Below are positions 1 through 64,000 of a DNA stretch of 64,000 nucleotides, piece after piece. Made by a program: the position numbers and the translations under genes. The notes beneath the pieces were generated by a model. It searched no databases, was not told the DNA's origin, and saw nothing but the letters and a program-made list of their open reading frames with translations. Position 1 is the first letter of the stretch. Every line of letters starts with the position of its first letter. Source of the DNA: an uncultured Chlamydiales bacterium (GTDB lineage Bacteria > Chlamydiota > Chlamydiia > Chlamydiales > Rhabdochlamydiaceae); assembly GCA_963700985.1 (NCBI GenBank), contig OY969554.1:1-64000 (forward strand), given 5' to 3'.

Positions 1-2
1 AA

Positions 3-1448
3 AGAGCTGTGCTGGTACTTTCCATGAAAATCCGCCAGATGCCTGGCGAAAATATCGGCATTTTACTTCCTTCAAGTGTTGCGGCTTACATGTTAATTTT
101 AGCCACACTTTTGGCGAAGAAAACACCTGTGATGCTCAATTGGACGGCTGGTGTGCGTTCTTTAGAGCACTGCGCGCAAGTCACACAGCTTCAAAGTGTG
201 ATCAGCTCGATGCGCTTTTTGGGCAGGCGCGACATGGGTGATTTAGGGAAAATTGATGAGATGATCATTCTCTTAGAAGACGTGCGTTTTTCCATCTCAT
301 TGAAAGATAAATTGCATGGGCTTCTGCTCTCAATGCAAAAAGCGCACAAGCTGCTTGAAAAACTAGACCTAAGCCATCTTAATCCCGAGCAACCAGCTGT
401 CATCCTTTTTACCAGTGGCAGTGAAACCCTTCCAAAAGGTGTGCCCCTCTCGCATCAAAACATTCTAAGCAATCAGAGAGGAGCCTTTTCTGGGGTCGAT
501 TTCAATAATGTAGACCTTCTGTATGGGGTGCTGCCTCCATTTCATTCGTTTGGCTTTTCATACACGGGGCTTTTACCTCTTGTAACCGGACTGAAAGTGG
601 CATATGCACCTGACCCGACAGATAGCCATGGGATGGCTTCAGATATCATCCACTGGCAACCGAGCATATTCATTTGCGCACCGAGTTTTATCAAGGCGCT
701 TTTTCGAGCCGCCAAACCAGAACAACTCTCTTCTATTCGTTTGTTTGCTGCAGGGGCTGAGAAAGCCTCTCAAGATCTCTTCGATTATGTCGCGAATTTA
801 GGTCCGGGACATGAGATGATTGAAGGATATGGGATTACAGAATGCAGCCCGATTGTGACCATGAATGAGCCCAAAAAACCGAGAAAAGGCGTGGGCCATC
901 CGATTCCCGGAGTGGAGCTGTGTGTAATCGACACAGACACATTGCAGCTTCTGCCGCCCGGTGAAGACGGAGAGATCTGTATTGCCGGGCCAAACGTTTT
1001 TAAAGGCTATCTCGAGAACCGTCCTTCGCCATTTATTAATCTGCAAGGTAAGCAGTGGTATCGTTCGGGTGATCGGGGGCATCTCGATGCTGAAGGAAAT
1101 CTCTATCTTTCTGGGAGACTTAAGCGTTTTGTGAAGGTGGGTGGAGAGATGATCAGCCTAGGTGGTTTAGAAGAAGAGCTGCTTAGATTGGCCAACCTGA
1201 AGCACTGGGGCGAAATTAAGGCTGAAGGGCCGCCTCTAGCAGTGGCTGTGCGTGAAAAAGAGAGCGAAAAACCTTTACTAGTACTTTTTACCACTTTTGC
1301 GGTGGATAAGGAGGCGGTCAATAGCGCTCTGAAAGAGGGAGGTTTCGGAAAAATTGTAAAGATTGCTGAAGTTCGCCAAATAGAGGGGATCCCCTTGACG
1401 GGCACGGGTAAAACCAACTATCGTCTTCTCGACGAAATGTTAATCTAG
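3..1448 (+). CDS. aas: Aas-type acyl-ACP synthetase / AMP-binding protein, C-terminal part (5' end outside window)
   Basis: ANL motifs LFTSGSETLPKGV, EGYGITE, YRSGDRG, GRLKRFVKVGGEMISL, TGKTNY; frame open to the window edge; directly upstream of cysS. Confidence 0.8.
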   Translation, partial: RAVLVLSMKIRQMPGENIGILLPSSVAAYMLILATLLAKKTPVMLNWTAGVRSLEHCAQVTQLQSVISSMRFLGRRDMGDLGKIDEMIILLEDVRFSISLKDKLHGLLLSMQKAHKLLEKLDLSHLNPEQPAVILFTSGSETLPKGVPLSHQNILSNQRGAFSGVDFNNVDLLYGVLPPFHSFGFSYTGLLPLVTGLKVAYAPDPTDSHGMASDIIHWQPSIFICAPSFIKALFRAAKPEQLSSIRLFAAGAEKASQDLFDYVANLGPGHEMIEGYGITECSPIVTMNEPKKPRKGVGHPIPGVELCVIDTDTLQLLPPGEDGEICIAGPNVFKGYLENRPSPFINLQGKQWYRSGDRGHLDAEGNLYLSGRLKRFVKVGGEMISLGGLEEELLRLANLKHWGEIKAEGPPLAVAVREKESEKPLLVLFTTFAVDKEAVNSALKEGGFGKIVKIAEVRQIEGIPLTGTGKTNYRLLDEMLI

Positions 1449-1455
1449 AGCGCCT

Positions 1456-2874
1456 GTGAACAAAATTTTAAAACTTTACAATACCGAGACGCGTGCCAAA
1501 GAGGAGATCGTAGGTCCTAGCATCAAAATGTACACGTGCGGACCTACCGTTTACAACTTTGCCCACATTGGCAACTTTCGCACGTATGTCTTCGAAGATC
1601 TCTTGCGCCGCACGCTTAAATTCTTTGGCATGAACGTGATTCAAGCCATGAACATCACCGATGTCGAAGATAAGATTATCATGACCGCGCTCGAAAAAGG
1701 GCAGGATCTCGATTCCTTTACGGCTCCTTACATTAAGGCTTTTTTTGAAGATCTGCAGACATTAAAAATTGAAAAAGCTGAGTTTTACCCTCGTGCCACC
1801 GAATACATTCCTGAGATGGTGGAGATCATTCAAAAGCTGCTCGAATCAAAAGTGGCTTATCGCGGTGTCGATAACTGCATTTACTATGCGATTGCTAAAT
1901 TTCCCCGTTATGGGCGTCTTTCTCATTTGCAGCTCGATACACTCAAAGCTGGCGCCTCCGAGCGCCTAAGCCAAGATGAATATGAAAAAGATAATGCAGC
2001 TGATTTTGTCTTGTGGAAGAGTTACGATCCGAAACGCGATGGTAAAGTTTTCTGGGAGACACCGCTTGGCAAAGGCCGTCCAGGCTGGCATATCGAATGT
2101 TCTGCCATGGCTATGAAGGTGCTGGGTGAGACGATTGATATTCATTGTGGTGGCGTAGACAACTTATTTCCCCATCATGAAAATGAGATCGCACAATGCG
2201 AAGCCTGCACCGGGAAGCAATTTGTGCGTCACTGGGCACATTGCGAGCATCTGCACGTCGACAACAAAAAGATGTCCAAAAGCTTAGGCAATTTCTACAC
2301 GCTGCGCGATCTTTTGCAAAAAGGATACAAGGGTGTAGAGGTGCGCTACATGCTGCTGCATACGCACTACCGCACTCAGCTCAACTTTACCTTCGAGGGC
2401 CTAGATGGCATGGTGCACTCATTGGAGCGCCTGGGTGACTTTATCCATCGCCTCGAACTGATCGATACAACCACTCAAGGCAAAGATGTCGCACCGATTC
2501 TTGAAAGGGCAATGCGCGAATTTACCGAAGCTTTGGCTGATGATTTAAACATCTCCGTTGCACTTGCGGCCTTGTTCGAACTCGTGCGTCAAATCAATGT
2601 GCTCTGTGATCAGAATAAGGTGAGCCAAAAAGATGCAGAAGAGACGCTTAAGCTGCTGCGTCAATTTGATCAAGTCTTAGCCATACTTCCACTTGAAAAA
2701 GAAGAAGACGAGATCCCAGAAGAGCTTCAAACGCTGCTAATACAGCGCGAAGAAGCGCGCAAAGCGAAAAACTGGAAGCAATCTGACCAGTGCCGTGATG
2801 CAATTTTAGCCCGGGGATTTATCATCGAAGATACGCCTGCGGGTGCACGTCTAAAGAAAAAGAGGGCATTATGA
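1456..2874 (+). CDS. cysS: Cysteine--tRNA ligase
   Basis: YTCGPTVY, HIGN, GRPGWHIECSAM, HHENE and KMSKS motifs. Confidence 0.98.
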   Translation: MNKILKLYNTETRAKEEIVGPSIKMYTCGPTVYNFAHIGNFRTYVFEDLLRRTLKFFGMNVIQAMNITDVEDKIIMTALEKGQDLDSFTAPYIKAFFEDLQTLKIEKAEFYPRATEYIPEMVEIIQKLLESKVAYRGVDNCIYYAIAKFPRYGRLSHLQLDTLKAGASERLSQDEYEKDNAADFVLWKSYDPKRDGKVFWETPLGKGRPGWHIECSAMAMKVLGETIDIHCGGVDNLFPHHENEIAQCEACTGKQFVRHWAHCEHLHVDNKKMSKSLGNFYTLRDLLQKGYKGVEVRYMLLHTHYRTQLNFTFEGLDGMVHSLERLGDFIHRLELIDTTTQGKDVAPILERAMREFTEALADDLNISVALAALFELVRQINVLCDQNKVSQKDAEETLKLLRQFDQVLAILPLEKEEDEIPEELQTLLIQREEARKAKNWKQSDQCRDAILARGFIIEDTPAGARLKKKRAL

Positions 2875-3134
2875 CGAAATCTGGCACAACTAAAGATGAG
2901 CTGTTTATGATCATGCTCTACAAAATTGCCAATACGCGTGGAGATCAATTTGCCGAAGTAAACCGCTATGAGGTGGGCAAGGCAATCGGTCAAAATGATA
3001 AGGGTGTAAATGCCATCGTGAATTTGCTAGCGCAAGCAAACTTTGTTAAAAAAGGCGAAGAGTCAGCTGTTTATCTCACGCCTCATGGTGTGTCTTTAGT
3101 CGAGCAGCTACTCGAGAACTCTCTCGAACATTAA
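2871..3134 (+). CDS. Small hypothetical protein, possible winged-helix fold
   Basis: ATGA overlap with cysS stop; helix-turn-helix-like segment followed by a wing-like VKKGEESAVYLTPHG. Confidence 0.6.
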   Translation: MTKSGTTKDELFMIMLYKIANTRGDQFAEVNRYEVGKAIGQNDKGVNAIVNLLAQANFVKKGEESAVYLTPHGVSLVEQLLENSLEH

Positions 3135-4329
3135 GCGCCAGCCCCAAGCCGCTTGCGCCTGCAAGCGCGATCCAATACCAGGCGGCTCCCGCCAAACTTC
3201 CCGTTTGTTTAAATGTCCACAAAGCAATCACGAGCGTGGGCCCTCCAAAGAGTTGCGAGCCGATGGCATAGCCGAAAGAGATCAACGTGTATCTATGCGT
3301 CTGCGGAACAAGCTCTTGCATCCAAGCATGGAAAGGCGCAAAAAAAGCTGCGCCGACTAGCACAAAACAGATGCGGATACAAACTACAGTCGCAAATGTC
3401 GCCCCTTGAAGAAGGAGAAAGAGGGGAAGCGCACAGATCATGATAGCAAGCGTCGCTCCGATCATCAGTTTTTCTCTGGAGACTTTGCTGGCGAGCCAAC
3501 CGAAGAGAGGCAGCGCTGCAAAGTCGAGCACCAATAGATAAGAGTTCAATGCGATCATTTGTTCTTTAGCCAGGGGAGAAACAAGAGGCACAAGACCATT
3601 CATTAAAACGAGCGCAATCACATAATTGGCATAGCCCAAACCTGAGACCAAAATAATTAATAGAAGCTGCTTTCGGTAGTTCCAAAAGAGCTGAAAAGTT
3701 TGTGTCAGCGATAGGCCTTGCTGTGGATGAGTGGCGATGACTACATTGCGCCGCATGAGAAAAGCAAAGACTGCAGTCAAACAGCCAAACGCATAAAGAA
3801 GTCGCCAGCCCCACTCGATGATCTGAAGATAACAGAGAAGTGTAGCTCCTAAAGAAGCCAGCAAAATCCCGCCAATTGTTGACGCGTCAAAGAGACTGCT
3901 CAGCATGTCGTGGTGTTTTTTATCCGCATTTTCGAGCAGAAAGATCGCTCCGCCCATCGTTTCGCCTGCGGCTAAGAAATTTTGCAGGATCCTTCCAAAG
4001 CAGAGAAAAAGCGGCGCAAATACGCCGATTTGGGCGTAGGTAGGACAGAGTGCGATCAAGCCTGATAAAAGCGCCATACTGCTCAACGTCAAAACAAGCG
4101 CATTTTTGCGTCCATAGCGATCGCCGATTCTGCCGAATATAATTGATCCGATCGGGCGAGCAAGCATGCCCAGAGGAATCATGGCATAAGTTAAAATCAG
4201 TGCCGTGAGAGGTTCTTGTTTAGGAAAAAAAAGAGGGGCGAGAAAAGGAGAGAGATAGCCAAAGAGCGCGGAATCGTAATGTTCAAAAAGATTCCCTAGC
4301 CAAGCACTCCAAAAACGTAAACGCGACAT
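3076..4329 (-). CDS. MFS transporter (MHS/ProP-like), probable thiamine or thiamine-precursor importer
   Basis: GNLFEHYD, ARPIGSIIFGRIGDRYGRK motif A, GRILQ..AAGE; start placed at ATG 4329 after the RBS CAGGAGAG; TPP riboswitch upstream. Confidence 0.88.
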   Translation of the reverse strand: MSRLRFWSAWLGNLFEHYDSALFGYLSPFLAPLFFPKQEPLTALILTYAMIPLGMLARPIGSIIFGRIGDRYGRKNALVLTLSSMALLSGLIALCPTYAQIGVFAPLFLCFGRILQNFLAAGETMGGAIFLLENADKKHHDMLSSLFDASTIGGILLASLGATLLCYLQIIEWGWRLLYAFGCLTAVFAFLMRRNVVIATHPQQGLSLTQTFQLFWNYRKQLLLIILVSGLGYANYVIALVLMNGLVPLVSPLAKEQMIALNSYLLVLDFAALPLFGWLASKVSREKLMIGATLAIMICALPLFLLLQGATFATVVCIRICFVLVGAAFFAPFHAWMQELVPQTHRYTLISFGYAIGSQLFGGPTLVIALWTFKQTGSLAGAAWYWIALAGASGLGLALNVRESSRVAARLKTHHEA

Positions 4330-4387
4330 AAACTCTCCTGAGATATAAATAAATACGTATATCACCAGGAGGAGTTAATCCTTCTAG

Positions 4388-4490
4388 ATGCACGCTCCCT
4401 ACGCTGGTACGACCCAGATCAGGTAGTGAGGGTTAGAAAAAAGCTTAATTTTTTCCTTTCAGCCAAATTAAATGGCACCCCTGGTGATGC
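4388..4490 (-). promoter_or_regulatory. TPP (THI-box) riboswitch aptamer
   Basis: Minus strand reads CAGGGGTGCCA..TGGCTGAAA-[hairpin]-ACCC..ACCTGATCTGGGTCGTACCAGCGTAGGGA, matching the TPP consensus. Confidence 0.93.
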
Positions 4491-4529
4491 CGAAAATTTT
4501 ATCAAAGATAAGGCCTAAAACTCAAGCTT

Positions 4530-6110
4530 TCAGGTGTCTTCGGGGCGGGTCAGGGGGAAGAAAAGGATATCTTTAATTGTAGAAGAGCCAGTGAAAAGCA
4601 TCACTAGGCGATCTATGCCAATACCTACGCCGCCGGTGGGAGGCATACCTTGACAGATCGCTTCAATAAACTCTTCATCTAGCGGACTTGCTTCTGCATC
4701 ACCCGCGAGCTTTTTCTCGGCCTGGGCAAGTAGAAGCTGACGCTGCAATTCAGGATCATTGAGCTCGGAATAGGAGTTACAGAACTCGTTTCCGTTAATG
4801 AATGTTTCAAAACGCTCAACCACCATTTCAAGACGTTGTTTTGGATCGCGGTGGAGCTTGCAAAGGGGAGTGGTTTCAATCGGATGATCAATGATGTGAT
4901 GCGGTTGAATTAGATGCGATTCAACTAATCCTTTAAATAATTCAGCAATAAGCAAACCGCGGCTCATTTTAGCTACGACTTTGGGATCAGCTGCTGTTTT
5001 CTCTTTTACATGCTGTCTGAGTTGCTCATCAGTGAGCGGATCAACTTCAATTCCTGCATAAACACTGATACTCTCTTTCATGCTGAGCCGCTTCCAAGGA
5101 GCTTTAAGATCGATCTCGACCTCATCATCTCCAGTGTGCGATTTGATTTTGATCTTAGTAGAATTAAACAGACCCAGTGCAATCTCTTCGAACAGCTTTT
5201 CGACAAAGACCATCATGTCGTTGTAATCCCAATAGGCTGCGTAAGCTTCGAGCATGGTAAATTCGGGATTGTGTGTGCGATCGATGCCCTCGTTGCGGAA
5301 GACTTTGCTGATTTCGAAGATGCGCTCCATGCCGCCTACAATCAACTTTTTCAGCGAGATTTCAAGCGAGATACGCAGATACATGTCTTGATCTAGCGCA
5401 TTTAGGTGCGACACGAATGGTTGCGCTTCTGCACCACCATAAATATGTTGCAGGATGGGAGTCTCAACTTCTAAGAAACCATGCTTCTCAAAATAGCCGC
5501 GCACAAAATGCAAGATGCGGCTTCTTAATTGGAAGCGTTGTAAAACTTCCGGATTGCTAATCAGATCCAGCCAGCGTTTGCGATGACGTACACCTGCATC
5601 GGCAAGACCGGCATGTTTATCTGGCAGCGGAAGCAAGGATTTGCAGAGAAGTGTGACTTCCTTTGCAAAAATTGTAAGCTCACCTTTTTGTGTGCGGAAG
5701 AGATGCCCTTCCACGCCCAGGATATCGCCCAGATCGAGCTTTTTTTCGATGAATTTTATCGGCGTGAGTTCTTCTGAACCCTCGAAGCCTTTCACTTTTG
5801 TAAGATCGCGATTGAACATCACCTGCAGACGAGCCGCACCATCTTGGATGTGTGCAAAGGCATTTTTTCCCATCGCACGAAAGAGTACGAGTCTTCCGCC
5901 AATTGAGACTTTCTCAGTGGTGCCGTTGGCTCCATCTTCGCTATGGCCCACTTCTTTATCGATATACTTATCGAGCAGCTCTTGCACAGAAGCTGAAGGC
6001 GTATATTTGTGTGGATAAGGATCGATGCCCAGTGCGCGGATTTCGCCTAACTTAGCCAGGCGGTTGCGAAACTCTTCGTGGCGGTGATACTCAGGTTCTG
6101 GAAAGGTCAT
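4530..6110 (-). CDS. lysS: Lysine--tRNA ligase (class II)
   Basis: OB-fold N-terminus, FLEVETP, GGAEAQPF, FRNEGIDRTHNPEFT, GMPPTGGVGIGIDRL. Confidence 0.98.
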   Translation of the reverse strand: MTFPEPEYHRHEEFRNRLAKLGEIRALGIDPYPHKYTPSASVQELLDKYIDKEVGHSEDGANGTTEKVSIGGRLVLFRAMGKNAFAHIQDGAARLQVMFNRDLTKVKGFEGSEELTPIKFIEKKLDLGDILGVEGHLFRTQKGELTIFAKEVTLLCKSLLPLPDKHAGLADAGVRHRKRWLDLISNPEVLQRFQLRSRILHFVRGYFEKHGFLEVETPILQHIYGGAEAQPFVSHLNALDQDMYLRISLEISLKKLIVGGMERIFEISKVFRNEGIDRTHNPEFTMLEAYAAYWDYNDMMVFVEKLFEEIALGLFNSTKIKIKSHTGDDEVEIDLKAPWKRLSMKESISVYAGIEVDPLTDEQLRQHVKEKTAADPKVVAKMSRGLLIAELFKGLVESHLIQPHHIIDHPIETTPLCKLHRDPKQRLEMVVERFETFINGNEFCNSYSELNDPELQRQLLLAQAEKKLAGDAEASPLDEEFIEAICQGMPPTGGVGIGIDRLVMLFTGSSTIKDILFFPLTRPEDT

Positions 6111-6181
6111 ATGTGTCCAAAAAAAATCCCACTATACCCACCGCTACGCAAAAGTTCAATAGGCTCTTATCAAAGTGCTTA

Positions 6182-6236
6182 CGCCGAGACAAGTCTCGGC
6201 GGGGAAAAGCGGCGACAAGTCGCACGCACTCCAAAA
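6182..6236. repeat. REP-like palindromic repeat, copy A (hairpin plus GCGGCGACAAGTCGCACGCACTCCA arm)
   Basis: Perfect hairpin CGCCGAGAC-AA-GTCTCGGCG at 6182-6201; the arm at 6209-6233 matches 36865-36889 and, reversed, 34232-34250. Confidence 0.7.
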
Positions 6237-6362
6237 AAAGAATAATCTTTGATGCTAATCAAAAATTTACGGATTGATACTATTTTGTTTGTAGGATTAG
6301 TAAATTTTAAAATATAATCGCGCCTCAAAACAAAAGTTTAATATAAGCAAGGAGATATTTAA

Positions 6363-7001
6363 ATGGCATCCGTAACTAGCGCGGGAAGTAATAATACGGA
6401 AGTTTCAGCACAACATCAAACAACTCCAAACGCACCTATGTGGGATAGTGCTAACCCTAATGTTGTACTAGTGAGAAAAGCGGTAGAATTTTTATTTCAA
6501 AATGGAATGAGAGATCCAGCAAAATCCATCGAAGAACATGTAACTACAGACCTAAAAAACACTCTTCAAAAACAGCGCTCCTATCAGCAAGTTTGGAGAG
6601 ACTGCAATACACTTTTTCGCTCGCGTCTAGAAGCCCCCGTGATTATGGGCTATGCCGCCTTGCACGGAGTAAATTTTATCCAAGTTGATGATGTAGATTC
6701 AAATGATGGCAGCTTCGAAAGAAGTGTATCTAGTGAATTACAGGTGACGCCTGAGGATGCTGAACTCTTGCATAAAGTTACGGGCTGCTTGCTTGAACTG
6801 GAGCGTAGGACAGAAGAGGAGTCGCTTGATACGCTAATTGAAAGAGAGATCGTTAACACTTTTGAATTATCACGTACAAAAGAGGCTGTGATCGAAGATT
6901 GTCACGCGCTCTTAAGCGCCAAGGAAGCGCTCGGTCTTACAACAGAGGAGATCGACGCGTATGCTGACTTGCATGGGGTTCCTGATCTAGGTATCGGGTG
7001 A
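6363..7001 (+). CDS. Hypothetical protein with two copies of an unrecognised ~65-70-aa domain; candidate secreted effector
   Basis: RBS AAGGAG; Ser/Thr/Asn-rich N-terminus; internal repeat ending YAxLHG. Confidence 0.8.
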   Translation: MASVTSAGSNNTEVSAQHQTTPNAPMWDSANPNVVLVRKAVEFLFQNGMRDPAKSIEEHVTTDLKNTLQKQRSYQQVWRDCNTLFRSRLEAPVIMGYAALHGVNFIQVDDVDSNDGSFERSVSSELQVTPEDAELLHKVTGCLLELERRTEEESLDTLIEREIVNTFELSRTKEAVIEDCHALLSAKEALGLTTEEIDAYADLHGVPDLGIG

Positions 7002-7157
7002 AAGGGACGAGATGGACAGTACAAGTTGTTTCGAAATCATTCTGCCTAAGGGTTTTACGTCGTAAAGCTTTTAATTATATAAATATTATTTTAAAGATGT
7101 CATTATTAATTAATTTTTGATAAAATGTATCTTTGTTAATTACTAATTGGAGTTTTT

Positions 7158-7754
7158 ATGTCAGCAATAGGTGGAACACCCGCATTCAATCCAGAGACAC
7201 ATACAAGAGTTCAAGTGGCTCATTGCGCTATGCAAAGGACTAATCCGGATGGCAGTGTCACGGTTATTCCGAGTCGGCTTGAGACTATCATTGAGGAGAA
7301 GCAAGCAGCGCCGGATTTTAGCGCGATGTCGCTGGCTACGTTGTCGAATATAGTAACTCCCGGAACCTTGGCTTCGACCAAAAAAATTGTGACCTATTTA
7401 GCTAAAGTTGGATTGCGCTCCGCTTCAGTTTCTGCGGATGAACTTCTAAGAGCAGAATTACTAAACATGTTCCAAAAGACGCGATCTAAGGAACAGGTTA
7501 CGAAAGATTGTGCGAAGCTGGCGTGTAGTGGCACTCTTCTGGATCGAGGCAGTCTGACTGTGTTTGATGCAGGAGAAATTATGAGTTATGCACACGTGCA
7601 TGGTGGATGCTCTTTTGAAGTTTTTGATAATCCCTCTTCAGATGCAGAAAGGACGGATGATACGAGTTTGTATCTCACCGTGAATGGATTCCAAAGGTGT
7701 ATATCTTTTACAGGTAATGTTGCGCATCTTTTCGGAATTAGTTGGAATCCGTAA
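7158..7754 (+). CDS. Hypothetical protein, paralog of 6363..7001 (one domain copy)
   Basis: RBS GGAG; shares the K..L..R..S..N..R..DC..YAxxHG motif with the upstream gene. Confidence 0.8.
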   Translation: MSAIGGTPAFNPETHTRVQVAHCAMQRTNPDGSVTVIPSRLETIIEEKQAAPDFSAMSLATLSNIVTPGTLASTKKIVTYLAKVGLRSASVSADELLRAELLNMFQKTRSKEQVTKDCAKLACSGTLLDRGSLTVFDAGEIMSYAHVHGGCSFEVFDNPSSDAERTDDTSLYLTVNGFQRCISFTGNVAHLFGISWNP

Positions 7755-7765
7755 TAGAGTTTTTT

Positions 7766-10006
7766 CTAAAAAAATGTCATTTCGGGATCAATGTCGATCA
7801 AGATGCGAAGCTCGCGTTTGGGCGGAAGCTCTCTTTGTACGAGTTGTAATTTTTGCGCGAGCAGCGCAGGACTTGCACCTTTGACGAGGAATTGAAACCG
7901 AAATCGATCTTGCATTTTGGGATGGCCGCATGCCACCACCGGCAGCAGTTGAAATGAGGGTGGCAACTGGTTGATCAATGTCTTTCTGAACAGATGCGCG
8001 CTTGCTAAGGTCTCTTTTTGTGAGGGGCCAGAAAAGACCACTTTTGCCAGATGGCAAAAGGGTGGAAATCCAAAGAGTTTGCGCATCTCGAGTTCATCTT
8101 GAAAAAAAGCTTCATAATTTTGTGCTGCAGCAAGGCGCATGGTGGCATGTTCTGGCATATGCGTCTGAATAATCACCTCACCGGCCAGTTCTGCCCTTCC
8201 AGCTCGGCCAGCAACTTGAGTGAGTAGCTGGAAGGTTTTCTCCTGCGCGCGAAAGTCTGGAATGTTAAGCGAGCTATCGGCATGCAGCACGCCCACGAGC
8301 GTTACAGAAGGTAAATGCAGTCCTTTAGCCACCATCTGTGTGCCGATCAATACATCGGCTTTGCCTGATCGAAACTGCTTGAAAATCTGTTCGTGGCTGC
8401 CTTTATGGCGTGTGGTGTCTGCATCGAGACGCAGTGTGCGTACATCTGGTAAAATAGCGTGCAGCGCGCGTTCGGCCATTTCGGTGCCAGCGCCTTTATA
8501 TTTTAGCGTCTCTTCGGCGTGACATTGCGGGCAAGCGCGCAGGGGTGGCAAACGGTAGTCGCAGAGGTGGCAGGCTAAGATCTCTTCGCCTAAGTGATAG
8601 GTAAGTGCCAGATCGCAATGTGGACACTTGGCGATGTGCCCGCAACTCTTGCAAAGACAAGAAGTGTGATAGCCACGTCGATTAAGCAGAAGAATAGTCT
8701 GTTCACCTAAGCTGCGTCTTTTTTTGATCGCTTCGATCAATCTTTCTGAAAAGAGCGTAAAACCTTTGGCGCGCTCAAATTCGCGTTTCATATCGACTAA
8801 AATAACCGGCGCAAGCAGAGCTTGATCACTTCGATTCGTTAATGTCGAAAGCTGATATTTGTTTTTGAGCGCGTTGTGATAGCTCTCCAAACTTGGGGTG
8901 GCGCTGCCTAAAACCACTGTGGCTTTTTCTAATTTTGCACGCATGAGCGCCACATCACGCGCATGATAAGTGGGCTGCTCATCCTGCTGTTTAAATGCGC
9001 TTTCATGCTCTTCGTCAACGATGATCAGGCCGAGATCAGGCATGGGGCTGAAGATGGCCGAGCGTGCGCCCATCACGATGCGGATCTGCCCATCGCGGAT
9101 TTTGCGCCAGCTCTCATGACGTTCGCCATCGCTCAAACGATGATGCAAGAGGGCCACCTTCTCGGAAAAGCGCGTGCGGATGCGCTCTAATGTTTGCGAA
9201 GTGAGGAGGATTTCGGGAACCAAGAAGATCACGCCTTTATTCAAACTCAGCGCGTAATCGATGGCTTGCAGATAAACTTCCGTTTTACCGCTGCCAGTTA
9301 CACCGAGCAAGAGATGGGGCGCAAATTGAGCAGCTTCTAGGCTGGTGTTGATTTTCTTTAAGGCATCGGCTTGTTCTCCGCGCAAAACTTTATGTTTAGT
9401 CGCAAAGACTTCTTGCGCGTCAATAGGTGAAGTTCCGGCTGTAACAGGCTCGGTGAAGAGGATGTTTTTCTTAACCAGCGAGTGCAAGGGGCTTGCTGAG
9501 ATCTGGGCTTTTTCAAGTAGCTCGGTAAGCAGCAGCCCTTTGGGATGCATGAGCAGCGTATCGAGCAGCAATGCTTGTTGCGGGTTTTTGGTGCGCAGCT
9601 CTTCGCAGAGGCTGACTAGTTCCGGCCGCGAAAGACGCGAGCTGACAAATAGCTGTGTGCGTTTTTTGGCGTTATTGCGCATGCCAGGTGGCATCATCAT
9701 TTTGAGCACCTTGCGCATGGGGGTGCAGTAGTATCGTGACATCCATTCGGCCAAAGAGAAAAGCGCAGGGGAAATGGCGGGCTTTTCGGAAAGCAGCGCT
9801 AAAATATTCTGCACGGTGGCGATTTCTGGACTCTTTTTGAGAGTTAGAATCGTGCCTTTTTTAGGCTTCCCACGCAACGGAACGCTCACACGCATGCCGA
9901 TCTGGCATGTAGCCAAAAGCTCTTCGGGGATTTTGTAGTCGAGGGGTTTGTCGATGCCATCATCGAGAAGGACAGCGGCAAAGCCTACTTTCTCAAGATG
10001 TGACAT
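7766..10006 (-). CDS. priA: Primosomal protein N' (replication restart helicase)
   Basis: GVTGSGKTEVY, DEEH, LGSATP, LNRRGY, four CxxC pairs, QVAGRAGR; start taken at ATG 10006 (ORF track begins at TTG 10018). Confidence 0.97.
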   Translation of the reverse strand: MSHLEKVGFAAVLLDDGIDKPLDYKIPEELLATCQIGMRVSVPLRGKPKKGTILTLKKSPEIATVQNILALLSEKPAISPALFSLAEWMSRYYCTPMRKVLKMMMPPGMRNNAKKRTQLFVSSRLSRPELVSLCEELRTKNPQQALLLDTLLMHPKGLLLTELLEKAQISASPLHSLVKKNILFTEPVTAGTSPIDAQEVFATKHKVLRGEQADALKKINTSLEAAQFAPHLLLGVTGSGKTEVYLQAIDYALSLNKGVIFLVPEILLTSQTLERIRTRFSEKVALLHHRLSDGERHESWRKIRDGQIRIVMGARSAIFSPMPDLGLIIVDEEHESAFKQQDEQPTYHARDVALMRAKLEKATVVLGSATPSLESYHNALKNKYQLSTLTNRSDQALLAPVILVDMKREFERAKGFTLFSERLIEAIKKRRSLGEQTILLLNRRGYHTSCLCKSCGHIAKCPHCDLALTYHLGEEILACHLCDYRLPPLRACPQCHAEETLKYKGAGTEMAERALHAILPDVRTLRLDADTTRHKGSHEQIFKQFRSGKADVLIGTQMVAKGLHLPSVTLVGVLHADSSLNIPDFRAQEKTFQLLTQVAGRAGRAELAGEVIIQTHMPEHATMRLAAAQNYEAFFQDELEMRKLFGFPPFCHLAKVVFSGPSQKETLASAHLFRKTLINQLPPSFQLLPVVACGHPKMQDRFRFQFLVKGASPALLAQKLQLVQRELPPKRELRILIDIDPEMTFF

Positions 10007-10770
10007 ATCTTTTTCCAAAGCGCAGCTTTGTCTTTTTTGATTTCAGGATTTAGCAGAATAAGTGGAGTGTTGGCCAAAAGGGGATCGGACACCGAAGTTG
10101 CCGGCTGATAAAAATCTTTAATTTCGAGCAGCTTAAAGAATGAGCTCTCTTCAGCGATGATCAGCTCAAAGGCATTGAGTTGGAAAATAAGTTCCCATTT
10201 CTTTTCTTTTTCGAGGCTGAGCGCATCTAAAATCTTGGTCGGTTTTAATTGGGTGTGGATCGCCTTGGCGAGATTTTTGAGCAGCAGCAGCTCTTCATCT
10301 TTTTCGCCAAATGAAAGGATCAATGCATTCGCGGAAACGACATGTTTTTTCCAGCGTGAGGCAACTTCTTTAGCTCGTGCATCATCGGGCGGAGTTTCCA
10401 CATAAACCACTGTCGGAAAGTTACGTGCCAGCGCTCTTCGCCACTCTTCCATCGGGAGTGGAGAATTTTTTATAGCTGCTTTAGGTTTTGTCTCAGCGAT
10501 TATTTCTTTTGGTGCTTCCGGCGGAGCTGTTTTTTTAGGCTCTTCTTGATTTGGTGTAAGAGGAGGAAGCAGGGGCTTTGGTGCCGGAGGAGGTGTAGAG
10601 AAGGCGATCGGAGCGGGCTGTTTTAAAGGTTCTTTTTTTAAAGCAGGAGTGCGGAAATAAGCATGCTCTTCTTTGGGAACAAGTAGAAATTTTTTCGAGC
10701 GCGCCTCTTCTTTAGCAAGGGCGAGCGTATCTTTGACAAGCTGCTGATAAAAGTCTTGTTTGTTATTCAT
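9985..10770 (-). CDS. Hypothetical protein with Pro-rich linker (position equivalent to chlamydial CT779)
   Basis: Overlaps ftsY stop and priA start; 261-aa ORF; ortholog call rests on synteny only. Confidence 0.7.
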   Translation of the reverse strand: MNNKQDFYQQLVKDTLALAKEEARSKKFLLVPKEEHAYFRTPALKKEPLKQPAPIAFSTPPPAPKPLLPPLTPNQEEPKKTAPPEAPKEIIAETKPKAAIKNSPLPMEEWRRALARNFPTVVYVETPPDDARAKEVASRWKKHVVSANALILSFGEKDEELLLLKNLAKAIHTQLKPTKILDALSLEKEKKWELIFQLNAFELIIAEESSFFKLLEIKDFYQPATSVSDPLLANTPLILLNPEIKKDKAALWKKICHILRK

Positions 10771-11698
10771 CCAAATTAAAAAGCGCGTTGACGTAACTTT
10801 CTTGGTCGAAGGGGAGAAGGTCTTCCATCTGCTCGCCCACTCCGATCCATCTTATCGGAATACCGAGTTGTTTGTAGATAGAAAGTGCAATGCCCCCTTT
10901 GGCAGAACCGTCGAGCTTGGCGAGAATGATGCCGGTCAGCGGGGTAAATTGATGGAAGATAGTGGCTTGATCGACGGCGTTTTGACCTGTGGTTGAATCT
11001 AATACTAGCCAGGTCTCATGGGGAGCTGTAGGAACAACTTTCGCGCACACCTTGCGCATCTTCTCGAGCTCACGCATAAGCTCAGTCTTATTTTGTAGTC
11101 TTCCTGCGGTGTCGATGATGACAACGTCAGACTGGCGTGCGGTTGCAGCCGTGAGTGCATCAAATGCTACGGCCGAAGGGTCGCTGCCAGGTTTTGATTT
11201 CACGATCTCGCAACCTAGGCGTTCAGCCCAGGTGGTGAGCTGTTCGATAGCCGCGGCACGGAAAGTATCTCCCGCAGCCAATAGCACCTTTTTTTTCTCA
11301 GCTTGAAAGTTGCGTGCAAGCTTAGCAATCGAAGTGGTCTTTCCGCTGCCATTGACGCCTACGATCAAGATCACTAGCGGTTGGCCAGCTTCGGGAACCC
11401 GAGGCGCAGTTTTAGGAGGGCCTTGCAGAATTTGCAGGGAAAAATCACGCAGTGCGCTTAAAATTTCTTCTTTCGTTGCAGCGGGGTTTTTACGCAGGAA
11501 TTGCTTAGTGAACTGAACGAACTCTTCCGCACAGAGGGAACCTAGATCGGCCTCATAGAGAATCGTTTCCAGCTCCTCGAATGTTTTTTCATCCCAAGGC
11601 TTGCTGAAAAGTGCCTGGATCTTCCCGCCCAGCAGTGAGCGCGTCTTCGCTAGGGCAGTTTTTACCTTCTGAAAGCCTGTCTTAAGAAATCCAAACAT
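10763..11698 (-). CDS. ftsY: Signal recognition particle receptor FtsY
   Basis: GVNGSGKTTSIAKLA, DTFRAAA, DTAGRLQ, KLDGSAKGG, GVGE. Confidence 0.97.
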   Translation of the reverse strand: MFGFLKTGFQKVKTALAKTRSLLGGKIQALFSKPWDEKTFEELETILYEADLGSLCAEEFVQFTKQFLRKNPAATKEEILSALRDFSLQILQGPPKTAPRVPEAGQPLVILIVGVNGSGKTTSIAKLARNFQAEKKKVLLAAGDTFRAAAIEQLTTWAERLGCEIVKSKPGSDPSAVAFDALTAATARQSDVVIIDTAGRLQNKTELMRELEKMRKVCAKVVPTAPHETWLVLDSTTGQNAVDQATIFHQFTPLTGIILAKLDGSAKGGIALSIYKQLGIPIRWIGVGEQMEDLLPFDQESYVNALFNLDE

Positions 11699-11736
11699 AT
11701 GTTTTCAAGTACATCTTATTCATTAAAGATAGAACA

Positions 11737-11921
11737 AACCACAGAGGCACAGAGAGCACAGAGTTCAAGAAAGAGAGATCATTTTTTCCAAGTGAAGGAA
11801 AAAATGACATTCTCTCGCCGCACAAATGTCGGCGAAGCCGAGAAAGTTTGTTTTTTCGCCTTGCTCGCGAAAAAATAATCTTCTTCTTTCTTCACTCGGT
11901 GTACTCTGTGCCTCTGTGGTT
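11737..11921. repeat. ~185-bp element with ~52-bp imperfect terminal inverted repeats (MITE/REP-like)
   Basis: Left AACCACAGAGGCACAGAG..AAGAAAGAGAGATCATTTTTTC against reverse-complemented right AACCACAGAGGCACAGAG..AAGAAAGAAGAAGATTATTTTTTC; outer 18 bp perfect. Confidence 0.75.
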
Positions 11922-12040
11922 AAATTTTTCTATGCAAAAAAATTATTAAGACCCCCACGTCCTTTAAAGGCCCAAATTCTATTGCTGGAAATGGGATTCT
12001 ATCAGATAAGGAATTTCAAGAACTAAAAAGATGGTTTGCG

Positions 12041-13210
12041 ATGAATATCCATGAGTATCAGGCCAAAGAGGTCTTATCCCGTTATAAGATTCCCATTCCG
12101 TCTTTCGGAGTGGCGAGTAATCCTCATGAAGTGGAAAAGGTGATTAAGGCGCTGGGTTTAAAAGAAGCCGTAGTCAAGATTCAGGTGCATGCAGGTGGAA
12201 GAGGCAAGGCTGGCGGCGTCAAATTTGCTAAAACACCCGAAGAGATCACCTCTGTGGCCGCCAAACTCATCGGCATGAAGATGGTCAATAACCAGACTGG
12301 CAAAGAAGGGGTGGTAGCCCATCAGGTGCTCATCTCGAAGCCACTTGAGATCAAACGCGAATATTACCTTGGTGCGGTGATCGATCGCAGCCGCGCGCTG
12401 CCGATTTTAATCGCCTCTCCCGAAGGCGGTATGGAGATCGAAGAAATAGCGGTTTCTCATCCAGACAAAATTCTCAAACTTCCCATTAGCTCCGACGGCA
12501 GCCTGAAATCTTTTCACCTTCTGCGCCTTTGTAATTTCATGGGATGGGAGGGAGAAACTGCTAAAGCAGGGAAGATGATTGCCCAAGGCGTGGCCAAAGC
12601 GTTTATCGACTGCGACTGCGATCTCTTGGAAATTAACCCACTGGTTGAAGATCCTCAAGGACAGATCTGGGCGCTGGATGCCAAGATGAGCATCGATGAT
12701 AACGCGCTTTTTCGTCATCCGGAGCTGGCCGCATTTTACGATGCCACTCAGCTTTCAAAAAACGAGGTGATGGCCAAAGAGTTTGACCTAGCCTTTATCG
12801 CGCTCGATGGCAACATCGGCTGCATGGTTAACGGCGCAGGTCTTGCTATGGCAACCATGGACATCATTCACTATTATGGCGGCCATCCTGCTAACTTTCT
12901 CGATGTAGGCGGTGGTGCGTCCAAAGAAAAAGTATCTGAAGCATTTAAGATTTTACTGATGGATCCACAAGTGAAGTCGATCCTGGTGAATATCTTTGGT
13001 GGCATCATGAACTGCGCAGTGCTGGCTGAAGGGATCATTCACGCGGCATCAGAACTTTCCCTCAAAGTGCCACTCATTGTACGCATGGAAGGCACCTATG
13101 TTGAAGAGGGCAAAAAGCTTTTAAAAGATTCGGGTTTGCCAATTAGTACGGCTGATACTTTGGAAGAGGCGGCTAAAAAAGCAGTGGCTTCAGTAAAAGG
13201 GAGAGGATGA
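12041..13210 (+). CDS. sucC: Succinate--CoA ligase subunit beta
   Basis: [51 protein letters not shown]. Confidence 0.98.
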
Positions 13211-13211
13211 A

Positions 13212-14090
13212 ATGGCGATTTTAATAAATAAAAAGACCCGTGTCATCACGCAAGGAATTTCAGGTAAAGCCGGACGCTTTCATACCGAGCAGGGCATCGC
13301 TTATGGTTCGACGTATGTGGGTGGTGTTACTCCTGGCAAACGCGGACAAGAAGTGCTCGGCCTGCCTGTATTTGACACAGTTTACGAAGCAAAACAAAAA
13401 GTAAATTGCGACGCCTCTCTTATCTTTGTACCAGCGCCTTATGCAGCCGATGCAATTTTAGAAGCTGAAGATGCAGGAATCCCTCTTATTGTGTGCATTA
13501 CTGAGGGGATTCCTATCCGCGATATGATCGAAGTCAGCCGTGTGATGCGCAGCAGTAAAAAAAGCCGTTTGATTGGCCCCAACTGCCCTGGCATCATTAC
13601 GCCTGGCGAGTGCAAAATTGGCATCATGCCAGGATATATCCACAAACGCGGCAAAGTAGGCATTGTCTCGCGTTCCGGAACACTAACCTATGAAGCTGTT
13701 TGGCAAACGACTCTGCTCGATTTGGGTCAAACCACGTGCGTGGGTATCGGCGGCGATCCGCTCAATGGCACCAACTTTATCGATGTGCTCGAACTGTTCG
13801 AAAAAGACCCTGAGACCAAAGCGATCTTATTAATCGGGGAGATCGGAGGCGATGCGGAAGAGCAAGCAGCCGAGTGGATTAAAAAACATGGCACCAAGCC
13901 TGTGGCGGCTTTCATCGCAGGTGTAACCGCACCACCCGGTAGACGCATGGGCCATGCTGGCGCAATCGTCTCTGGCGGGAAAGGCACTGCCCAAAGCAAA
14001 ATGGAAGCTTTAAGAGCAGCCGGGGTATTCGTCACTGAATCACCAGCCGAAATGGGCAAAGCTGTGCAACAAATCCTTGCAAAATCATGA
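13212..14090 (+). CDS. sucD: Succinate--CoA ligase subunit alpha
   Basis: [27 protein letters not shown] (phospho-His). Confidence 0.98.
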
Positions 14091-15232
14091 TACGCATCGG
14101 CGGACGCATTCCCATTACCATCTATCCCACTTTCTGGATCGTGGCGGCGCTTATCGGTTATGTCAATAGCTTCTCTTGGATGGGCACGCTCATCTGGATG
14201 GTAATCATCTTTATCTCTGTGCTTTTCCACGAATTTGGCCATGCGCTGACCTCAGTTCTTTTTGGAAAAAATCCACGCATTGAACTCGTGGCCTGGGGAG
14301 GCCTTACCTATCACGAAGGTGAGAATCTCTCATTTCCTAAGCAATTTCTTATTGTTTTCGATGGCCCACTTTTTGGGTTCATCCTCTTTCTGATTGCAAC
14401 TGCGCTTTTGCAGTTTGTAACTTTTACCAATGAAAATATTGCCGGCGCCCTACATACGCTGCAATGGGTGAATCTCTTTTGGACGCTATTGAATTTGCTT
14501 CCGGTGATGCCACTTGACGGCGGCCAACTTCTGCGTATCTGCTGCGAAGCTTTTTGGGGGGTGCGCGGCTTGAAATATGCGCTGCTTGTGAGCATGGGTA
14601 TCGCCGTCATCATGAGCCTCTTCTTTTTTCTTTATCAGGCCGTTTTGGTTGGAGCGCTCTTTTTTCTGCTGGCGTTTCAGAGTTTTGACACTTGGCGTAA
14701 AAGCAAATTGCTCTCTGAACAAGATCGCAATGCGGACATAAAAAAGCGGATTAAAGCCGCCGAAATCGCGCTGCATGATGGACGCAAAGATGAAGCAAAA
14801 GAGGCGCTGATCGATATCCGCACCCGCGCCAAAGAGGGGATTACCTCACTGCTTGCAGCTCAATATCTCGCTTATATCTATTATGAAGAGGGGAAGTCTA
14901 AAGAGACCTACGAGCTGCTACTTCCGTTGCGTAAAGAGCTCTCGTCCGATGCGCTCTGTCTTTTGCACAAAGCCGCGTTTGATCAGAAAGATTATCCGCT
15001 AGTCATCGAGCTCGGTGGCACCTGTTTCCAGACCTGGCCCAGCGTCGAAACGGCACTGCGCAATGCTTCTGCTTGTGCTGCGCTCGCACAAGTGACGCCC
15101 GCACTCGGCTGGCTGCAAACTGCTCTCAAGGAGGGCTTAGAGAACATTGCCGAAATTCTCCAAGAGCCTGTCTTCGATCTTATCCGTCTAGATCCCGCCT
15201 TTCAGAGCTTTGTAGCTCACCTCAAAGCTTAG
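14087..15232 (+). CDS. Site-2 protease (peptidase M50) with C-terminal TPR-like helices
   Basis: HEFGH zinc motif, [11 protein letters not shown], multiple TM segments, helical-repeat C-terminus; ATGA overlap with sucD. Confidence 0.9.
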
Positions 15233-15269
15233 ACTTCTTTCGAAATTCGATTTGCACGCCAAAATAGAA

Positions 15270-16400
15270 TTATATTAAACACATTTTTAGCCAGATGGCA
15301 AAAAGTGGATCATCGAAAGTCACAAAACCGCGGCCGACACCTTCTTCCTCTAAGATACCTTTTTCTTTTAATGCTTTAATTGCAGAGGCCAAAGCCGGAG
15401 CGCTAGAGATCTCATACTTAGCGAGCAGCTCTTTCTGAAAGATCTGCTTATTCTCGATTGCAGCAAGCCTAAGAGCTCTTTGTTGCGTGCGCGAAAGTGA
15501 GTTGAGGAGCGTTTGATAGGTGTACGTATTTTGACGAGCTACTTCCAAGAGTATTTTCTCGACTTCTTTCCCACTTACACGCTTTTTACTTTGAGCAACA
15601 AGGTGAAAACAGATCATTTGAACATAATTTGGTGTATCTTGTACTAGTGATCTGAGATGTTTTATGGCATCGCGCGTGCATTTGATTTTAATTAACGAAA
15701 AGCGGTCGAGAATCCAATCTGTGAATTCATTTCCCAAGGAAGGGAATTCGATAGGTTGACATGAACGGTAAAGAGGACGTGCGCGATCATTTAACATTTC
15801 ATAAATGAGGCTTTTGCGCGATCCAGTAAATAAAAATGAGGTGTTTTTAAGTTGCTGCATATGTGTACGCAGAGTGGCTTCTAGCCAGCCATCATCCCCA
15901 ATTTCACAAATCTTTTGAAATTCATCGATAGCAACGATCACTTTTTTGCCGAGATTGCTTAATCCCAGAAGCACGTCCTGAATTGACTCTTTCACATCTT
16001 TTTCAGAAAATTTATCTATGGCAAGACCAAGCGCTGTTTGTCCGGAATTGGGGTCTAGTTCTGCAGAGATTTTTGGACGTAATCCCGAGAGCATTTTCAG
16101 CCATCTTTGCCATATGCTTTTTTTTGACTTGATTGCCCTTAGCATCTGATGCAGGAAATCTCGATGCGAGGTGATATTGAAGATGTCGACAAAAAGGCAA
16201 ACGTATGATTCATCTTCGAGCTCTTTTAGTAAATTCAAGACAAATGATGTTTTTCCAAACCGCCTTGGACCAATCAAGACAACATGAATTCGATTAACAA
16301 GAAACTGAATGAGTGTTTTTGAAAGATCCGTACGAGGTAAATAATATTCTCCCTCGACCGGATCGCCAAATTTGAATGGATTGAGCTGTAGTTCTTTCAT
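15270..16400 (-). CDS. Stand-alone P-loop ATPase (archaeal-ATPase/AAA-like) with C-terminal winged helix
   Basis: NPFKFG N-terminus, Walker A GPRRFGKTS, Walker B VAIDEFQ, FTGS, C-terminal DPLFAIW; start taken at ATG 16400. Confidence 0.85.
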   Translation of the reverse strand: MKELQLNPFKFGDPVEGEYYLPRTDLSKTLIQFLVNRIHVVLIGPRRFGKTSFVLNLLKELEDESYVCLFVDIFNITSHRDFLHQMLRAIKSKKSIWQRWLKMLSGLRPKISAELDPNSGQTALGLAIDKFSEKDVKESIQDVLLGLSNLGKKVIVAIDEFQKICEIGDDGWLEATLRTHMQQLKNTSFLFTGSRKSLIYEMLNDRARPLYRSCQPIEFPSLGNEFTDWILDRFSLIKIKCTRDAIKHLRSLVQDTPNYVQMICFHLVAQSKKRVSGKEVEKILLEVARQNTYTYQTLLNSLSRTQQRALRLAAIENKQIFQKELLAKYEISSAPALASAIKALKEKGILEEEGVGRGFVTFDDPLFAIWLKMCLI

Positions 16401-16451
16401 GCTTACATTAGTAACAAATCTGTTACTAATTGGCAAGCGACAAAACCACAG

Positions 16452-17696
16452 TCAAAGCTTAATAGTTAGGAGCTCATCCCAACTGGTAGTGAAGCGCTGC
16501 GAGCAGCTCTCTTTATTTGCTTTCCACTCTTTTTCAAGGCCTTCGGCCGCAAATTGTAAACTCGTTTTGCCAAAAGAGCTATTCACTTGATCGAGAAGCG
16601 CCATAACGCGCTCTCTTTTTTCATCTCTTTTGATGTCAGTAGCGAAGAGATCAGGTTGCTGAAGCTGCATGGGCGAGATCTCGTTGAAAGTGATGCCCGC
16701 TTTTTTATAGAGAAAGCCGGGACGGTAGATCTTGCGTAGCATCTCTTTAGCTGCTGAGATGAGTTGCGGAGTATAGGCAGTAGGTTCAGTTAGAGTAAGT
16801 GTAAGTGCATTTGCATAATAAGTGGGTGGTTCAAGAAAAGGAGAAGTGGTGATAAAAACGGAAAGGACGCTTGTACATAAACCTTCATCGCGTAGCTTGG
16901 CCGCTGCTGATGCGACATATGATGAAAGGGCTTCTTCCAGCTCAGAGAGTTCAGTTAAACGATGACCAAAAGAGCGTGCGTGAGTAAGCGACTTGCGAAT
17001 CTCAGGAACTTCGTCTTGCGTATGCGTAGAGATGCCGCGCAGCTCCATTACCGTGCGCACAAGCATTACTGAAAAGCGTTTTTGTAGCCAAATTTCGGAG
17101 GCGTCTTTGAGCTGCAGCGCCGTGCGGATGCCTTCTTCCTTGAGCTTGGCATCTAAGCGTCTTCCTACGCCCCAGATATCGGATGGCGCGATCTTGCGCA
17201 GATGTGTATCGATCGTAGCTTTATCGGTAAGTTCGAGTATGCCTGTGGGCATTTTCTTGGCTAAATCATTCGCTACTTTAGCAAGCGTTTTGGTGGGACC
17301 AATACCGATCGAAACAGGAATGCCCGTCCATTGCAAAACACAATTTTTAATTTTCTGCGCTTCTTCTGCAGGCGCGATCAGAAAAGCCTCGTCGACAGAA
17401 TACTCCTCCACCTCGGAACAGAGGCTGCGCAACACCTGCATGACGCGGTGAGACATATCGCCATAGAGAGCAAAATTAGAAGAGAGCGCATGCACGCCTC
17501 GCTCTTTGAACAGCTGCGCATATTGAAACGCAGGTGCACCCATCGGAATGCCTAGCGCTTTGGCTTCTTTGGAGCGCGACACCACGCATCCATCGTTACC
17601 TGAAAGCACAACCACAGGCTTTCCAATTAGGCGCGGATTAAACACCAGCTCGCACGAGACAAAGAATTGATTGCAGTCGATGAGATGGTAAGGCAT
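16452..17696 (-). CDS. umuC: Y-family DNA polymerase V catalytic subunit
   Basis: IDCNQFFVSCE, PVVVLSGNDGCVV, SSNFALYGDMS, YSVDEAF, TKTLAK, C-terminal SQRFTTSWDEL. Confidence 0.95.
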   Translation of the reverse strand: MPYHLIDCNQFFVSCELVFNPRLIGKPVVVLSGNDGCVVSRSKEAKALGIPMGAPAFQYAQLFKERGVHALSSNFALYGDMSHRVMQVLRSLCSEVEEYSVDEAFLIAPAEEAQKIKNCVLQWTGIPVSIGIGPTKTLAKVANDLAKKMPTGILELTDKATIDTHLRKIAPSDIWGVGRRLDAKLKEEGIRTALQLKDASEIWLQKRFSVMLVRTVMELRGISTHTQDEVPEIRKSLTHARSFGHRLTELSELEEALSSYVASAAAKLRDEGLCTSVLSVFITTSPFLEPPTYYANALTLTLTEPTAYTPQLISAAKEMLRKIYRPGFLYKKAGITFNEISPMQLQQPDLFATDIKRDEKRERVMALLDQVNSSFGKTSLQFAAEGLEKEWKANKESCSQRFTTSWDELLTIKL

Positions 17697-17711
17697 GGTT
17701 CAACAAAGTGT

Positions 17712-18197
17712 TTATTTTTTAAGATTGATTATCTGACCATGAGTAATTCTGAGTAGGTCATCAGGTTTGAGCTGAAACACAGCATAGGGAGTGCCAGCTG
17801 CAGCCCATATTTGTTGATATTTCATCAAATCTTCATCGATAAATGGAACAGTATTCAACTTAAATCCTATAGGGGGAATTCCTCCTATCACAAATCCTGT
17901 GTATTTCAGCACATAATCAGCATCAGGCCTTTCTATTGGCTCACCGATAAGGGCTGCAATTTTTTTCTCATCTACTCTATTGATTCCACTGGCAATAATA
18001 CAGATAGGCTTTTCTGAACTTTTCCCTTTAAAAATAAGAGTTTTGGCAATTTGACCTACCTCGCACCCGATAACATTAGCAGCTTCTTGAGATGTACGTG
18101 TAAGTTCGCCGAATTCGATCACCTTTGCATCCGGAATATACTCGCGCAAAATTTCTTGAACACGCTTAGCGGAATCTCTAAGAGGATCATTGCTCAT
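17712..18197 (-). CDS. YbaK/EbsC family aminoacyl-tRNA deacylase
   Basis: QIAKTLIF, TGFVIGGIPPIG, WAAAG. Confidence 0.9.
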   Translation of the reverse strand: MSNDPLRDSAKRVQEILREYIPDAKVIEFGELTRTSQEAANVIGCEVGQIAKTLIFKGKSSEKPICIIASGINRVDEKKIAALIGEPIERPDADYVLKYTGFVIGGIPPIGFKLNTVPFIDEDLMKYQQIWAAAGTPYAVFQLKPDDLLRITHGQIINLKK

Positions 18198-18295
18198 GTT
18201 GGCTCAAAGTTATAGAGTTTGGGATCTGTCGTTGCATCTAATAGATGCAGTCGGCTAGTTTTCTTGGTAATAGATTTTATTTCTATAGGAAATTT

Positions 18296-19267
18296 GTGGC
18301 AAAAATCAATCTAGTTCAAGCTAGGGGTAACAGCTTTTTCTTCGATGGTATTTTCTCTATAGGTGTTTACACGAAAAATAAAATGGCAGTGCTGATCGAC
18401 AGCGGGATCAGTAAAGATCTAGCCAAAGAGCTTAATAAAACTCTGATGCAAGCTGATTATGAAGTGGTGGCAATCATCAATACTCATTGCCATGGCGATC
18501 ACTGTGGCGGTAATGCGTTTTTTCAAGAAAAATACCCAAAGATAAGAATTTTTAGTACTGAAAGAGAAAGAGCATTTATTGAGGATCCTTTGATGGCTCC
18601 CATTTGCTTCTGTGGTGGTGCGGCAGCTTTCGAGGAATTAAAAAAATGTAAACCCATCACACCTCAGCAGGCTTCCAAAGTCACCGATATTATTGCTCCT
18701 TACGAGGATCAAAGGATAAACGTTAATGAAGAGATATTCGAAATTATCACATTACCTGGACATACAAGAGGTATGATTGCCGTCAGAACGCCCGATAATG
18801 TGCTCTATTGTGGCGATGCAATTTTTGGCGAAGCTACCTTTAAGAAGTATCCCATTTTATTTTATACCGATATTGGCGATACGTTGAGCTCTTTTAAAAA
18901 GCTAAGATCATTAATTCCATCCATTGATGTCAGCATTCTCTACCATGGTGGCATAGTATCCAATTTGGCTTCGTTAATTGATGATCATGAGAAATGTATT
19001 CTTGAGGTCAAGGATACGGTCCTTTCAATGTTAAGTGAACGGCCTCTTTCCGTAGACGAAATAACCGCCAAAATCATGCAAAGAAATAAAATTCCTGACG
19101 ACATCATTTCTTACACTCTCACTAAGACCCCTATTCAGGCTTACGTAGCAGAGTTAGAGCGAGAGAATACCGTAGAAATACGTGTAACGGATGGCATCAA
19201 TCGCGCTCATTTTATTAACAAAGCGTCTGCTCATTCAGCGCATTCTAATCCACCCGTAGTCATGTAA
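18296..19267 (+). CDS. MBL-fold metallo-hydrolase
   Basis: LIDSG, THCHGDHCGG, LPGHT, GDA, HG; start taken at GTG 18296 after AGGA. Confidence 0.9.
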   Translation: MAKINLVQARGNSFFFDGIFSIGVYTKNKMAVLIDSGISKDLAKELNKTLMQADYEVVAIINTHCHGDHCGGNAFFQEKYPKIRIFSTERERAFIEDPLMAPICFCGGAAAFEELKKCKPITPQQASKVTDIIAPYEDQRINVNEEIFEIITLPGHTRGMIAVRTPDNVLYCGDAIFGEATFKKYPILFYTDIGDTLSSFKKLRSLIPSIDVSILYHGGIVSNLASLIDDHEKCILEVKDTVLSMLSERPLSVDEITAKIMQRNKIPDDIISYTLTKTPIQAYVAELERENTVEIRVTDGINRAHFINKASAHSAHSNPPVVM

Positions 19268-19294
19268 CCTTGTTGCCTATATTCTTTTGGAGGT

Positions 19295-19648
19295 GTGTCT
19301 TTGGAATTATCTGAATATGTAACCTTAGTGATGACAGTTCCAGAAAGCCATGCAGATCAGTTAAGAGAAGCCATGGGGCTTGCCGGAGCAGGCAAGGTTG
19401 GAAACTACTCTTTTTGCAGTTTCTCAGTAAAAGGAGTAGGTCGTTTCAAGCCAGGCAAGGGAGCGAATCCTTTTATCGGCAAAGAAAACACATTGGAAAC
19501 AGTCGTAGAAGAGCGTATCGAAACCGTTTGCCATAAAGAGAAATTGGAAGAGGTTCTCGATGCAATCAAAAAAGCGCATCCGTATGAGGAAATGACCATC
19601 GATATCTATCCGGTTTACGAGGTAGGCCGCAAGAAAGCAAAAACCTAA
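19295..19648 (+). CDS. Nif3/YqfO PII-like domain protein (stand-alone)
   Basis: AGAGKVGNYSFCSF, G.F.P..GANPFIG, HPYEE. Confidence 0.85.
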   Translation: MSLELSEYVTLVMTVPESHADQLREAMGLAGAGKVGNYSFCSFSVKGVGRFKPGKGANPFIGKENTLETVVEERIETVCHKEKLEEVLDAIKKAHPYEEMTIDIYPVYEVGRKKAKT

Positions 19649-19662
19649 AGCCTATGAAAAAC

Positions 19663-19689
19663 AAAAAACCTCGGATTTCTCCGAGGTTT
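19663..19689. terminator. Intrinsic terminator between convergent genes
   Basis: AAACCTCGGA-TTTC-TCCGAGGTTT hairpin with A/T tracts. Confidence 0.75.
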
Positions 19690-19703
19690 ATAGCCAATTG
19701 TTA

Positions 19704-20009
19704 TTACCCTTGATGTAGGATTTGTGCGCCAATTGTTGCGAAACAGGCTCCAGGTGAGATTGGAGAAGAGAAACAGGCTGCGGCTACTGGGGCAGTACGT
19801 GACGCTACATCTCCTCCAGTACGAGCTAGAGCTCCAATGCAAGGTCTGGTAAGAACTCCACCAGCACAGTTTTCTCTAACGCGATTGCGCTCTGCTGCGC
19901 TACTAACCTGATAAGTGATATACATCAGGGCCAATACAATAGCGCTGCCTACTAAGATCCGAGTAAAACCATCATCTGTTCCTTGACCTGATACGGGGCG
20001 TATTGACAT
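19704..20009 (-). CDS. Small membrane-anchored hypothetical protein with four Cys
   Basis: Strong RBS AGGAGG; one TM helix ILVGSAIVLALMYITY; terminator downstream. Confidence 0.7.
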   Translation of the reverse strand: MSIRPVSGQGTDDGFTRILVGSAIVLALMYITYQVSSAAERNRVRENCAGGVLTRPCIGALARTGGDVASRTAPVAAACFSSPISPGACFATIGAQILHQG

Positions 20010-20206
20010 AGCAACCTCCTTTGGTTTGCATAAAACAAACTTTACAGAATCTTTATAAATTTGCTAAAGACTTTTTTTAGTTAGGGTAAGCAACAGCGAG
20101 AAAGAAAACTTACATTTTTCTTAAAGAAAGAATTTGTCTTTATTCCAAATGGGGAATATAAGAGGCGTTCATTTTTTTTACGTAACCCATTTACAAGGAG
20201 TCTTCT

Positions 20207-21175
20207 ATGGCCACCCCAGTATCAGCTTCGAGAGCAGGTTATCCTCCACTAAGATCCGAAGAGAAAAAACCCACTCCTGCACCAGCATCACCATCGGCAA
20301 TGTCCGGTGCTAGCAGCATTCAAAGTGCGGTGCCTGCGCCTGGAACGCGTGACGCAGCGGCATTGAAAACACAAACATCAGATCTCAGCGAACTATTTAA
20401 TCTTGGATTGAGCTTCGCAACAGGTCGAGGCGCGGCCAAGGATGAGCGCGAAGCTGTCCGATGGTACAGAATGGCTGCTGAAAAGGGTCATCTAGCTGCA
20501 CAATGCAATCTTGCGGTGATGTTAGCACATGGCCGAGGTGTGGACAAGAATGAGCAAGAAGCTGCTCTATGGTACAAAAAGGCTGCTGAACGAGGTCATG
20601 CTGTCGCACAGTTCAATCTTGGGGTGATGCATACAAATGGCCAAGGCGTGCCGAAGAAGGATGATCGCGAAGCTGCCCAATGGTTCAAAAAGGCTGCTGA
20701 TCAGGGGTATGTTGAGGCACAATTCAATCTTGGGGCGATGTACACAAGTGGTCAAGGCGTAATCAAGGATTTGGGCGAAGCTGCCCGATGGTACGAACTG
20801 GCTGCCGCGCAGGGATATGCACAGGCACAAGTTACTCTTGGGGTGATATTCGCATCTGGTCGAGGCGTGCCCAAGGATGATAGCAAAGCTGCCCGATGGT
20901 TAAAAATGGCTGCTGAACAGGGGCGTGCAGATGCACAATACAGTTTTGGGGCGATGCTCGCAATTGGCCGAGGAGTAACCAAGAATTGGGACGAAGCTTT
21001 CCAATGGATCAAAAAGGCTGCTGATCAAGGGCGAGCAGATGCACAACACCAGCTTGGGATGATGTACGCAGCTGGTGGTGGCGTGGCCAAGGATGCGCGC
21101 GAAGCTGCTCGATGGTTCAAAAAAGCTGCTGATCAAGGTCATCCAGACGCACTCAAAAAACTTGCAGCCTCTTAA
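20207..21175 (+). CDS. Sel1-like repeat protein (7 repeats) with Ser/Pro/Ala-rich N-terminus
   Basis: Repeated AQxxLGxMYxxGxGVxKDxxEAxxWxxxAAxQG; RBS AAGGAG. Confidence 0.95.
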   Translation: MATPVSASRAGYPPLRSEEKKPTPAPASPSAMSGASSIQSAVPAPGTRDAAALKTQTSDLSELFNLGLSFATGRGAAKDEREAVRWYRMAAEKGHLAAQCNLAVMLAHGRGVDKNEQEAALWYKKAAERGHAVAQFNLGVMHTNGQGVPKKDDREAAQWFKKAADQGYVEAQFNLGAMYTSGQGVIKDLGEAARWYELAAAQGYAQAQVTLGVIFASGRGVPKDDSKAARWLKMAAEQGRADAQYSFGAMLAIGRGVTKNWDEAFQWIKKAADQGRADAQHQLGMMYAAGGGVAKDAREAARWFKKAADQGHPDALKKLAAS

Positions 21176-21245
21176 GTTTTAAATGAGAATCCCCTAGCGC
21201 GATCTGGGGGTAGTTTTAGGGAAAGCTCTATGTCTTTGAAATTGA

Positions 21246-21674
21246 TTATTTGGCGGCGTGGATAATATAGGTGACGACGCCCCAGACTTGGAAGTCGCTT
21301 TCAGCTTTAATCTCGATGGGTTGGTAGGCGGGATTTTCGGCAATAAGTGAGAGTTTGCCGCGGTGTTTGCGCAGTCGTTTGACAGTGAACTCGCCGTTTA
21401 AGATGGCGACGATGATCTTGCCATCGCTGGCTTCGAGGGCGCGATCGACGATGAGCACATCACCAGATAAAATACCGGCACCTTCCATAGATTTTCCTTC
21501 TACGCGCACGAAGAAGGTGGCAGCGGGATGTGTGACCAGCAGCGCATTGAGGTCAAGCGCCTGCTCGACTGCATCCTCAACAGGTGCGGCAAAGCCTGCT
21601 GGAACTGCAGCAAGAAAAAGAGGAAAAGCTGGGGAGCTTTTCCTCTCAATTTTTTGAATGTCTAAAATTTGCAT
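21246..21674 (-). CDS. umuD: DNA polymerase V accessory subunit (peptidase S24)
   Basis: VPAGFAAP cleavage site, LDLNALLVTHPAATFFVRV, GKSM (Ser), FTVKRL (Lys), VWGVV; no HTH; start taken at ATG 21674. Confidence 0.93.
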   Translation of the reverse strand: MQILDIQKIERKSSPAFPLFLAAVPAGFAAPVEDAVEQALDLNALLVTHPAATFFVRVEGKSMEGAGILSGDVLIVDRALEASDGKIIVAILNGEFTVKRLRKHRGKLSLIAENPAYQPIEIKAESDFQVWGVVTYIIHAAK

Positions 21675-21678
21675 GTGG

Positions 21679-23166
21679 TTAGTCGAGTTTGATCGAGTAG
21701 AAGCGCGTTGCATTGCCCTGGCGCACCAGCAGCAAGACGCGTTTCTTGTTAGCTAGATCATTCAGTGCTTCATTAAATTCGTTCACATTGGTGATCTTTT
21801 TGTGATCGATGCCTTGAATCAAGAAACCAGGGCGTAAACCAGCGCGTGAGCTGATTGAGCCTGGTTTAATGCGTGTGATTACCACGCCCTGCTCATCACG
21901 GCTGTAGCCGAGTTCTTTATTCTTTTCAGGGGTGAGTGTTTCAACTTCTAGTCCGAGCTTCTGAACGATGCCTCCGGTAGAGAGTTGATCGTCAGAAACA
22001 GAGCCCAAAGTTACCGGAACATTCAGCAGTTTGCCTTTGCGATTAACTTTTAGGTTGAGGATCGTGCCAGGCGCCATGAGGGAGACCTCATTTCTAAAGC
22101 CACCCAAAGATTTTATGGGCGTTTTGTTGTACTCAAGAATGATGTCGCCTTGTTTTAAACCGGCTTTATCGGCAGGTGAGTCTTTAATCACCTCAGAGAC
22201 GAGCGCGCCTTCGGGTTTCTCGAGATTGAAAGCATCTGCGATGTCTTTATCCACCGGTTGCAGTGAGACTCCCAAGAAGCCGCGCGTGACAACTCCCTTG
22301 TCGATAATCTGCGTCATGATGTTTTTGGCCATATTACTGGGGATGGCAAAGCCGATTCCCATGTAGCCGCCTGAACGCGAAACAATGGCAGTATTGATGC
22401 CGATAACTTCGCTTTTTAAGTTGAGCAGAGGTCCACCCGAATTGCCTGGGTTGATGGCGGCATCCGTTTGAATAAAATCTTCCAGATCATTGATGCGTAA
22501 GTTTTGTCTTCCCTTGGCACTGATCACGCCCACAGTTAGAGAAGCCTCTAATTGGAAAGGACTGCCAATGGCAATAACCCATTCGCCGATGTCCATAGCA
22601 TCAGAATCTCCGAGACGAATATAGGGGAGGTCTTTGCCATCGATTTTAATTACGGCGATGTCAGTGTGTGGATCGGAACCGATTAAGGTGGCATCCATTT
22701 CACGCGCATCATTCAATACGACAGTAATTCTATCCGCGCCTTTCACGACGTGCGCATTGGTCATGATGTATCCGTCGGCCGTAACCAAGAAGCCAGAGCC
22801 TTGGCTCATCTGTGGAGGCTGAGGCATGTTGCGCCCTTTGGGAGAGTAACCGAAGAAGCGGTTGAAGAAGTCGTCGCCAAAATAGTCAAAAGGGTTCTGA
22901 TAGGCTTCATTTCCGCCGCCACCGCCACCACCACCACCTAATCCTCCCATGTCTTCTGGCATTGCATTGCTTTCGATTTTGACGAAAACTACGCCAGGAA
23001 TGGCTTTTTTAGCCACTATGGTAAAGGCTTTAGATGTCTGCTCAGCCGAGCAACATTCTGGGGAAATTTCAGTAGATGCTGGAGGTACGGGTTTAGGGGG
23101 CGCAGCCGATAAGGAAAGAGCTGTGCAAGAGAGGACAAGGAGTGTGGTTGTCGTAAAACGTTTCAT
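21679..23166 (-). CDS. htrA: HtrA/DegP serine protease with two PDZ domains
   Basis: Signal peptide, TNAHVV, DIAVIK, QTDAAINPGNSGGPL, two PDZ domains. Confidence 0.97.
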   Translation of the reverse strand: MKRFTTTTLLVLSCTALSLSAAPPKPVPPASTEISPECCSAEQTSKAFTIVAKKAIPGVVFVKIESNAMPEDMGGLGGGGGGGGGNEAYQNPFDYFGDDFFNRFFGYSPKGRNMPQPPQMSQGSGFLVTADGYIMTNAHVVKGADRITVVLNDAREMDATLIGSDPHTDIAVIKIDGKDLPYIRLGDSDAMDIGEWVIAIGSPFQLEASLTVGVISAKGRQNLRINDLEDFIQTDAAINPGNSGGPLLNLKSEVIGINTAIVSRSGGYMGIGFAIPSNMAKNIMTQIIDKGVVTRGFLGVSLQPVDKDIADAFNLEKPEGALVSEVIKDSPADKAGLKQGDIILEYNKTPIKSLGGFRNEVSLMAPGTILNLKVNRKGKLLNVPVTLGSVSDDQLSTGGIVQKLGLEVETLTPEKNKELGYSRDEQGVVITRIKPGSISSRAGLRPGFLIQGIDHKKITNVNEFNEALNDLANKKRVLLLVRQGNATRFYSIKLD

Positions 23167-23264
23167 ATTTGAACCCTCTATAAGTTAAGTCGCTTTTTTT
23201 TCAGTTGTGGAAAAGTTGAATATATCGCGCTCCCAAGATAAAGCACAAGATGCTCAGACAAATT

Positions 23265-26207
23265 TTATAGGGGGACGATTGGGAGAACTTTCTCTTTTTC
23301 AAGAAGCTCTCGGCCCGCGAAACAGACAGTTACGCCATCATCTTTTTTAGGTAAAATTTCTTTTTCAATGACCTGCTGCAGCTGTTTCTTATTCAGCATG
23401 AGCAAGCGTTCGCGATAGCTTTGACGGCGCTCGCGGGTTTTGCCATCGCGCCACCAGTTATAAGCGGCAGTGGCACGGCTACCGGGCGCAATAGGTACGT
23501 CCATCGATTGGATTACGCCGAGCTTGGCTTCTTCGACATCTGATTCTTCAAAATGGCCGAGAGCCAAGGTTTCAATTGATTCGCGAAATGCTGTTAACGT
23601 TTGTGCGATATGCGGGTCGCGATAAGCATGAAAATAGAAATTTCCAAAAGAGGCGCTATAAGAGGCACCTGTGCCGTAGGCTCCGCCTTCTTCGCGGATT
23701 TTTCGATGTAAAATTTTATTCTCAAAAAGAGGCATGGCACAACTCATCGCGGGTGCATGCGGATGAATATAGTGAATCGAGTTAAAGGCTTGAACGGTGA
23801 AGGCCACAGGTGAAGAGATAGGCCTTGCCTGTGAAGCCACTGGAGAAATAACGAGATTGTTTTTCCAAGGTGCAGAATTTTTTAAGGGAAGATTAGGCAG
23901 CTCGAAGAAGTTATGCTTGCGTATCTGGCTGTAGATCTTATCGTCGCAGCTGAGCACGAGGTGCGGAGGGGCGTGGCAGAAGAGCTTTTCTTTAAGGATC
24001 TGCAGTTTTTCGATGATGGCAGCGGGATTTTTTTGAACCATTTTTTCCATCTGCTGCACAGCTTTGAAATAAGTGAGGCCATAGAGCGTATTGCTCAGAT
24101 GGCACGCCGGTGAAAAACCACTAAGTGCTAGCTGCATAGCGTAGCGCAGTGATTGGCGATTGAAGCGGTTTTGCATCGATGTATTGAGCTGCATAACGAG
24201 CTCACGAATTCTCTCTTTGTCTTCGAAGCGCGGCTGAGCGACCATATCTTTAATCAGCGTAAAGAGCTTATCAGATTTTCGATAGAGAGCTTTTCCGCGG
24301 ATCGTCAAAGCGGGCCTCAATTTAAAGGGCTCATCTATTTGCGGGTGAAGTGCCGTCAAAGCGCCGATGCCACCTGTATGACACTGGATGTATTCTAGAT
24401 TGTCATGCCAATTGCGATTACCAGCTCCAATTTCAGGTAGAAGAGCTGCCAGAAGTTGAAGATAGGGAAGTTCTTCTTCGCTGAGTTCAGGCAGATCGAG
24501 AACGAGATCGGCATAGAGAATCTGGTTAGTGAAGCAGTTATGATGAAAGATTTGCAAGTCGCCAAAGCTCTCATGGTGTAGAGGTAGATCGTGCACATTT
24601 ACGGGCACATCTTCTAGATCTACTTTGGGCAGAACATTGAGGTTCTGCTGCTCTGTCTCTTTTTGATACTGAGCCAGGTTTTCCGCCTGCTTGACAATAG
24701 CAGTCACTTCGTTCGGCTTAAGCGCTTTTTTGATGCGCTCGAGTGTCTCTTTTTCATCCGCTTGCTCTTTCGCTGCGATGTCTGGATCTGGAACCATCAC
24801 CAAGCGCACGCGATGGTGGTTGTTAATTAGCTGTTTTCTGATGATCGAAGAGAGGTAGGCTGGATCTTTGGTAAGATTGATTAGCTTTTCAAAATGAGAG
24901 TGGATCGTCAGCGCATTTTCTGGAGGGCAGCCATGTTGTCTAGCCAAGGCAGAGCGCATGAATAGAGTCAGGCCAAACGGAGAGGCATCACCGGTGATCT
25001 CTGTGCGTGCAAACTCTAGTTGATGTATGGCTGTGTCAACCAAGTGTGTAGGAATTCCTTCTTCGGCGATTTTTTCTAGCGAATCTAAAATTTTCTTCTC
25101 AAGCTTATCGACATTCTCTTTTTCACATCCTTTGCAGACGATCAAGTAGGGCACTTCGCTCATGTCGATATCGGTATACGCATCCGCATGGATGCATAAC
25201 CCCGATTTAAGCAGGGGAAGTTTGAGTAGTGAGGCGTCTGTATCCATCAAGACTGAATCGAGCACGCAGAGAGCGAGCACTTCGTCTTGTTTTAAAAGAG
25301 GAAAGGTCAGCCAGCCAAAAGCGATGATGGTTTTATTGGCTAGCTCTTCGCCTTCGTTGATGGGAAAGTGGCGTTCAATCACTTTGGGCGTTTTAAAGCG
25401 CGGCTGCAGAGGAATATGGGGAATGGAAGGCTGCTTGAGAACATTTTTTAGCGCTTTTTCAGTGATGAAATCCAGATGCTTTTTCAGCGGGAAATTTCCG
25501 TAGAAAAAGAAGAGGCAGCGGCTGGGATGGTAGTAGGTTTCATGAAAAGCGATAAGCTCTTCATAGGTCAACTTAGGAATCTCTTTGGGATCTCCACCCG
25601 AGTTATAACCATAAGGAAGATCGGGAAAAAGCTCGGCCATCATCTCATACCAGAGGCGCGAATCGGCAGAGGCGAGGCTGCCTTTCATCTCATTGAATAC
25701 GATGCCTTTGTATTCAAGCGGGGTCTTAGGATTTGTTCCATCGGCGAATTCAAGTCGATGGCCCTCTTGCAAAAAACTCAGTTTTTTAAGTTGCGGATGA
25801 AATACGGCGTCGAGGTAAACGTCGAGAAGATTATAAAAATCCTTCTCCACCTGTGAAGCAGCGGGATAGCAGGTGAAATCAGAGCCGGTGAGCGCGTTCA
25901 TATACGTATTTAAACTGCGGCGGCTCATGGCAAAGAATGGATCTTTGATCGGAAATCTACGCGAACCACACAAAACTGTATGCTCGAGAATGTGCGCCGC
26001 ACCGTTCGAACTATCGGGGAGTGTTTTGAATGAAAGACAGAAGAGGTTTTCTGGATCGTCAGCGGCAATATGCATCACCTGCGCGCCTGACCCTTCGTGA
26101 GTCAGTTCGCGCAGTGTGCTATTGAGTTCAGTGATCGGAACAATTTTGGTTAAGACAAAATCGCCATAACGATCACCGACATGCTCTAAAATCAGATCTT
26201 TCATCAC
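23265..26207 (-). CDS. M16C (PreP/insulinase-family) zinc metallopeptidase
   Basis: Inverted zinc motif HILEHTVLCGS, NALT, NEMKG, SGGDP, IREEGGAYG, YRDP. Confidence 0.95.
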   Translation of the reverse strand: MMKDLILEHVGDRYGDFVLTKIVPITELNSTLRELTHEGSGAQVMHIAADDPENLFCLSFKTLPDSSNGAAHILEHTVLCGSRRFPIKDPFFAMSRRSLNTYMNALTGSDFTCYPAASQVEKDFYNLLDVYLDAVFHPQLKKLSFLQEGHRLEFADGTNPKTPLEYKGIVFNEMKGSLASADSRLWYEMMAELFPDLPYGYNSGGDPKEIPKLTYEELIAFHETYYHPSRCLFFFYGNFPLKKHLDFITEKALKNVLKQPSIPHIPLQPRFKTPKVIERHFPINEGEELANKTIIAFGWLTFPLLKQDEVLALCVLDSVLMDTDASLLKLPLLKSGLCIHADAYTDIDMSEVPYLIVCKGCEKENVDKLEKKILDSLEKIAEEGIPTHLVDTAIHQLEFARTEITGDASPFGLTLFMRSALARQHGCPPENALTIHSHFEKLINLTKDPAYLSSIIRKQLINNHHRVRLVMVPDPDIAAKEQADEKETLERIKKALKPNEVTAIVKQAENLAQYQKETEQQNLNVLPKVDLEDVPVNVHDLPLHHESFGDLQIFHHNCFTNQILYADLVLDLPELSEEELPYLQLLAALLPEIGAGNRNWHDNLEYIQCHTGGIGALTALHPQIDEPFKLRPALTIRGKALYRKSDKLFTLIKDMVAQPRFEDKERIRELVMQLNTSMQNRFNRQSLRYAMQLALSGFSPACHLSNTLYGLTYFKAVQQMEKMVQKNPAAIIEKLQILKEKLFCHAPPHLVLSCDDKIYSQIRKHNFFELPNLPLKNSAPWKNNLVISPVASQARPISSPVAFTVQAFNSIHYIHPHAPAMSCAMPLFENKILHRKIREEGGAYGTGASYSASFGNFYFHAYRDPHIAQTLTAFRESIETLALGHFEESDVEEAKLGVIQSMDVPIAPGSRATAAYNWWRDGKTRERRQSYRERLLMLNKKQLQQVIEKEILPKKDDGVTVCFAGRELLEKEKVLPIVPL

Positions 26208-26214
26208 TCTTTTA

Positions 26215-27291
26215 TTAGGTCCAAGTCAGTGTTGCAGAAGACTGGTACTCATTGACTCGTGTCTCGAAAAAGTTTTTCTCTTTACCGAGGTCGATCGTCT
26301 CGCTCATCCATGGGAATGGATTTTTAGAGCGGTAGATCGCTTTAAGCCCGATGCGTTCTAAGCGTCTGTCAGCAATATACTGCACATAGTCGCGGAACAT
26401 CGGCGCTGTGAGCCCTAAGATGCCTTTAGGAAGACAGTCTTGCGCATATAGCACTTCTAATTCCACTGCTTCTTTAATCAGATCGACAATATGTGTCTGG
26501 AATTCTGTGGTCCAGAGCTCTGGATTCTCTTCTTTAATGCCGTTGATGAGGTCGATTCCAAAATTCAAATGCACCGTTTCATCACGCAGAATGTATTGGA
26601 ACTGCTCTCCAATCCCGGTCATCTTATTCTGTCTATGGAAAGAGAGAATCATAACAAAACCACTATAGAAGAAGATCCCTTCCATAATGATGTAGTATCC
26701 AATCAAGTTTTTGAGAAACTGTCTTGCACCTTCAGGTGTTGAAGTATCGAATTTGCCATCGACGATATTTTCGGTGAGTTTCATCTCAAACGTATCTTTG
26801 GCATGAATCGTATTGATCTCATTGTACATGTTGAAAATTTCGCCTTGATCAAGCGCGAGTGATTCAACGATGTAGTGGAAAGTATGTGTGTGGATCGCTT
26901 CTTCAAAAGCCTGACGCAGCAGGTATTGACGTACTTCTGGATTCGTGACATATTTGAAAATCGCCAGCACGATGTTATTGCCAACCAAGCTCTCAGCTGT
27001 GCTGAAAAAGCCTAGGTTGCGCATGATCACGCGTTTTTCATCTTCGCTTAAGCCATCAGACTTCCACATCTCGATGTCTTTTCCCATGGGCACTTCGGTA
27101 GGCATCCAATGGTTTGCGCAGCCGTTAAGATAGTGTTCCCATGCCCACTTATACTTAAGAGGCATCAGTTGATTGACGTCTACTGTGTGACAGTTAATCA
27201 GGCGTTTTTCAGTGACTTTAACGCGCTTGTCAGCGCCGAGTTTTTCTAACTCTTCCTTTTCACTTGTTTTAACTTCATCAAAGCTGAGCAT
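26215..27291 (-). CDS. nrdB: Ribonucleotide reductase beta subunit, class Ic (Mn/Fe) type
   Basis: FFSTAES (Glu first ligand), EEAIHTHTF (Phe at the radical-Tyr position), [22 protein letters not shown]. Confidence 0.96.
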
Positions 27292-27310
27292 AATCTTTCT
27301 CTTTTAAATT

Positions 27311-30300
27311 TTATTGGCAACTTTCACAGCCTTCTTCCAGGCTGCAGCTCTTAGGAGCTGTGTTTTTTATTTTTTCTTCAACCGGAGCTTGTTCTTCTTC
27401 ACGCTGCAGAAGAATGTTGCTCGAGGCTGATTTATTTTTCATCCAGCGTGGCTGCAGGCCACGTGCATTGATGTCAGTGGTCGATTTTTCGATCTGCGTT
27501 GCCGCAAGTGTGCGTAGATAATAGGTTGTTTTAAGACCTTTGGTCCACGCAAAACGGTACATCTGATCCAATTTTTTTCCGCTTGGCTCAGACATGTAGA
27601 GGTTCAGAGATTGACCCATGTCGATCCACTTTTGACGACGGCTAGCGCACTCGATTACCCAATCAGGCTCGATCTCAAAAGCTGTTAAGAAGAGCTGTTT
27701 AACTTCGGCAGGGATGCGTTCGATTTCAGCGATCGATCCATCGAAATACTTAAGGTCATCGAGCATTGCATTGTCCCAGATTCCCAGGCTTTTCAGACGA
27801 TCGACTAGGAAAGTGTTAACGATTGTAAACTCACCAGAGAGGTTCGATTTAACGAAGAGATGTTTATACATCGGTTCGATCGACTGCGTAATGCCGGTAA
27901 TATTCGAGATGGTGGCGGTTGGTGCAATCGCCATCGTGTTGCTATTGCGCACACCATGTTTTTTAATCGATTCACGCACAGGCGTCCAGTCGAGCGCATG
28001 GCTGTGATCGACATCGAGGAAGCCGCCGCGCTCTTTTTCCAGCAGCGCGATCGTATCGATTGGTAAAAGCCCACGACTCCACTTAGAACCTTGATATGTG
28101 GGGTATGCACCGCGCTCTTGAGCCAGCTCACTTGAAGCCAAGATGGCGTAGTAGGAGATCATTTCCATGCTCGAATCGGCGAATTTGACAGCTTCGTGGC
28201 TGGCATAGCTAACATTGAGCATGTAGAGCGCATCTTGAAAGCCCATCAAGCCTAGACCAATCGGACGGTGACGCTGATTAGCAGTTTTTGCTTCGATGGT
28301 TGGATAGTAGTTGATATCGATCACGTTATCTAGCATGCGCACAGCTGTTTTAATCGTTGAGGCAAGCTTTTGCTGATCGAGCCCTTTCGAGGTCATGTGC
28401 TCAACTAAGTTGATCGAGCCCAAGTTGCACACAGCGGTTTCTTCAGCTGAAGTGTTGAGCAGGATTTCCGTGCAAAGGTTGGAGCTATGCACCACACCCA
28501 TATGATCTTGAGGCGAGCGGATGTTAGAAGGATCTTTGAACGTAACCCATGGGTGACCTGTTTCAAAAAGCATGCTGAGCATTTTGCGCCAGAGTTGCAC
28601 GGCTTCGATCTTTTTGAAGAGCTTGATCTTGCCATCTTCGACCATCTTCTCATATTCGCCGTAACGCTTTTCAAAAGCTTGTCCATAGAGGTCATGCAGA
28701 TCAGGTACATCGCTTGGGCTGAAAAGAGTCCAGATGCCGTTCTCGAAGACGCGCTTCATAAATAGATCGGGAATCCAGTTAGCGGTGTTCATGTCATGCG
28801 TACGTCTGCGTTCATCGCCTGTGTTTTTGCGTAGCTCAAGGAAATCTTCGATGTCGAGGTGCCAAGTTTCTAGGTAAGCGCACATCGCCCCTTTGCGTTT
28901 GCCCCCATTGTGGGCAAGGCCGGCAGTTGTCATGTAGGACTCATCGTTTTCGACTTTGAGGTCATGCACAAAAGCTGTTGGCTTGAGAGGTTTGACTCCT
29001 TTGACACGCGAAAAGATCTGTTTGCCAATCGTTAGCCAGTTGTATTTGGTAAGAGGTTTGCAATCCAGTTTTTGCGCGATTTCTTTGATGGCTGGGATGC
29101 GTAGGTCATAGGCGTAGGTTTCTCCTTTGAACTCTGCAAGCGAGCCATCGGAACGTTTTCCAATGTGATCGTTTTTGCGTACACGTAGCTTACCTGCAGT
29201 TGGAACGCCCAAGCGCAGCATCTGATAGCGAATTCCCTCGATGAGCGGAAGAGAAGTATTTGTAAACGAGATCTCTTTGCCACGAGAGACGTTGCCATCC
29301 GTTTCAAGTAGTCCCTGTAAAAGAGCCAGTGCTTGAGGACGAGGTAAGTGCGCAAAGCGCGCAGCGATGCGTTTATTATGCTCTGCATCGTAGAGATCAT
29401 CATAGCTTAAAGGAAGCGTTGGAGCGCCACTGCCAGTGATGCGGCCTGTCTTCTCATCACGCACAGCTCCACGTCCAGCTGCCCAGTGGATCTGGATATA
29501 AGTGTTTCCACGACCTGTTTCCCAGAAATGGATGTCGCGTGCTGTTAAATAACTACGCACGAATTCAAGATGTTCGTCTGTGGTAGGATTGCCTGAAACA
29601 CCCCACTCAAATCCGTTTTTGGAAAGATGGCCGTCGCCTAAAAGAATTCCATACAAGCGGGCATCTTCTTCATTAAAACCAGGAACGAAGACGACTTCTT
29701 GAGGAATGGTCTGCGCGATGTAGTCTCCTTTTTTAAGTTCGCCTGCATCGATCCACTGACCTTGAACTTTTCCTTTAGAAACCCACTCTAATGTTCGCTC
29801 ATTTGCTTGCTCGAGCGGAATGCCGCGCAGAGCATAGAAAGGGTGTCCTGCAGTTACTGAAAGCGGTTCTAATGAGTGTTTGATATCGATTTGAACCATC
29901 GGTCCGTGCTGGGTGTAGTCGAATTTTTCCGAGACTTCTCGGTAGATTCCACTAATTCCAAGGACGAGGTCGCCAGCATGTACATCGGCAATAGGTCTGA
30001 TGCCATTTGCTGTGTAGAGGAAAGTCTCTGGGGCAAAGCACTGGTTGACTGCTACTGCTGTATCATTAGCGACTTTGAGGAAAGGAATTACGCCCTGGCT
30101 GCGGCCGTTTGTTCCCTTGATCGTTGCGCCTGTGGCACGCACGTTTGTCCAGTCGTTACCGATACCACCTGCCCATTTGGAGAGCTGCGCGTCATCGGAG
30201 ACAACTTTGAAAATGTGGCCTAAGTCGTCCATTACGGTTGAGAGGTAGCAAGAGCTCAGCTGTGGGTGCAGCGTACCAGAATTAAAGAGTGTTGGTGTGC

Positions 30301-31702
30301 TGGAGACAAAGAGGAAACTTGAAAGCACGTCATAGAATTCAATTGCGCGCTCGTTGCGGCGCTCTTTCTCACAAAGCGCAAGACCCATCGCTACGCGCAT
30401 CCAGAAAATCTGCGGTGTTTCGAGTTTTCTCTGCATGTCATGGATGAAATAACGATCGTAGAGTGTCTGCAGACCCAAATAGGCGAATTGATCATCTCTT
30501 TTCAGTTGGATGGCTTTAGCTAGTTTATCGAGGTCAAACTCTAAAAGATCGGCATGCACGCGGTGTAGGCTGATCGCTTGTTTGAGGTAGCTTTTGAAAT
30601 ATTCGCGGTGTGCAGATTCAAGCGTTGGATCGGAAGAGGAGATGCCGAGTGTTTCGCGATAAAGCATGTCCAAAAGTAAGCGAGAAGCCACTTTTGAATA
30701 AGCCGGCTCAACTTCGATTTTAGCTCTGGAAGCTAAGATATTCGCTTGATCGACTTCACTCTCTTTCATGCCTTCGTAGAAGTTGGCAATTGAGCTTTCT
30801 AGGAGCTCTTCAGCAGAGACCTGATCTTCAAGGCCGCGGCATGCGAATTTTAGACGGGCGAGTAAGCCTTTTTCGTTTAAAATTTGCATCGAACCATCGG
30901 CGCGTTGGATGGTGAATTGTCTAAGTGGGATGCCTTCTTCAAGTGTGCGCATTTCACTGTCTGGAAGAGATTGCTCTCCGATAGAAGCGCGGTAGAGGAT
31001 GAACTCTTTGGCGACGTTGAAGTAGCCTTCGCGCATCAGCTGCTGTTCAATTTCATCTTGGATGAGCAGAACAGAGAGGTTGACGCCCGATTTAGCGAGA
31101 GAAGCGGCACGTGCGACAACTTTTTGGGTGAGAAGGTTTACAGCATCGACCACATCTTGCGAGGAGGGGCCTTGCAGATGCTTTGTACGGCGAAACGCGA
31201 GTTCAATTGCAGAGGCGATTTTCATCGGATTGAAGCGCACAAGAACGCCATCTTTGCGTGCAATTTTAAGATTTTCAGGGGAGTCTTCGCGAAGAGCCTT
31301 ATGCTGATCTCGATAGATAATATAGTCACGTGCTATATCGTGATGTTTGCATTTCATGAGGCAGACTTCGACGAGATCTTGGATGCCTTCAACCGAAAGG
31401 GAGGCGCCCTGAGCTGCTAGAATAATAAGTTGAGAGACGACAGAATCTGTCACCTCTTCGACCATGCTAACAACTTCTTTGGGAAGCGTTTCAGCTTTAG
31501 AGATTTTTTTTGTATCTCGGAAGGCGGCTTCTACCGCACGGAAGATTCTTTCCTTTCTAAAAGGGACAATCGATCCATTGCGTTTGACGACCGTAAAACT
31601 TTCTGCGGCCACCGACTTATCGAGTTTTTGCACAGAATTCTTTAAGGTTGAAACGAGGTCTGAAAGTGTAGATTTTACCGATGAAGAGGCCTTGTTTGAC
31701 AT
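27311..31702 (-). CDS. nrdA: Ribonucleotide reductase alpha subunit with three N-terminal ATP-cone-like domains and one intein
   Basis: ATP-cone starts [56 protein letters not shown]-terminal CESC. Confidence 0.97.
28907..30040 (-). mobile_element. 378-aa intein with LAGLIDADG homing endonuclease inside nrdA
   Basis: Inserted in AVNQ|GGKRKGA; begins CFAPET; block [18 protein letters not shown] motifs LYGILLGDG and LQGLLETDG; block F VHDLKVE; ends AHN. Confidence 0.93.
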
Positions 31703-31732
31703 GCGTTGTTCTCCTATAGGATAGAGGCTTGT

Positions 31733-31780
31733 GTACTAGATCTAGTATTAATTTTCTTTCGTATACACCATATATAGTAG
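31733..31780. promoter_or_regulatory. Tandem NrdR boxes upstream of nrdA
   Basis: GTACTAGATCTAGTAT (31733-31748) and ACACCATATATAGTAG (31765-31780), 32 bp apart, fit acaCwAtATaTwGtgt. Confidence 0.85.
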
Positions 31781-32070
31781 TCTTAATCTTTAAGTGTCTA
31801 GCAAAATGAAGACGCAAAAAAAAATGGTTCACTAACTCTCAAAGATTCAATAACCTACTCTTCATTTTTTAAATGTCGCTGCGATTTTCCTTGCTTGCAA
31901 TTCCTTGAGATTTTTTTCTGTTGTCTTGGCCATTTTGAAACGATCTGGTATGTTTAGGTAAATAGAGCCAGTTGCAAAACTCGCTTCGGAGTCCAAATTC
32001 GATGATTTTGGCGCTGGTTTGGACCCGAATTGGAGTTTTGCAAATGGCTCAATAAAGCATAGAGGTCATT

Positions 32071-32907
32071 TTGCGTAGAATTTATCTCATCCCCAATATC
32101 ATCACGGCGTTTGGGCTCGCCTGCGGTCTCTTTGTAATTTTTAAAGTAAACATGGTTGAGCCCGGATCGGGCACCTATCAAGTTCTTTATGCATCTGTGC
32201 TCCTATTACTAGTGGCAGCTTTTGCAGACTATGTCGACGGTGCGGTGGCACGTGCTTTTCGTGCCGAGAGTGAATTTGGTTTTATGTTCGATTCACTGGC
32301 GGATGCCGTCTCTTTTGGTGTGGCGCCTTCAGTGCTGCTGCTTAAAAGTCTTTCTTTGGAACAGGGAACTGGCCTCTCCTTTTTTGCTGTAACAGGTGCG
32401 ATGCTCTATTCCATTGGGGGGATTCTGCGCCTCGTGCGCTTTAACGTGCGCACCAATGAGGCAAAAGGCGATGCTGAGATGCGTGAGTCGCAAAAGAAAC
32501 ATTTTACGGGCCTTCCGATTCCTGCCGCTGCTCTTGCCGCAGTTTCAATAAACCTTCTTTTCTCCTCTCCGATGGGAGAAAGGCTTATGCCCATGAGTGG
32601 AGAGATGCGCGCAATCGTATTGAGCTCGCTCATGATTATTTTGGGCTATTTCATGGTTAGCCGTTGGAAGTTCCCAAGTTTAAAGATGCTCCATTTCCGC
32701 GTGCCTTCATTTCAGCTGCTTTTTTTAACCGTCATTTTAGCAATTTTTGTGCTCTATGGAATTCTATACTTCTTCCCAGCTGTGCTGGCATTGATTGTGT
32801 GGGGTTACATCGTCTTGGGCTGGATTCTCTCGATCATCCGGCTGATTGCAGGCAAGAAGTCGAAAACACTTGAGGATTTTGAACCCGAACGCGATGAGCT
32901 AGATTAA
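32071..32907 (+). CDS. pssA: CDP-diacylglycerol--serine O-phosphatidyltransferase
   Basis: IPNIIT, DYVDGAVAR..ESEFG..FDSLADAVSFGVAP, LRLVRFN, FTGLPIPAAA. Confidence 0.93.
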   Translation: MRRIYLIPNIITAFGLACGLFVIFKVNMVEPGSGTYQVLYASVLLLLVAAFADYVDGAVARAFRAESEFGFMFDSLADAVSFGVAPSVLLLKSLSLEQGTGLSFFAVTGAMLYSIGGILRLVRFNVRTNEAKGDAEMRESQKKHFTGLPIPAAALAAVSINLLFSSPMGERLMPMSGEMRAIVLSSLMIILGYFMVSRWKFPSLKMLHFRVPSFQLLFLTVILAIFVLYGILYFFPAVLALIVWGYIVLGWILSIIRLIAGKKSKTLEDFEPERDELD

Positions 32908-32910
32908 TCT

Positions 32911-34260
32911 ATGCTAACTGCCTACTTTGGCTTAGGATTTGCTCTTCTATCTGCACTTCTACTCTATGTATATGAGCGGAGCCGCAAACGAGAGGCGCAT
33001 TTCCTGCTTTCAATCGCCGAGCAGAAGAACGCGGCTATTCCTCAATTAGAAGCCGCCCTTAAAGAGAAAGAAGAACAGTTAATCACCTTCAAAATCAAAC
33101 AGTCTAGCTTGGAAGAGAAGATTAACTTTGCCAAGCAAGCCAACGAGAGCTTATCCCAAGCTTTCAAAGCTCTTTCACATGAAGCCCTCGAAAAAAATAG
33201 CAGCTCCTTTCTAAAGCTGGCCAATGCGACTTTAGAGAAGTTTCAAGAGTCGGCCAAAGGCGATCTCGAAAAGAGACAACAGTCGATCACCGAAATGGTG
33301 ACTCCTATGAAAGAGTCTTTAAATAAGCTCGATTTAGGCTTAAGACAACTGGAAAAAGATCGTAAGGGCGATCAGCAGCAGATGCATGAGCAGCTGCGTT
33401 CGCTGGTTGAAACTGAGAAGCAACTGCGCCATGAAACAGCAAGCTTGGTGAAAGCTCTGCGCTCGCCCATTGCTCGCGGCAGGTGGGGAGAGATTCAGTT
33501 AAAGAGAGTAGTTGAGCTAGCTGGCATGTTGAACCATTGTGATTTCACGGAGCAGAATCACCAAGAAGATGATGAAGGGCGGCTAAGACCCGATCTTATC
33601 GTGCATCTTCCAGGCGGACGGCAGGTGATCGTCGATGCTAAAGCGCCACTTGAGGCCTATTTAGAAGCGATCCACACACAAGATGAAAATGTGCGTGAGC
33701 AGAAACTAAAAGATCACGCGCGCCAGGTGCGGCAGCATGTAGTGGCTTTAAGCAAGAAGGCTTATTGGGAGCGTTTCCATCCCACACCAGAATTCGTCGT
33801 GCTTTTTCTTCCGGCTGAAACATTTTTCAGCGCCGCACTTGAATATGATCCTTCATTAATCGAAGTCGGCGTGGAGCAAGGCGTGATCCTAGCTACACCG
33901 ACCACGCTCATCGCGCTTCTGCGTTCGGTCTCTTATGGTTGGAAGCAGGAGAGCCTTTCGCGGCATGCCGAAGAGCTCGAACAGCTCGGTCAAGAGCTCT
34001 ATAAACGCATGGTAGATATGTGCGGTCATTTTACGCGCACTGGACGCTCGCTTGGAGGTGCCGTGGAATCTTTTAACAAAGCCATGGGCTCACTCGAATC
34101 TCGCGTACTTGTCTCAGCGCGCAAATTCAAAGAGTTCGGCGCCACAAGCTCAGCCATTGATCTAGACCCGATCGACCTCGTCGAAAGAATCCCTCGCGAG
34201 CTCCAACTCCCCGAACTCACAAGCTCCCCTGTGGAGTGCGGCGACTCGCCAAAAGCTTAG
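32911..34260 (+). CDS. rmuC: DNA recombination protein RmuC
   Basis: N-terminal TM and coiled coil, RGRWGEIQL, LRPDLIVHLPG, VDAKAPL, FVVLFLP, TPTTLIALL. Confidence 0.95.
   Translation: MLTAYFGLGFALLSALLLYVYERSRKREAHFLLSIAEQKNAAIPQLEAALKEKEEQLITFKIKQSSLEEKINFAKQANESLSQAFKALSHEALEKNSSSFLKLANATLEKFQESAKGDLEKRQQSITEMVTPMKESLNKLDLGLRQLEKDRKGDQQQMHEQLRSLVETEKQLRHETASLVKALRSPIARGRWGEIQLKRVVELAGMLNHCDFTEQNHQEDDEGRLRPDLIVHLPGGRQVIVDAKAPLEAYLEAIHTQDENVREQKLKDHARQVRQHVVALSKKAYWERFHPTPEFVVLFLPAETFFSAALEYDPSLIEVGVEQGVILATPTTLIALLRSVSYGWKQESLSRHAEELEQLGQELYKRMVDMCGHFTRTGRSLGGAVESFNKAMGSLESRVLVSARKFKEFGATSSAIDLDPIDLVERIPRELQLPELTSSPVECGDSPKA
34232..34250. repeat. Truncated REP-like arm (copy C) inside the rmuC 3' end
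   Basis: TGGAGTGCGGCGACTCGCC resembles the reverse complement of the arm at 6209-6233. Confidence 0.5.
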
Positions 34261-35948
34261 TGCCACATCTGTCGAAGAGTTTTGAATAAATGAGAGCAAA
34301 CTCGTTTTGGCAAAGATGGTTTTAAATCAAAAGTCAATGCGCGATCGATTTTTTGCAAAAGTTCCCGTTCAACGGTTGCGAGTGTTTCAAGCCACACAGA
34401 TTCGGAAAAGGAGTCTGGGAGTAGAGCGAATACTCGTTGGTGATACCATGGATCAGAATCTTTAGGAGTGAGAACGAAAGGAGTTTTCGTAACAGTGCCA
34501 GTTCCAAAACCAAGATACCGCGCTTCTCTCATTGCGGTTTTCAATTCGCGGATTTGCTTGCGGAATGAGGAAATTTGTTCTGCTCGGGCATGATAGGAAT
34601 GGTTGCTCGGAAGGCTGACATGCTCAAGGTGGGGGATGCGCAGTAACTTTTGAATATCTTGCTCTGTAAGACCGGAGCAATCTTCCAAATAAACCGTTCT
34701 TAAATTAATAAATCTTTTTAAAATGGTGTTCAAATCTTCTGACGAGATTGCACGTGCGCTAAATCCATCTATATTTGTGGGGGAGCTTTTCTCAAGCAGT
34801 TCGTTTAAACTGATCGGCCCTCCATTTATTTTTTGGTAGTCTTCTTGAAGACTGCTGAGATCAAAGTGCGTTGCCTGACGTAATTGTCTAAAGAACATCT
34901 TAAGAGCTTGGTCGACAGTTAATTTGCAACTTTCTTCTTCACCGACGCCTAATCCGTGAATAGGGAAATAACTAGAAGCGTAAAAGGTGAGGCGTTCTGT
35001 TAGATAGTCCGAAACAGTCATGCATAGATCTGCCGGTAAGGGAAGGTATCTGCTTAATGTCAGATCACGGACTGTGGAAAGGGGAGGAAGGGGAGAAGCT
35101 GGTAGTAAACCTAATTCTTGGCGCACATCGAAACATTTTCTCCAGCTTAAATTCAAGTTTAGCTCCCATTCTTGATAAAAAGAGCTCTCGAACTCACCCA
35201 ATGGAGTCATTAACTCAAGACAATTGCGGTTAGCTTGAAGCGCAGCCAATAGCTCTTCCTTGAGAGGCTGTTCGATTGCAAGTGTGGACATGTAACTCAG
35301 CAGCATGGATTGAAGGAGTGGAGATTCGGGATGAATAACAGTAGATGTATCAACTCTCGGATCCTTTAAACCTACCAGCCTGCGCAATGAAGTAGAGGAA
35401 TCTAGCTTAATGCATTGATGAAGCTCGCGATCTTTAGAAACTTTCAAGCAAAAAACATCCAGCGTTTCTAAGCCATTTGCATCGATGGTTTGATCAAGAG
35501 GAAGGTTACCTTGAAGAATCAACTCATTTATTTGAGGAAAGGCGCGACGATATTTTGCTAAGTCTGCAAGTGCTTCCTCGCTCACGTATAGTTTTTCCAC
35601 TCGAGGAGCTTTCTGAGCCAAATGTTGCAGGTTAAAGGCTGGCGTTGTTTCACTCTGTTGATATTTGCGTAAATATTCAGCGATCATTTGGGAAGTAAGA
35701 GTCGCCGCATAGAGAAGTTCTTGATCCAGTGCTACAGTGACGGCTTTCGAGCTTAAGGTAAGAGTTAGGTGTTGAAACCCTTCTTTACTTATCGGCTGGA
35801 TGAGAAAAGCGCTGATAATGGATTGGACATCTTGTGCCACATGGTCTTTTAAGGCGTCATCAAGTGCAGCTGAAAGAGCTGCTCTGTCTTCGTATTTAAA
35901 AAGACCTCGAGTTGAATGTTCTGGGTAATAACAAATGGCTTTACTCAT
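34257..35948 (-). CDS. Hypothetical protein with two F-box-like motifs and LRR-like repeats; candidate host-targeted effector
   Basis: HVAQDVQSIISAFL and LPLPADLCMTVSDYL; LRR-like PRVEKLYVS, PQINELILQG, NLRTVYLEDCSGLTEQDI, PHLEHVSL. Confidence 0.6.
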   Translation of the reverse strand: MSKAICYYPEHSTRGLFKYEDRAALSAALDDALKDHVAQDVQSIISAFLIQPISKEGFQHLTLTLSSKAVTVALDQELLYAATLTSQMIAEYLRKYQQSETTPAFNLQHLAQKAPRVEKLYVSEEALADLAKYRRAFPQINELILQGNLPLDQTIDANGLETLDVFCLKVSKDRELHQCIKLDSSTSLRRLVGLKDPRVDTSTVIHPESPLLQSMLLSYMSTLAIEQPLKEELLAALQANRNCLELMTPLGEFESSFYQEWELNLNLSWRKCFDVRQELGLLPASPLPPLSTVRDLTLSRYLPLPADLCMTVSDYLTERLTFYASSYFPIHGLGVGEEESCKLTVDQALKMFFRQLRQATHFDLSSLQEDYQKINGGPISLNELLEKSSPTNIDGFSARAISSEDLNTILKRFINLRTVYLEDCSGLTEQDIQKLLRIPHLEHVSLPSNHSYHARAEQISSFRKQIRELKTAMREARYLGFGTGTVTKTPFVLTPKDSDPWYHQRVFALLPDSFSESVWLETLATVERELLQKIDRALTFDLKPSLPKRVCSHLFKTLRQMWH

Positions 35949-36060
35949 ATAACCTAAAATTAAAATTTAATATAATTATAAATGATTGTATTGTTTATTA
36001 AAATATTAAATATTATTTTATATTTGTTTCGTAAGTTGTTGATGATGAGTTAATTATATA

Positions 36061-36114
36061 TTAAACAAGTGAGCGGAAGCTGAGCGCTTCCATGAGATGA
36101 TCATTGGCGATCGA
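36061..36114 (-). repeat. Direct repeat of the last 54 bp of comM (att-like duplication)
   Basis: 51/54 identical to 36896-36949; encodes SIANDHLMEALSFRSLV* versus comM SIATDHLMEALSFRSLV*. Confidence 0.93.
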
Positions 36115-36135
36115 AGTTCTGGTATCGTCCGCCTT

Positions 36136-36483
36136 TTACTCCTGCTCTAGAGTAGTGACAATTTGCTCGAGCTGCTTGCATAAAGACGGTAAATAATCGC
36201 GAATTGTTCTCCAAACGACATCATGATCGATATGGAAATAGGCGTGAATTAGGCGGTTTCTCATTCCAACTGTCTCTTTCCATGGGATCTTAGGAAATCG
36301 CTTTTGTGTTTTTTTAGAAATTCTTCCAGCAGCTTCTCCTACAACCTCAAATTCCCTCACAACTGCTGAGAGAAATTGTCTGTCTTTATCCAAATCAATT
36401 CTTTTTCTCCCTCGGGCAAAAGAAAGAATAGCTTGGGCAGAGTCAAGCATATGTTTAAAGCGAATTAAATCTTTATTTTCCAT
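36136..36483 (-). CDS. HepT-like (DUF86) HEPN RNase toxin
   Basis: EVVGEAA, IPW, GMRNRLIHAY (RX4H followed by the Tyr that is AMPylated in HepT homologs). Confidence 0.93.
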   Translation of the reverse strand: MENKDLIRFKHMLDSAQAILSFARGRKRIDLDKDRQFLSAVVREFEVVGEAAGRISKKTQKRFPKIPWKETVGMRNRLIHAYFHIDHDVVWRTIRDYLPSLCKQLEQIVTTLEQE

Positions 36484-36775
36484 AGATAGTCTTTGCTTTT
36501 GCTAAGACTTCATCTCTGAAGAGAGGGCTTAAATCGTTTGGAGTTTTTAAATCGACTTCTCGTCCAATAATTTCGCCAAGTTCTGATTCAATACCTGCAA
36601 AGCTGAAAAGATGAGGAATATGTTTTTTCTCAAATTTGACCAATATGTCTATGTCGCTTTTCTTCGAAAAATTCGAAGTTAAAACAGACCCAAAAAGAGC
36701 CAAATATACAATATGATATTTCCTGCAAAATTTTTCAATTTTGCGTTTATCTAGATTGATTGGGATCTTTTTCAT
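36473..36775 (-). CDS. MntA-like minimal nucleotidyltransferase antitoxin
   Basis: LFGSV..SDIDILV (GS-x10-DxD), GREVDL; overlaps the HEPN start. Confidence 0.93.
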   Translation of the reverse strand: MKKIPINLDKRKIEKFCRKYHIVYLALFGSVLTSNFSKKSDIDILVKFEKKHIPHLFSFAGIESELGEIIGREVDLKTPNDLSPLFRDEVLAKAKTIYGK

Positions 36776-36840
36776 AGAGATGCCTTTTTTTCTATTTTAA
36801 TGGGCTCTTCTCGGTGAAGTCAAGAGGTTCAATTTATTTT

Positions 36841-36889
36841 TGGAGCGCGTGGGATTTTGTCACAGCGGTGACAAGTCCCACGCACTCCA
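36841..36889. repeat. REP-like palindrome (copy B), possible comM terminator
   Basis: TGGAGCGCGTGGGATTTTGTCAC-AGCG-GTGACAAGTCCCACGCACTCCA near-perfect hairpin just after the comM stop. Confidence 0.75.
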
Positions 36890-36895
36890 CGATAT

Positions 36896-38413
36896 TTATA
36901 CAAGTGAGCGGAAGCTGAGCGCTTCCATGAGATGATCGGTGGCGATCGAGGCGCTTGCATCGAGATCGGCGATGGTGCGGGCGAGTTTTAGGATGCGGGT
37001 GTAGGCGCGGGCAGAGAGGCTCATCTTGTCCATGGCTTGTCGAATGAGAGCTTGTCCTTGGCTGTCTAGAGCGCAAAAACGCGTGAGTTCTTGCGGAGAC
37101 ATCTGTGCATTAGTTTTACTGCGGCCAAAGCGTGCTTGCTGCACTGCGCGGGCTTTAATGACTCTGGCACGCACGGTTTGACTTGTTTCGGGCTTATGCT
37201 GCGAGGTGAGGTCTAGGAAGGGCACATGAGGCACTTCGACATGCATGTCGATGCGATCGAGCAGGGGGCCTGAGATCTTACTGCGATAGCGATGGATTTG
37301 TGTGGGCGTGTCGCGGCAGGGCTTTTGCGGATGTCCGAGATAGCCGCATGGGCAGGGGTTCATGGCAGCTACGAACAAGCAAGCTGTTGGAAAAGTTAGC
37401 GATGTGTTTGCGCGCGTGATCATCACGCTGCCATTTTCTAGGGGTTGTCGCAGGACTTCAAGTGTATGCCGTGAAAATTCGGGCAGTTCATCGAGAAAAA
37501 GCACACCCAAATGCGCGAGCGATAGTTCACCGGGGCGGGGAACTTTGCCGCCGCCTACAAGGCCAATTGCACTAATTGTGTGATGCGGGTTGCGGAAGGG
37601 TCTTTCACGCACGAGTGCGGCTCCTGATGAGAGTAGGCCTGCTAGCGAGTGGATTTTGGTGATCTCCAGTATTTCATCTAAAGAAAGGGGAGGCAGGATG
37701 CCCCCGAGTGCCTTGGACATGAGGGTTTTGCCTGTGCCAGGTGGCCCAAACAAGAGCAAGTTATGACCGCCGCTGGCTGCCACTTCAAGTGCACGTTTAA
37801 CGGGCAGCTGTCCTTTGATTTCTGAAAAGTCAACAAAGCCAATTGTCGGCGCAAGGCTTGCAGAAGGTGGCGAATATGTTGTTGGTCTAATAGAGGATGG
37901 ATGTCTGAGAAACTCCACGGCATCTTTTAGATATTCAATGCCGATGACGTCCACGCCTTCTACGGCAGCGGCTTCTTCTGCGTTTTGCTTAGGTACTAAG
38001 ATGCCTTTTTTGCCGAGCTTTCGCGCTAGTAAGGCTGCTGAGAGAGCGCCACGCATGGGGCGCATCTGTCCTGCGAGCGAGAGCTCTCCTACGAATAGAT
38101 AATCCGCACCCACAGGTGAGGTGAGCTGTCCATGTGAAAGCAGAAGTGCAAGTGCAATGGGTAGATCATAAAGCGCGCCTTCTTTTTTCAAATCAGCGGG
38201 CGCGAGATTAATCGTGCAGTGCAAGGAGCCTAATTCAAAGCCGGAGTTTTTGAGAGCGGAAAGTACGCGATCTTTGGATTCTTTCACGGCTGTATCGGGC
38301 ATGCCGACGATCACAAAGTGCGTCTTTTCGCCTTTTTTTGTATCAGCTTCAACTTCAACGGTGAGTGCGTCAACTCCCAAGAAAGCTACAGATTGTAAAT
38401 GTGCAGGAATCAT
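36896..38413 (-). CDS. comM: ComM/YifB Mg-chelatase-like AAA+ ATPase
   Basis: INLAPADLKKEG..YDLPIA, GPPGTGKT, PFRNPHH, LFLDELPEF, AAMNPCPCG, SGPLLDRID, ARTIADL. Confidence 0.96.
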   Translation of the reverse strand: MIPAHLQSVAFLGVDALTVEVEADTKKGEKTHFVIVGMPDTAVKESKDRVLSALKNSGFELGSLHCTINLAPADLKKEGALYDLPIALALLLSHGQLTSPVGADYLFVGELSLAGQMRPMRGALSAALLARKLGKKGILVPKQNAEEAAAVEGVDVIGIEYLKDAVEFLRHPSSIRPTTYSPPSASLAPTIGFVDFSEIKGQLPVKRALEVAASGGHNLLLFGPPGTGKTLMSKALGGILPPLSLDEILEITKIHSLAGLLSSGAALVRERPFRNPHHTISAIGLVGGGKVPRPGELSLAHLGVLFLDELPEFSRHTLEVLRQPLENGSVMITRANTSLTFPTACLFVAAMNPCPCGYLGHPQKPCRDTPTQIHRYRSKISGPLLDRIDMHVEVPHVPFLDLTSQHKPETSQTVRARVIKARAVQQARFGRSKTNAQMSPQELTRFCALDSQGQALIRQAMDKMSLSARAYTRILKLARTIADLDASASIATDHLMEALSFRSLV

Positions 38414-38481
38414 ATCCAAAAGATTTTAAAATTTTTTGAATTGGCCCGAAACAAAAATCTTAAAAAGATCTAAAGCCCAGT

Positions 38482-39261
38482 CTAGATATTCAGCTTGAGC
38501 TGTTCGATCCAGTCTGGAGGGATGCCAGCTTTTTGGCGGTTTTCTTCGAAGAGTTTAAAGCCGCAAGCGCGGTCGGGGGTGAGCAGCTGTGGTACGTTTT
38601 CGCGCCAGGTTTGCCACTCAGATTGATTGTTGTCTTTTAGCTTTTGCAGCCAGCGGAATCCGAATGAGACGTGGGCAATCTCATCTTCTAAAATTGTTTT
38701 CATCAGCGCGGCAGATGCTTCATCGCCGTTGCGTGCAAAAGATTTGCCATAAAGTGGTGCAAAGTCGAGGTTGGCCATTTCAAAAGTCAAACTCATCACG
38801 CTGACGTAACGCACTGGAGAGGTGAGAAAGGGGACGTAGTTCCAGAAGTGGCGATAAAGGGGGAGATCGCCAAATTTAAGTCCCATTTCGGCCATGCGTT
38901 TCATGTAAAGACGCACATGTCCTTGCTCTTCTTTTAATGTATTGGCAACGCCGCGGCGAAAGTGTTTGGGGGCTTCTGGGAAAGCTAAGAGTGCATAAGC
39001 CATAATCTCGACGGCTAGAAGTTCATGACCAGCAAAACGATGTAGGCAAGCCGCTCTTTTATCAGCGTCTGCATGATCGTGAAAGGAGGGGAGTTTTTCT
39101 TTGGCTGTATGTCGTTTGAAACTCATGTAGCTTGGACGGCAGGGTTCATCCCAGATAAGCGGCGGACCTGGGTTATGATCGGTAAGCTCAAGCGGATCGA
39201 GGAGTTTTTCTTCTAGAGTGTCAGCACTTAAAATGCGAATTGCCCAGTCACGTAGTTCCAT
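38482..39261 (-). CDS. Ferritin-like protein (DUF455 family)
   Basis: LHRFAGHELLAVE, EEQGH, FEMANLD, DEIAHV..G.RW. Confidence 0.85.
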   Translation of the reverse strand: MELRDWAIRILSADTLEEKLLDPLELTDHNPGPPLIWDEPCRPSYMSFKRHTAKEKLPSFHDHADADKRAACLHRFAGHELLAVEIMAYALLAFPEAPKHFRRGVANTLKEEQGHVRLYMKRMAEMGLKFGDLPLYRHFWNYVPFLTSPVRYVSVMSLTFEMANLDFAPLYGKSFARNGDEASAALMKTILEDEIAHVSFGFRWLQKLKDNNQSEWQTWRENVPQLLTPDRACGFKLFEENRQKAGIPPDWIEQLKLNI

Positions 39262-39274
39262 AAAAAATGAGAAA

Positions 39275-39308
39275 AAGAAAAAGCGAAGGGAGGGTAACTC
39301 CCTTCGCT
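39275..39308 (-). terminator. Intrinsic terminator after the SH3 protein gene
   Basis: AGCGAAGGGAG-5nt-CTCCCTTCGCT hairpin followed by a T-rich tract on the minus strand. Confidence 0.8.
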
Positions 39309-39319
39309 AAAGTGAAAGA

Positions 39320-40588
39320 TTATTCTATTGCGATGATATAATAGGCTGGGAAAGCGAAGTTGTTATTCGATCTTGGGCATCCAAGTAGAGTAACCTTCTT
39401 GCCAATCATGTTTTGCAGGTTGATCTTCGTGCTGTAAACATATGCTACAGGAAGATCTTTATCGCGGATGATGAAATCGCCTGGCTTATTCTTTACAGGA
39501 GCTGTGTAAGCTTCGACTATTCCAGTTACAGGAACAGCTGCGAGCTTCTGCTCGTTATAGAATTGGTCTTGGCTCTTGTCGTCATTCATTTGCGACCAGC
39601 TTAAATAGAGAGCTTCTTCAATCGGATCCCACATCTTCATCTTGTCGCTAACTTGCATGAAGCTAGCCGCAGAATCATCTTTTTGATTGTCTACTTCAAA
39701 AGAAGACTCTTCAGCAGCAGAATTCGATTTTCTGTCTACATGAGCAAGACGTTTTTGAACATATGCTTCTTGTAGGCTAACGAGTTGCTCTTTAGCTTTT
39801 TCGACATATTCTGGGAAGTCTGTGTATTCACCGATAACTGTCTTGTAGCTGTGAGTTACGCGCTCGATGTCCATTTCGTTAAATGATTTTTGCAACTCAG
39901 CTTTTCCAAGCAGAGAAGCAGCATCTAACAATTGTTCGACGTTAATACGGCGTTTATCAGCCTGAGTTTTAATTTCAGGGCCGCCCACATTTTCAAGGTA
40001 TTCTTTGGCGATATAAAAATGTGTATTTGCAGGAGGAGAAATCTCAAACCATTTACTGTTAGCAGCGCAAACTGTTCCTTGGATTTTTTCACCGGCATTA
40101 AGATGGCCGATAACAGGAGCATCGGTGCTTGGATGAAGGCGGACGTTTACGCGATTGCCTTCGACGACGTTATCGAGGATAAAGCTGCGGAAAACGTAAG
40201 CTTTAACGCCTGCTGGTGCTTGTACAGCCCAGAAATCGCCTTTTTGAGCGACAACTGTCAGGAGGTCATTCTTTTTCATTTCGCGGATAATTGCGCTATC
40301 CGTATCTGCTTTCGCACGCATTCTGACTTTTTTTCCTTTGACTTTACCAGTAAAAGGAGAAACTGCCACTTCTACGGCTTTAACAGGAACGGGCTTCACA
40401 GCTGTTGTCTGTACTGTAGGAGCAGGAAGAGCAGAGGCTGACTCAGCAGCTTGAACTTCTACTGCTTGCGAGGCAGGGATAGATAGGGAAATCTCTTGTG
40501 GATCTGCCAAGCTTGTTGGTCCCATCCCATCTGCCATGAGAAGAGAGGTGCAAACTGTGGCGCTAAATAAAGCTAGATACTTGGACAT
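39320..40588 (-). CDS. Exported tandem SH3b-domain protein (CT017/Ctad1-like)
   Basis: Signal peptide; two SH3b-like units (KVRMRAKAD..W, RVNVRLHPS..W); C-terminal NNNFAFPAY; synteny. Confidence 0.8.
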   Translation of the reverse strand: MSKYLALFSATVCTSLLMADGMGPTSLADPQEISLSIPASQAVEVQAAESASALPAPTVQTTAVKPVPVKAVEVAVSPFTGKVKGKKVRMRAKADTDSAIIREMKKNDLLTVVAQKGDFWAVQAPAGVKAYVFRSFILDNVVEGNRVNVRLHPSTDAPVIGHLNAGEKIQGTVCAANSKWFEISPPANTHFYIAKEYLENVGGPEIKTQADKRRINVEQLLDAASLLGKAELQKSFNEMDIERVTHSYKTVIGEYTDFPEYVEKAKEQLVSLQEAYVQKRLAHVDRKSNSAAEESSFEVDNQKDDSAASFMQVSDKMKMWDPIEEALYLSWSQMNDDKSQDQFYNEQKLAAVPVTGIVEAYTAPVKNKPGDFIIRDKDLPVAYVYSTKINLQNMIGKKVTLLGCPRSNNNFAFPAYYIIAIE

Positions 40589-40688
40589 AGTGGAACTCCT
40601 CTGATCAGAAAATTCGAGTCTTAATCCGTGATTCTAGGAGGTGGCATTTTTTAACACCACACAAAACTCAAATTGACAGATAGAAGAG

Positions 40689-41411
40689 TTAGCTTCTGAG
40701 GACGGCGAGAATATGCTCGCAGGACTCTTTTCCACAGGTGCACCCGACGGGCGTTCCTAGGAAAACATTATACTTCTCTTTTTCATCGAGAGGATTGGTA
40801 AGGGTGAAAAATTTATCGTTGGTTTGAACGATGTTCCATGAGCTAAATTTCAACTCTTCATCTGAAACTTCGTCGTCAATGCCTTCGATTTCGATGGCAG
40901 CGGGCTCTGATTCAATCATCTCTCCATGGATAGCGCGCGAGATTTGGCAGTGCATGCAATTGCAATCTGGCTCAGATGCAGGCAGCACATTTGGATCATC
41001 CAGGCCGGCTGTCTTAGAGAGGAATGCGATTTTGTTTAAAATCTCTTCAGGAAGAGGCGGGGTGTCGGCTTGTTGAGGATTATGTTGTAGAAGGCTGCCG
41101 AGATTCTGCAGTTCCACCATATCTCCCATCGCAATTTTAAGAGGGAAGCTTATGCTGAGCTGTTCTTGAGGCGCGTCTAGGTCTCTTGGATCGGGTCTTG
41201 AGAGTTCTTGATCCATGAACTTAGCATGCGCATGAAAAATCGCATCGATAATGGGCAATTCCAGGCCGGGGATCTCAATTCTCTGGCCATTTAGCAATAC
41301 CACGATTAGTTCAGGTAGGCCATCTCGAGATTCCACTGTAAGGGAAGCGACGTTCTTCCAGGAAGTTGAGATATAAGGAGGGAGGCTCAAAATCTTATAG
41401 TTGATTCTCAT
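40689..41411 (-). CDS. Conserved chlamydial protein (CT016-like) with Cys/His metal-binding motifs
   Basis: ILSLPPYISTSW start, CNCMHC and CTCGKESCEH; synteny. Confidence 0.75.
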   Translation of the reverse strand: MRINYKILSLPPYISTSWKNVASLTVESRDGLPELIVVLLNGQRIEIPGLELPIIDAIFHAHAKFMDQELSRPDPRDLDAPQEQLSISFPLKIAMGDMVELQNLGSLLQHNPQQADTPPLPEEILNKIAFLSKTAGLDDPNVLPASEPDCNCMHCQISRAIHGEMIESEPAAIEIEGIDDEVSDEELKFSSWNIVQTNDKFFTLTNPLDEKEKYNVFLGTPVGCTCGKESCEHILAVLRS

Positions 41412-41638
41412 TTTAGACCTCTCAAAGTTAAAACATTCGTTTAACCCCTATTATAGCGGAAGAGATTTTTGGTGGCTAATAAATTTAGCAGTTGCTTGAT
41501 ATGTGTGCTTATTTATTGATGTAAGTAATTAAAAATAAATATGTTATAAATACATTGATAATATATGAAAAAAAGATTGTTCGAAGGGGGGCACTCAGAT
41601 ATTCTCCATTTTTTGGTCCAAAGATAGGAGCGACTCAC

Positions 41639-42952
41639 GTGGCAAGAAAAACTTTTGTAATCGATACGAACGTTCTGCTTCACGACCCGGATGCGATAAA
41701 TAAGTTTAAAGAGAATGACGTGGTAATTCCCTTAGCTGTTCTCGAGGAGTTGGATGGCATGAAACGTTTCTCAGATGAACTGGGAAAAAACGCCAGGCAG
41801 GTGATTCGTTTCATCGATAGTTTGAAAGCGCGGAATGCAGGAGCTTTGCATACTGGAGTGCAGATTGATAATGGCATTACTGTGCGCATCCACATAGAGA
41901 CAAAAGCGATGGAAAAGAGGAACTTTCCACTGCCAGTAGATCGAATAGATCATCGTATTTTGCTAGCTGCATTTCAAGCGCAAGAGGCGGGCCAAAAAGT
42001 TGTGCTGGTTTCTAAAGACTTCTTGATGCGGGTAAAGGCTGAAGCGATTGGCTTAGAAGCTGAAGATTATGAGGCGCTTAAATCTTCTTATGAAGGCATT
42101 TATAAAGGCTATCGAAAGCTAGATGTTCCAAAAAGGGATATCGATTCCTTTTTTAAAAATGGCTCGTTACCCATGGAGATCAAAGATTTACTCCCAAACG
42201 AATATTGCATTTTAACGTCGCCAGAGCAATCGACGGCCATTGGCAAATTCAACCCGATTTCACAGAACCTGGAACCATTGATTAAAATCTCACGGGATGT
42301 GTGGGGGATTTATCCGATTAACTCAGAACAGAAGTGCGCGCTTGATCTGCTGCTGCGCGACGATGTCAAACTGGTTACGCTCATCGGTCAAGCGGGGACA
42401 GGTAAGACCTTACTTGCATTGGCGGCGGGTTTGCGAAAAGTTTTTGATGAGGGGTTGTATACACGTATCTTGGTGAGCCGGCCTGTTATCCCTTTAGGTA
42501 AAGATATTGGATATCTTCCCGGCACAAAAGAGGAGAAGCTTTTTCATTGGATGCAGCCTATTTACGATAACTTGGAGTTTCTCTGCCATTCAACCACTGG
42601 CGAAAGCAATGGGGAAGAAACGCAGAAATGGATCATGGAGAGCAAAAAGATAGAAATGGAGGCGGTGACTTATATCCGCGGACGCTCTCTTCCGAAAATG
42701 TACATCATCATAGATGAGGCGCAGAACTTGACTCCGCATGAAGTGAAAACTGTCATCTCACGAGCAGGTCAAGGAACCAAGGTAATCCTTACTGGGGATG
42801 CTACACAAATTGATAATCCCTATTTAGATAAAGATTCGAATGCGTTGACTTATGTGGTTAATAAATTTAAAAACCACCCGTTATACGGCCATGTTTTCCT
42901 AGAGAAAACCGAGCGTTCAGAACTCGCTGCCTTAGCTGCAGAAGTGTTGTGA
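41639..42952 (+). CDS. PIN-PhoH family ATPase (PhoH2/YlaK-like)
   Basis: PIN start FVIDTNVLLHDP, GQAGTGKT, GYLPG, YIRGRS, IDEAQN, GD..QID; start GTG 41639 after AGGAG. Confidence 0.93.
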   Translation: MARKTFVIDTNVLLHDPDAINKFKENDVVIPLAVLEELDGMKRFSDELGKNARQVIRFIDSLKARNAGALHTGVQIDNGITVRIHIETKAMEKRNFPLPVDRIDHRILLAAFQAQEAGQKVVLVSKDFLMRVKAEAIGLEAEDYEALKSSYEGIYKGYRKLDVPKRDIDSFFKNGSLPMEIKDLLPNEYCILTSPEQSTAIGKFNPISQNLEPLIKISRDVWGIYPINSEQKCALDLLLRDDVKLVTLIGQAGTGKTLLALAAGLRKVFDEGLYTRILVSRPVIPLGKDIGYLPGTKEEKLFHWMQPIYDNLEFLCHSTTGESNGEETQKWIMESKKIEMEAVTYIRGRSLPKMYIIIDEAQNLTPHEVKTVISRAGQGTKVILTGDATQIDNPYLDKDSNALTYVVNKFKNHPLYGHVFLEKTERSELAALAAEVL

Positions 42953-43061
42953 TTTACGATCTCTGGTTGTGAAAAAGGTTTTTTTATTTTATGTAGGTTA
43001 GGGTAACCCGCTGCATAAGAGTAATACACTCTAAGAGCTTCTTTAAAACCCGGAGAAGAAT

Positions 43062-43439
43062 ATGAATAAGAAATTAATGAACATGGCTCTTGGCCTCGGA
43101 GCTTGTGTTTGCCTGTTTTCTGGTGAACTATCAGCTTGGGAAAGATCTGCGATGAGCGATTGCAAACAGGATGAATCTGATTGCAAAAAAGAAGCGAAAG
43201 GCTGCACAGATGACAAAGGTACTTGCAAAAAGCAAGCTGAGCAGTGCAAAAAAGATGCAGAAGCCTGCAAAAAATCTGCACAAATATCAGATGAGACCTC
43301 ATTTATGAATGCGCTGTCTCCTTATTCAAAATCGCAATTTCAGAAATTTTCTCCTGATCAAAAGAAGAAAGCTATGGATATGGCTGATGGCGCAAAAATA
43401 TCACCAGATGATGCCGTTACAAAAGTTATGAAGAAATAA
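43062..43439 (+). CDS. Small exported protein with six Cys at 7-residue spacing
   Basis: Signal peptide ending ELSA; CKQDESD-CKKEAKG-CTDDKGT-CKKQAEQ-CKKDAEA-CKK; RBS GGAG; terminator downstream. Confidence 0.8.
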   Translation: MNKKLMNMALGLGACVCLFSGELSAWERSAMSDCKQDESDCKKEAKGCTDDKGTCKKQAEQCKKDAEACKKSAQISDETSFMNALSPYSKSQFQKFSPDQKKKAMDMADGAKISPDDAVTKVMKK

Positions 43440-43445
43440 TCTTCG

Positions 43446-43490
43446 ACTATCCGCATTTCTCTAAAAAGACAAATGCGGATAGTATCTTTT
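43446..43490 (+). terminator. Intrinsic terminator
   Basis: ACTATCCGCATTT..AAATGCGGATAGT stem followed by ATCTTTT. Confidence 0.7.
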
Positions 43491-43522
43491 CTGCTTGTCT
43501 TAACAAATTTGCTAGGGGGAAC

Positions 43523-44146
43523 ATGAAATACGTCTACGAATTCATTGGAACATTTTTTCTCGTCTTTACTGTTGGAATGGCGGTGCTCGAACCGAATAGT
43601 GCAGGCATATTGGCGCCAGTAGCAATCGGTTCTGTACTTGCTGTGATGGTGTTTGCCGGTGGGCATATCTCGGGTGGTCATTACAATCCAGCCGTATCAT
43701 TTTCAGTGTTTTTGCGCGGTAAATTGTCTGGAAAAGATTTGGGGATTTACTGGATCTCTCAAGGGCTTGCCGCCATCGCAGCTGGCTATCTAACCATTTA
43801 CTATAAAGGCTATCCATCCCAGACACTAATGCACTTGGATGCTGCCAAAGCGCTTTTAGCTGAATTCCTTTTCACCTTTGCGCTCTGCTATATGGTTTTG
43901 AATACCGCAACTGCCAAAGAGACAAAAGGCAACTCCTACTTTGGATTTGCAATTGGTTTTACGGTGCTGGTGGGAGCTTATGCCGTGGGTGCGATCTCCG
44001 GCGGGGCATTTAATCCAGCTGTTGCGTTGGGAATCACCATTGTGAATCTAACCGCTTGGTCTAATCTCTGGATCTTCTTGGTAGCCAACTTCTTAGGTGG
44101 TGCATCCGCTGCGCTTATTTTCAAGGCCGCTCATCCAAAAGAATAA
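43523..44146 (+). CDS. Aquaporin (MIP family)
   Basis: EFIGTF, HISGGHYNPAVS, AEFLFTF, SGGAFNPAV (two NPA motifs). Confidence 0.95.
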   Translation: MKYVYEFIGTFFLVFTVGMAVLEPNSAGILAPVAIGSVLAVMVFAGGHISGGHYNPAVSFSVFLRGKLSGKDLGIYWISQGLAAIAAGYLTIYYKGYPSQTLMHLDAAKALLAEFLFTFALCYMVLNTATAKETKGNSYFGFAIGFTVLVGAYAVGAISGGAFNPAVALGITIVNLTAWSNLWIFLVANFLGGASAALIFKAAHPKE

Positions 44147-44157
44147 AATAAGAAGAA

Positions 44158-44180
44158 AAGGGATGTTTGAAACATCCCTT
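44158..44180. terminator. Bidirectional terminator between aquaporin and NHLP-1
   Basis: AAGGGATGTT-TGA-AACATCCCTT flanked by A-rich and T-rich tracts. Confidence 0.7.
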
Positions 44181-44186
44181 ATTTTG

Positions 44187-44459
44187 TCAGCAGGGGAAGA
44201 ACCAAGATGCTATGCCAGCTGCAGCAATTTGTTTCAGATTCGCGTCGTCAAGCTCGCCGATATTTGATGGAGCAGGTGGAAGTACAAAAGTGAAATGACG
44301 CGCGTCGTCTTGCTGGATGCGCACTTCGCTGTTTTCAGGAATATTGTAACCCATTTCTTTTAGCGTTTCTGTTGGCTTGGCTATGAGTTTTTTGCGAAAA
44401 GCTGGATCTTTCCAAGCTTTAGCGATGATTTTGGCTCTAATTTCATCGTCTTTTGCCAT
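44187..44459 (-). CDS. NHLP-leader RiPP precursor 1 (predicted core IASWFFPC)
   Basis: IIAKAWKDPAFRKKL..P..L..G..IP..FVLPPAP..ELDDANLKQIAAAG; RBS GAGGAG; start ATG 44459. Confidence 0.88.
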   Translation of the reverse strand: MAKDDEIRAKIIAKAWKDPAFRKKLIAKPTETLKEMGYNIPENSEVRIQQDDARHFTFVLPPAPSNIGELDDANLKQIAAAGIASWFFPC

Positions 44460-44665
44460 AAAGTTTCTCCTCATTAAGGGTTAGAAGCGTGTATGCCTCG
44501 GTGTAGCTAATCCTTCTATTTATATAAAGATATTTCAAATTTCAGCTTGGCCCCCTTTTTCCACGGTGGTGCTAATGCAGCGCTCATTTTCACGGCAGCT
44601 AGTTTCTAAAACACTTGCCATTTGTCCCCTCTTAGTTATTATGAAAAAAAACTAGGTGAGGATTT

Positions 44666-45859
44666 ATGCGACTTAATTTGGGCTCAATTGCATTCCTGTT
44701 TCTAACTTGCATGGGTCAAGTCGAAGCAGTAGAAGCCGCCGGAAATTCTCAAGCTAAACGGGTCGTATCCGAAATCTTATCTCAGGCCGATATTCAAATT
44801 GATGGCACGCGTAATTGGGATATCACCGTCCATAATGAAGCCTTTTATAACCGCGTTTTAAAAGATCAATCGCTAGGCTTTGGCGAAGCTTATATGCAGG
44901 GCTGGTGGGATAGCGAGGCGCTGGACGAGTGTATCTTTCGCATCTCAAGAGCTAATCTCGACAATAATATAAGACCGACCATGGCTATGCGCTGGGCTGT
45001 TCTCAAGGCTAAACTCTTCAATCAGCAGACAAAGAAAGGCAGCATGGAGGTCATCGACATTCACTATCAGCTGGGCAATGATCTTTTTGAGCTGATGCTC
45101 GATGAACTCATGACCTATAGTTGCGGCTATTGGAACAATGCAACCACTTTAGATGAAGCTCAACGCGCTAAGTATGATCTGATTGCACGTAAGCTTGGTT
45201 TTAAGCCTGGCATGCGTGTTCTCGACATCGGCTGCGGTTGGGGCGGTTTTTCTAAATTTATTGCCCAAAACTATGGCGTTGAAGTTCTGGCCATTACGCT
45301 TTCTGAAAACCAAGCCGAATATGCGCGCAAAGCTTGCGCGGGATTGCCTGTAGAGGTTCGCGTGCAAGATTATCGCGATGTGCAAGGCAAGTTCGATCGC
45401 GTGGTTGAGATCGGCATGTTTGAGCATGTAGGCGAGAAAAATTACCGCGAGTTTATGGAAATTACACATCGCTGCTTAGAGCCAGATGGCATGTTGATGC
45501 TGCATACCATTGGCACGAACGTCTCTTCTGTTACCTGCGAGGCGTGGATCGATAAGTATATTTTCCCAAAAGGGCACCTTCCCTCAATTGCTCAAGTAGG
45601 CACCTCTATCGAGGGGTTATATGTGATGGAAGATTGGCACAACTTTAGCACCGATTATGACAAGACCTTGATGGCCTGGTTTCAGAATTTTCATGAAAAC
45701 TGGGATCTGATCAAAGAATCCTATCCACCTGCGTTTTATCGGATGTGGAAGTATTATCTTCTCTCATGCGCAGGCGCGTTTCGCGCGAGACAGATCCAAC
45801 TCTGGCAAGTAGTTCTCTCCAAGGAAGGTGTTCTCGGCGGCTATAAAACCGTTCGATAA
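44666..45859 (+). CDS. cfa: Cyclopropane-fatty-acyl-phospholipid synthase with N-terminal signal-like extension
   Basis: SLGFGEAYMQGWW, HYQLGNDLF, MTYSCGYW, VLDIGCGWGG, GMFEHVG, WIDKYIFP, RMWKYYL. Confidence 0.93.
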   Translation: MRLNLGSIAFLFLTCMGQVEAVEAAGNSQAKRVVSEILSQADIQIDGTRNWDITVHNEAFYNRVLKDQSLGFGEAYMQGWWDSEALDECIFRISRANLDNNIRPTMAMRWAVLKAKLFNQQTKKGSMEVIDIHYQLGNDLFELMLDELMTYSCGYWNNATTLDEAQRAKYDLIARKLGFKPGMRVLDIGCGWGGFSKFIAQNYGVEVLAITLSENQAEYARKACAGLPVEVRVQDYRDVQGKFDRVVEIGMFEHVGEKNYREFMEITHRCLEPDGMLMLHTIGTNVSSVTCEAWIDKYIFPKGHLPSIAQVGTSIEGLYVMEDWHNFSTDYDKTLMAWFQNFHENWDLIKESYPPAFYRMWKYYLLSCAGAFRARQIQLWQVVLSKEGVLGGYKTVR

Positions 45860-45921
45860 CAACTCATTGGAGAGCGATAAAAGAATAAGTTATGTGTTTT
45901 ATCCTTGTTGTAAACAGATGC

Positions 45922-46203
45922 TTACATAGATAGATGTCCACATAGGACTTCGCCGCCAGCAGCCGCAACTCGCCTCAGGTTCGCTTCATCGAGTTCACCT
46001 ATGTTGGTTGGAGTAGCAGGAAGCACAAAAGTGAAATGACGCGCATCGTCTTCTTGAACACGAACTTCAATCTTATCAGAAATATTGTAGCCCATCTCTT
46101 TTAGCGTTTCTTTAGGCTTAGAGATGAGTTTTTTGCGAAAAGCTGGATCTTTCCAAGCTTTAGCGATGATTTTGCCTCTTAAATCTTCATTTTTTTTTGC
46201 CAT
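45922..46203 (-). CDS. NHLP-leader RiPP precursor 2 (predicted core GEVLCGHLSM)
   Basis: Same leader; ELDEANLRRVAAAG; RBS AGAGG. Confidence 0.88.
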   Translation of the reverse strand: MAKKNEDLRGKIIAKAWKDPAFRKKLISKPKETLKEMGYNISDKIEVRVQEDDARHFTFVLPATPTNIGELDEANLRRVAAAGGEVLCGHLSM

Positions 46204-46255
46204 ATGGCCTCTCTTTGTTGAGTGTTTATTTCCTTTTTCAGAAAATCATTAATTT

Positions 46256-46543
46256 TTATAAATCAAGCCCGGTTGTGAAGGCGTGTTGTGCCTGGCCAGC
46301 CGCAGCAATTTTTAATAATTGCTCGTCGTTTAATTCTTTGATTTGAGTTGGAATAGGAGGCAATACAAAAGTGAAATGGCGCGCGTCATCTTCCTGGATA
46401 CGTACTTCCATATTATCTGCAATACTGGTGTAGCCCATCTCTCTTAGTGTCTCTTTAGGCTTAGAGATGAGTTTTTTGCGGAAAGCTGGATCTTTCCAAG
46501 CTTTAGCGATGATTTTGCCTCTTAAATCTTCATTTTTTGCCAT
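46256..46543 (-). CDS. NHLP-leader RiPP precursor 3 (predicted core QAQHAFTTGLDL)
   Basis: Same leader; ELNDEQLLKIAAAG; RBS AAGGAG. Confidence 0.88.
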   Translation of the reverse strand: MAKNEDLRGKIIAKAWKDPAFRKKLISKPKETLREMGYTSIADNMEVRIQEDDARHFTFVLPPIPTQIKELNDEQLLKIAAAGQAQHAFTTGLDL

Positions 46544-46683
46544 AAAGTTTCTCCTTTTTAGGGTTGTAGTGCATGCATACTTCGGTGTAGTTGATCTTTC
46601 TATTTCTATAAAGATATTTCGAATTTTTGCTTGACCCTGCTTGATTTTTTGTTTACGGTCTTTCCGCTAAAATTCGAGATGCT

Positions 46684-49600
46684 ATGCGGAAATTTCTCTT
46701 TCTTTCCCTCATGTTTGCTGTGCGCGTAATGGCCGATCTTAAAGATCCCTCCGTGCTAGCAGCAACGGATGGCGATCCACAAGTTACAGTTAGCCAGCAT
46801 GTAAATGCATTAACAGGCGACTTTACGCGCTTTCAAGATGATTATGTCGTTCCTGGCATAGAGCCTATTTCCATTCGGCGCATCTATGTTAGTGGTGATG
46901 GCGCGGGGGAGAACACCTGGCAGTTTTTCCCTCAGACAAAGCTCTTTTTTCTCACAGGTTCTTATACGCCACGCATTGTGGTTGGTCAGCCCTCAGGATC
47001 TTTTCTCACTTATAAGTTTAAAAAGCATCGCAAGCCCGATATCTATTTGCCCGATCTAGAAAAGCATGGCAAAGGCGTTACGAATACAGCGCACGGAGTG
47101 ATTTCGGGACGGACGAATTTTAAAAATAGCAAGGTGGTTCAACTGCGCAACACGCTCTATCAGCTGACGTGTGCAGACGGCACCGAGAGGGTTTATAAGA
47201 ATAAAAAAGGAGAGGGCATAAAAAAATATCTATTAGAGCACGAGCGTCTGCCAAATCGAAATCAGATTTTCTACGAATATGACGATAAATTAAGACTCAC
47301 CTTAATCAAAACCACCAATCCATCCGCCAGTAAAATCTATGCATGGGCGCGTTTTCGCTACCTTGATCAGAAAGAGCCTTCTGCCGACTTCAACATCGAG
47401 ACGAGCGATGGGAAAGTGCTGGAATATCGTTTTGCGAAAGAAGGAAATGAGCAGATTGGGTTTCACACCTTTCTAAAATCGGTTAATCCTCCTGAAAAAC
47501 CAAAAGAGATCTTCGAATATTCGAAGACAGGTAATTTTATGAAAAAGATCTTTTTTCCTGAAGGAAGAGAGATTCTTGCCGATTATTATAAAGGTGGTAA
47601 AAACACCGTTCTTGGTCGAGATGTCAAGCTTAATCCCAATGACTCACGTAATGGGCGTGTTAAGATTCTCTACGAGCAAGTAGGCCCTAATAACGAACAG
47701 ATCGGCGCCAGCTATTTTTTCTATTCGATTCCCAGAGAAGAGAAGCATGGAGAGTATTTCTATAAAGAGGGGACAACAGAGGTTGTAGATGCAATGGGAT
47801 GTAAAACGATCTTTCGTTTTACCCCATCTTTTTATCCTACCTCCATTGAGAGCTATGATGAGCGTGGCCAGCATCATCATTCTGTGCAAATGACATGGAA
47901 TCACATCGGAGAAATCCAACGTAAAACACTTTTAGACGCAGATCGAAAGGAGGTTTGGACCCGCGAATTTTTCTATGATGAAAAAGGAAATGTGATCGAA
48001 GAGAGATTTAGCGGTGATCTCTGTGGCAGGGGGCAAAGAGAGACATACAGCAAGCGCATAAAATACACGCCTAACCATCTCCCAACTCGTATTGAGGAAG
48101 ATAATGGTTCAGTTACACTCTTTTCTTATCTTGCAGGCACGCCATTTATCACCGCGCAGCTTCAATGCGAGGGAGAGAAAATTCTGAAACGGGAGTTTCA
48201 TGAGTATGATGCAGATAATCTGCTGGTGCGTACGATTAGCGACGATGGCAATAGTTCTGAAAAGGAAAATCTAACTGCGGTTACCTACCGCAAGATCACA
48301 CAGATTCAGCGCAAGCAAGCAGCGCCAGCTCTCGGATTTCCCGAAGTAATCGAGCAGAGATATCTAGACCTAGCTTCCTCAACGGAGGTGCTGTTAAGTC
48401 GGCAGACTTTCACCTATCAAGGCGATGGCAAGCTGAGCCGACGAGATATTTATGATGCAGAGGGTAACTTTTGTTATAGCCTGCATACAAGCTATGACTC
48501 GATGGGGCGGCCATGCGAAGAGTCTAATCCTCTTGGCCAAATTCAAAAAACTAGATACGACGTTTTTGGAAACCCCACCTATCAAGAGAGCTTTAGTGGG
48601 CAGCTCACCACAGAACTTGTCTATGACAAAGCGAATCGTTTATCTCATGCTAAAGAGGTTGGTCGGGATGGCCTCATACATATCAATCAGTTTTCCTATG
48701 ACGTGAAGAGCCGAAAAACAGCTGCAATTGATCATTTTGGAAACATCACTCACTTCAAACTTAACCCGATTGGCAGCAGCCTAGAAACACATCTTCCTGA
48801 AGCTGCTCCCTGGAAGATGCAAACAACTTCTAACTTCGATGGATTAGGCAGAGAAATTGTAAAAATCGATGAGCGCGGAGATGCGACTAGATTTTCATAT
48901 AACGCCTATGGAAAACCCACGCGCATTCTCTATGCAGATGGTTCTGCCGAGCAGTTTTTTTATGATAAAAATGGAGCGTTAGCCGAAAAGCTTGATCAGC
49001 GTGGCAGCATTACAGCTTTTACATATGACGTATTTGGCCGAGAAGTAGAAAAGCGCATCTATGATGAAAAGCGTGCGCTGCTGATTCAAGAGACGAGCAA
49101 GTATAAAGGTGATCTGCTTGTGCAGCATGTAGATGCAGTTGGGCACGAGATGCGCTATCTATATGATTTCGCTGGCAGACAAATTGCTCAGGAAAATGAG
49201 TTTCAGCGCATTGAATATGCGTATGATGCCTTGGGGCGAAAGCGCAAGACTTTGACCTCAGATGGAAACCACACGCTTCACAGCATAAAAGAGTATGATT
49301 TCTTAGAGCGCGTGCTTGAAGAGCGTTGTGAAGATGACAGCGGCCAAGTTTTGAAAAGAGTTCTCTATGATTATGATGCAGCGGGCAATAAGTCTTGTAT
49401 TACGCGGTTCATGAGCGGTAGGGAAAGCCAAGAGCGTTTTTTCTACGATGCATTTAATCGCCTCATTGCACAAGTGGATGCCTCCGGTAATAAAACAACC
49501 ATAGAGCAAGATGAAACCTATCGAAATGCACAGACGCAGCAAGTCTTAAAAAAGATTACCACCGATGCGCGTGGCATGCACACCTATGAGACGTTTGATT

Positions 49601-51966
49601 CACTCGGACGCGTGGTGCGCACAGAGAGCAGAAGCTCCAAAGGAGAGCTTGTCTCTTTTGAGAAATTCTTTTACGACGCAGGCGGCAAACTCTGCAAGCA
49701 AGATGGCGAGCTTGTTACTCAAGGTACTCCACATTCTGTAGTTACTACGCTTTGGGAATATGGAGTAATGGGAAGGCTGCTTAGCTTAACCGAAGCTGCC
49801 CATAAACCAGAACAGCGCATAACCCGTTATACCTATGATGCAGCCGGTCTTTTGCATGAGATTATTAAACCCAACGGCATAGTTCTAACGCATAAATATG
49901 ATGTGCTGGGACGGCGCATACGCCTCAGCTCTTCTCAGCCGTCTATTGATTATAGTTATACCTATGACGCGCTTGGACGCATGATCGGCATCAGAAATGA
50001 ATATACTCAACAAGCTACGAGCCGAGAATACGATAAGCGGGGCTGTCTGATTGCAGAAACCCTCGAAACAGGCGTTCCTATGACATATAGCTACGATCCG
50101 CTGGGAAGGCGCACTAACCTCCAATTTATCAACAAATCAGGCGTAGCTTACAAATACGATGCGCTATTTCTGCGTGAGGTCACGCGTTTGGCTAAAGATT
50201 CAACGATTAGCTATGAGCATCGTTACCTTACTTACGACGAGGCAGGCAACCTGCTTGACGAACAGCTTCCTTACACCCTCGGCATGCAAACACGCGACAT
50301 AGACATTCAAGGGCGAACGGTTGCGCTGGATTCGCCTCATGCGCATTTTGCAATTACCGCATTTGACCCAACAGGCAATATTTTACAAACGCGCACATCT
50401 CAAGAAGAGCGTGCCTTTGCCTACGATGACCTTTCTCAGCTTGTATCTGAAAAAGAGCACAGCTATGTCTATGACTCGCATAACAATCGAGTGCAGCAAG
50501 ATCGAGATGCGCATACGCTCAACGCCTTAAACGAACTGGTTAAAACGCCTAACGCAACATTTACTTACGATGCTTGTGGCAATCCGCTCACTCAACAAAC
50601 AGCTGAAAGGACGATCAATTATAAATATGATGCCCTAGATCGCCTAATTGAAGTGCTCTTTCCTTATCAGATGGGGCTTTTGTTTACCTATGACGGGATG
50701 CATCGGCGGCTGACCAAAGAGAAATATGTCTGGGACGGAAGTGCTTGGCAAAGAGAATCTCTCGTTTTTTACATGTATGATGATCAGAATGAAATTGGCA
50801 TGTTGAATCCCAAAGGGGAAATCAAGCAGCTGCGGATTTTGGGACGAGCCAGCAGAGCCGAAGCCGGCGCTGCCATCGCCATAGAACTCGATGACACTGT
50901 TTACATTCCTCAACATGATCTCTTTGGCAACGTGGCCAGCTTAATCTCGCCTATATCAAACGCTAAGGTGGAATCTTATGATTATACTGCCTTTGGCCAA
51001 GAGATTTTGCCAGCGCATGCGCAAAGCGCATTGAAAAACACTTGGAAAAATCCTTGGCGCTATCAATCCAAACGCATCGACGAAGAAACCGGCTTAGTGC
51101 TCTATGGACGCCGCTACTACATGCCTTCACTTGGTCGCTGGCTGACTAACGACCCCAAAGGACATACAGCTCTTAGCAGCCTCTACGCTTTTTGCAGCAA
51201 TAACCCGCTGACACATTTCGACCTCTACGGCCTGGAAGATCTCGTCGAAGAAGAAAGGAACATGCCGCAATCGGAAAGTTCCTTTTTTTCTAAAGTTGGC
51301 TCGTTTGTCTCCTCTTGCGCACGCGATGTTGCTTCTTTTTTCTCTGAATGGTCTAATAATTATACAATCGATGCGCCTATGAGTGAAAACTGCGGCATTG
51401 GGTACATTAATGGAATTAATACGACCTATGCTGAAGCACGCGAACACGCACTAATGCTAAGCGGCTTTTCTGGTACCTCCATTAATCTGACGCACAGCGC
51501 TTCGCATGGCATACAAAATGATCTTCCTTGCTGTGTTTGGGAATATATTGGTGGGGTTACTCTAGGCAAGAGTCTTTTGCAAAAAAACTGGGATAAATTT
51601 CTCGACACCGCTCCTGAAGAGGCAAAATATTTGCAAATTTGCACAAGCGGTGGATGCATTGAATTATATAATGCTTTGGAAAGTTCCCCTCCTGAAGTGA
51701 GAAACAGAATCAAGGTTTTAGCAATTGCACCAGGAAAAATCATCCCTACAAATTTATGTTATCAATCGGAAAATTTCATGAGTAAACGAGACATTGTTCC
51801 TCGGCTAGATCTTTTCGGCCAGGTGAGATATAGAGGTCAGTTGATCATACTTGAACCTCACGATGATGCTGATTCTTTTGATCATTCAATTATGAGTCCA
51901 ACTTTTCGTCCCATCATTCGATCTCGAATTGCAAGTCACATTGAGAACAACCGAGGTAAAAAGTGA
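46684..51966 (+). CDS. RHS/YD-repeat polymorphic toxin with signal peptide and alpha/beta-hydrolase-like C-terminal domain
   Basis: Many YDxxGR repeats; core end PWRYQSKRIDEETGLVLYGRRYY..GRWLTNDP..NNPLTHFDLYGL; ~243-aa C-terminal tip. Confidence 0.93.
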   Translation: MRKFLFLSLMFAVRVMADLKDPSVLAATDGDPQVTVSQHVNALTGDFTRFQDDYVVPGIEPISIRRIYVSGDGAGENTWQFFPQTKLFFLTGSYTPRIVVGQPSGSFLTYKFKKHRKPDIYLPDLEKHGKGVTNTAHGVISGRTNFKNSKVVQLRNTLYQLTCADGTERVYKNKKGEGIKKYLLEHERLPNRNQIFYEYDDKLRLTLIKTTNPSASKIYAWARFRYLDQKEPSADFNIETSDGKVLEYRFAKEGNEQIGFHTFLKSVNPPEKPKEIFEYSKTGNFMKKIFFPEGREILADYYKGGKNTVLGRDVKLNPNDSRNGRVKILYEQVGPNNEQIGASYFFYSIPREEKHGEYFYKEGTTEVVDAMGCKTIFRFTPSFYPTSIESYDERGQHHHSVQMTWNHIGEIQRKTLLDADRKEVWTREFFYDEKGNVIEERFSGDLCGRGQRETYSKRIKYTPNHLPTRIEEDNGSVTLFSYLAGTPFITAQLQCEGEKILKREFHEYDADNLLVRTISDDGNSSEKENLTAVTYRKITQIQRKQAAPALGFPEVIEQRYLDLASSTEVLLSRQTFTYQGDGKLSRRDIYDAEGNFCYSLHTSYDSMGRPCEESNPLGQIQKTRYDVFGNPTYQESFSGQLTTELVYDKANRLSHAKEVGRDGLIHINQFSYDVKSRKTAAIDHFGNITHFKLNPIGSSLETHLPEAAPWKMQTTSNFDGLGREIVKIDERGDATRFSYNAYGKPTRILYADGSAEQFFYDKNGALAEKLDQRGSITAFTYDVFGREVEKRIYDEKRALLIQETSKYKGDLLVQHVDAVGHEMRYLYDFAGRQIAQENEFQRIEYAYDALGRKRKTLTSDGNHTLHSIKEYDFLERVLEERCEDDSGQVLKRVLYDYDAAGNKSCITRFMSGRESQERFFYDAFNRLIAQVDASGNKTTIEQDETYRNAQTQQVLKKITTDARGMHTYETFDSLGRVVRTESRSSKGELVSFEKFFYDAGGKLCKQDGELVTQGTPHSVVTTLWEYGVMGRLLSLTEAAHKPEQRITRYTYDAAGLLHEIIKPNGIVLTHKYDVLGRRIRLSSSQPSIDYSYTYDALGRMIGIRNEYTQQATSREYDKRGCLIAETLETGVPMTYSYDPLGRRTNLQFINKSGVAYKYDALFLREVTRLAKDSTISYEHRYLTYDEAGNLLDEQLPYTLGMQTRDIDIQGRTVALDSPHAHFAITAFDPTGNILQTRTSQEERAFAYDDLSQLVSEKEHSYVYDSHNNRVQQDRDAHTLNALNELVKTPNATFTYDACGNPLTQQTAERTINYKYDALDRLIEVLFPYQMGLLFTYDGMHRRLTKEKYVWDGSAWQRESLVFYMYDDQNEIGMLNPKGEIKQLRILGRASRAEAGAAIAIELDDTVYIPQHDLFGNVASLISPISNAKVESYDYTAFGQEILPAHAQSALKNTWKNPWRYQSKRIDEETGLVLYGRRYYMPSLGRWLTNDPKGHTALSSLYAFCSNNPLTHFDLYGLEDLVEEERNMPQSESSFFSKVGSFVSSCARDVASFFSEWSNNYTIDAPMSENCGIGYINGINTTYAEAREHALMLSGFSGTSINLTHSASHGIQNDLPCCVWEYIGGVTLGKSLLQKNWDKFLDTAPEEAKYLQICTSGGCIELYNALESSPPEVRNRIKVLAIAPGKIIPTNLCYQSENFMSKRDIVPRLDLFGQVRYRGQLIILEPHDDADSFDHSIMSPTFRPIIRSRIASHIENNRGKK

Positions 51967-52487
51967 GAAATAAATTCGGTTTTGGCTTTGTGTTGGTTGT
52001 GTTTTTGGCATTTTTTAGTTGTCGAGATTCATATAAACCGCATGTAGCTGAAGAAATTGTTGATCAAATGACTTATCCGATTGCTAAGCAGCTTTATGAA
52101 CAAAAAGAGCTATATCAGATAGGTAGTGGTGGAAGGATAGCTAATGATGTAGAGAAGCTTTCCTTAAGCTTTATGTTTTACCATGAGGTAAATGAGGAGC
52201 AAGCGCGCGAGCTCTTACTTAGCGCTTCTCAGGAATACCTTTCCGCCATCAATAACAATGAGAAGCTCCAGCCTTATCTCTATCATCGACCTTTTAAAAT
52301 TGAAGACATAGAAATTAGTGTCTTTTTTCTTAAGCCTGATCGTTCGGAAGTTCCTCCTCCAGACATTTATGTAGCAGAGGTTAGAGATGGAATGTTTGTT
52401 TATAAAGTTGACGATCTTCAAAACAACACCCTTAAAACAGTTCTCAAAGAAACCTACGAAGAGGCGCTCAAGAATAACGCGGGTTAA
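51963..52487 (+). CDS. Putative lipoprotein immunity protein for the RHS toxin
   Basis: GTGA overlap with RHS stop; hydrophobic signal ending FFSC; the immunity role is inferred from position. Confidence 0.7.
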   Translation: MRNKFGFGFVLVVFLAFFSCRDSYKPHVAEEIVDQMTYPIAKQLYEQKELYQIGSGGRIANDVEKLSLSFMFYHEVNEEQARELLLSASQEYLSAINNNEKLQPYLYHRPFKIEDIEISVFFLKPDRSEVPPPDIYVAEVRDGMFVYKVDDLQNNTLKTVLKETYEEALKNNAG

Positions 52488-52505
52488 AATATAAGAGAGG
52501 CATCT

Positions 52506-53525
52506 ATGAAAATGCGGTTATTTGGAATTTTTCTCCTCATGCAAGGTGCTTTATTTGCCAGCGAAACAGCTGAGGAAATAGATGCATACCTAAAGCAGCT
52601 TCCGAAGGCTGAGCTGCATTTGCATCTTGGCGGCTCGTATCCCAAGGAATTTTTGTTTTCAATTTCTACGCCTGAGCAGCAGGCTGAATTAGAGAAAAAC
52701 TTAGGTTTAGTTGCTAAAGGGGTAGATTATCACAGCGTATTTCGTGTTTTTCAAATCATTGGCCAGCTTGTAAATTCTGAGGAAAAGATTCAAAAGGGCA
52801 CAGAAGCGCTCTGTGCGGCCTTGCAAGAGGATGGAGTCTCCTATGTTGAAATCCGCACGGGCTTAAAGAATTTGGGCCAAGGCACAGAGGCCTATCTAAA
52901 TGCTGTTCTAGCTGGGATAAACGCCAGCTCATCTGCTGATTTCGAAGCTAAGTTAATCCTTAGTCTTCAAAGAAATTCTTCGTTAAAAGCTGCACGCGAA
53001 ACAGTAGATTTGGCATTAAAGTATCAAGCTCAAGGGATAGTCGGAATTGACATTTCTGGCGATTCAACCATCGGGCAGGTTGAGATGATTCTGCCAGAAC
53101 TTCTACGCGCCAAAGAGGCGGGGCTATCTTTCGTAATTCATGTAGGCGAATCTCCTGCAGAAACAGACCAAATGCAGCTTTTGGAAGCTTTGCAACCTGC
53201 GCGCATCGGCCATGGAGTGCATCTTTCTGCAGAGGCAAAAGAATGGGTTCTTACGCACCGTGTGCCGCTTGAAGTTTGCCTCACCAGCAGCGTGCTTGTG
53301 CAAATGATCGAACGCTATGATCAGCATCCTGGAATTGAACTCTTCCGCCAGGGCCATCCGATTGTATTTTGCACGGATGATCCTTTGCTATTTTCTACAG
53401 CCCTCTCTAAAGAATTGCTCATCGCACGCAAAATTATTGGCCTATCCAGAGAAGATATTGAAAGAGTCTCAAAAGACGCGTTCGAATATGTATTAAAACC
53501 TATTGCTACCCAGAAAGTTTTTTAA
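52506..53525 (+). CDS. Adenosine-deaminase-family protein (ADAL/MAPDA-like) with signal peptide
   Basis: PKAELHLHLGGS, GIDISGD, HVGE, RIGHG, EVCLTS, CTDD; N-terminus ..MQGALFA|SE. Confidence 0.88.
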   Translation: MKMRLFGIFLLMQGALFASETAEEIDAYLKQLPKAELHLHLGGSYPKEFLFSISTPEQQAELEKNLGLVAKGVDYHSVFRVFQIIGQLVNSEEKIQKGTEALCAALQEDGVSYVEIRTGLKNLGQGTEAYLNAVLAGINASSSADFEAKLILSLQRNSSLKAARETVDLALKYQAQGIVGIDISGDSTIGQVEMILPELLRAKEAGLSFVIHVGESPAETDQMQLLEALQPARIGHGVHLSAEAKEWVLTHRVPLEVCLTSSVLVQMIERYDQHPGIELFRQGHPIVFCTDDPLLFSTALSKELLIARKIIGLSREDIERVSKDAFEYVLKPIATQKVF

Positions 53526-53538
53526 CAGCCCAAAATTT

Positions 53539-54654
53539 ATGCAAAAATATTTAAGTCTAGCCATTTCCCTCTTTTGTGTTTTGTTTGTGTCGTGTGTGGA
53601 AGGAAGAGAGCCTCCATTTCCATATTCCGAAGTCGAAGGTGGATTTGTAACTCAAACAGGTGATCCTCAAAAGCTGGTCGAATTTTTCTTTCTTAAACCT
53701 CATGGGAAGGGGCCTTTCCCAGTTATCTTTTTGCCTGTGGCAAATCATGACCTTGGTGCCAAGGCATTAGTGGATTTTGGGTATTTAACCCGTTTTGCAT
53801 CGGAAGGGGTTGTGGCAGTAGCGATTTCTGCGCCTGGATTTGGTGCTTCTGAAGGAGAGAGAGATTTTTCAGGTCCTAATTCTCAAAAGGCAATCATAGC
53901 AGTGATCGATCATTTCAAAATTTTGCCTATGATCGATCGGACGAAAATGGCAATTTACGGCATGAATAGAAATGCTACATTGGCCAGCATGGTAAGTGCA
54001 CATTGCACAGATCTTTCCTTACAAATTCTTGAAAGCGGTGAATATGACTTAACACTAAGACGCGAGTATTTGCCAGATTATCTTAAAAGTTTAGGGCTGC
54101 AGGCAAACATGCTCAAAGAAGTCGGCGATGATCCTCAAGCATTAATGGATAGATCTAGTCTTTACCATACGCAAACCGTACATCAAAAAACTCTGATCTT
54201 GCACGGAGAGTTAGATAACCATCATGGGCTTCCATCGGCACGGGCATTGCATGAGAAATTAATAGAAGAAGGAAAGGAGAGTTATCTAAAAATCTATTCC
54301 AATGGCCTGCACGAACTTGGCAGGGAAAAATGGGGAGATGTCGTTTCCTTTCTAAGAGAACATTTTTTCGGATTAGTGGGCATTGGTATTAAATTGGAGC
54401 AAATCGGTTCGGTTATTCAGATTGCTAAAGTGCTTGCAGACTCGCCCGCCGCACTTTCAGGAAAGCTTAGAGTTGGAGATACTATTTTAGGAATATCTCC
54501 AAATAATGATGAGTTCGTAATTAATGCCGTAGATCTTCCTCTTAAAGAAGCAATTTCTCACATTCGCGGTAAGAAAAAGAGTGCTGTGCGCCTTCACGTA
54601 GCACATTTTGATTATGAGACAGAAGAGGTTGTTGTCGAGAGAGTTGGTTGGTAA
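53539..54654 (+). CDS. Exported S9-like alpha/beta-hydrolase fold plus C-terminal PDZ; catalytic Ser absent
   Basis: GKGPFPVI, PGFGASEG, IDRTKMAIYGMNRN, LILHGELD, GLH; PDZ VGIGIKL..DSPAALSGKLRVGD; start taken at ATG 53539. Confidence 0.8.
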   Translation: MQKYLSLAISLFCVLFVSCVEGREPPFPYSEVEGGFVTQTGDPQKLVEFFFLKPHGKGPFPVIFLPVANHDLGAKALVDFGYLTRFASEGVVAVAISAPGFGASEGERDFSGPNSQKAIIAVIDHFKILPMIDRTKMAIYGMNRNATLASMVSAHCTDLSLQILESGEYDLTLRREYLPDYLKSLGLQANMLKEVGDDPQALMDRSSLYHTQTVHQKTLILHGELDNHHGLPSARALHEKLIEEGKESYLKIYSNGLHELGREKWGDVVSFLREHFFGLVGIGIKLEQIGSVIQIAKVLADSPAALSGKLRVGDTILGISPNNDEFVINAVDLPLKEAISHIRGKKKSAVRLHVAHFDYETEEVVVERVGW

Positions 54655-54665
54655 ATTTATCGAAG

Positions 54666-55802
54666 CTATTCTTCTGTAAAAAGATGTCCGGATTTATGAC
54701 AGAGGGAGAGAAAAGCTTTTTCCAATTCTTCTTGCGAAAACTTTTGCGTAGTGATGTAACCGAGCGGATCCTGGCACTGCCGATTGCACTTCATGAAATA
54801 GCCATTAAGCCGAGTAGTATCGCGAGTTTTATCAGCTGCAACTTTTGTATGTGCGTGAAACATTTCTCCATCAACAAGTAGTTGCACAAGGGGATGAAGA
54901 GGCCCTACGCGAAAGAGTTCGGTTAACTGCTTGGGTGTAACGCTCAATGCCAGAAAACTATGCGTCATCGGTTCATCCCACTTCGAATAGGTAAGGGCCG
55001 TGGCTTCGAGCGAAAAAAATGTTCCTCCAAGTAGAGTTGAGCCAAATGAGAGAGCGTGTCCGCTTTTTTCATTTAACTCGAGAGTTGATGGATAGCCTTT
55101 GCCGCGATATCCGCGATAGAGCACCCATTCTCCGTTTTCATGTGCTTTGCGTTCGATTTTTACTAACTCGATGAGGCGCGCCTCATCTTTTAATGCTGTA
55201 TAGAAAAGCTGTGCCGAATTGGGGTTGTGATTCCAAGAGGAGCGCCAGAAAGGAAATTTTTTTTCAGGCCACTGATCAAAAGGTGGAAGCTCTGCTACTG
55301 CCAGACGCACCATTTCTGAATCAGAACCATGGGCGCGTTTATACAAATTAGAGACTGCTGTATTAACTAAGAAGAAAAGTTGAGAGAGCTCTGGTAGAGC
55401 CTTTGATTGCGCATCAAAATACTCTACAATCTCCCGCATGTTTGAGGAAGAAGCCAAACGTGGATGAAGCAGCTCATCATAAGAGAGCGGCTCCCAATCA
55501 GGTCCAGAACATGCTAATATGCTTTGGCGAACAGCAGGATCATTAAAAAAAGAATGTATCGCGGCGAGCTGCCAAATCGCCGGAGGCACCCATTCGATGC
55601 GCAGCTGCGGTGCAATTTTAAGGCATTCTGCTTTTAGATCGCATGGATTCTCTTCATAAAAAACTCTGGGGGGCTCGGCACGTAGGAGCAGTTCGAAGAG
55701 TTTCTTTCGCTGTTCATGGCTCGGCTGCTCATCATAAAAAAGAACGTAGGTGGCCGAAAGTGGGCTTAAAAAAAGAAGAAGAAGCGCGATAAGAGTTTTC
55801 AA
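54666..55802 (-). CDS. Exported hypothetical protein
   Basis: 378-aa ORF with classical signal peptide MKTLIALLLLFLSPLSA. Confidence 0.75.
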   Translation of the reverse strand: MKTLIALLLLFLSPLSATYVLFYDEQPSHEQRKKLFELLLRAEPPRVFYEENPCDLKAECLKIAPQLRIEWVPPAIWQLAAIHSFFNDPAVRQSILACSGPDWEPLSYDELLHPRLASSSNMREIVEYFDAQSKALPELSQLFFLVNTAVSNLYKRAHGSDSEMVRLAVAELPPFDQWPEKKFPFWRSSWNHNPNSAQLFYTALKDEARLIELVKIERKAHENGEWVLYRGYRGKGYPSTLELNEKSGHALSFGSTLLGGTFFSLEATALTYSKWDEPMTHSFLALSVTPKQLTELFRVGPLHPLVQLLVDGEMFHAHTKVAADKTRDTTRLNGYFMKCNRQCQDPLGYITTQKFSQEELEKAFLSLCHKSGHLFTEE

Positions 55803-55932
55803 TCAATTCTCAGGGCTCAGACGAAATTATCATAGAGGATACCATTGAGAACTTGTAAGTGCAATATCACTTTTGCATCTATCTGGTAAATTATGAATTG
55901 TTCTATTTTAGATCAAAAATGTGAGGGAGATC

Positions 55933-56823
55933 ATGGCAATTAAAGTGGGCTTTATTGGATTAGGCAGCATGGGCCTTCCCATGGCACACAATATTCTCAA
56001 AGGAGAGCTTCCTCTCTGGGTTTACAATCGGACAAAAGAGAAAGCCACATCACTGATTGAGAAAGGCGCCAAATGGGCCGCGACGCCGGCAGAGCTGGCA
56101 GCTCAGTGTGATATCGTGGTGAGTATGGTGGCCAATGATGATGCCTTAACAGAGATAGTAGACGGGCCTTCTGGAATCATGCGCTCGACAAAAAAGCCTT
56201 CGATTCACATTTCTATGAGCACAGTTTCTCCGGATTTATGCGCCTCTTTAGAAAAGGAGCATCAAGAGAACGGGATGACATTTTTATCCGCTCCCGTCAC
56301 TGGCAGACCTGAACGTGCCCAGGCAGGCACCTTATTTATTTTTTTGGCCGGTAATGCCAAAGCAAAGCAAACCGCCACACCCGTTCTAGAGAAGATGAGC
56401 ACGAAGATTTTTGATCTGGGCGATCATTCAAGCCACGCTGCGCTCTTTAAACTCTGCAATAACTTCATGATTTTGGGTTTTCTTGAAACGTTTGCGGAAG
56501 CCGCTACCATGCTAGAAAAAGGGGGGATTTCCACCGAAAAAGCCTCAGAAATTTGGGGTGGATCACTTTTTGATTCTCCGCTTTTTCACACCTATTCACC
56601 CATGATGAGCAAACGCAATTTTGCAGATGGCGGATTCGCTTTGGATTTAGGGTTAAAAGATATTCGACTTCTTCAAAGCTGTGCAGATCGTTCGCAGGTT
56701 CCAATGCCTATTCTTGCAGAACTACAAGCAAAGCTATTGGCTAGTATGAACCGAGGGCGAGGAAAATTTGACTGGTCTGCAATTGCGCTTTTGACGCGTG
56801 AACTTGCTGGGTTAAAGCCTTAA
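55933..56823 (+). CDS. NAD(P)-dependent beta-hydroxyacid dehydrogenase family protein
   Basis: GFIGLGSMG, YNRT, MSTVSP, APVTG, KLCNN, F.LDLGLKD; RBS GAGGGAG. Confidence 0.92.
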   Translation: MAIKVGFIGLGSMGLPMAHNILKGELPLWVYNRTKEKATSLIEKGAKWAATPAELAAQCDIVVSMVANDDALTEIVDGPSGIMRSTKKPSIHISMSTVSPDLCASLEKEHQENGMTFLSAPVTGRPERAQAGTLFIFLAGNAKAKQTATPVLEKMSTKIFDLGDHSSHAALFKLCNNFMILGFLETFAEAATMLEKGGISTEKASEIWGGSLFDSPLFHTYSPMMSKRNFADGGFALDLGLKDIRLLQSCADRSQVPMPILAELQAKLLASMNRGRGKFDWSAIALLTRELAGLKP

Positions 56824-56836
56824 GAACCTGTCTAAT

Positions 56837-57379
56837 ATGATAAAAATCTTAGCAATTTCAGGCAGCCTCAGGCGCTTTTCATCTAACACAGCTCTTCTTC
56901 AGGCAGCTGCAAGTTTAATGCCTCCACATATTGAGATATCGATCTATCAAGGGCTGGGCGGTTTGCCTCTTTTTAATCCAGATCTGGAGGGTTTTGAAGC
57001 GCCAGAAGTAATGGATTTTCGCGCTCAATTACGCATAGCCGATGGAGTGTTGATCGCCAGCCCTGAATATGCGCACGGTATAACTGGTGTCTTGAAAAAC
57101 GCGCTCGACTGGGTTGTTGGAAGCGGAGAGTTTGTGCAGAAACCCGTCGCGCTACTCAATGCATCTTTGCGTGCTATGCATGCGCCTGAATCTCTCAAAG
57201 AGGTGCTCAAGACCATGGATGCACAGATCGTGCTATCAGAGATTATTCCTCTTCCGAACAATAAAGTTGATAAGACTGCGATTCTTGCTCAAGATACTCT
57301 GTCAATCCCACTCCGTAGAGCCATTGAGACTTTTGTGTGCACAATTAAGCCTGAAGTTTGTGCTCCTATTTCCGTTTAA
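56837..57379 (+). CDS. NAD(P)H-dependent FMN reductase (ChrR/SsuE family)
   Basis: ISGSLRRFSSN, LPLFNPD, SPEYAHGITGVLKNALDW. Confidence 0.92.
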   Translation: MIKILAISGSLRRFSSNTALLQAAASLMPPHIEISIYQGLGGLPLFNPDLEGFEAPEVMDFRAQLRIADGVLIASPEYAHGITGVLKNALDWVVGSGEFVQKPVALLNASLRAMHAPESLKEVLKTMDAQIVLSEIIPLPNNKVDKTAILAQDTLSIPLRRAIETFVCTIKPEVCAPISV

Positions 57380-57457
57380 GAAATGTTCCTGAATTTTTGA
57401 ATGGAACAAATTAGAGTGTTCTGTAAAATTCATACGTTTATCTTATAGGAGTTTCTT

Positions 57458-58045
57458 ATGAAAAAATGGATTTTGATCGTCGTTGCGGTTTTTAGTTGTT
57501 CAGCTACATTTGCTGATGGACCAGAGAAGACCGAAACTCTTTTATCAAAAGTCGTTATGCAGAACACAAACGGCTTTTTTGTACTTTCAGATGGAAGCTG
57601 CTGGAAAGCGATGGGTTTTGCCAGAAGATGGAGAAGCCTTGGCGAGTGGTGGAATGGTGTTCAATTAGCTCCAGAAAAATACGAATGTGTTCCAAATGAC
57701 TGGTATCCTGGTGCACAAATTGAAGTTTATCCTAAATATGGCAATTTGGATGTCTCTGAAGCAAATGCATCCAACCAAGAAGCTCTTAAGCAGTGCACAC
57801 ACTTGCTCCTGAATACCAAAAACGGACAAGTTCTATTTGCAATTGCTCTTAAGCTTGAGGATTGTGTTGTTTCGATCTTCAATGAAGCTCATGAAAATGG
57901 GTATAGCAAAGGCTTTTCAGAAGGGCGTTTACAAAGCTATAAAAACGCCACTGAAATCTATAACAGCGGCCGTGCAGATGGTCATAGAGCTGGTTATAGC
58001 GAAGGCTATAAAGCCGGTATAAACAATGAGCAACCCGGTAATTAG
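57458..58045 (+). CDS. Exported hypothetical protein with C-terminal GxxxG repeats
   Basis: Signal peptide ending ATFA; GYSKGFSEG and GRADGHRAGYSEGYKAG. Confidence 0.75.
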   Translation: MKKWILIVVAVFSCSATFADGPEKTETLLSKVVMQNTNGFFVLSDGSCWKAMGFARRWRSLGEWWNGVQLAPEKYECVPNDWYPGAQIEVYPKYGNLDVSEANASNQEALKQCTHLLLNTKNGQVLFAIALKLEDCVVSIFNEAHENGYSKGFSEGRLQSYKNATEIYNSGRADGHRAGYSEGYKAGINNEQPGN

Positions 58046-58062
58046 TTTCTCTTAATTCATAA

Positions 58063-58090
58063 AAGCCAGGAGTTCCTCCTGGCTTACTTT
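58063..58090 (+). terminator. Intrinsic terminator
   Basis: AAGCCAGGAG-TTC-CTCCTGGCTT followed by ACTTT. Confidence 0.7.
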
Positions 58091-58214
58091 AAATCTTTTT
58101 AATCGCTATATGTTAGATAGCGACCTTTCTTAGCCTAAAAAGAATCTCGACGATACTTTTACGATCTATACCAAACGTGTACACCAGAGGAAGGCAAAGA
58201 GTTAAAGTAAAATT

Positions 58215-58709
58215 ATGCGCATACTTTTCAAAATGAAACGAGAGTTCTACCGCATCCTGCCGGTGTTTTTCTTCTTTTTAGTGTTTTTTACATTGATCAA
58301 TTGGATTGAGGCATTTTTGTTTGAGCGGATGGGTGTTACACCCTTTGGCTTTCTGGAAGTGGCTATTGCGGCCGCCCTGATTGCTAAAGTTATCCTCGTG
58401 GTGGACTGCTTAAACATCACACATGTCTTTAGAAAAAAGCCGCTGGCTTACGCCATCCTTTGGAAAACAACCCTCTATTGGATTATCTTGCTGATCGTAC
58501 GTCTGCTACTTCGATTTGTGCCCATTTATTTTAGCGCTGATGCTGGCTTTAAGAACGATCTTTCGAAGATGATAAATGAGATCAATTGGAACCTATTCAT
58601 TTCGATTCAAGCCTACTATCTCATGCTGCTCTTCATCTTCGTCACCTTCCAAGAGCTCGCCGCCAAAATCGGCCCCGCTAAAATGCGCCAACTGTTCTTC
58701 GGCAGGTGA
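58215..58709 (+). CDS. Four-TM membrane hypothetical protein
   Basis: Four hydrophobic segments; ALIAKVILVVD. Confidence 0.75.
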   Translation: MRILFKMKREFYRILPVFFFFLVFFTLINWIEAFLFERMGVTPFGFLEVAIAAALIAKVILVVDCLNITHVFRKKPLAYAILWKTTLYWIILLIVRLLLRFVPIYFSADAGFKNDLSKMINEINWNLFISIQAYYLMLLFIFVTFQELAAKIGPAKMRQLFFGR

Positions 58710-58716
58710 AGACTTG

Positions 58717-59826
58717 CTATTGCTTGTTCAAAGAAGAAGAGATATCCATGAAGCATTCGGGATCGTCGATGGAGATTGTCTGGATCTTTTTGCTGTCTAA
58801 GTTCAGCAGGCTTAAGTCAACGACTTTGATGATCCGGTTTTTGTAAGAGTGAAAGAAATAGCGTCGGCTTTTTAGATCGGCAGCGCTCGTCCATTGTGTT
58901 TCATCATAATGGACTTTTCCGTTTTCCTCATCGCGGATAGCCCCTTTGGGAATATCAAATTGATTCAAGATTTTAAAGGCTCTCTGGACCTCTTCTTGGC
59001 CGATTTTCCCCGGTAAAACTACCTGGTTTAAAAACGTGGCCCGAATGAATCGAGAGGGGGGCGTAAAGTCACCTGGCAAGCCAAGCGCGCCTGAGCCCTG
59101 TCCAAACTGAGCCAGTTCATGGCCATTGATCGTCACCACCGGTTGGTTTAATGCAGCAAGCCCGATGTAATTTCGAGCATTGGTCAGGTGCCAATCATAG
59201 GTGGGAGCATTAGTGATCGTGCCGATCCAGGCGTCATAAATCTTCTGCTTTCCATCTACATATTCGATCACGATTTTATCGCCCGTTTCATCGACCACGA
59301 TGTAGTGGATAGGAGGAATCACGCCCCAATCCGCAAAGATGACGCCCGCCACTTTAGTGTTTTTAAGCGCCTCTTTGACTTCTCGAACGCTAGCGAAATT
59401 TCCTAGTACCCAAGAGATAAAATCTGTGTTGGCAACTGTGTTTGGCAGCTCACTTTGCGTGACTTTTTCATATTGGGTCCAACCTGGAAAGTAAAACCCT
59501 CCACAGGCCAGCCCCTTTTCGTTCACTCCATCGATAAGAATCGGATTGCCTGTGGGGTTGAATCCCACATGCGCATATTTGGTTTTCCACGCAGCGCCCG
59601 TTTGATCTTTGGAGATTTGCGAGGTGTAGGCAATGCCTCTGGGTACAAAGAGCAAGTTGTAAACCAAGATATCTACACCGAACTCCATCGTACGAGCGAA
59701 GACGCAATCTCCGTTTTCAGCTTTACTCACGATACCCGTGCAAGCGTGGATTGAGCTTTGTGTAAAAATTACCAAGCTAGAACAAAGCCACAAAAAGCTT
59801 TCACGTAAACGGCGCTGAATTGACAT
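58717..59826 (-). CDS. Choloylglycine hydrolase / penicillin V acylase family Ntn hydrolase (C59), exported
   Basis: Signal ending SIHA|CTG (N-terminal Cys nucleophile), ARTMEF, DGVNEKGL, TNAP, GLPGDFTPPSRFIR; start taken at ATG 59826. Confidence 0.92.
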   Translation of the reverse strand: MSIQRRLRESFLWLCSSLVIFTQSSIHACTGIVSKAENGDCVFARTMEFGVDILVYNLLFVPRGIAYTSQISKDQTGAAWKTKYAHVGFNPTGNPILIDGVNEKGLACGGFYFPGWTQYEKVTQSELPNTVANTDFISWVLGNFASVREVKEALKNTKVAGVIFADWGVIPPIHYIVVDETGDKIVIEYVDGKQKIYDAWIGTITNAPTYDWHLTNARNYIGLAALNQPVVTINGHELAQFGQGSGALGLPGDFTPPSRFIRATFLNQVVLPGKIGQEEVQRAFKILNQFDIPKGAIRDEENGKVHYDETQWTSAADLKSRRYFFHSYKNRIIKVVDLSLLNLDSKKIQTISIDDPECFMDISSSLNKQ

Positions 59827-59851
59827 AGGATACCTCAAGGTGATGATGGTA

Positions 59852-60235
59852 TTAGCCAATAGAAAATCCGGAATAAGCCAGATAAATTCCTAAGACCAGC
59901 AAGACGCTGAATATGGTCCAGTATCTGCGTTTGAAGAATGAAACAATTCTCTTCTGAATGCTAGTTGGAAAAGCGATTCTGGCGATTCCTCTAAGCAAGA
60001 TGAGATAGCCTATCAGAGTGATGAGCCCGCGCCAGCTACTTTCCCAAATCGGGTGAGCGATTACAATCGCAAGACCGAGTAAAAGAGAAATCGAGCCTGA
60101 GAAAACAAGCAGGCCCTTAGAAGACGCAAAGTCTTTTACGGCCCCTTCGAGTTCACGTCTGCGCAGAAGTAAATCTGCCGCAACAATGAGTAAGTAAAGT
60201 CCGAGCAGTTTTGCCAAAAATATAGATAATACCAT
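59852..60235 (-). CDS. Small four-TM membrane protein
   Basis: SIFLAKLLG, GLAIVIAHPIW..W..LITLIG; hydrophobic throughout. Confidence 0.75.
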   Translation of the reverse strand: MVLSIFLAKLLGLYLLIVAADLLLRRRELEGAVKDFASSKGLLVFSGSISLLLGLAIVIAHPIWESSWRGLITLIGYLILLRGIARIAFPTSIQKRIVSFFKRRYWTIFSVLLVLGIYLAYSGFSIG

Positions 60236-60341
60236 GAGATGATCTCCCCTCTGTTTTCTTCTTTCTAAAGTCTTAAACCAATTAAAATACAGTCCTTTAA
60301 CTATCTTGATTAAAAATTACTTTGTTGGTTATTTTGTTCGC

Positions 60342-61517
60342 ATGAAATATTTCCTTGTTATTTGCACCTTTTTCCTAGTGTATTCGGAGGCGGCAGTGCC
60401 AACACCCAAGAAAAAGACGATCTGCTTAAACATGATTGTCAAAAATGAGAGTCAGGTGATTGAAAAATGCTTGGCTTCTGTTAAGCCATTGATCGATTAC
60501 TGGGTAATCGTCGATACCGGTTCAAGTGATAATACTCAGCAGATCATCAAAAATTTTCTAAAGGAAATTCCAGGCGAATTGCACGAAAAACCCTGGGTGA
60601 ATTTTGAGCATAATCGCAATGAAGCACTTGTTTTTGCTAAAAACAAAGGCGACTATCTTCTGCTAATCGATGCTGATGAGGTATTGCAATTTTCTAAGGA
60701 TTTTTCTCTGCCTGCTTTGGAGAAAGACCTCTATTTTATTCCTGTGCGTCAAGTTGGTGCCGTAGACGTAAAACGAAATGGGCTGCTTAATAATCATCTC
60801 GATTGGCATTGGAAGGGGATCATTCATGAAGTTGTCTCTTGTGCGCAAGCCAAGAGCACGGAGACACTCAAAGGCGTGGTTAACCTATGCAATACGCATT
60901 TAGATGGTGCATCTGGGCGTTCAAAAGAATCGGAAAAGGTCAAGTACCTTCGAGATGCAGAAGTGCTTGAAAAGGCCCTTAAGGAAGAACCGGATAATAG
61001 CCGCTATGCCTACTACTTAGGCATCAGCTATTCTGCGGCAGAGAAATTTGAGCTTGCGAAGAAGAGCTTTGAAAAGCGTCTCACTATGCCCAGCGCGGAT
61101 ATACAAGAGACTTTTTTTACGCTCTATAATTTGGGTGGAATACAAGAAAAATTAGGAGATCAGGATGCCGCGCTTGAGGCTTTTTTCAAAGCCCATGCGT
61201 TTCGCCCAACACGCGCCGAGCCTCTTGCTAGATGCGCCTCAATCTATCGCAAAAAAGGCAATGTTTTGCTTGGGTATCTTTTGGCGAAACATGCACTCAC
61301 GTTTCCGGTTCCTGCCGAAGATTCCTGCATAGAATATCCAGTTTACGATCACAATATGCTGATCGAATTCGCCAATTGCGCCCTGCTTTTAGGCAAGTTT
61401 CAGGAAGGATATGACGCCTGCAGCAAATTGCTTGCAAACCCCAATTTACCAGCGGAATATAAGACTCAAGTGCAAGCTAATTACGAACTTGCACGCAGTA
61501 AATTGAATATGTATTAA
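60342..61517 (+). CDS. GT2 glycosyltransferase with C-terminal TPRs and signal-like N-terminus
   Basis: CLNMIVKNE, VDTGSSD, RNEAL, DADE, IHE, TPR helices; start taken at ATG 60342. Confidence 0.9.
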   Translation: MKYFLVICTFFLVYSEAAVPTPKKKTICLNMIVKNESQVIEKCLASVKPLIDYWVIVDTGSSDNTQQIIKNFLKEIPGELHEKPWVNFEHNRNEALVFAKNKGDYLLLIDADEVLQFSKDFSLPALEKDLYFIPVRQVGAVDVKRNGLLNNHLDWHWKGIIHEVVSCAQAKSTETLKGVVNLCNTHLDGASGRSKESEKVKYLRDAEVLEKALKEEPDNSRYAYYLGISYSAAEKFELAKKSFEKRLTMPSADIQETFFTLYNLGGIQEKLGDQDAALEAFFKAHAFRPTRAEPLARCASIYRKKGNVLLGYLLAKHALTFPVPAEDSCIEYPVYDHNMLIEFANCALLLGKFQEGYDACSKLLANPNLPAEYKTQVQANYELARSKLNMY

Positions 61518-62509
61518 CGCAGCTTAATGTTGAGCGCGCGCAACAGAGCAAGAACGCTTGAAGGGCGAAATCGTTTTTTTGGAAAAAGTAAGTAAGAAGA
61601 TTTCAAATCTGGCTGGAATTTTTCCCAAAATATCTCATGACCATCGAGGCGGCAGACTTTTTTAATTGCTTTATAGGCCAATTCTGCAAGCCGGGTAATG
61701 ATTTTGCCGAGGCCAATAATCTTTCCAAGCTCTTTGGCAGGAACAGGCCCAATCAAGACAACCCGACACTCTTCTTTTTCTAATTTTTCCAGCGCTGCTA
61801 CCACCAGATGCTCAGAAACCCCGGAAGGCGCATCCTTAGAAATCATGACGTTATTTAACAGCCAGCCTTGCTGGGATTGAAGTTTGTTTAATAAAGCAAA
61901 TCCAATGATTTTCCCTTCCTGTTTGGCATAGAACCAGCGTTTTCCTAAGCGATCTGCAAACAGACTTGGCTCAGCTAAGTAAACTTGTATGCCTTTTCTC
62001 GCTTGAATCCAAGCAGTCGCTACTTGTTGTATCGACTCTTCTATCTGAAGATCTCCACCGGTATATTCCGAAATTTCCACGCCGTTGCGTGAAGATTGCC
62101 TAATTTTTTTGCGCACAAGCGAAGTTTGAGCAGCTAAATGCTTAATAGGATCGAGGACGAATTTTCTTCCAAATTCGATTAGTGAAAATGGAAGATGCTC
62201 GATCAGTAAATGTGCAAATTCTTCAGAAACAATGATGTATATTGCATGCATATTTCGGCTTGAGCAGTAGCTCTCAAACTCTTTGGCAAGAGCAACTTTA
62301 TCCGCAGGCGCACATACAGGATCTCCATAGACAACAGCGTTTCCAAGCTCAATGCGAAAGCCTATAACACCCTCAATGTGAGGAACAGAAAAGTGCTGAG
62401 TTGTTTTGTCTAAAATGCCATCCGTGTTCACTTCTGCCCATTTGCGCACAAGTTCCACTATGTGCAGTCGTTCTGAGGAAGCCTCAATCGTATTTTGTTG
62501 ATTCATCAT
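61514..62509 (-). CDS. Stand-alone aminoacyl-phosphatidylglycerol synthase (MprF C-terminal / DUF2156)-like domain
   Basis: AVVYGDPV, GKIIGF, DAPSGVSEHL, F.EKFQP; no TM flippase domain. Confidence 0.75.
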   Translation of the reverse strand: MMNQQNTIEASSERLHIVELVRKWAEVNTDGILDKTTQHFSVPHIEGVIGFRIELGNAVVYGDPVCAPADKVALAKEFESYCSSRNMHAIYIIVSEEFAHLLIEHLPFSLIEFGRKFVLDPIKHLAAQTSLVRKKIRQSSRNGVEISEYTGGDLQIEESIQQVATAWIQARKGIQVYLAEPSLFADRLGKRWFYAKQEGKIIGFALLNKLQSQQGWLLNNVMISKDAPSGVSEHLVVAALEKLEKEECRVVLIGPVPAKELGKIIGLGKIITRLAELAYKAIKKVCRLDGHEIFWEKFQPDLKSSYLLFPKKRFRPSSVLALLRALNIKLR

Positions 62510-62606
62510 TTTTGGCAATTTTGGTGAGGAAAACAACGTTTAACAAATTTGCAATTATCTAGTCAAATAAGCATTTGTTTAAAAAAAAGAAGCGTAGCGA
62601 TGCGCT

Positions 62607-63998
62607 TTACTCATCGCCAAAAGTGAAGACATAGGCCTTCACGCCTTTTGGCACTTTTAGGGATAATTGATGACGTGAGTAAGTCGTGCTCACGATGTTA
62701 TATTTTTTATCTCCGTCAACAGTGATAGCGCCAGAGGTTTTGCCATCTAAAGTAATCTCAAGTGGTGTCGAGCTTGAGCCACCCAAAACAAGATAGACGC
62801 GTGTGGCGAGGAAATTCAGATCTAATAGGCTGTCGTCACTTTCAGCTGTGATATACTCTTGTTCTGTCTTCCAAAGACCTTTGAGCCCAACTTGATCGTC
62901 TTCCAGAGGTCCTGTGTATTGATAGTTAGTGATTTGGTGGGGGATTATATCCATTTTATAGCTATGACCTCTGGCTAGGCCTAAATATGTTTCAGACGAT
63001 ATTGGCTGGCCTATTTTTTCGGACTCCTTTATTTCCAAAAGGGGCATGCCTAAGAGATCTCTAATGGCATTTTCGGTTTCTGCATAACCTCCCTCGCCAA
63101 AATGAGTCATTCTAAGCACACCATTTTGATCGATCAAGTAGTGAGCTGGCCAATATTGATTATGGTAGGCATTCCATGTGGCATAGTTGTTATCAAGCGC
63201 AACGGGATATGTAATCTCAAATTGTGCAACAGCTTTTTTTACATTGTCGTAATTTTTTTCGAATTCAAACTCAGGTGTATGTACGCCAATAATGACAAAA
63301 CCCTGATCTTTGTAATCGCGGTACCAATTTTTCAAATAAGGTAGCGTTCTTATGCAGTTGATGCAGCTGTAGGTCCAAAAATCGATTAAAACAACTTTTC
63401 CTCGCAATGCTGATAAAGTGAGAGGAGGAGAGTTTATCCACTGAGTAATTCCAGTGATCTCGGGGGCTGGACCATTGTCGGGCAATTTTTCATTCGTATT
63501 AACCAATTTTAGAGCCTTCTCAATTTTGAAGTTTTTCTCGGAAAATAACTCCGGAAAAACACGCGACAATTTCTCGTTGATCAGCATATCCCAGTTGAAT
63601 AGCAATATAAGCGCAAAAAGGAGCATTAAAAGCCCAAAAAACTGACGAATGCGTTCAGTGTAACGAGATAGGAACTGAGAAGATCTAAGCAGTTTTGCAC
63701 TGCCATAAGCATATAGAAGCATTAGACTTCCAGCTCCTATGCTGTAGGAAATCGTCATTAAGACAGCTGTTAAATTTAGTGCTCCAGAAGCTGCCAGAGC
63801 TGTAATGGCTCCTAGAATAGGACCTGCGCAAGGTGTCCAGAGGAGGCCGAGCGCTGCTCCGAAAACAATCCCGCCCCAAAAACCATGGCGTGGTTTTGTG
63901 CCCTGAATTTTCTGACCAAGATTTGCTATTGGACTGGCAATTTTTGCAAACCAGTTAGAAAGACCCGGGAAGATCATGATTAGGCCAAAGAAGAAAAT
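62607..63998 (-). CDS. DipZ-like protein (CcdA membrane domain, thioredoxin, C-terminal domain); 5' end outside window
   Basis: LLWTPCAGPILG, DFWTYSCINC, GVHTPEF, NQYWPAHY, ETYLG, YVFTFG. Confidence 0.9.
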   Translation of the reverse strand: MFFFGLIMIFPGLSNWFAKIASPIANLGQKIQGTKPRHGFWGGIVFGAALGLLWTPCAGPILGAITALAASGALNLTAVLMTISYSIGAGSLMLLYAYGSAKLLRSSQFLSRYTERIRQFFGLLMLLFALILLFNWDMLINEKLSRVFPELFSEKNFKIEKALKLVNTNEKLPDNGPAPEITGITQWINSPPLTLSALRGKVVLIDFWTYSCINCIRTLPYLKNWYRDYKDQGFVIIGVHTPEFEFEKNYDNVKKAVAQFEITYPVALDNNYATWNAYHNQYWPAHYLIDQNGVLRMTHFGEGGYAETENAIRDLLGMPLLEIKESEKIGQPISSETYLGLARGHSYKMDIIPHQITNYQYTGPLEDDQVGLKGLWKTEQEYITAESDDSLLDLNFLATRVYLVLGGSSSTPLEITLDGKTSGAITVDGDKKYNIVSTTYSRHQLSLKVPKGVKAYVFTFGDE

Positions 63999-64000
63999 CA

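Follow-up and report, generated by a model that had tools for sequence, protein, structure and literature searches.

The window, by which we mean the whole stretch of 64,000 nt that was analyzed, contains three paralogous precursor genes on its minus strand, W1 (44187..44474), W2 (45922..46203) and W3 (46256..46543), as the original prediction had claimed. W3 (95 aa) and W2 (93 aa) are the first and second genes of a tandem with a spacer of 52 nt. The start of W1 is probably the second ATG, at 44459, giving a product of 90 aa, because an AGGAG lies 8 nt upstream of this codon and because it aligns with the W3 start. The reading frames of all three genes are intact and are accompanied by RBS-like sites. 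Directly after the W1 stop codon (44187-44189) we found a bidirectional terminator-like hairpin with a 10-bp stem and a T run (44158..44180), which is common to W1 and a convergent aquaporin-like gene. Alignment of four upstream regions revealed a 19-nt motif, GAAATATCTTTATATAAAT, located approximately 60 nt before the W1 start (44518..44536, minus strand), which is a candidate shared promoter or operator; the same motif, GAAATATCTTTATAGAAAT, was found by alignment and genome-wide scanning upstream of W3 (46602..46620, minus strand). Allowing at most 1 mismatch, the genome-wide scan located the motif only ahead of W1 and W3 and in the intergenic region between M7 (one of the paralogues described below) and the LanM gene, and shuffled genomes gave 0 matches at up to 2 mismatches; these figures are to be read with the fact that the motif was built from sequences that are themselves among its matches. 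Its conservation could also reflect common descent rather than regulation. A match with 2 mismatches at 748,267 and two nearby with 4 mismatches are antisense within coding regions and were taken as chance, as was the single match to a known RNA element at the locus, a sub-threshold miRNA model (26.3 bits vs. 60). A scan for sigma-70-like promoters returned 3 sites, compared with 5.2 expected, and was thus uninformative.

We examined the leaders of the three proteins in the context of known families. All exceed the curated cutoff of TIGR03793, the NHLP model (68.1 bits for W1, 75.0 for W2 and 67.5 for W3, against 50.9), and the NHase_alpha model (PF02979) matches each protein in two stretches. 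NHLP was the best model for these ORFs, and no match to Nif11 (TIGR03798) was listed for them at E ≤ 0.1. The W2 and W3 leaders are 69% identical to that of W1 over their full length and share with it an invariant block, KIIAKAWKDPAFRKKLI; the leaders are thus conserved as described earlier, the wording "near-identical" being slightly generous. None of them contains a Cys, and therefore the CxxCSC metal site of NHase is absent, as had been proposed. An L(x)4L segment, which C39 domains reportedly contact (PMC12715784), is found in all three. At the nucleotide level, identity is 0.48-0.62 across the leader, drops to 0.25-0.31 on reaching the junction with the tail and stays at this random level beyond it. 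Judged by their sequences, W1, W2 and W3 are genuine RiPP precursors of the NHLP-leader type, in which a variable core follows a conserved leader, in agreement with the original prediction.

The predicted junction is Ala-Gly rather than Gly-Gly (Ala-Ala in the paralogue M1), and the tails that follow the AAAG in the three ORFs are unrelated and 8-12 aa long, which bears out the earlier description. The W1 leader ends in ...NLKQIAAAG at 44214 and is followed by the core IASWFFPC (44190-44213); the W2 and W3 cores would be GEVLCGHLSM (45925-45954) and QAQHAFTTGLDL (46259-46294), respectively. In W2, cleavage could equally occur after AAAGG, a true Gly-Gly, leaving the 9-aa core EVLCGHLSM. Tails of 8-12 aa occur in all 10 close paralogues of the genome and, when 11 external homologues are included, in 21 of 21 members of this leader subtype. 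Under a null model of stop codon occurrence, the chance of a tail in this range is 0.13-0.14 per gene and about 1e-9 for all ten. In addition, cores are partly kept between orthologues, with 9 of 10 residues retained in the M3/P0010 pair, 6 of 11 in M6/P0004 and 5 of 10 in M2/P0008, pairs whose leaders agree at 75-77 of 82 positions. Such a constraint on length, together with the conserved orthologous cores, argues that the tails do not vary merely by drift of the stop position, an outcome that had been named as fatal to the precursor interpretation; as far as can be read from the genes, tail lengths are under constraint. Among the 11 closest external homologues there is no orthologue of W1, W2 or W3, all 11 having an M copy as their best match, and cross-strain conservation is therefore shown for the cluster copies only.

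The window contains no YcaO, LanM or C39 domain, as had been noted, and the genome search placed the sole copies of each at 1.85-1.87 Mb; none of the 8 radical SAM matches in the genome falls within the window. A search for NHase beta gave no match, with a control that was equally silent. A search with the NHLP HMM over the whole 2.07-Mb genome, as had been suggested, returned 12 genes, of which three are in the window, seven (M1-M7) lie at 1.854-1.858 Mb and two divergent ones at 1.437-1.439 Mb, and a lax six-frame HMM scan of the genome revealed no further copies. The seven M genes are part of a 25-kb enzyme locus (1,848,012-1,873,347) located 1.8 Mb from the window along the contig, or approximately 238 kb should the single contig represent a closed circle. 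This locus encodes a YcaO (PF02624, 237.6 bits) and a LanM (TIGR03897, 817 bits), both single-copy in the genome, a TfuA adjacent to the YcaO (PF07812, 151 bits), a ThiF/MoeZ-like E1 that includes a rhodanese domain, and a ThiS/MoaD-like carrier whose C-terminus is GG. M1-M6 begin 32 bp after TfuA. The zinc motifs of the LanM are WCHG and CCG, the latter at residues 868-870; CCG is considered to set apart promiscuous enzymes of the ProcM type, for which precursor genes can be dispersed across the genome (PMC8524650). The three NHLP export families are all represented above their cutoffs in the genome, outside the window, by a C39-peptidase ABC transporter (TIGR03796, 930.6 vs. 853.3 bits) that holds the sole C39 domain in the genome, a second ABC subunit (TIGR03797, 714 vs. 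709 bits) and an HlyD protein (TIGR03794, 189 vs. 156.2 bits), and a TolC-like outer membrane protein is also encoded at the locus. The original prediction would have been undermined had no genome carrying the family possessed a candidate maturase or exporter, and here LanM, YcaO and the C39 ABC transporter are found in the same genome. Two side observations concern this locus: the TfuA has a C-terminal extension of approximately 240 aa, for which an atlas search returned only long-TfuA clusters at 0.76, a weak lead, and a relic of a leader-end-plus-core cassette lies behind M6.

In the leader phylogeny, W1-W3 share a well-supported clade with M1-M7 (95/92), within which W1 is the sister of M5 (89/83); the cores of both contain Ser-x4-Cys. 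The leaders show a median dN/dS of 0.125 over 45 pairs, with values of 0.06-0.25, at dS of 0.6-2.9, for the pairs that include a W copy. We found NHLP precursors in 51 of 400 sampled Chlamydiota genomes, in as many as 13 copies. TfuA and LanM are both encoded in each of the three genomes of the genus that have NHLP genes, and in the sister genome G031 the genes for TfuA, YcaO, ThiS, E1, LanM and NHLP precursors are contiguous. In sister genomes, the leader clade of the W and M copies adjoins LanM and is associated with Cys-rich cores, and a different leader clade (99/94), of which the present genome has no member, abuts YcaO-TfuA. The W and M leaders may or may not be accepted by the YcaO-TfuA pair. 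A complex of YcaO with W3, modeled with both partners given as alignments, scored 0.00 in two runs, for which controls were not folded, a score that speaks neither for nor against an interaction.

Taken together, these results lead us to propose, with a probability of roughly 0.7, that W1-W3 are functional satellites of a 10-copy NHLP family whose maturation and export genes would all be provided by the single distant 25-kb locus. This reading draws on the family membership of the three proteins, the presence and uniqueness of the enzymes, the phylogeny of the leaders and the selection acting on them, the restricted range of tail lengths and the common upstream motif. It fits the earlier suggestion of a peptide library processed by a promiscuous enzyme encoded elsewhere; a ProcM-like LanM coexists with 10 precursors of one leader clade. 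The suggestion of a possibly undescribed system did not hold, since LanM, YcaO-TfuA and the three NHLP transport families make up a conventional NHLP locus in the same genome; these enzymes lie outside the window, and a reading confined to the window therefore over-called novelty.

If the satellites are served by this locus, the conserved leader of approximately 82 aa, with a structured NHase-like nucleus and the acidic L(x)4L segment, would recruit the enzymes in trans. The LanM would dehydrate Ser and Thr residues and close a thioether where a Cys is available, which predicts a lanthionine ring for W1 through its Ser-x4-Cys, as in its closest paralogue M5, and W2 may qualify as well. Only three of the 10 cores (W1, W2 and M5) contain both Cys and Ser or Thr; Cys is missing from the W3 core, and the M2 and M3 cores lack Ser, Thr and Cys altogether. 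The family is thus not accounted for by LanM alone. The YcaO-TfuA pair, supplied by the ThiS-like thiocarboxylate carrier and the MoeZ-like E1, may install backbone thioamides, and ThiS-type carriers together with the TfuA hydrolase constitute a described sulfur route of thioamide-forming YcaOs (PMC13063428). Thioamides would matter most for cores lacking Cys, such as W3, whose predicted fate is dehydration and/or thioamidation. The C-terminal Ser-x4-Cys-COOH of W1 resembles the C-terminal rings of thioamitides; the idea of an AviCys ring in W1 was rejected, however, and rings of this type are unlikely because the genome has no HFCD/LanD-type flavoprotein decarboxylase (0 matches to PF02441, with the control search positive in 14 of 14 reference genomes). 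The C39-peptidase ABC transporter would cut after the Ala-Gly of AAAG, a double-glycine-type site, and with the second ABC subunit, HlyD and the TolC-like protein would export peptides of 8-12 residues.

Alternatively, as the original prediction had also suggested, the peptides may be exported unmodified, with the leader acting as a secretion signal for the C39 ABC transporter and the products being linear 8-12-mers, bacteriocin-like or used in signaling. The complete NHLP export set of the genome is compatible with this, as are the M2 and M3 cores without Ser, Thr or Cys and the W3 core without Cys. Backbone thioamidation requires no particular side chain, however, and Cys-free cores are therefore no evidence against modification. 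Moreover, a structured leader of 82 aa far exceeds the needs of export alone, and LanM, YcaO, TfuA, ThiS and E1 are kept beside NHLP genes in at least two genomes of the genus, so that we regard unmodified export as unlikely. One might also view the window copies as orphaned and disused duplicates, left by rearrangement in a variable region. The window locus does sit in a rearranged region, the sister genome G112 has the same neighbors without NHLP genes, and orthologues of W1-W3 were not found among the 11 closest external homologues. Disuse is, however, difficult to reconcile with intact frames that retain RBS-like sites and a terminator, with leader dN/dS values of 0.06-0.25 at dS of at least 0.6, with tail lengths inside the narrow 8-12 range of the family and with the conserved upstream motif, and we consider it improbable.

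The genes next to the precursors were also considered, as the Cfa gene had been put forward as a candidate maturase. A separate and undescribed chlamydial system, in which Cfa or another local gene would be the maturase and which would be functionally tied to the RHS toxin, has physical adjacency in its favor and nothing else. The Cfa protein is a clear cyclopropane-fatty-acyl-phospholipid synthase equivalog (579 bits vs. a cutoff of 400), and the W leaders do not differ in type from those of the precursors within the enzyme locus. Since G112 retains both Cfa and RHS in the same neighborhood without any NHLP gene, their adjacency to the precursors is incidental, and we judge such a system to be highly improbable.

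The presence of the enzymes outside the window settles the case of an apparently enzyme-less peptide family, which is notable mainly for its very short products. We additionally entertain a more specific and rather doubtful idea, in which a leader type used by LanM in sister species has undergone rewiring here and feeds an ultra-short, mostly Cys-free core library to both LanM and the YcaO-TfuA-ThiS-E1 module. If this were true, genes that are dispersed but regulated together would give an obligate intracellular bacterium a set of tiny peptides carrying thioamides, dehydrated residues or thioethers, and new cores would arise through duplicated leader-end-plus-core cassettes. A library of 10-residue cores that share one leader and lie beside both a thioamidation module and a promiscuous LanM would offer a compact natural platform for the study of leader-guided, core-dependent modification, and its peptides could play a part in competition within hosts that other microbes also inhabit. 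We found no paper in the searchable literature that treats Chlamydiae and NHLP together. Likewise, no paper on a chlamydial RiPP was found among the lanthipeptide gene-cluster literature as judged by titles and abstract openings, and the supplementary cluster lists of PMC8120280, PMC6511847 and PMC10676384 could already include chlamydial or LanM plus TfuA clusters.

The arrangement of W1-W3 resembles that of the prochlorosins (ProcM/SyncM with ProcA), and by its gene content this is a known kind of system with a predicted chemistry. As described for prochlorosins (PMC8524650), there is one LanM with a CCG motif, there are many precursors with a long conserved leader and unrelated cores, some of them remote (here three of 10), and a C39 ABC transporter is predicted to perform both cleavage and export. 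The leader is NHLP here and Nif11 there, the host is chlamydial rather than a marine cyanobacterium, the cores are only 8-12 aa with a thioether possible in three of 10 (in W1 and W2 but not in W3), and the locus additionally houses a YcaO-TfuA thioamidation module that has a sulfur relay of its own.

Compared with the NHLP family as defined by Haft, Basu and Mitchell (2010; PMC2887384), the precursors agree in HMM membership and in the missing NHase metal site, the similarity to NHase alpha flanking a deletion that removes the CxxCSC site in W1-W3 as well. They also agree in having a hypervariable tail after a double-glycine-type site, in paralogous expansion, in the co-occurring transport trio and in the association with LanM, which that work reports for some genomes. 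Remote, paralogously expanded precursors are likewise known from NHLP and TOMM systems and from prochlorosins (PMC2887384, PMC8524650). The system differs in its Ala-Gly junction, in cores much shorter than the average of 26 residues given for LanM-adjacent NHLPs (PMC2887384) and in that the genome has no cyclodehydratase/dehydrogenase (TOMM) set with this leader type. With the YcaO-TfuA thioamidated RiPPs (thioamitides, thiovarsolins) it shares adjacent YcaO and TfuA genes, a ThiS-like carrier and an E1; nearby precursors are a common feature for the cluster copies M1-M6, the window copies being remote. NHase-like precursors beside TfuA were predicted earlier in Actinobacteria (PMC6511847). 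Thioamitides differ in possessing the HFCD/LanD-type decarboxylase that is missing from this genome, and dehydration would here come from a class II LanM in a system known from its genes alone. Proteusins, which combine NHLP precursors with a radical SAM epimerase, differ in that none of the 8 radical SAM matches in this genome is clustered with the precursors or lies beside a RiPP locus, the nearest being approximately 14 kb from the T1/T2 locus. As a side observation, a 363-aa protein with a prenyltransferase fold is a candidate for prenylating T1/T2 on Tyr-containing cores. The dehydrazoles are similar in combining an NHLP leader, a YcaO and a DUF4135-containing enzyme with core-dependent modification (PMC10676384). 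Their YcaO, however, makes azolines and is accompanied by a dehydrogenase, and their LanM-like enzyme lacks the zinc ligands (PMC10676384), whereas the YcaO described here is TfuA-associated with no dehydrogenase nearby and the LanM keeps its CCG zinc site.

The three NHLP-leader precursor genes of the window are confirmed. Open reading frames W1 (44187-44474), W2 (45922-46203) and W3 (46256-46543) are present on the minus strand as originally predicted, and they score 68.1, 75.0 and 67.5 bits, respectively, against the curated TIGR03793 cutoff of 50.9; Pfam NHase_alpha is matched in two stretches by each. They share an invariant leader block (KIIAKAWKDPAFRKKLI ... DDARHFTFVLP), and the leader ends at AAAG, as had been proposed, followed by unrelated tails (cores) of 8, 10 and 12 residues. 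For W1, the second ATG (44459) is most likely the start codon, given the AGGAG upstream and the match to the W3 start. W3 and W2 lie in tandem with a 52-nt spacer, and W1 is solitary with a terminator-like hairpin directly after it. The maturase and exporter genes reported missing are indeed absent from the 64-kb window, and no nitrile hydratase beta match was found in it either.

The window opens a single contig of 2,067,302 bp, of which it covers the first 64 kb. A TIGR03793 search identified 12 NHLP genes in the genome, comprising the three in the window, seven (M1-M7) at 1,853,930-1,857,547 and two divergent ones (T1 and T2) at 1,437,079-1,438,963; no others were found in a permissive six-frame scan of the genome. 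M1-M7 are embedded in a locus with modification and export genes, encoding an NHLP-specific ABC permease/ATPase (TIGR03797, 714 bits vs. a cutoff of 709.4), a YcaO protein (best NCBIfam match the McrA-glycine thioamidation type, under that model's cutoff), a TfuA-related protein, a MoeB/MoeZ-like E1 carrying a rhodanese domain, a ThiS/MoaD-like protein ending in Gly-Gly and a type 2 lanthipeptide synthetase (LanM; TIGR03897, 817 bits). Beyond an NRPS-like gene lie a C39-peptidase ABC transporter (TIGR03796, 930.6 bits vs. 853.3), an NHLP HlyD protein (189 bits vs. 156.2) and a TolC-like protein. YcaO, LanM and the C39 domain each occur once in the genome. The genome thus encodes candidate maturases and an exporter, and the refutation put forward originally, their absence from every genome carrying the family, does not apply. 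The original prediction of a new, enzyme-less system is not supported, as candidate LanM, YcaO-TfuA and exporter are encoded outside the window in the same genome, while its alternative, processing in trans by a promiscuous enzyme encoded elsewhere, is supported. The interval between LanM and the C39 transporter (L013:14676-20000 and L015:1-1974, corresponding to G000:C1:1860676-1867974) also carries a phosphopantetheinyl transferase, a thiolase and the 1807-aa NRPS-like gene, in which one adenylation core motif, two carrier-protein motifs and one thioesterase-like motif (GWSMG) are recognizable. This stretch may belong to a pathway of its own, or may supply a lipid or amino acid to the peptides.

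A tree built from 47 leaders, taken from this genome and from five relatives, places all ten W and M leaders in one clade (support 95/92), with W2 and W3 (92/69) and W1 and M5 (89/83) as sister pairs. Leaders are under purifying selection (median dN/dS 0.125 over 45 pairs), and pairs that include a window copy have dN/dS of 0.06-0.25 at dS of 0.6-2.9, indicating that the window copies are old but maintained. A 19-nt motif is common to the upstream regions of W1, W3 and M7, the last of which shares the intergenic region holding its copy with the divergent LanM gene. At up to 1 mismatch, the motif occurs only upstream of these three genes in the whole genome, and at up to 2 mismatches it did not occur in five shuffled genomes; a degenerate copy lies upstream of M6. 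These matches suggest that W1, W3 and M7/LanM may be co-regulated, although the motif was derived from the very sequences it matches and conservation by descent is possible.

The tails might vary only through neutral drift of the stop codon, and we weighed this against the behavior of the sequence at the junction. Nucleotide identity anchored there falls from 0.48-0.62 in the leader to 0.25-0.31 right after it and stays low downstream. This is less than the ~0.46 expected from leader synonymous divergence (mean pS 0.54), which argues that the tails were replaced or are diverging faster than neutral. Tails are 8-12 aa long in all ten W and M copies, compared with a null expectation of 0.13-0.14 per gene, and 9-12 aa in the 11 closest external homologs. 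Three pairs of orthologs of cluster copies show cores evolving faster than leaders, with length and C-terminal residues kept: core and leader match at 9/10 and 77/82 residues for M3/P0010, 6/11 and 75/82 for M6/P0004, and 5/10 and 75/82 for M2/P0008. Such fast core and slow leader evolution is typical of RiPPs. W1-W3 have no ortholog among the 11 external proteins, so for them this conservation is indirect evidence. Directly 3′ of the M6 stop and out of frame is a relic cassette (L013:9526-9588, minus strand; G000:C1:1855526-1855588), in which 30 nt match the M6 leader end at 27/30 positions and lead into an alternative but related core of 10 aa, QGHVIGVDAL, with its own stop. The relic is evidence that leader-end-plus-core cassettes are duplicated.

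The LanM zinc motifs are WCHG and CCG, the latter described as a distinctive mark of promiscuous ProcM-like LanM enzymes, whose precursors can be spread over unrelated loci (PMC8524650). In two relatives, G031 and G336, the W/M-type leader clade adjoins LanM and has Cys-rich cores, and a second leader clade (99/94), with Cys-free cores and no member in the present genome, adjoins YcaO-TfuA. Among the ten W and M cores, only those of W1, W2 and M5 combine Cys with Ser/Thr, and all three residues are missing from M2 and M3. LanM by itself thus cannot explain the family. As M1-M6 lie between TfuA and E1, thioamidation is the obvious candidate for a second route; a ThiS-type carrier with a TfuA hydrolase is a described sulfur supply for thioamidating YcaOs (PMC13063428). 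W1 is predicted to acquire a Ser3-Cys8 thioether, with the same Ser-x4-Cys spacing as M5; a Cys5/Ser9 ring is possible for W2, and the changes predicted for W3 are Thr dehydration and/or thioamidation. As the genome has no HFCD flavoprotein, W1 is unlikely to carry an AviCys ring at its C-terminus. With no radical SAM gene nearby, the system is not of the proteusin epimerase type.

A functional link between the precursors and the neighboring Cfa and RHS genes had also been proposed. The Cfa is an ordinary cyclopropane-fatty-acyl-phospholipid synthase equivalog, which argues against a maturase role. A genome of the same genus, G112, retains the order PhoH, Cfa, small Cys-rich protein, RHS, and no NHLP genes were found in it genome-wide. 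The adjacency is incidental: the region is variable, and the precursors have either entered it or been lost from it. The 1760-aa RHS-repeat protein, whose C-terminal part is DUF687-like (E 1e-6) and which has an ortholog in G112, is followed with a stop/start overlap by a 174-aa ORF without a family match (together 46684-52487) that could be an immunity partner. At 43062-43439 lies a predicted secreted protein of 125 aa, rich in Cys-Lys-Lys repeats (CKQDESDCKKEAKGC...), also without a family match, which has a 119-aa homolog in the syntenic region of G112.

T1 and T2 (cores DDYFPH and GEGPSDYISDKYIHYGK) lie outside the window at L014:7079-10090 (G000:C1:1437079-1440090); downstream of each is a gene for a protein of 363 or 373 aa. 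These proteins have no sequence matches in Pfam, NCBIfam or PDB and belong to a family of 478 representatives at E <= 0.001. An AlphaFold model (pLDDT 90.5) matches only ABBA aromatic prenyltransferases (probability 1.00, TM 0.4-0.57), including DMATS1, CymD, Orf2/NphB and FunA. An NHLP gene adjoins all five family members among the sequences examined, with Tyr/Trp-rich cores next to four. They are likely a family of leader-dependent peptide prenyltransferases, for which MppC, acting with Nif11 leaders, is a known analog (PMC12715784).

Simkania, Rhabdochlamydiaceae and "Chlamydiota bacterium" supply the closest named YcaO homologs (50-56% identity), followed by Cyanobacteria (45-47%); the genome also encodes a TLC ATP/ADP transporter, so that assigning it to the chlamydiae is reasonable. 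Even sampling of the phylum gave NHLP genes in 51 of 400 genomes (39 of them above cutoff), TfuA in 8 of 401 and LanM-like matches in 28 of 400 (13 above cutoff), with NHLP genes also present in 6/8 TfuA genomes and 8/13 full-LanM genomes. The only genomes combining all three features are the three members of this genus that carry NHLP genes, and neither TfuA nor LanM was found in other multi-copy genomes, G252 (13 NHLP copies), G387 (7) and G084 (6). A third leader clade (96/92) with Cys-rich cores adjoins proteins of ~740-750 aa (L052, L057 and L062, in G031, G336 and G387), presumed from size and context only to be fused cyclodehydratase/YcaO TOMM enzymes; NHLP leaders in this phylum would thus pair with at least four kinds of partner. 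Proteins of ~180-230 aa in G113, G315 and G252 (L039, L041 and L026) have tandem double NHLP leader-like domains, one GG site and a long Ser/Gly/Thr-rich core, with about seven such genes consecutive in G113. Stand-alone proteins of ~500-540 aa matching only the N-terminal dehydratase half of LanM (DUF4135), without a cyclase domain, occur in G231, G334, G264, G313, G053, G060, G049 and others.

NHLP leaders, hypervariable cores and paralogous expansion, as well as remote precursors, an export trio and LanM or cyclodehydratase partners, were anticipated by Haft et al. (2010) and the prochlorosin literature, in which every element of the present finding is foreseen. NHase-like precursors beside TfuA were predicted earlier in Actinobacteria (PMC6511847). 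In the literature searched, we found no paper joining "Chlamydiae" and "NHLP", and, judged by titles and abstract openings, those that mention both LanM and TfuA did not appear to describe a cluster of this kind. Dehydrazoles also combine a YcaO/LanM-like hybrid with an NHLP leader, but with different enzymes (PMC10676384). The present system differs from known ones in its host phylum, in how short its cores are and in combining LanM with a putative thioamidation module.
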